Shown here one piece after another: positions 1 through 48,523 of a DNA stretch of 48,523 nucleotides. The notes beneath the pieces were generated by a model. It searched no databases. It had not been told where the DNA came from and worked only from the letters and a program-made list of their open reading frames with translations. Numbering within the stretch: position 1 is the first letter of the stretch; every line of letters starts with the position of its first letter. The translations under genes and the position numbers were made by a program. Source of the DNA: Fistulifera solaris (lineage: Eukaryota); the NCBI GenBank assembly GCA_030295235.1, contig AP026142.1, positions 806,001 to 854,523 on the forward strand. The letters are read 5' to 3'.

Positions 1-1501
1 ATAGTGAAAAAGCCTTTTCCCACAGTTCTTGGATCCAAAAGTCGTAGACAGCCTACTCATAAGATTGTGAAATGTAGGCGCGGGCAGTAAGATATTCCTG
101 AACTTCCTTTAGCTCTAATTCGCCGAACTGTTTTACGCGCGTTTCAAAAAGCCTTCCACATCGTCATCGTGTTCACCCATTCCCAGCATCAAAGGGGAGA
201 TCTCGTCATTTTTAAGTCTTCGATTTCGTTTTTGCAACTTGTTGTCAGAGCTTGCGGAGCTCTTTGAAGTGCATCTTTATCTTTTGACAGTCGCTACTAC
301 AAGACCTCGCTACCTGACAACGTGAACACCGTTTGAGCCCCGAAGCGTCTCCAAGATAATTACAAGAATAACACTAGGGATGTTCTTTTAAACACGTATC
401 CTTCCCTTCGTAGTAAGCTTCAAAAAGGTGTTATGCTCTTGGAGGAAGGTGGGGGTCGAACAGCAAATCTGACATCTTCTTCTCGGCCTCATAGTCCAAT
501 CAGGATGTTAAGGTTTTCGAATAGAAATATTGCGCCGCTCTTTGGGAAGATTACAATGGAAACTTGGAGGAGAAGAGAGACACTTGCAACCATTTATTCG
601 CATCTTTTCTTCTCTGCTCGTCGTTGCGTCCTTCCCGTTTATATGTTTACGTGCGGTCGATCTCCACGGTGTCGTAGTGTGTCTCGATGGATTCTGCATT
701 GCAAGTGTACTTTTGTGGTTCACTTACATCTTCCATCGTCGCGCCTTTCGGCGATAAAGATGACGACGAAAAAGTCGTTCGACATTCTGGGTTTGCGCAG
801 AAGATAATATGAAGAGAGATCGCATAAAAGAAAGGCAAGGACTAATTTCAAGTGCTTTTTTTACTTTTACGATCGTATGAAAAGAGAATAGAGAATCACA
901 GGATGGAAGTGACTCAAAATCGTTCTGAACCTTGTTATTGCTCATCCGGGCCATCACGAAACGATTTGAATAATACCGATTTCGGGGTTCAACCGCCAAC
1001 CATTTCTCGAAAGAACACTTGGTTGTCTCTAGGCATCTCGATGTTGCAAGGATTCTGTAAGCCGAAGCGAAATTCATTGGCGAGCGATGAGGACAGCGAT
1101 GAGGACGACGATGATACTGGACTTTCCAGCATCACAACATTAGTGACTTGTCAACATTCTCCGAATTATTCCAATTGCTTTGTTTATGGTTCCAGACAAA
1201 GCATATTGGAGATCTGGGTAGCCGCATGCGTGCTCCTCGGATGGACGATACGCGTTCTTCAATACAAGGACACCTCTTTGGCTTTGACGTCGACTGTCGT
1301 CGCGAACAAGTTCTAGAGTTTCTCCGTATCATTCGCCCTCAGCGATACGCCGTTCTGCTGAATAAATCGAATAGCCATTTTAAATATATATGTAAGTAAT
1401 TTCTAACATGACTCTTTACGATTTATACACTTTGCGACGACAGCCGTTTATTCTCTCTCCCACTCGTTCGCTTGCTCGCCTCTCTAGACTACCTTTGTTT
1501 G

Positions 1502-1533
<32 letters not shown>
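1502..1533. repeat. (ATC/CAT)n microsatellite
   Basis: About 10.5 perfect ATC units are read directly; they explain the poly-His in spurious ORF 1408..1614. Confidence 0.95.
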
Positions 1534-1680
1534 ATGTTTTCATATTCAGATAATACGACCCCAGATTGTATAAAGTTTACATCACAAAAACGTACGGAGT
1601 ACTCCGTAATTTAGCTATCAAACAACATTGAGTCCAACAGCCGCATTTCGACGTTTCATCTTCCGTGTATCGGGTAACCG

Positions 1681-2373
1681 TCAAGTCATATCCGCTTGAA
1701 AAGATCCCGTCGTTGTCTCTCCTCCATTCATAGCAAGACTCATTGTAGCGGTCTCTTCTTTTGGTACTTTGACACCGTCCTTACCGACGTACAGGCACAA
1801 TGCATTCGTCAGCAACGCTGCAATCAACCAGAACATGCAACTGACTAAATCTGTTTTCATTGCTGTGATAGAAGTCTCTTCATCTTTGCGTGCAATATGT
1901 ACATAACTCAAGCAAATATCTAGAACTGCCCCAAGAAAGAATTCGACATCCGCCACTAATCGCAACCCTCGAATGGTTTGACTCTCGTCTTTTCTCTTTT
2001 TTACGTTGCGATACAAGAGTTGCAATGCTTCCAGCAGATAAAAATGCGTCGATGCCCAGTTGAACGCGACACTGGTATTACTTTTGGGTTCAGCAACGGC
2101 ACTAATGCAACCAAAAACACCCGCAAAAATGAGAGTAAGATGTAACCATGTGCGCGGTCGGTGATTGTAATAATCAAACGCCCCCACAATTACGAAACAA
2201 AAAGCACCCGCAAAAAGCAGCCCTCGACTATCACCCGACTCGATGGTTTCGTCTTTGTTGTTGATATTCTGTAGTTGCAAACCGGAACTGATGCAGTACA
2301 AAATCGACGCAAGAAGAAAGAATAGGTTGGAGGCCATGAGAAGGCGGAACGAATTAGGCGCCGATTTCGCCAT
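1681..2373 (-). CDS. Hypothetical polytopic membrane protein (230 aa, about 6 TM helices)
   Basis: The first real ATG of ORF 1681..2496 is at 2373 (MAKSAPNSF). There are six hydrophobic segments (e.g. SNLFFLLASILY, ADVEFFLGAVLD) with a recurring N/D-x(1-2)-F-F-L-(L)-G/A pattern reminiscent of YrhK-like helices. Confidence 0.75.
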   Translation of the reverse strand: MAKSAPNSFRLLMASNLFFLLASILYCISSGLQLQNINNKDETIESGDSRGLLFAGAFCFVIVGAFDYYNHRPRTWLHLTLIFAGVFGCISAVAEPKSNTSVAFNWASTHFYLLEALQLLYRNVKKRKDESQTIRGLRLVADVEFFLGAVLDICLSYVHIARKDEETSITAMKTDLVSCMFWLIAALLTNALCLYVGKDGVKVPKEETATMSLAMNGGETTTGSFQADMT

Positions 2374-3103
2374 TGCGCAAAAAAAATGATTGCTTAATTC
2401 AATTATATGACTGTTCAAGAAACCGACTATAGTTGCTGCAACACTTTCAAAAGAAGCAATGACAGGGAAAAGACCGTGTGAACGCAGAAAAGGCACGACA
2501 AGTCATTTGTCGCCAAATGGACGACGAAAAGACTTTTCGAGTTTGAACTTCGCTAAAATAGTACAACACAACGGAGGATACGGGTTGTCGATGACGTTGT
2601 TTCGTCGGAACCAGAATCCGTGAACGAACCACGTTTTGTCCCGAGTCGCCTACCGAAAATTACATGGATTTTTTTCTACATACGGAGTATTACTTTACGT
2701 CTTCGCTCTTCGTCGTGATAGAGAGTGATTAAAGCGCTCGAAATTGATACAACTTAATTTCGTGTTAGAAACGTCTTCCACCCATAGTCATAAACAATGG
2801 ATGTTAAAATTTGGCTTTATCTCGATTTATCACCATTAACAGCATTCCCAACTGATGCACTGTTCTTTGCGTCGAACCGCCGTCAGCGCTATGGTCTTGA
2901 GTACAAAGTATTCATTACAAGTGTAAACGAAAATTAACTACGACTGAATTTCAGTTATTAATCATTGGCTGCTGAGCCAATTGCTACCTCTAGTTAGTCT
3001 AATCATCACTACTTGTTCTCCTATCTTTCTTATCTAAAATAGTTCATTAAACGTAGCTGGTTAACTTTTTGCTGCATTTGCAATGTGTACATCGATTCTT
3101 AAC

Positions 3104-3367
3104 TATAGTTCGACACGCTCTAAAATAACAAATAACGAATACCGATATTCACGTTATAATAACGTATTATATCAAAGCCATTTTTCCCAATATCGATATT
3201 TGTCGATATTCGTACGCCTGACAGACAGATTTGTGGCATTTTACGCTAAAATCGCTGTATTTTGCGGGCGAAGACAGACGGTCGTCGATATTAATATCGG
3301 TTATTATATCGTATAATACGATATTGATATTAGTAAAAATCGAAATATCGATATTTGTCGAACTATA
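3104..3367. mobile_element. Non-autonomous hAT-type MITE (264 bp)
   Basis: Perfect 12-bp TIRs: TATAGTTCGACA (3104-3115) and TGTCGAACTATA (3356-3367). 8-bp direct flanks TTCTTAAC (3096-3103 and 3368-3375). The AT-rich interior has many CGATAT/ATATCG motifs. Confidence 0.9.
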
Positions 3368-3684
3368 TTCTTAACGTCAAATGATCAAAGGTTCAACTAC
3401 GAGCGACTGTAATGTTTGAGGAAAGTCTCACCGTGACTCTCGATTATTATTTAGATTTTCTTGACGAACACGGCTTCTCTCGCGTCTACTTACTGCTGCT
3501 TGCTGCTTGCTTACTGCTTTCAGAATAATCATCATCATCAGGTAAAGGTAAGGTGTGCGATCATCGCGACAGTGTGAGACAAAAAAGCTTTGCAGGCTTT
3601 TGTGGCACAATTAAAGGGTCTTTCTTCCTCTATTTGTATCCTTTTGCTTTGATTTTACATCGATCAAGCGAAACGAAACGTACC

Positions 3685-4251
3685 ATGACAACCGCATCGA
3701 CATCAGTGACGCTTACAAACGGCAGCGGCAGCGGCAGTCCTAACAAGTCGCCCCGAAAACATCTCATGCCTCCGGTTCTAAGGCGTTACTCGTCGGATAC
3801 TGAATTTGATGATCTTATGTCGAATGTCGATGCCGGAGATATGTGTGAGAATCTCGAACTACTTCAATTAGATGAAAATGAAGAGGGAGAAGAAGAAAAT
3901 GACAAGACGGACGGGTCCATGAGACACAGGCTCTCCTCGTTCAAGGGAGACAAGTCTCGTGGCCACAAACAGCATTCTTCGAACTGGTCGTTCTCGCTAG
4001 GTTCCTTCGATGACTCGTATTCGGAAGACGTTACGGCAGCTATGGAAGAACTTTCGATCGGATCATCGGTGCGGGATGATACGGACGTGGTGAATTTAAC
4101 CGGTGATTTTCTGTTGAATCTTCCAAAACGGACGAACAGCAACAGCAGTCAACACAATACTACCATAAGCAGTATCCACTCGAAATATCAGTCGTCCTTG
4201 CATGATGTCGACAGTGAAGCAGACGATGACGAAGACGATGAGCTCAAATAA
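3685..4251 (+). CDS. Hypothetical acidic Ser/Asp/Glu-rich, probably disordered protein (188 aa)
   Basis: ATG in ACC-ATG context at 3685 (MTTASTSV), open to TAA at 4251. The composition is biased but protein-like; no recognisable domain. Confidence 0.7.
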   Translation: MTTASTSVTLTNGSGSGSPNKSPRKHLMPPVLRRYSSDTEFDDLMSNVDAGDMCENLELLQLDENEEGEEENDKTDGSMRHRLSSFKGDKSRGHKQHSSNWSFSLGSFDDSYSEDVTAAMEELSIGSSVRDDTDVVNLTGDFLLNLPKRTNSNSSQHNTTISSIHSKYQSSLHDVDSEADDDEDDELK

Positions 4252-4660
4252 CAAAAGCAGAATCAGCAAGCGTTAGTTTCGATCGAAGAATCCAGGCGGT
4301 ATCGAATGCGCAAGGAAATTATGTAAGGAATTTGAGCGAACATGAAACTGGAGCGCATCATCTTGTATTATCACCACAGAAACACCTATGGTGGCTTAGA
4401 GAGTAGGTGCTACTCCTCAGTCAACAACATCTATCAAGTCGAAGATTGTAATATACGGAGTACGAATCTGATTTAGGTGCCGTTCGACTTTCGTGCGCCA
4501 TGCTTATCCAATGAGAGGAGATTGAGAAACTAGATTTCATTCCGATTGTGCACGTTGCTGATGCTTGTTGATTCGAAATGGCTGAAAGAATCTGATAATT
4601 TTGTGTTGCTAAACGATGGTCAATCTATGGCGACGTTGTTGAGATTATACTAATCTATGG

Positions 4661-7290
4661 TTAAAATTGAAGGCACGCTGGACACTTGCCAACGCATGTT
4701 TCCCAAGCACATCGCTCCTCCCAAGATATCTGGGGGTTATTCTTACAATCATCCGGACAAGTTTCGTCCGTAATACAATCGGAACATTGCGCACAGGAAT
4801 CCCACCCGCACTTGGAAGACCACGAATCAGGACTTGCAGAGCACCAGTCGCGACAGTTGCCGTATTTCGCCATCAAGAAAGGATCAAACTCAATAAACTT
4901 TCGAGTATTGGGCCACTTCTCCCAGTCAACCTGTATCGGCGTGCGCGGATGACACAAGTGCACAACGTACAGATCTCGCAACACATTCATGGCGTATCCC
5001 GCTCGATGTAGCTCGTGAAACCATGAAACCTTGTCGTACCCGTATCCACGGATGGCGGTCCAAAAGCGTGGAATTCCGGGTAAATAGCCGATGACATACG
5101 GCTCGTAGGCCAGCTCCCAGTCAATGGGATAGTAAGGCGCTTCCGTAAAGTTGTACCACTTCTCCGATTGTGTGGATCCTTGATTCTTGGGTGTGACATC
5201 GTGATAGATAACCCATGCTGCATTCTTCTCGACCATGTTTATAAGATCATGTTTGGACTTTGGCAAATCGCCTTCGGTTGCTGACTTTTCTGGGGCGTAA
5301 TTAATACCACCCGGGCAAACCTCAAATGCAGGTAACACAAACAGCGTTCGTTTCCGGCGCATCTTGTCGACGATTTGAGGATCTTTTCTCATCAGTCCCC
5401 TAATCGTGGCATGCGAATTCGGAGTGACTATCAGGTCAACATCAAGCAGCAAGAAATAATTGCTACCCGTGTTCTCAAGCGCCAAATTGCGAAGCGCATT
5501 GTAAGGATAAGTCCACTGTATAGAGGCTTCTGGGTACGGCGAGTAATCAACAATTTTTTCCATCAAGACGTGAATATTACTTGCTCGTAAGTGCCAACCA
5601 ATTGTGTGGTTCGATAGCCATGACGATATCAGGTCTACGTCTTCAGAACTTTGAATGTAAAGTGCGATCGAACCAGGTCCGTACCATTTTCGTAGGTTCA
5701 AAATAACATTGTCAAGTTTTGCTAGACTTGCAGAAGCTTGCATCGTGATCACTATATGATCGTCATCTTCGAGCTCAGTCTGTCGATGAATAAAATTGAC
5801 AAGGGTTTTACTTTGAGGCTTGGTGGAATTCAGCGACACGGCATGGCTCTCAAGTTTCTCCCAATGTTCCATTAGCTGATCTTTGTATGTTCGAGGAGTC
5901 CATACCTTCTCGGTCAACATCTTCTCACGCCACCAAATCTCCCAGTCCTTGACTAAGCTCCGGTTTGTTAGATCTTGGATGGTCTTTTCCATCGCATCCA
6001 CTGACGCAATTGTCATGGACTTGCCACTTTTGTGCGAGTTCCCATCGCGGGTTAGCCGACTACTGCATGTTGCCCGCGCCCACCAGTACTCGGTCTCGTA
6101 CTTGATCATGATACCTTCATGCTCCTGGCCACCGGCAAAGAATCCATCTGTCACGCATTTTCGAGGATGTTTTGTGAGTTATAATTGACGACGTACCACA
6201 CAACATTAATTCAAAGCACGAGGCTTGAAGATTCTCAAAGAGTTGACTTACAAGGAACGTCGCCAGTTCGGCGCATATCGCCGTCTTTTGCCATACATGT
6301 GAACATGTTACGCGGCGTACGATGCAATTGCAAATTGTGATGGTTCCACGCTGCTAATAGCAAATGCTCGGGAGATTCAATCGCATAAAATGTTTCATTG
6401 GAATAATCGTTTCGAAGGAAGGGCGGAAGCACATCCAGCGCGTCAAGAATGGAGTCCTTGCTCACGGTGAAGTGTCGATCGTTGATGGCTCCCCAGTCCT
6501 CGCCTTCAGGTACGACAATGGCATTCTTCGGGAAGTCGGATATGTCATATGGGCACATATAGAACTGGTCTGTTCGAGTAACGATGAACCGGTCGTACTT
6601 CTCGGTCAACTTCAGTTCGCGGATGTGTTCCGCCAACCAGTATCGCATCATGTTCTGAATGGCACCAGACGTTTTGTGTCCTTTCACGCCCCCAAGAACA
6701 CCTGCTTCTCTCGCTCGCCCTTGCACGCGAGGCTCAACATTTTCTCTCCATCCATCAATATTTAAAGTGTCTGGAAGTCTTTGATTAGAAGAAAAGTCAC
6801 AATCATGAAAAGCGTTACCTTAACTAAGAAACTCACCGAGAGCATCTCCCCAGTCATCGTATTCTTTCTCTCGGAAGACATACTTGGCTCTTTTCCAAAG
6901 GGACGCGTCGTTATACTTGTCGTCACTCGCACCAACCACTAGACCCAGGTCGGCTTGATTGAAGTCCAGTACATTTTTGTAAAGAGACTCCCACGCTGGT
7001 TCGCCGCAGCGAAGGTTTCCTATCAGGAATACAATGGTGCGATTCTCTTTTGCGGTTGCAAACGAAGCCCGTTCGGAGCAAAGATCATGCGCCTCATCAA
7101 AAATGTATTGCAAAGCCAACTTAAAATCAAAGCACCAATCAAAGCCAACAGAAAATTTCCTTTTTGTCCGTGTTTAAACTGGGACGAAACGCATCTTGTG
7201 AATGTCTCGATAACATTTATCAAAAGCATCAATACACGGAAGAAATGCTTCGTCCAAAGATGAGGCAAGTTTTTGCTTTCTCAAATGCAT
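4661..7290 (-). pseudogene. Glycosyltransferase paralogue A (unassigned N-terminal domain + GT49/LARGE-like domain + Cys/Trp repeats); 5' region disrupted as assembled
   Basis: GT-AG introns 6771-6836 and 6148-6251 join the three ORFs in frame. GT49-like motifs: YPYNALRNLA, FLLLDVD, FVLPAFE, YEPYV, GYGYDK, VVHLCH. The ATG at 7290 gives LDEAFLPCID..., homologous to copy B, but hits TAA near 7175, and the TM anchor lies in another frame. This is either a pseudogene or a sequencing error. Confidence 0.7.
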
Positions 7291-8223
7291 ACTATCGAAC
7301 GTTCGACGGTGGGGAGCAATGGTGAAGCCGATTAATGTTGCTTGCTAAAATCTATTGTTTGTCCTTCTTGTTGATTTTTTTATGATCATCTTGTAGACGA
7401 TATGAATTGCTCACATGAATATTAATGACGGTTGGAAAGCGATAAGCAGGTCACCTTGTTCGGTGAAGCACTGATGTAAAACGAGTCAACGTATCTTATG
7501 CAGAAACGATGACGCCAAAGTGACCAAATCAAACGTCTGACTACATTATTTGCAATTATGATTACCTACTCTTGGTCTCTGATGTTATGATTCATAACAG
7601 ATTCGAGACGCTGTGAAAAATTATTGTTGTAGATAGGTACCTGAGGTAAACCACGACTGTATACTCCGGTTACCTTAATTGTAACGAGTCGGTGGGTGTC
7701 ACTTGTAGTGGAGGTGAAATTCACGATCGATGAGGTTCTGCTTGTTTTGGAATTCGTTCTCGTATAGCGTTGAACCCGCTACGCAAACCAACTTGGATAT
7801 CGTCAACTTTACATTCCATGAGAAATCAATGCTCTTGTCGCTAAATGAGTCATGAAGTAATGTTCGCAAAGCCGTTAAAAACTAGACGGGTGGAGGACTG
7901 CATCACCGAAGGAAATTAGTTCAGTGTAATTGGTATCGTTCTTCTCCAATGAAAAGCTTCGTGCTGAGAGAACTGGTCCCATTTTAGAGCGGCAAATCAA
8001 GGATCTCCGCTCTATGATTCATTCAACTGGTTCGCTTTTTCGATACTGGATAGCATAATATTTTCATGCAATTACAAAAGCCGAGATAAAAAAGATACGT
8101 TGCATTTGTTGTGCTGAACCTGTCGATAATTGTTGCGTGAACCAGTAGTCCAATACGTCGTCAGCTTAGTTTTGACAATGGCGCTAGCCTTCAATAGAAA
8201 ATATAGATATCGAGACGCAACAT

Positions 8224-8598
8224 TTAGCATTTTTCTGTGAAAGAAATCACCGTTTTATCGTCAATTTTCTTCGACAGCTGAACCGATTCACCCAGCTGAT
8301 ACAAAGTCCACCCGAGAAGAAAGAGAGCTGATAGAAACAGCTCAAGGCCCAATGCTACTCGACTAAGCCGTGTTACTCCAGGTTGTGCCGTCACCACGAC
8401 TAGTCTTGACTTCAAAGCGTCGTCAATCTCACATTTGTTCTCCATTGCGACGAACGAATCTGTCACATTTGTTAGTCCTATCGGCGCACAAAATCCCTGG
8501 AGGAGCGCAAGCCGCAGCTGCTCAAATGGATGTTGTCGTGTTGTTTCGACATGGTCGTCGCCCTCTCGCTGACTGTCATCATCGTACAAGTCGTTCAT
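8224..8598 (-). CDS. Possible small hypothetical membrane protein or gene fragment
   Basis: 124-codon ATG-initiated ORF with an acidic N-terminus and one hydrophobic segment (VALGLELFLSALFLLGWTLY); no recognisable family. Confidence 0.3.
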   Translation of the reverse strand: MNDLYDDDSQREGDDHVETTRQHPFEQLRLALLQGFCAPIGLTNVTDSFVAMENKCEIDDALKSRLVVVTAQPGVTRLSRVALGLELFLSALFLLGWTLYQLGESVQLSKKIDDKTVISFTEKC

Positions 8599-9576
8599 CA
8601 TTGTTTAATTATGATTGACTAATGGAAGGTATGCATAACTCTACTTTCATTTACAAGTATCAACGCACCAAAGGTGACGGTCGCATTTTTTCGTTTAATC
8701 TTACTCCCTGCGCGTAGATTGTACGTGAATTGCGACGTAGCCGCCTTAGGAAATTTATCGAAGCAGAGAACCCGGAGTTTTATTTTTCCCTGTTGCACCA
8801 GAGTCAAATCTACTTCAACAAACACAATGATGCTTACTTGCGAGCAATGGGCAACATCTATTTTAGCTTATAACGTAGAAACAAACATAGATGCATTGCT
8901 TCGAAGGTCTTTTCCTTAGCTCTACATTGTAAAGCCATTAAAGTGTTTCTTGTCGTAACCAAGACTGCACGGCGGACGTGAGTCATGAATCGATAAAAGC
9001 CTTATCGCGCCGGATTACTTGTACAAGTAGAGTTGACTAACTCCCATCTCCTGTTTGTTTGTTTTTGTAATAGCATTGCCCAGTAACGAAGGTATTTTGA
9101 AAAAACATTTATCTTTTGTCGTAATTTGTTAAAAGTGCGTCGATTCTTCACTTCCATACCAGGTGCTGTATTCTCGCCAAAGTCTTCCTAAATTTGACAC
9201 GACTCATCGGGTTCAGTCATGAGTCATGAGCTTCGAACCATTGCGATAAATTAAGGTTGCACTGACATTCATTTCACTTCGTTTTTTTCGTTGCCGTGAA
9301 ATCGCAAATGCCGCTTTCGTGCTGCCAATATCTTTGTATCCCTTTTGCATCACATGTTCAACGTCACACGGGGGCTTCTTCTTGGCTTTCGTCGTAAACA
9401 AGGTCTCAAACTCGGTCAAATATCATTGAGAAATCGTGATTTGATGTTGTTGCCTTGAAACGAAAGCGGTTAGGTAATGACGTTGCCTACCAGTAGAGGA
9501 ATTATCTCGGTAATCATCGATACAAGCTACTAGCGAAATGTAGTAGTGCCTACAAAAAAGAGATTGCTATGTAAAA

Positions 9577-12251
9577 CTAGTAAAAATCAAGACAAGCCGG
9601 ACATTTGCCAACACAGAGGCCCCATGCACACCGTTTTTCCCACGGTACACTTTCGGTGTTCTTACAATCATCGGGACAAGTTTCGTCATTGATGCACTCT
9701 CTGCACTGAGCGCATGAATCCCATCCGCACTTGGTGGACCAAGGATCAGGACTTGCAGAGCACCAGTCGCGACAGTTGCCGTATTTCGCCATCAAGAAAG
9801 GATCAAACTCAATAAACTTTCGAGTATTGGGCCACATATCCCAGTCAACCTTTATGGGCGTGCGTGGATGACACAAGTGCACGACAAACAGATCGCGCAG
9901 TACATTCATTGTATATCCGGCCCGGTAAAGTTCGTGAAACCATGAAACCTTGTCGTACCCGTATCCACGAATGGCGGTCCAAAAGCGAGGTACTCCCCGC
10001 AGATATCCAATCACGTAAGGCTCGTAATTGAGTTCCCAGTCAATTGCGTAAGAGGATGCTTCCGTAAAGTTGTACCATTTTTCGGACTGAGTAGAGCCTT
10101 GGTTCTTCACATCTACATCGACGTAGAAAACCCAAGCAACGCCATCTTCAACTTTCTTTACCAGTTCAGCCTTGGTTAAAGGCAAGTCATCCTCTGTTGC
10201 AAATCTTGTGGGTGATTGAGTCATCCCATCAGGGCAAACTTCGAATGCTGGCAAGACAAACATAGTCCTTTTCCGGCGCATCTTATCAATAATTTGAGGA
10301 TCATTCTTCATTATCTCCCTCACCGTGGCATGTGAGTTAGGAGTGATAACCAAGTCTACATCCAGTAAAAGGAAGTAATCACTACCGGTGTTCTCGAGTG
10401 CCAGGTTGCGAAGAGTGTTGTAAGGATACGTCCACTGCATTGTCGGCTCGGGGTAATCAGAAAAATCGGTAATTTTCTCCATCATGATATGGACATTGCA
10501 TTCTCGTAAGTAGTACGCAATTGTGTAATTTGATAACCACTCGGAAAAAAACTCGACATCTTCCGCACTTTGAATATAAAGCGCAACGGATCCTGGCCCG
10601 TCCCATTTGCGCAGGTTAGAGATCAAGTTGTTGAGCTTCGCTTGGCTCGCAGAGGCTTGCATTGTTACAACAATATCATTTTCGTCCTCCAGATTTGTTT
10701 TTCGATGAATAAAATTGACAAGGGTTTTACTTTGAGGCTTGGTGGAATTCAGCGACACGGCATGGCTCTCAAGTTTCTCCCAATGTTCCATTAGCTGATC
10801 TTTGTATGTTCGAGGAGTCCATACCTTCTCGGTCAACATCTTCTCACGCCACCAAATCTCCCAGTCCTTGACTAAGCTCCGGTTTGTTAGATCTTGGATG
10901 GTCTTTTCCATCGCATCCACTGACGCAATTGTCATGGACTTGCCACTTTTGTGCGAGTTCCCATCGCGGGTTAGCCGACTACTGCATGTTGCCCGCGCCC
11001 ACCAGTACTCGGTCTCGTACTTGATCATGATACCTTCATGCTCCTGGCCACCGGCAAAGAATCCATCTGTCACGCATTTTCGAGGATGTTTTGTGAGTTA
11101 TAATTGACGACGTACCACACAACATTAATTCAAAGCACGAGGCTTGAAGATTCTCAAAGAGTTGACTTACAAGGAACGTCGCCAGTTCGGCGCATATCGC
11201 CGTCTTTTGCCATACATGTGAACATGTTACGCGGCGTACGATGCAATTGCAAATTGTGATGGTTCCACGCTGCTAATAGCAAATGCTCGGGAGATTCAAT
11301 CGCATAAAATGTTTCATTGGAATAATCGTTTCGAAGGAAGGGCGGAAGCACATCCAGCGCGTCAAGAATGGAGTCCTTGCTCACGGTGAAGTGTCGATCG
11401 TTGATGGCTCCCCAGTCCTCGCCTTCAGGTACGACAATGGCATTCTTCGGGAAGTCGGATATGTCATATGGGCACATATAGAACTGGTCTGTTCGAGTAA
11501 CGATGAACCGGTCGTACTTCTCGGTCAACTTCAGTTCGCGGATGTGTTCCGCCAACCAGTATCGCATCATGTTCTGAATGGCACCAGACGTTTTGTGTCC
11601 TTTCACGCCCCCAAGAACACCTGCTTCTCTCGCTCGCCCTTGCACGCGAGGCTCAACATTTTCTCTCCATCCATCAATATTTAAAGTGTCTGGAAGTCTT
11701 TGATTAGAAGAAAAGTCACAATCATGAAAAGCGTTACCTTAACTAAGAAACTCACCGAGAGCATCTCCCCAGTCATCGTATTCTTTCTCTCGGAAGACAT
11801 ACTTGGCTCTTTTCCAAAGGGACGCGTCGTTATACTTGTCGTCACTCGCACCAACCACTAGACCCAGGTCGGCTTGATTGAAGTCCAGTACATTTTTGTA
11901 AAGAGACTCCCACGCTGGTTCGCCGCAGCGAAGGTTTCCTATCAAGAAAACGATTGTCCGGTTGCCTCCTTGGGGAAACCGAAGGCCGCTGTGACTAAGT
12001 TTAATGCCATTCGTTAGCAATAGTCGACAGACCCAAATTAGATGAATGCCTCCGATGAATAAGATTAGCAATAGAAGCACTCTGTGTGCAATTTTTCCTG
12101 GAGAAAATCGCACTTTCGGCGCGTCTCGAGAACTTTTATCGTTCGAGTCGTCAATGCACGGCAAGAAGGGTTCTTCTAGCCCGATGTCTTTTCTCGGTTT
12201 TCTCGTATTCACCACCATTTTTGGCGGACTCCGACTGGAAGAGCGCAGCAT
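9577..12251 (-). CDS. Type II membrane two-domain glycosyltransferase, paralogue B (834 aa): TM anchor, unassigned putative GT domain, GT49/LARGE-B4GAT1-like domain, two Cys/Trp repeats
   Basis: Exons 12251-11756, 11689-11171 and 11066-9577 total 2505 nt (835 codons). Introns are 11690-11755 (GTGAGT..CAG) and 11067-11170 (GTAAGT..CAG). TM segment VLLLLILFIGGIHLIWVC; motifs YDRFIVTRTD, YPYNTLRNLA, LLDVD, FVLPAFE, YEPYV, GYGYDK. Confidence 0.88.
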
Positions 12252-13663
12252 CGATTTCTCCTTTCTAAGGAAGCTATTGTTTGTTGCTTTTCGTTTGTTC
12301 TGGCTCGTAATGATATCTTTGAGAAGTTGTGTACCTGGTATTGCGTTGTGGGGAGTAGTCGACGCTGTTTTTCATTCTCCCGTCGCTACAACAAAAGGGG
12401 AATGATAAAAAATCCAGCATGGGCAATACTAACTTGAAAGTAACAAGATTCTACGTGGAACTTTTCCCCTAAAATACAAGTTTCAACAAAAATCATTGTT
12501 CGTTTCGTGTTTCGTTATTTCGGAACATTTGAAGTAGAGTGTACAGTGTACCTTGTTTCGCTAGCATCTACAACCTGTAAATTGATAATAGCTTCTTGCT
12601 ATTTGTCTGCTTAGTGAAATGCGTTTGGCTTAATTGTTTTCGTAGTAGCTTGGTTAAATGCAACTGTCACATGTCACCTGTCAGATATCCCTTATCACTC
12701 GACCACGAACCACAAACCACGACACACGGACACACCTAATGAATCTTTAAGCACCGAAGACACCGTGTTTCTATAGAGTTCACATAGTATGATACTTGAT
12801 TTTGAAACTAGAGACGACTCCTCTCTAGTGAGTAACAAATAACAAATGATACTACCTACCCCACAATTTCGTTCACGCTTCATGAAATCAGCATCCGTAA
12901 TCTACATTGTAGACAATAGGTCTAAAATTCCTAGTCTCGAACGGCAACCGGCAACTAAGAACTGAGTAGTATTAAAAATTAAAATCATTTTTTGTGGGAT
13001 AGAAATTTTACAAAGGCTCTACTCCTACCTCAGACCTTGGGGCAATATTAATGGCGTCGTCCATGTTCATCTCATTTCATCCCATGTCCCGCTGGCGCCC
13101 GTCGACAGTCGACCGTCGACCGGTTTTTATGTGACGACTTTTGACTTGCAACTTGCAACATAAATGCTTCCATATGTGAACGAACAAGAACAAAGACGAC
13201 CATACTTCTTCCGTGATCTTACGAGCCAGGAAACACGGAGTAGATCAAGCAACAAGTATAACAAGACGGTAAACGTGGTTTCGTAATACGCCTTTCAATC
13301 ACTGAAACATCTCACTTTCGTCACACCTGACGAAGATGCGATGTCTTCACTCTTCACGTTCAAAGTACCAGTACTTGGTATTTTGTGATTGTCAGATCAC
13401 CAGGTGACGTTGAGCAGTTTTGAAAAGAGTCTCTGATCCTCGTGAATCGAAGACGGTGGAAATATTTCGGCTCTCAAAAGGTGAAGGGTGTGTACTACAT
13501 GAAGAATCATCAATACCAGTAAGCGCCACGACTCGCGGTTCTCAGTTTTTCAAGACAAAAAAGTCAAACATGGAAGTTTCTTCAAGCATTTCTCTGGTAC
13601 GACAACAACACGATGAGAATGGGTTTGAATTGTCTTCCCTTCTAGGTCGTTTTCTCATGCAAT

Positions 13664-14884
13664 ATGGATCCACAGAAAATGCATCGCTTTCCTCCGAGTC
13701 GCTATCCTTTCTCGGATGTAATGAATGTGAGCGATGTACCTCAGTTTGTTACCCTTACTGCAGATGATAGCATCAATTCTCAAGCTGTTAGTCTCTTCAA
13801 AGATTATTTGCTTTCCATTCGTCTTGACGATCAATGTCGTCGTGTTCGGTTCACTTGCTTTGTCTCTTTTGATGCGAGCGACTGCGACGCAATTCAATTC
13901 TTAGTCGACAAAAATGTGGTCGAATTTGGACATCACACATTGAAACATACACGTCTTCCTTCGAAGCGAGATATCCAAGATGCCATCGAGAGTTTACTAC
14001 AATGCGGAGTCCCGAGAAGCAGCTTAGGTGGCTTTCGGGCTCCCTATTTGCAATACAATCAATCCACTTTAGATTTCTTGTACGCGAATCAAGTTCCCTA
14101 CGACTCTACCATCATTCCGCGCGACGATGACACATCGCACTTCGGTCGAGAAAATCAGTGGCCGTTTACTTTAGAAAACGGCTTTGTGAACAGTAGCGTC
14201 AAGTGTGGCAATACAGGCACATGTGCCGCCGGCAAAGCATACCCCGGAATGTGGCAGATACCTCTCTATCGATGGTACCACGCGAACAACACCTTTTTGA
14301 ACGATGCTATGGACTATCGAACGTTTGATGAAGATGTGCAGGACAATTTTGAGCGAAGATACTATGGAAATCGGGCGCCGTTTGGTATTTATTTGCACGC
14401 AAACTGGTTAGAAGAAAATGGCAGCGCACTTAAAAAATGGATTCAAAAGACACTTGACACTTACGCCGACGTTTATTTCGTCACTAATATGGATTTGCTG
14501 CAGTGGATGGAAAATCCTGTTCCCAAGGGCGAGTATAGGCCACAGTCTTGCCAAGTGGAGGAATACCAGCAATCAGGTGCGTTCCAACCCGCTGTCCCTT
14601 CATTTCAACCGATTCCTTTTGCTCTGTCTTCCCCGTCACCGTCAGCAAGAGCGAATAACGATGATCCAAGCATCGTTTCGACATCCCCGAAATCAATCAT
14701 TCAAATCACAGAAACGAGCCCCGAAGAACCGACCATCGCCGGTCTTCGTTCACCAACTCAATTGGCGATTTCAGCACAGCTTGTTGCCGCGATGGCCCTA
14801 TTGATTTTCATCTTACGAAGGATTCGACGTCAGTCGACAGGTGCAATCCCAGAGACTTTGGTATCAAGTAGTACTAGAGTCTAA
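13664..14884 (+). CDS. Membrane-anchored polysaccharide deacetylase (CE4, chitin-deacetylase-like)
   Basis: Motifs VPQFVTLTADD, GHHTLKH, GFRAPYL, YDST, WPFTL, PGMWQIP and RYYGNRAPFGIYLH, followed by a Pro/Ser/Thr stalk, a TM helix and RRIRR. A short upstream exon (ATG 13570, intron 13597-13645) would splice in frame but is uncertain. Confidence 0.88.
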   Translation: MDPQKMHRFPPSRYPFSDVMNVSDVPQFVTLTADDSINSQAVSLFKDYLLSIRLDDQCRRVRFTCFVSFDASDCDAIQFLVDKNVVEFGHHTLKHTRLPSKRDIQDAIESLLQCGVPRSSLGGFRAPYLQYNQSTLDFLYANQVPYDSTIIPRDDDTSHFGRENQWPFTLENGFVNSSVKCGNTGTCAAGKAYPGMWQIPLYRWYHANNTFLNDAMDYRTFDEDVQDNFERRYYGNRAPFGIYLHANWLEENGSALKKWIQKTLDTYADVYFVTNMDLLQWMENPVPKGEYRPQSCQVEEYQQSGAFQPAVPSFQPIPFALSSPSPSARANNDDPSIVSTSPKSIIQITETSPEEPTIAGLRSPTQLAISAQLVAAMALLIFILRRIRRQSTGAIPETLVSSSTRV

Positions 14885-14996
14885 ATTACAGGATGATGAT
14901 GCGATGGTCCTAGCAATTCTCGTCGTATGAAGATTTCGACGTCAGTCGACAGGTGCATCCCAGAGCCTTTGGTATCAAGTAGTACTAGAGTCTAAA
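14789..14996 (+). repeat. Tandem duplication (about 97 bp) of the deacetylase 3' end
   Basis: 14789-14885 is repeated at 14901-14996 (GCGATGG...TTCGACGTCAGTCGACAGGTGCA...TTTGGTATCAAGTAGTACTAGAGTCTAAA). The second copy lies after the stop codon. Confidence 0.9.
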
Positions 14997-15113
14997 CTAA
15001 ACGATGCTGATTGTAGTTAGTATGCGTGCGCATATTGATCAGACCGGCTTTTAGAAACTTTAGAGTGGTTGTATGATAGTTACGTAACAAAACAGGTCAG
15101 CTGGCATGTCTTT

Positions 15114-16061
15114 TTAAAAGTTGACGTCACGCTTGATGCTGACATTCGCACCGTTCACATTTGTTCCGTCGATGGGCATGTTGACATTGGCAGTCCAAGC
15201 TTGGTCACGCCATTCGACATTCAAGCTGTCGTTGGGACGAAGATTAGCCGTGAGGCTGGAATCGTCTCCGAGACGACGTTCCCATTCAACACTCAAGTCA
15301 CCATTTGATGCGATGGTAGGAGCAATGCGGTTGTCACTGTCGACTTGCTGGCTCAAAGTAAGTTCTTGAGAGTCAGCACTGGCGGTCAACTTGACATTGG
15401 TGCGATCATTGCTGTAGTTGATGACCACATCACGAGTATCGTTCTCGAGATTGAATCTTGGATTCACAGTCACACGGCCCCCATTCGCGTCGAAGCCCTT
15501 CGTTGCTTCGATGCTGCGGACACTGAATTGGTTGCCTGCACTAGCGACCAAATGCAAGCTGAGATCAGCGTCTTCATTGTCGGCGTCGATATCCAAGTTG
15601 ACATTCGAAAAATCGGTGCCTTCAACTTCGGCACGAGCACTAAAAATATCAGGCAAGCAATGCGTTAGTCATCAAAGAAAGTAGAGGATGCAAATAGTTA
15701 TCAAGTGAACACTTACGAAACACCCCAGCCAGCAACATCCGTGTTGGCGCGTCCCCAAATCGAACGAGGAAGACTGGCGATATCGGTTGTGGGGCGAGCA
15801 GACGCCTTTACACCGTAGCTGATGTCCAAATCACCAGCGCGACCTTGGTTCTCCCAACTTAGTTGAGGGTCAAGTCCATCAAGGCCGTCGAATTTTCCAT
15901 CGCGAACAGAGATCTGCGATATTGAGAAAAGGGAGGAGTGACGTGAGTTTTCGATTCAACGGTCGGCAGCGATTCAGCCGATTCGAACTCACCGAAAGTT
16001 GAGGCGCTCCGGCACAAGCGTATCCGAGACTAGCAATAAGAGCAGCAGCAGTGAACTTCAT
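15114..16061 (-). CDS. Signal-peptide protein with predicted beta-barrel/porin-like fold (263 aa), weakly reminiscent of plastid envelope pore OEP24
   Basis: Exons 16061-15993, 15913-15717 and 15639-15114, with introns 15914-15992 and 15640-15716 (both GT-AG, frame preserved). Signal peptide MKFTAAALIASLGYACA, alternating hydrophobic/polar strands throughout, C-terminal Phe. The gene model is solid; the function is inferred. Confidence 0.8.
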
Positions 16062-16793
16062 GGTGAATGATAGTTGATGAAAGAAGTCGTAATACTAACA
16101 AGAAAGCGAAACGAGAGAGATACGATTCGACGGTGTTGCGTAATTGTGAGAAAGTTCTCGGCAAGGATGAGATCCCAGCCACGAAAGTTCAAATGCAAGG
16201 TGTCACCGTTGGCGAGTTTGTCTTTGGAAGAGAGTCGAGAATCGACAAGAAAGATCTTTGCTGAGCCTCACTCGTGTCAACTGTCAAAAAGGTGATGTTT
16301 TTGGTGTCAAGCCGACCGACGACCTCCTCAACTCCGCGCGGCGCTGCTGACCGTTCTTTCAAGCGGGTACCTGTACGGTACCATGTACCTAATCGGTACA
16401 ATCGAAGCGATACGGATTCTGCACCTACGTCATCACATAGAATCGATCTCGAATTGCTCTTACTTGCTACCAGGTATGGTTACAAGTGTACAAGAAGATA
16501 CTCACCTTCCGACCGCGCGATTTTCAAATTTTCGTGGGAAAATTTGCAGTCACGAGTCGTCAGGATCACTCGCGACTCACAGGGACCACGCGATTTGCAC
16601 GAGTTACAACCATGCGATGATGACGTGTCCTAGCAGAAAGCATTTTCAATTGCGCGATGAGCGATGACTCATGATTTTCACGCCAACACATCACATTTGC
16701 ATCATTTTCACACGCAGAAAGCGGGTGGAAAGAGCACAACCTATCGTCACAATTCTGTTCTGTCCCCTGTTTCAACATTACAAAAATAAAATA

Positions 16794-17516
16794 ATGAAGT
16801 TGTCTCTCGCCTTTTTCGCTGCAACCGCTGCAACTGCCGCTGCATTCGCTCCCAGCTCGTCTTTCTCTGCGAAGACTCTTCTTCGAATGTCGGAACCCGT
16901 CAACACGGAGTCTGCCGTTGAAACTGCGGCCCCCGAAAAACCCGCTGCTCCTGCCGCACCTGTCGTTACTCCTATCAACGGATGGGTCCCTGATGCATCC
17001 AAGCCTGCCTTTGGTCTTCCAGGAGCAATTGCCCCTCTAGGATACTTTGACCCTTTGGGTTTGATGCCCAAGAACATTCTTGGTGCTAAGCGATTCAGCG
17101 AGGCCGAGATTATGCACAGTCGTGTCGCCATGATGGCTACCGTCGGCTACCTTCTCGCCGAAAACACGCCTACTATCGCGTATGGCTTCGATCACCCCGT
17201 CATCGCCAACAATATGGTTCCTGATGTTCCAGGAACTGTCCTTTTCCCTTTCTTCTTGGCCATCAACATTGCTGAAGCACTCCGTGCTAACGCTGGATGG
17301 GTTGAGCCTGGACTTGGTGCCCTTTTCACTCTCCGAGAAAAGTACTACCCCGGAGATCTCGGCTTTGATCCCCTCGGTTTGAAGCCTAAGGATGCTCAAG
17401 GCTTTGCCAACATGCAAGCCAAGGAATTGAGCAACGGTCGTCTCGCCATGCTCGCTGCTGCCGGCATGTGCGCACAAGAACTGGCTACCGGAAAGCCACT
17501 TTTGGATGCATTTTAA
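16794..17516 (+). CDS. Lhcx: Fucoxanthin-chlorophyll a/c light-harvesting protein, Lhcx (LI818/LHCSR)-like, 240 aa
   Basis: Bipartite presequence with AAA-FAP; FDPLG; helix 1 EAEIMHSRVAM; GWVEP; YYPGDLGFDPLGLKP; helix 3 KELSNGRLAML. Confidence 0.92.
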   Translation: MKLSLAFFAATAATAAAFAPSSSFSAKTLLRMSEPVNTESAVETAAPEKPAAPAAPVVTPINGWVPDASKPAFGLPGAIAPLGYFDPLGLMPKNILGAKRFSEAEIMHSRVAMMATVGYLLAENTPTIAYGFDHPVIANNMVPDVPGTVLFPFFLAINIAEALRANAGWVEPGLGALFTLREKYYPGDLGFDPLGLKPKDAQGFANMQAKELSNGRLAMLAAAGMCAQELATGKPLLDAF

Positions 17517-17759
17517 ATCAAACTTTAGTGTTTAAAAGTATATCTCTATAGTTTTTAGCTTCATTCAATCGTTGAACCGAATCAAAGCCTCTTGACGTAG
17601 CCTTATTCATATATCATAGCTTTCGTTGTAACGATTGTGATATCTTCTCCTTTTTCCTAAAAATACCGTCTAGTCACTTTTAAAATAGTAAGCGAAGAGG
17701 GATATTTGAGATGTTAGCAGGAATGATGGAATGCACCCACGATAACGACAAATGTTGCA

Positions 17760-18037
17760 AACAATAAGGCATAGAGGGTTAGGAATTTGGGAATTGGGAT
17801 ATGGAACATGGAACTTGGAACAAGGAAAGCGTGAGAAGTAGGAAGTAGGAATTAGAGAAACGGTAACTTAGAAGTAGAAAGTAGGAATTTGAGTAGTGGT
17901 AACGCGTGCATGGAAGTAGGAATCAAAGCAGGAGGAATTGAGGAAGAAGTGAAGCTAGGAAAAAGAGGGAATAAGGGGAAGAATAAGAAGGAAAGGGAGG
18001 CAAGAGGGGATAGGGAATTTAGAGGAATGAGGAACAA
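17760..18037 (+). other. Purine-rich low-complexity tract at the gene/subtelomere border
   Basis: The + strand is almost all A/G with recurrent TAGGAA/GGAA motifs. Confidence 0.7.
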
Positions 18038-18212
18038 TGAGCACTTGCAAAAACTGTTGTATCTATCAATGTTTTGCTCCTGTAAAAATATATTTGCACA
18101 TTTGGACCCTCTTGCTTCGTGATTTTTGCTCGGATTGCGTAATGAAAACTGTTTGTGAAACTGTTGTGTTAGTACCTCTCTTATCTACTTGGCACAATAT
18201 AAACATTGTAAA

Positions 18213-19399
18213 GCAAAATCAAGTTGTGCAAGTGCAAGTTGTGCAAGTGCGTTTTGCAAGAAGTGCAAATGCATTGTGCAGGTTGTGCAAGTGCAAGTGC
18301 AAGTGCACTGTGCAGGTTGTGCAAGTGCGATGTGAAAGTTGTGGGAGTGCAAGTGCAAGTGCAAGTTGTGCAAGTGCATTATTCAAGTGCAAGTGCGTTG
18401 TTACGCCAAGTAGTTCAAGTGCAAGTTGTGCAAGAAGTGCAAATGCATTGTGCAGGTTGTGCAAGTGCAAGTGCAAGTGCATTGTGCAGGTTGTGCAAGT
18501 GCAATGTGCAAGTGCATTGTGCAAGTGCAAGTTGTGCAAGTGCAAGTGCAAGTTGTTGGCAAGTTGTGCAAGTGTGTTGTGCATGTTGTGCAAGTGCGTT
18601 GTGCAAGAAGTGCAAATGCATTGTGCATGTTTTGCAAGTGCAAGTGCAAGTGCATTGTGCAGGTTGTGCAAGTCGCGATGTGCAAGTTGTGTGTTGTGCA
18701 AGTGCATTCTTCAAGTGCAAGTGCGTTGTTCAAGTGCAAGTGCAAGTGCAAGTGCAAGTAGTTTAAGTGCAAAATGTGCAAGTGCGTTGTGCAAGTGCAA
18801 GTGTTGTTCAAGTGCAAGTTCAAGTGCAAGTGCAAGTTGTGCAAGTGCGTTTTGCAAGAAGTGCAAATGCATTGTACAGGTTGTGAAAGTGCAAGTGCAT
18901 TGTGCAGGTTGTGCAAGTGCGATGTGCAAGTTGTGGGAGTGCAAGTGCAAGTGCAAGTTGTGCAAGTACATTCTTCAAGTGCAAGTGCGTTGTTCAAGTG
19001 CAAGTGCAAGTAGTTGAAGTGCAAGTTGTGCAAGTGCGTTGTGCAAGTGCAAGTGTTGTTCAAGTGCAAGTTCAAGTGCAAGTAGAAGTTATGCAAGTGC
19101 AAGTTGTGCAAGTGCGTTGTGCAAGAAATGCAAATGCATTGTGCAGGTTGTGCAAGTGCGATGTGCAAGTTGTGTGTTGTGCAAGTGCAAGTTGTGCAAG
19201 TGAATTCTTCAAGTGCAAGTGCGTTGTTCAAGTGCAAGTCGCGTTGTTCAAGTGCAAGTGCAAGTGCGTTGTTCAAGTGCAAGTGCAAGTAGTTGAAGTG
19301 CAAGTTGTGCAAGTGCAAGTTGTGCAAGTAGTGCAAGTGCAAGTTGTGCAAGTGCATTCTTCAAGTTGTGCAAGTGCGTTGTGCAAGTTGTGCAAGTGC
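18213..19399 (+). repeat. Subtelomeric TGCAAG-based satellite, proximal block
   Basis: Concatenated words such as TGCAAG, TTGTGCAAG, TGCATTGTGCAGG, TGCATTCTTCAAG and TTGTGGGAG. Confidence 0.97.
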
Positions 19400-19927
19400 T
19401 GACAAGTATTGCACGTGACCGATTCAAATGGGTTTGAATGATAACGACAATGGGGGATGCGAAGACTTCGTCTACCAACGACGAATCGACTGACGCAAAA
19501 CCAAGACGCCGCAGTAACGGCCGAAGAAAACGCAATGAACGTAACAACAACAACAATTACTCTGTCAGTACCGAAATACCACAGAGAGGACGCTTGTGAA
19601 GAACCTTTACCACCAACGATCAACAAGATGAAGATGCGGTAGAAAAATTAGGTATTATAAGGACTTGTCGTTGATGAAAATCATCAAGCGACAATACGAT
19701 CGCATGGCATCAAGAGTTGTCAGCCACACGATTAATTAAACTACTTAAACTAATACAGTAAACAAAAATACTGTATAGAATCCAACATAGATTCCTTGAC
19801 ACCAAAGTGGACACGTCATTGAAGGAACAACGTCACTCAAGGTTCAGGACTGATATCGATCCCCCGATCGGAGCGTGCCACTCACGATTCAACCCTCGGG
19901 ACTCGTAATCAAAATAATAACTTGTCA
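19400..19927 (-). repeat. 3' LTR of copia element 1
   Basis: Near-identical to 26652-27182, has TG...CA ends, and abuts the PPT. Confidence 0.95.
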
Positions 19928-19943
19928 CTCCCCATTTTCCTTC
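19928..19943 (-). other. Polypurine tract (PPT)
   Basis: The minus strand reads GAAGGAAAATGGGGAG immediately before the 3' LTR. Confidence 0.9.
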
Positions 19944-19999
19944 AATGGCGTATAGATATATAAGAACATAAAGGTCGCGGCTGCCGAAACGACAGTCAG

Positions 20000-22900
20000 T
20001 ACACTTGCAGCAGAATATGTACTCTTGAGGGAACAATGACTTTAACCATTACCCATTGTCGCCGGGAAACGGAAGATTCGCCGGACATCCCTGGAATCCA
20101 GAAGAGCAACGGCCGTAGCGTATTATGCCACACCGCTTGGTATGCCCAATGTTTGCTCACTATGTCGGCTGCATTAAACTTCGCCAGGCATGTGATAAAA
20201 TCCAACCATCCCGCTAGCCACTGCTTCCCGAACTCGATGATAAGAAAGCGGTGTGTCTCTTATTCAATTTTCCATGTGGCGTACTAGCTGTGTCGATGAC
20301 GGTTTTATTATCACCAAAAACATAACTCTTTTCACGGATAGGGACACCCAAATATCGCAGCGTGAAATCAATGATTTGTTCAACACATGTTCTTGCCGGC
20401 TGTATATTCACTTCCAAAGGTGGCGGTTTCGACTGTTGCTTGTTTCTTCGAATACCACTCGATAGGCTGCATTCATTCAGGAAATGAAGAATACCTGTGA
20501 CTGATTTTCCCGTTAGAGTGCAATGCATAAGGTTTGCATCGACGTAGTGAACTGTGGTCACAAACTTTCCCAAGGCTTTGGGCGCGTCATGCGGAATTTC
20601 TTCTTTCGTGCCGCCATACACAGAGTACTTCCAGTCGTGCCCGGGATCCGGGATTGCCGAAAAATCAGGCTCTTTTGTCCGAATGCAAATGGCCGCGTTC
20701 CGCATGCAAAATAGATAGCCATAAATTCTCTTGGCTCGTTCCAAATGGCCTCTACGAGGTGCAGCTCGGAAAGACGATAGCGTCATTACAGCTGTCATAA
20801 TGTCGAAACGACCAATGGTGATGACCCACTGCAAAGCACCGATAAGCGACTGATACTTTTTAATTCCCTCTTCGTCCAATAGTTCGGACATATCGGTCTC
20901 GGGATGATCGCCAGGCACTAAAGGGGGAGTGGTAAGTCCTTTTGGCTTTTCACCAAAAAGTGTCTCATACGCTTTCATCATCCTTTCGATATACTTTCGC
21001 GGCGCATAACAAAGGTGTCCTTCCCCGTCGCTGAAAGAAATCCATACCTAGATGATACGAGATTGGACCGGTGCCTTTGAGTTTGAACTTGTGGGTTTCG
21101 GTAAGTTCTGTAACGATACTCATTGGATCCCGTGCAGCGATGGCAATATCGTCTACATAGACAGCGACGTATTCGTAGAGACCCTCATTTTCCCTCATCC
21201 AAATATCTGGCTCGGCTTTAGAAGGGAAAAAACCCATCGTGCGTAGTACATCTGCGAATCTCTCGTGCCAACGTAGGCCAGACGTGCGAAGGCCATACAG
21301 GGCTTTATTAATAACAAGGATATGCCCCGCACGCGCGCCAAAACTTGGTCCAGCGATGAAGTAGAGTTTCTCCTTGGTAAAAGCCTCGAGGTAGGCATTG
21401 CCGATGTCCGTTGCATAAAGAATGAGCTCATTAAGTTCCGAGATAAAACAGACAATGCGTAAACCGCGAAGAGTGACGACACCCGAATAAACTGACTCTA
21501 AGGGTATAGGTGTAAGATGGCCACCTGCAACTAATCGCGCCTTATGTCTACCGTCATGCTTAACGTCGAAGACGAAATGTACTCTAATCTTACGATAACC
21601 TTCTGGGGGTTTACATTTGTCTTTGTGCCCGTTATCGTGAAACGTGTCGTACTCGTCTAAAGCGCCAATTTCAAGGTCAATCGAGTCTCCCCATAGCGTA
21701 TTGCCGTTGATTCGATCTAGCCTCGCTGCGTCTTCCTCACTTAGCGCAATTTCATAACCGAACTTGTATTTCTTTGAGCTGCGGTAGTTTTGAAGCTTGG
21801 CCTGTTTGACGATGCGGCTAAAAACTTTGTCGTTTTGTTTAGCGATTTTCTTGAAAGATTTCCATCCATCTAAGTGCATAAGCTTGTGCTCGCGTGCATA
21901 GATGGCACATTCGACTGGAGCATCCTTTTGAAGATATTAAGCGGCTCCCACGTGGTCTCGCCATTTTCCCATTCGACTTTTACGTTATATAATGACCCTT
22001 TGTAGTTGGGGTCATCCGGTTTCAACGGGCCCTGATGATCAGAGATTGAACGGAAACGCCAATAAACCTCGTCATCGCCCTGATTCTCGGCGAGAAGGTC
22101 CATAAGTTCTTGGTATGACAGAATCTCTTCATACTCATTGTTATTCACGGAACATCGGAACTTAACGTGATCCGGCGATGTGTCGTGACTATTTTCGAAA
22201 TCGCCTAGAGCTTCAATGACGGTAGCTCGAAATCGTTGCCCGTCGTCACGGGGCTGTAGTAGAAACGAACGTCCCTGTAGATCCGAGTAGTTTTTAATTG
22301 GTGCTGCGCGCCACAACGTTTCTGCGGTGTTACTAGGACCGTTACTACTATCATTAGGAGTATCACCTAAAACGGGGCTATTCACACATGAACTCTCCCA
22401 CGGTGTGGCTCGGCGCCAGTTGGGGTCTGCATCGGTCACAGGGCGTAAATTGGAACGCAGAAGGATCCGGCCCGTGTCGGCAGAGAGGATTTTGTAGGTC
22501 AAAGCGTGCCCGACGTTATCAGAAATTCCGACCATGTATCCAAGTCCTTCACGGGTTGAAGTAGGAAAGGTGCTATCGTCTAATTTGTAGTAGACTTTCT
22601 GGTAGAAGTGAAAGCGAAGGAAGACACTAATGTCGGGTGTAGAACCGGTGCATCGTTGAAGAGGGACGCCATCAATACTATCATTGAAAACATGGCTCAA
22701 GAGGGAAGCCGTATACTGGAGGGCGAGCAACCAAAGGTCCGGTGGAAGCCCGTGCGGTCCATGATGGTATTACAGGAAGTCTTTAAATACTGTATGGTCC
22801 GGCTCAGCGGGATTTTGATGTTGGTGGGCCGGCTCACTTTGCCATTCGCCGATATAGAGAGTACGAAGAATATGCTGAACTTTTAAACTGGTTTCGACCT

Positions 22901-25841
22901 TAGCACTATCACTGATGAGGCGGTTGGGGCGCCACGCTCGCGAATGACATCCTCGAGGGTGTTAACAAACTGCGACTCAGTTTTGAGAGGGTAGACATCA
23001 ATGACCTTAGAGGTCGTACCGACAAAGATTTGAGCCATAGTAACACCAGAGTCAATAGCAGGACATTTCGCGAAAGATTGTATCAGTAGCCAAATCTTCG
23101 TTGCGGCGAGTAACATTTAAGCGCGGGATGGGGCGACTTGAAATGTTTCTTGAGAATAGTACCACCGGGAAGATGGAGAGTACTGTGTAGTATGCTGAAA
23201 AGTCTTACGAACGGTTTCCACACCTAGCCAACCCAAGAAAGGACGAAGCTCGGCGTAGTCTTTCTTTCCAGGGGTGACGTTGCGGCCAGGAAGAGGTGGC
23301 AAGTCGGGAGTGACGTCAGATGTGGGGTTCGTGGAGTCGGTCCCGAAGACTTGGAGCACAGGTGACGTCATAACCATAGCGGGTAGATGATGATAATGAG
23401 CAAAGGCACCGACTACATCGTCAAGTGATGTTAAAACTTCGGCAAACGGCGATGGAAAATTACGCGGATTATTTGTAGACATAAAATTAACATCGAGGGA
23501 GGTATGAAGCCTAGGTCGCCCGAACTAATGTAGCACCAAGTGCGTCGGAAGCGAAGATCGTTATCAAGCTCCCCATCATGGCAAGAATGGGTGGAATGAG
23601 ACGCGACAGCGCGGCCAAAATAATTTCCGCACTCGTCAAACAGAGTAGTGCGGCGAAAAGCATCATGCTGTTCCGTATCCAGGTCGGTGGGTGGGTCGCG
23701 GTCAAGATCAGCAGGGTCCCACGAATGTTCATCAGTCATGATAAGATGTGGGAGAAGATCATATTCGGCATCGGTAAACGGGCGGATCGGTAGGCGTTGG
23801 AAGCGAAGGGGAATCACATGCCCATCCAGCGTGGTAATACGTTGAGTACCGCCTACAGCAAGGGATCGATCGTCCACACGGTTACGGAAGGATTCCAGCT
23901 GAGCAGAAGAATGAATTGATGAACCACGGCCGATGTAGGCATAGTTATGGAATATGGCGATGCGAGGGCCAAGTTGAGTATCAATAACCCCACCAACCGT
24001 GGCGATTGGGACTGAATTCATCATATGATTATCAATACCTTGGATATCGACAGTATGGTGGGGAGAACGTGAAATGAGGCGAACATCATCACCGGCCACA
24101 CCCCCGTTAGCACCACGGTCAACCAAGGAGAGAGCAGGTTCATGGTCATGTAGGGAGACAAGATAACGAACTGCATTAACTTCCCTAGGTGCTGACGTAG
24201 CAGGTCGAGATGACGGCACACCCAAAAGCGGACATGGAAGCCGGGTGGGGTGGACGTTTTCCATTAGGGAATGCGGCACTACCACTATTTCCACCACTAG
24301 AACCAGTACCGTTTGTGACTAAAGGTGTAGTAGTAGCCGGTTCAGGGGAGAAGGAAACATGTTTGTCTTCACCTAGGGAAGAGTTACGTTCACTATCATG
24401 AGCGAAAACGGAAAGAAGGTCTCCAAGTTTAATATCATGAATATTAGCGTGCAGCTGTACTGCTGTTTCACGACCAAGGATAGCCGCACGTCCCGAGGAA
24501 GAGATAGAAAGCCAACCACGGCGGTCATTCTCAGTTAATGAAGACCAAGTGGTACTATCGACCGTGGTGCCGTTGTCCGCTGATTGCGATCAGTAGCGTA
24601 TGTGTCGTGAAAGTTTCTCCTTCCTCAACGTAGTTCCCATCGTACGATACCAATTCACCAATTTCGTGTGAGTAGACCTTTCGCGGTGGAGGAAAATTCT
24701 TGGTAAACTTGGAGTGTTTCGAAGATGGAAATTCCTTATCGTACGTTTGGGCCTGCGTCTTAAGTAACTCAGTATATGAGTCGAAGGTAGGAGGCGTGTC
24801 CGTAATGGATTCGATTCTGTTCCGCAATTTGGCCGACGGTACTGAAAGCCGATATACTGGACATCAACTGTTTCGCCAAGTTGAGCTTGACCGCCTCAGT
24901 AAGATCGCCAGTTCCGTTAGTGAGTTCGTAGTCACGAATCATACCGACCCACTTAAGAATAAAGTGTTCGGTAGATCCGGTCCAGGGAGTAACGCCATAA
25001 CGCCAAGAGATAATATCTTGCAACAAACTATTAGATGCAAATTCAGCGTGAGGCGGAATTAGTGTAATAGTTAAGTAAAGACATAAAAACTTGCTGAGGC
25101 GGTTACATCATTTCGTGAGAAATGATTCGGCTACCGGAGTCTTTAACGTCGCGAGCGAAAATTGACATCATGACTTCCTGTTTCGCGCAGAAAAGAGCAG
25201 CACTTTCAGAAGACATCGGCTCATAATCCGGATTGAGTACGTCCGACATGTCCTGGGCCTTGGCGTGGAGCCGGAACTCACGTAGCCAACTGTGCCATTC
25301 GGGCGACCCGGAAGACAGGGTAAACGGTGGTGTCGATTTTGATACTCTGCCGGAAATAATCCGGCTGGGGATTTTGTGGGCTTAGGCGTGAAAGTTGAAG
25401 GTACTATGGTAGCACCTCTTCGCATGGGGGTCCGAAGGTCCGTATCGTTAGCAAATGTGGCTGGAGAAGTAGGAACTGCATCTCCAATATCGCTACGCCG
25501 GAAATCTAGAAACCCTTCAGCGGCGTGAGTTGGAGATATCCGTCCGGGCCCATAGGTGGGAGGGAGCGGCAGAAACGAACCCATGTTCGAAAAGTACTTA
25601 GAGCCAGGGAGAAGAATCGGCGTTTTCTTCTTAGACCGGGTAGTTTGCAAGCCTGAATGTCCTGCTCACAAAAACCACGGAAACAGTCAACGTCATCCCA
25701 CCCGTTTTCAACAAGCGCTAAGTAGAGTGTAGAATCTTTGTTGAAGCCAAGGATGACCTCAAGTCACGTGGTCGAAGGGTCGCGCGTAGTGAGTCGGCAT
25801 GCAGCGTCCTCGACTTCTCGTTCAATGAAATCGTCAGACAT
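20000..25841 (-). pseudogene. gag-pol of copia element 1, broken by multiple frameshifts as assembled
   Basis: Likely ATG at 25841 (MSDDFIE...FDHV/LEVILG). Protease LVDRGANGG (~24120); integrase (AQIFVG, EDVIRERGAP); RT KHDGRHKARLVAGGH, TDIGNAYL, ALYGLRTSG, YVDD; RNase H YVDAN, FGDN, NAADIVSKHW. The 3' end is approximate. Confidence 0.9.
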
Positions 25842-26637
25842 CTTGGGGAAAGTTAGTTGTCCAGCTAACTTATCAGAGGAATGTCTCTTTGCTCACGGGG
25901 TGAACACGAAGGCAGAAACACTACTGCGTGCACGATATGCTGTGGTTGTGAAAGAGGAGAAACTTGCTCCTATCAAGTTTCTGCAGGCGTTGGAACCACT
26001 CTTTCCAGCTGTCTCTATGAACTTGAGTGGTGTGCGAGAAACACTAAACAAATAGTTGTCGCCGGGAAAGTAATAAATACTATCCTCACACCAGTTCACT
26101 GAAACTACGACTAGACAGGCCCTAGCCGCTCTCTTTATAGGGCGAGAGAAACCTAACCAAGTACTTTCGAGCCTCCGTAGGCTTCGCCCTAGTACCCGAG
26201 GGGCGCTAAATTTAATTCCAGGCTTTCGCCGAGGAAACCCTGCACCTATCTGACGAGCCAGTAAACTGACTACCAGACCCAGTACACACTCCGACAAACT
26301 CCAGCTCGATACAACACGGGGCGGGAAGAACTCGGTGGAATTCCAGGGGGCAACTCAACACGTCGTCCGACGGGCCGAAGAAGTAGAGCTCTCACGCGGC
26401 GGAAAGCCAATATAAACGAGGGAATTCCGGTAGATCGTCAGAAAACGTTCGCTGGGGCTTATCTTCCTTCGATTGAGACAGCGAATGGACCTTTCGCTGT
26501 TTCTGTAGGAGTGTTTTGAAGAAGAGCAGCGGACACGGGTAAGTGCCAGTGACGACGCAAAAAATAACGGAACCGTTATGAGTGAACAAACAGGTGTTCG
26601 TTCTCTATCGGCCGAATCCCAGTAGCGGACAAGTCGA

Positions 26638-26651
26638 TGCGACTGTTAATC
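26638..26651 (-). other. Primer-binding site complementary to the tRNA-Asn(GUU) anticodon arm
   Basis: The minus strand reads GATTAACAGTCGCA directly after the 5' LTR. The + strand TGCGACTGTTAATC parses as stem TGCGA, loop CT-GTT-AA, then TC. Confidence 0.8.
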
Positions 26652-27182
26652 TGACAAGTATTGCACGTGACCCGATTCAAATGGGTTTGAATGATAGCGA
26701 CAATCTGAAGGGGGGCGGATGCGAAGACTTCGTCTACCAACGACGAATCGACTGGCAAAACCAAGGCAGCGCAGTAACGTGAAGAAGCGCAATGAGCGTA
26801 ACAACAACAACAATTACTCTGTCAGTACCGAAATACCACAGAGGGCGCTTGTGAAGAACCTTTACCACCAACGATCAACAAGATGAAGATGCGGTGAAAA
26901 ATTAGGTATTATAAGGACTTGTCGTTGATGAAAATCATCAAGCGACAATACGATCGCATGGCATCAAGAGTTGTCAGCCACACGATTAATTAAACTACTT
27001 AAACTAATACAGTAAACAAAAATACTGTATAGAATCCAACATAGATTCCTTGACACCAAAGTGGACACGTCATTGAAGGAACAACGTCACTCAAGGTTCA
27101 GGACTGATATCGATCCCCCGATCGGAGCGTGCCACTCACGATTCAACCCTCGGGACTGCGTAATCAAAATAATAACTTGTCA
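26652..27182 (-). repeat. 5' LTR of copia element 1
   Basis: Direct repeat of 19400-19927 with TG...CA ends. Confidence 0.95.
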
Positions 27183-30100
27183 AGTGCGTTGTGCAAGTGC
27201 AAGTGCAGGTCGCGTTGTGCAGGTTCTGCAAGTGCAAGTGCGTTGTTCAAGTGCAAGTGCAAGTAATTGAAGTGCAAATTGTGCAAGTGGTGCAAAGTGC
27301 AAGTGCTAGTTGTGCAATTAGTGCAAGTGCAAGTTGTGCGTTGTGCAAGTCCGTTGTGCAAGTGCAAGTGCAAGTTGTGCAAGTCGTTGTGCATGTTGTG
27401 CAAGTGCAAGTGCATTGTGCAGGTTGTGCAAGTCGCGTTGTGCAAGTGCGTGCAAGTTGTGCAAGTGAATTCTTCAAGTGCAAGTCGTTGTTCAAGTGCA
27501 AGTGCAAGTGCAAGTCGTTGTTCAAGTGCAAGTGCAAGTAGTTGAAGTGCAAAATGTGCAAGTCGCGTTGTGCAAGTGCAAGTGTTGTTCAAGTGCAAGT
27601 TCAAGTTGTGCAAGTGCAAGTTGTGCAAGTGCGTTTTGCAAGAAGTGCAAATGCATTGTGCAGGTTTTGCAAGTGCAAGTGCAAGTGCATTGTGCAGGTT
27701 GTGCAAGTCGCGATGTGCAAGTTGTGGGAGTGCAAGTGCCAGTGCAAGTTGTGCAAGTGCATTCTTCAAGTGCAAGTCGCGTTGTTCAAGTGCAAGTCGT
27801 TGTTCAAGTGCAAGTGCAAGTAGTTGAAGTGCAAGTTGTGCAAGTGCAAGTTGTGCAAGTTGTGCAAGTGCATTCTTCAAGTTGTGCAAGTGGGTTGTGC
27901 AGGTTCTGCAAGTCGCGTTGTGCAAGTGCAGGTCGTTGTGCAGGTTCTGCAAGTGCAAGTAGTGCAAGTGCATTGTAGGGGTTGTGCAAGTCGCGTTGTG
28001 CAAGTGCAAGTTTTGCAAGTGCATTGTGCAAGTGCATTTTGCAAGTGCAAGTGCAAGTGCAAGTTGTTGGCAAGTTGTGCAAGTGCATTGTGCAAGTGCA
28101 AGTCGCGTTGTGCAAGTGCAAGTAGTTTAAGTGCAAGTTGTGCAAGTTGTGCAAGTGCATCTTTAAGTTGTGCAAGTCGCGTTGTGCAAGTTGTGGGAGT
28201 GCAAGTGCAAGTGCAAGTGCAAGTGCAAGTGCAAGTTGTGCAAGTGCATTCTTCAAGTGCAAGTCGTTGTTCAAGTGCAAGTTGTGCAAGTCGTTGTGCA
28301 AGTGCAAGTGTTGTTCAAGTGCAAGTTCAAGTTGTGCAAGTGCGTTTTGCAAAAGTGCAAATGCATTGTGCAGGTTGTGCATGTGCAAGTGCAAGTGCAT
28401 TGTGCAGGTTGTGCAAGTCGCGATGTGCAAGTTGTGGGAGTGCAAGTGCAAGTGCAAGTGCAAGTTGTGCAAGTGCATTATTCAAGTGCAAGTCGTTGTT
28501 ACGCCAAGTAGTTCAAGTGCAAGTTGTGCAAGAAGTGCAAATGCATTGTGCAGGTTGTGCAAGTGCAAGTGCAAGTGCATTGTGCAGGTTGTGCAAGTCG
28601 CGTTGTGCAAGTGCAAGTCGTTGTGCAGGTTCTGCAAGTGCAAGTAGTGCAAGTGCATAAGTTTTGCAAGAGCGTTGTGCAAGTGCATTTTGCAAATGCA
28701 AGTGCAAGTGCAAATTGTTGGCAAGTTGTGCAAGTGCAAGTCTGCGTTGTGCAAGTGCAAATGCATTGTGCAAGTGCAAGTGCGTTGTGCAGGTTGTGCA
28801 AGTCGCGATGTGCAAGTTGTGTGTTGTGCAAGTGCAAGTTGTGCAAGTGAATTCTTCAAGTGCAAGTCGTTGTTTAAGTGCAAGTCGTTGTTCAAGTGCA
28901 AGTGCAATTCTTCAAGTGCAAGTCTGCGTTGTTCAAGTGCAAGTGCAAGTGCAAGTCGTTGTTCAAGTGCAAGTGCAAGTGCAAGTCGTTGTTCAAGTGC
29001 AAGTGCAAGTAGTTTAAGTGCAAGTTGTGCAGTGCGTTGTGCAAGTAGTGCAAGTGCAAGTTGTACAAGTGCATTCTTCAAGTTGTGCTAGTCGTTGTGC
29101 AAGTTATGCAAGTGCAAGTGCAAGTCGTTGTGCAGGTTCTGCAAGTGCAAGTAGTGCAAGTGCATTGTGCAGGTTGTGCAAGTGCAAGTTGTGCAAGTGC
29201 AAGTTTTGCAAGTGCGTTGTGCAAGTGCATTTTGCAAGTGCAAGTGCAAGTGCAAGTTGTTGGCAAGTTGTGCAAGTGCATTGTGCAAGTGCAAGTCTGC
29301 GTTGTGCAAGTGCAAGTAGTTCAAGTGCAAGTTGTGCAAGAAGAGCAAATGCATTGTGCAGGTTGTGCAAGTGCAATTGCATTGTGCAGGTTATTGCAAG
29401 TGCAATGTGCAAGTGCATTGTGCAAGTGCAAGTTGTGCAAGTGCAAGTGCAAGTTGTTGGCAAGTTATTGCAAGTGTGTTGTGCATGTTGTGCAAGTGTG
29501 TTGTGCAAGAAGTGCAAATGCATTGTGCATGTTTTGCAAGTGCAAGTGCAAGTGCATTGTGCAGGTTGTGCAAGTGCAATGTGCAAGTGCATTGTGCAAG
29601 TGCACTGCATGAAGTTGTGCAAGTGCATTCTTCAAGTGCAAGTCGTTGTTCAAGTGCAAGTGCAAGTGCAAGTCGTTGTTCAAGTGCAAGTGCAAGTAGT
29701 TTAAGTGCAAAATGTGCAAGTCGTTGTGCAAGTGCAAGTGTTGTTCAAGTGCAAAATCAAGTTGTGCAAGTGCAAGTTGTGCAAGTCGTTTTGCAAGAAG
29801 TGCAAATGCATTGTACAGGTTGTGCAAGTGCATATGCATTGTGCAGGTTATTGCAAGTCGCGATGTGCAAGTTGTGGGAGTGCAAGTGCCAGTGCAAGTT
29901 GTGCAAGTGCATTCTTCAAGTGCAAGTCGTTGTTCAAGTGCAAGTCGTTGTTCAAGTGCAAGTCGTTGTTCAAGTGCAAGTGCAAGTAGTTGAAGTGCAA
30001 GTTGTGCAAGTGCAAGTTGTGCAAGTGCAAGTTGTGCAAGTCGCGTTGTGCAAGTTATTGCAAGTCGCGTTGTGCAAGTGCAAGTCGTTGTGCAGGTTCT

Positions 30101-33100
30101 GCAAGTGCAAGTAGTGCAAGTGCATTGTAGGGGTTGTGCAAGTGCAAGTTTTGCAAGTCTGCGTTGTGCAAGTGCATTTTGCAAGTGCAAGTGCAAGTGC
30201 AAATTGTTGGCAAGTTGTGCAAGTGCATTGTGCAAGTGCAAGTCGCGTTGTGCAAGTGCAAGTAGTTCAAGTGCAAGTTGTGCAAGAAGTGCAAATGCAT
30301 TGTGCAGGTTGTGCAAGTGCAAGTGCAAGTGCATTGTGCAGGTTGTGCAAGTCGCGATGTGCAAGTTGTGGGAGTGCAAGTGCAAGTGCAAGTGCAAGTT
30401 GTGCAAGTGCATTATTCAAGTGCAAGTCGTTGTGCATAGAAGTAGTTCAAGTGCAAGTTGTGCAAGAAGTGCAAATGCATTGTGCAGGTTGTGCAAGTGC
30501 AAGTGCAAGTGCATTGTGCAGGTTGTGCAAGTGCAATGTGCAAGTTGTTGGCAAGTTGTGCAAGTGTGTTGTGCATGTTGTGCAAGTCGTTGTGCAAGAA
30601 GTGCAAATGCATTGTGCATGTTTTGCAAGTGCAAGTGCAAGTGCATTGTGCAGGTTATTGCAAGTCGCGATGTGCAAGTTGTGTGTTGTGCAAGTGCATT
30701 CTTCAAATGCAAGTCGCGTTGTTTAAGTGCAAGTGCAAGTGCAAGTGGGTTGTTCAAGTGCAAGTGCAAGTAGTTTAAGTGCAAAATGTGCAAGTCGTTG
30801 TGCAAGTGCAAGTGTTGTTCAAGTGCAAGTTCAAGTTGTGCAAGTGCAAGTTGTGCAAGTCGTTTTGCAAGAAGTGCAAATGCATTGTACAGGTTGTGCA
30901 AGTGCAAGTGCATTGTGCAGGTTATTGCAAGTCGCGATGTGCAAGTTGTGGGAGTGCAAGTGCAAGTGCAAGTTGTGCAAGTACATTCTTCAAGTGCAAG
31001 TCGTTGTTTAAGTGCAAGTGCAAGTAGTTGAAGTGCAAGTTGTGCAAGTCGCGTTGTGCAAGTGCAAGTGTTGTTCAAGTGCAAGTTCAAGTGCAAGTGC
31101 AAGTTATGCAAGTGCAAGTTGTGCAAGTCGTTGTGCAAGAAATGCAAATGCATTGTGCAGGTTATTGCAAGTCGCGATGTGCAAGTTGTGTGTTGTGCAA
31201 GTGCAAGTTGTGCAAGTGAATTCTTCAAGTTGTGCAAGTCGTTGTTCAAGTGCAAGTCGTTGTTCAAGTGCAAGTCGTTGTTCAAGTGCAAGTGCATTGT
31301 TCAAGTGCAAGTGCAAGTTGTGCAAGTGCAAGTTGTGCAAGTAGTGCAAGTGCAAGTTGTGCAAGTGCATTCTTCAAGTTGTGCAAGTCGTTGTGCAAGT
31401 TGTGCAAGTCGCGTTGTGCAAGTGCAAGTGCAAGTCGTTGTGCAGGTTCTGCAAGTGCAAGTAGTGCAAGTGCATTGTTGGGGTTGTGCAAGTGCAAGTT
31501 TTGCAAGAGCGTTGTGCAAGTGCATTTTGCAAGTGCAAGTGCAAGTTGTTGGCAAGTTGTGCAAGTGCATTGTGCAAGTGCAAGTCGTTGTGCAGGTTAT
31601 TGCAAGTCGCGATGTGCAAGTTGTGTGTTGTGCAAGTGCAAGTTGTGCAAGTGCATTCTTCAAGTGCAAGTCGTTGTTCAAGTGCATTTTGCAAGTGCAA
31701 GTTGTGTGCAAGTTGTGTGCAAGTTGTGCAAGTGCATTGTGCAAGTGCAAGTCGTTGTGCAGGTTATTGCAAGTCGCGATGTGCAAGTTGTGTGTTGTGC
31801 AAGTGCAAGTTGTGCAAGTGCATTCTTAAAGTGCATGTGTGTTGTTCAAGTGCAAGTGCAAGTCGTTGTTCAAGTGCAAGTGCAAGTGGTTGAAGTGCAA
31901 GTTGTGCAAGTAGTGCAAAGTGCAAGTGCTAGTTGTGCAATTTGTGCAGAAGTGCAAGTTGTCGTTGTGCAAGTCCGTTGTGCAAGTGCAAGTGCAAGTT
32001 GTGCAAGTCGTTGTGCATGTTGTGCAAGTGCAAGTTGTCGCGAGTGCAAGTGCAAGTGCATTGTGCAGGTTGTGCAAGTCGTTGTGCAAGTGCAAGTGCA
32101 AGTTGTGCAAGTGAATTCTTCAAGTGCAAGTCGTTGTTCAAGTGCAAGTGTGTTGTTCAAGTGCAAGTGCAAGTCGTTGTGCAAGTGCAAGTCGTTGTTC
32201 AAGTGCAAGTGCATTCTTCAAGTGCAAGTCGTTGTTCAAGTGCAAGTTGTGCAAGTGCATTGTGCAAGTCGTTGTGCAAGTAGTGCAAGTGCAAGTTGTG
32301 CAAGTGCATTCTTCAAGTTGTGCAAGTCGCGTTGTGCAAGTCGTGCAAGTCGTTGTGCAAGTGCAAGTGCAAGTGGGTTGTGCAGGTTCTGCAAGTGCAA
32401 GTAGTGCAAGTGCATTGTTGGGGTTGTGCAAGTCGTTGTGCAAGTGCAAGTTGTGCAAGTGAAGTGCAAGTGCAAGTCGTTGTTCAAGTGCAAGTGCAAG
32501 TGCAAGTCGTTGTTCAAGTGCAAGTGCAAGTAGTTTAAGTGCAAAATGTGCAAGTCGCGTTGTGCAAGTGCAAGTGTTGTTCAAGTGCAAGTTCAAGTGC
32601 AAGTGCAAGTTATGCAAGTGCAAGTTGTGCAAGTCGTTGTGCAAGAGATGCAAATGCATTGTGCGGGTTATTGCAAGTCGCGATGTGCAAGTTGTGTGTT
32701 GTGCAAGTGCAAGTTGTGCAAGTGAATTCTTCAAGTTGTGCAAGTCGTTGTTCAAGTGCAAGTCGTTGTTCAAGTGCAAGTCGCGTTGTTCAAGTGCAAG
32801 TCGTTGTTCAAGTGCAAGTGCAAGTTGTGCAAGTGCAAGTTATTGCAAGTAGTGCAAGTGCAAGTTGTGCAAGTGCATTCTTCAAGTTGTGCAAGTCTGC
32901 GTTGTGCAAGTGCAAGTGCAAGTCGTTGTGCAGGTTCTGCAAGTGCAAGTAGTGCAAGTGCATTGTTGGGGTTGTGCAAGTGCAAGTTTTGCAAGAGCGT
33001 TGTGCAAGTGCATTTTGCAAGTGCAAGTGCAAGTTGTTGGCAAGTTGTGCAAGTGCATTGTGCAAGTGCAAGTCGCGTTGTGCAGGTTGTGCAAGTCGCG

Positions 33101-48523: not shown

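Follow-up and report, generated by a model that had tools for sequence, protein, structure and literature searches.

In LTR retrotransposons, primer choice is characteristic of the lineage and sets the host RNA on which their replication depends. The Hemivirus-type copia elements, namely copia, Ty5, Osser and 1731, are defined by priming from a half-tRNA at its nucleotide 40, and primer type and the reverse transcriptase (RT) tree do not coincide (PMC1181622; statements on this and the other cited papers refer to the accessible parts of their text). Half-tRNA sites have already been published for Ile, Tyr, Asp, Lys and Arg. Among the plant lineages, Bianca carries a site for 1/2tRNA-Ile, and Osser, Bryco and Gymco-II for 1/2tRNA-Met (PMC6317226). 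The primer of FunCo1 is an internal stretch of tRNA-Lys (PMC5445492), and the Candida gamma/Tca2 families use internal tRNA-Arg(UCU) (PMC4139406). tRNA-Asn-GTT has been reported for the fungal Helenus non-autonomous LTR elements (Kojima 2024, PMC10886601), and the accessible text of that study names no autonomous Copia element using Asn. For copia elements of diatoms, we found no description of a primer site in the literature searched (journals other than subscription journals); the main text of the study of the CoDi elements (Maumus 2009, PMC2806351), as far as accessible, contains 0 occurrences of tRNA or ‘primer binding’.

The window analyzed here is a stretch of 48,523 nt of DNA, and the element at positions 19400-27182 on its minus strand is a degenerate Ty1/copia LTR retrotransposon. 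In the sense of the element, all of whose features lie on the minus strand, the upstream copy of the target-site duplication GCACT (27183-27187) stands directly before the TG of the 5′ LTR (26652-27182; 531 nt, with termini TGACAAGT...ACTTGTCA), and the predicted primer-binding site GATTAACAGTCGCA (26638-26651) lies flush with this LTR. The coding region begins with a gag-like ORF piece (25103-25381) and a protease-region ORF piece (23431-24318), both without a Pfam family; the latter has 67 homologs at E ≤ 0.001 and is labeled from its position and from the motif LVDRGANGG, judged by eye. These are followed by integrase-like pieces frameshifted over two frames (22770-23116), with integrase-core-like motifs recognized by eye only, and by a copia-type RT (20965-21936; PF07727 RVT_2, E 3.6e-28) with 2343 homologs at E ≤ 0.001. 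The ORF 3′ of the RT (20214-21047) is RNase H by position; it has no Pfam family and matches the C-terminal portions of proteins that carry RVT_2, P0112 being one of them. A polypurine tract, GAAGGAAAATGGGGAG (19928-19943), lies immediately 5′ of the 528-nt 3′ LTR (19400-19927), whose CA end abuts the downstream copy of GCACT (19395-19399). Comparison of the LTR pair gave 513 identical positions in 520 aligned pairs (98.7%), with 10 gap events. Just one of the 11 minus-strand ORF pieces of the element has a Pfam family, which is RVT_2. Since the reading frames are broken in several places, the window copy is dead, and its primer site is therefore a record of past use.

The retrotransposon is inserted within a degenerate satellite of GTGCAA/GTGCAAGT units that extends over 18200-19394, 27188-41330 and 46500-48523 (TRF periods 15, 18 and 36, about 62% matches, GC skew +0.35), and the target duplication GCACT is satellite sequence. 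A second non-satellite block in the array (41335-46500, GC 0.52-0.55) has no LTR pair and no inverted repeat, and two short ORFs tested from it have no Pfam family. Elsewhere in the window, a tandem duplicate about 4.9 kb apart on the minus strand (4661-6154 and 9577-11073) has a Glyco_transf_49 ORF in each copy, accompanied by upstream ORFs at 6235-6726 (a weak DUF7796 match) and, as its counterpart, 11154-11645. The gene neighboring the element at 16671-17516 encodes a light-harvesting protein (LHC; PF00504). Among its homologs, all 13 rows that bear organism names were interpreted as diatom genera, the names being partly incomplete. Judged from this gene and its named homologs, the host is a diatom.

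On the plus strand of the window, positions 26638-26651 read TGCGACTGTTAATC; in the sense of the element, the site begins at the first base past the terminal CA of the 5′ LTR. TGG is absent from the first 15 nt past this LTR, so that there is no classical full-tRNA (TGG-initiated) site there. The 14 nt are exactly complementary (14/14) to positions 27-40 of tRNA-Asn(GUU). Both points had been made in a sequence-only reading of this DNA, which also described the arm as a stem TGCGA, a loop CTGTTAA and then TC, as in yeast, and likened its end point to that of copia and Ty5. These observations hold: real tRNA-Asn(gtt) arms have this layout, as detailed below, and nucleotide 40 is the Hemivirus end point according to the accessible part of PMC1181622. 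The 14-mer has one occurrence in the window, and allowing up to two mismatches gives 2 matches against 0.38 expected, a count that 4 of 100 shuffles reach. By our own arithmetic, done without a tool, the probability that the 14 nt at one fixed position match some stretch of about 50 tRNAs in full (14/14) is about 1e-5. A tRNA gene search of the window itself returned none.

The identity of the arm rests on tool results and not on the yeast sequence. We completed the stem to 17 nt, scanned the viral contigs of IMG/VR and obtained 97 loci for gene calling with ARAGORN. tRNA-Asn(gtt) was called over the 17-nt arm in 95 of the 97 (58/60 and 37/37), and the two exceptions, L002 and L019, had no gene called. 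The 17-nt motif is the anticodon arm in viral tRNA-Asn genes, in which the preceding bases are ...GAGCG, i.e. G at position 26 and C at position 25. The window bases differ from tRNA-Asn at positions 26 and 25, which limits the pairing to exactly 27-40, and at the other end the last A of the LTR is unpaired with G41 of tRNA-Asn.

The tRNA-Asn of the host was assessed in three sequencing runs, of which X1 is the only one with the element (0.68 of the sampled words), X2 and X3 having next to none. When the runs were compared with a 76-nt tRNA-Asn gene (L092:273-348) at 80% likeness, two contigs of X1 matched and none of X2 or X3. The first, of 414 nt and depth 26, covers positions 294-336 of the query with three other letters and no gaps. 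Its unmatched ends, GGGACTATTAGCTCAGTAGG before and GCCATGGTCCGCTCTTTTTGTC... behind, give an acceptor stem paired 7/7 (GGACTAT with ATGGTCC), a D arm, the discriminator and a T-run terminator, and by these features the contig is a nuclear-type tRNA-Asn gene. The 3′ strand of its T stem is CCGCC and the 5′ strand of the query is ACTGG, so the 5′ strand has to change at two positions relative to ACTGG, or at three without a G-U pair. Since such T-stem changes account for the three differences, the anticodon arm of this contig would be unchanged; if the T stem holds a G-U pair, one of the three differences could fall elsewhere. From the difference count and the T-stem pairing, it is very probable that the arm is the same in the nuclear tRNA-Asn of the host, which agrees with what the sequence-only reading had supposed. 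The second contig is tRNA-Asn-like, has a depth of 220 and AT-rich flanks, covers positions 281-322 of the query with five other letters and is probably organellar.

The 16-mer made of the terminal CA and the site, CAGATTAACAGTCGCA, has at least 120 occurrences in at least 119 metagenome loci, and 2-kb flanks were retrieved for 80 of these loci. Grouped by flank similarity, the occurrences fall into 60 flank-unrelated clusters among the matches listed. In 29 of the 60 clusters (again among the matches listed) the CA is preceded by TGT, TAT, TAA or TCT, that is, by LTR-like ends, versus about 4 expected. Because tblastn matched few of the 120 listed occurrences, only 4 with the window ORFs and 10 with stored homologs, we iterated an HMM from the gag-like ORF of the window (25103-25381) and ran it downstream of the motif with an antisense control. 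Downstream sequence of 600 nt or more is present for 56 of the listed occurrences; the HMM matches 27 of these 56, which belong to 9 of the 60 clusters, and gives 0 antisense matches. The sequence-only reading had looked to conservation of the motif among copies, and the motif does recur at the LTR junctions of many diverged elements, including the 9 clusters with a homologous gag. These matches were chosen by the motif itself and thus show recurrence in diverged elements, not frequency or family share. In a wider set of 39 clusters with T-rich LTR-like ends, defined by nine LTR-end types in place of the four above, the 14-mer is followed by a purine in 31, by C in 3 and by T in 5 among the matches listed. 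With a purine as the usual next base, pairing rarely reaches G26.

The proteins encoded downstream of the motif are as poorly covered by Pfam as those of the window. The longest sense ORFs 3′ of the motif gave 66 entries of at least 100 aa, from which 58 ORFs, one per locus, were searched; the eight entries left out are five 100-aa end pieces, a duplicate entry of L177 and those of L121 and L122. Pfam found no retroelement family and no gag in the 58 ORFs, as in the window. The sole matches are a PHD finger (L106), V4R (L134), a HAD hydrolase (L144) and an IS transposase (L162), and the 16-mers of the last two loci are chance occurrences in bacterial DNA, not primer sites. A Protein Atlas search with the gag ORF of L109 returned unnamed clusters as the nearest, and the named zf-CCHC and Ty gag score only 0.78.

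A few loci differ in their context. Eight (L111, L112, L122, L128, L136, L137, L159 and L200) share conserved surroundings of the 16-mer that lack an LTR-like end; this context includes human gut contigs, has long ORFs without a Pfam family and is unrelated to retrotransposons. The 16-mers of this conserved cluster are not primer sites. On one 12.5-kb contig, the junction copies L120 and L121 have identical flanks and are separated by 7443 nt, an arrangement that resembles elements in a tandem array. The spacing in L177 is just 506 nt, with both junction copies preceding a single gag, which suggests either a miniature element or duplication of an LTR-end/leader unit. In addition, (G/A)TTACGCTC directly follows the 14-mer in the flank-unrelated L099, L196 and L205, with near matches in L102/L202 and L215. 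It is present in 3 of the 60 clusters among the matches listed versus 1 of 280 control windows. These strings form a short hairpin, (G/A)TTAC...GTAA(C/T), and include the complement of tRNA positions 22-26.

Relatives chosen independently of the motif came from a search of genome contigs by RT similarity only, which gave three loci, L217, L218 and L219; among viral contigs the search for RT relatives gave none. L218, at 1410 nt, is too short to contain the junction, leaving two informative relatives. L219 and L217 have RTs 55% and 60% identical to that of the window element, respectively, and each carries the gag domain of the window together with RVT_2. In L219, the order is AAAGGGGAG, an LTR of the form TGACAG...CTGTCA and then GATTAACAGTCTTG; in L217, ...TTTGACA is followed by GATTAACAAGTCTTG, which is GATTAACAGTCTTG with one extra A. 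Complementarity to the Asn loop and to positions 30-31 and 39-40 is retained in both sites, and the remaining stem positions are different. Of 57 viral loci with the corresponding arm, CAAGACTGTTAATCTTG, 46 were called as tRNA-Asn(gtt) over it and one as Ala, and 10 had no gene called. The L219 site is therefore the 14-nt complement of positions 27-40 of a second natural tRNA-Asn arm, and an Asn-type site stands at the LTR junction in 2 of 2 informative RT-selected relatives, one exact and one with an extra base. The L217 and L219 sites suggest that the site may co-vary with the tRNA-Asn arm of the host.

All three RT-selected loci are eukaryotic copia elements filed inside bacterial MAGs (Sphingobacteriaceae, Aeromonas and Weeksellaceae). 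L217 and L219 are whole elements whose contig ends overlap (by 137 nt at 93% and by 139 nt at 100%, respectively), as happens when an assembler collapses an LTR element into a circle. RVT_2 is all that Pfam sees in this lineage (window 21870-26354; L219 3038-7027; L217 1-4800). L219 has an intact stretch of 1330 aa upstream of its RT, and there too gag, protease and integrase are without a Pfam family. Pfam rve (integrase) was found neither in the window element nor in the intact relatives L219 and L217, and a PDB sequence search with the integrase region of L219 returned nothing relevant.

We read the site as a probable minus-strand primer-binding site for a 3′-truncated cytoplasmic tRNA-Asn(GUU) of the host, used in priming of the copia/Ty5 type, and give this reading a probability of roughly 0.8. 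By analogy with those elements, a cut in tRNA-Asn between nucleotides 40 and 41, within the anticodon stem on its 3′ strand, would leave a 5′ fragment of 40 nt. The final 14 nt of this fragment would then anneal to the site, and the RT would extend the 3′-OH of C40 through U5-R to yield minus-strand strong-stop DNA. G26 is commonly dimethylated in eukaryotic tRNAs, and we infer that the inner end of the complementarity at nucleotide 27 may be set by a stop of the RT at modified position 26 while it copies the primer in plus-strand synthesis.

The same complementarity would be needed if the primer were a pre-existing stress-induced tRNA-Asn half and transposition were gated by stress or nitrogen status, a tie that the sequence-only reading had put forward as speculation. 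In its favor, tRNA fragments of several classes occur in P. tricornutum, some of them enriched under iron starvation (PMC4247016), and Blackbeard is induced by nitrate limitation (PMC2806351); Asn, however, has 0 occurrences in the accessible main text of PMC4247016. A site flush with the LTR requires a 3′-OH at nucleotide 40, which lies in the stem. The cut that yields stress-induced tRNA halves falls inside the anticodon loop, a few nucleotides short of this end, and not at 40/41. The tie to stress or nitrogen status is unsupported, and we regard a stress-derived primer as unlikely.

Less probable again is that tRNA-Asn binds the site without priming, in packaging or another role, while the element primes itself or uses another primer. 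Priming by tRNA-Asn is predicted here from the sequence, and some copia lineages do without a tRNA site, such as fungal GalEa with its hairpin site (PMC5445492) and plant TAR, which is predicted to self-prime (PMC6317226). Against this, the site is flush with the CA of the LTR, where a primer site must be, and the lack of a TGG-type site in the first 15 nt argues against another classical primer. Self-priming of the Tf1 type is likewise unsupported: within the LTR, the longest stretch complementary to the 25 nt that open the leader spans 8 nt, a length attained by 67 of 500 shuffles, and it falls outside the 14-mer.

It is more improbable still that priming is due to a different RNA sharing the 14 nt, for instance an organellar tRNA-Asn, of which the contig of depth 220 in X1 is probably a case. 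The nuclear-type tRNA-Asn gene fits without any change of the arm, and retrotransposon particles assemble in the cytoplasm, which speaks against an organellar primer. Chance resemblance without function, the least probable reading, could appeal to a match of only 14 nt in a dead copy, but the match is exact and at the single position proper to a primer site, an Asn-type site is present in both informative RT-selected relatives, and recurrence of the junction in 60 flank clusters among the matches listed, 9 of them with a homologous gag, makes it very unlikely.

With a truncated host tRNA-Asn as the preferred primer, a broader reading can be offered tentatively, at somewhat less than even odds. 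The tRNA-Asn(27-40) half primer could be lineage-wide, and perhaps ancestral, in a large copia lineage associated with diatoms and abundant in aquatic metagenomes; the site would track the arm of the host, and its span would be set by the 40/41 cut and the stop at G26. Under this broader reading, the stem may be GCA/TGC in the window host and TTG/CAA in the hosts of L217 and L219. If it is true, these elements could be recognized simply by the site, and the processing of tRNA-Asn would be a candidate point of their control.

Among the described systems, Drosophila copia and yeast Ty5 are alike in having a copia-type RT, a site flush with the 5′ LTR, a complement of the anticodon arm and an end at nucleotide 40 (PMC1181622; PMC10886601, citing Kikuchi 1986 and Ke 1999). 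Their primer is the initiator tRNA-Met, whereas that of the window element would be the elongator tRNA-Asn(GUU), and their priming has been shown by experiment, whereas that of the window element is inferred from its sequence. Bianca, Osser, Bryco, Gymco-II, FunCo1 and Candida gamma/Tca2 are, in the accessible descriptions, likewise copia lineages with a lineage-characteristic half-tRNA primer, but they differ from the window element in their tRNAs and in the kingdoms of their hosts. The fungal Helenus elements and the Copia families of rust fungi (PMC10886601) have fungal hosts, and the Asn case among them is a non-autonomous element, whose likeness to the window element lies in the tRNA assignment. 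The CoDi elements (PMC2806351) are similar in being copia-type elements of a diatom host.

With Ile, Tyr, Asp, Lys, Arg and Asn cases in print, both the half-tRNA kind of priming and elongator primers are known, and the priming mechanism is not new in kind. The suggestion of the sequence-only reading that an elongator half-tRNA primer was undescribed therefore falls, given the Ile, Tyr, Asp, Lys and Arg sites and the tRNA-Asn-GTT assignment for Helenus. The 14-nt signature should be useful to annotators, as it is missed by standard TGG-based primer-site finders. The Asn-type sites in the window element, in dozens of environmental families and in two RT-selected relatives would fill the primer gap for copia elements of diatoms, and would add tRNA-Asn to the primers of autonomous half-tRNA-primed copia elements.
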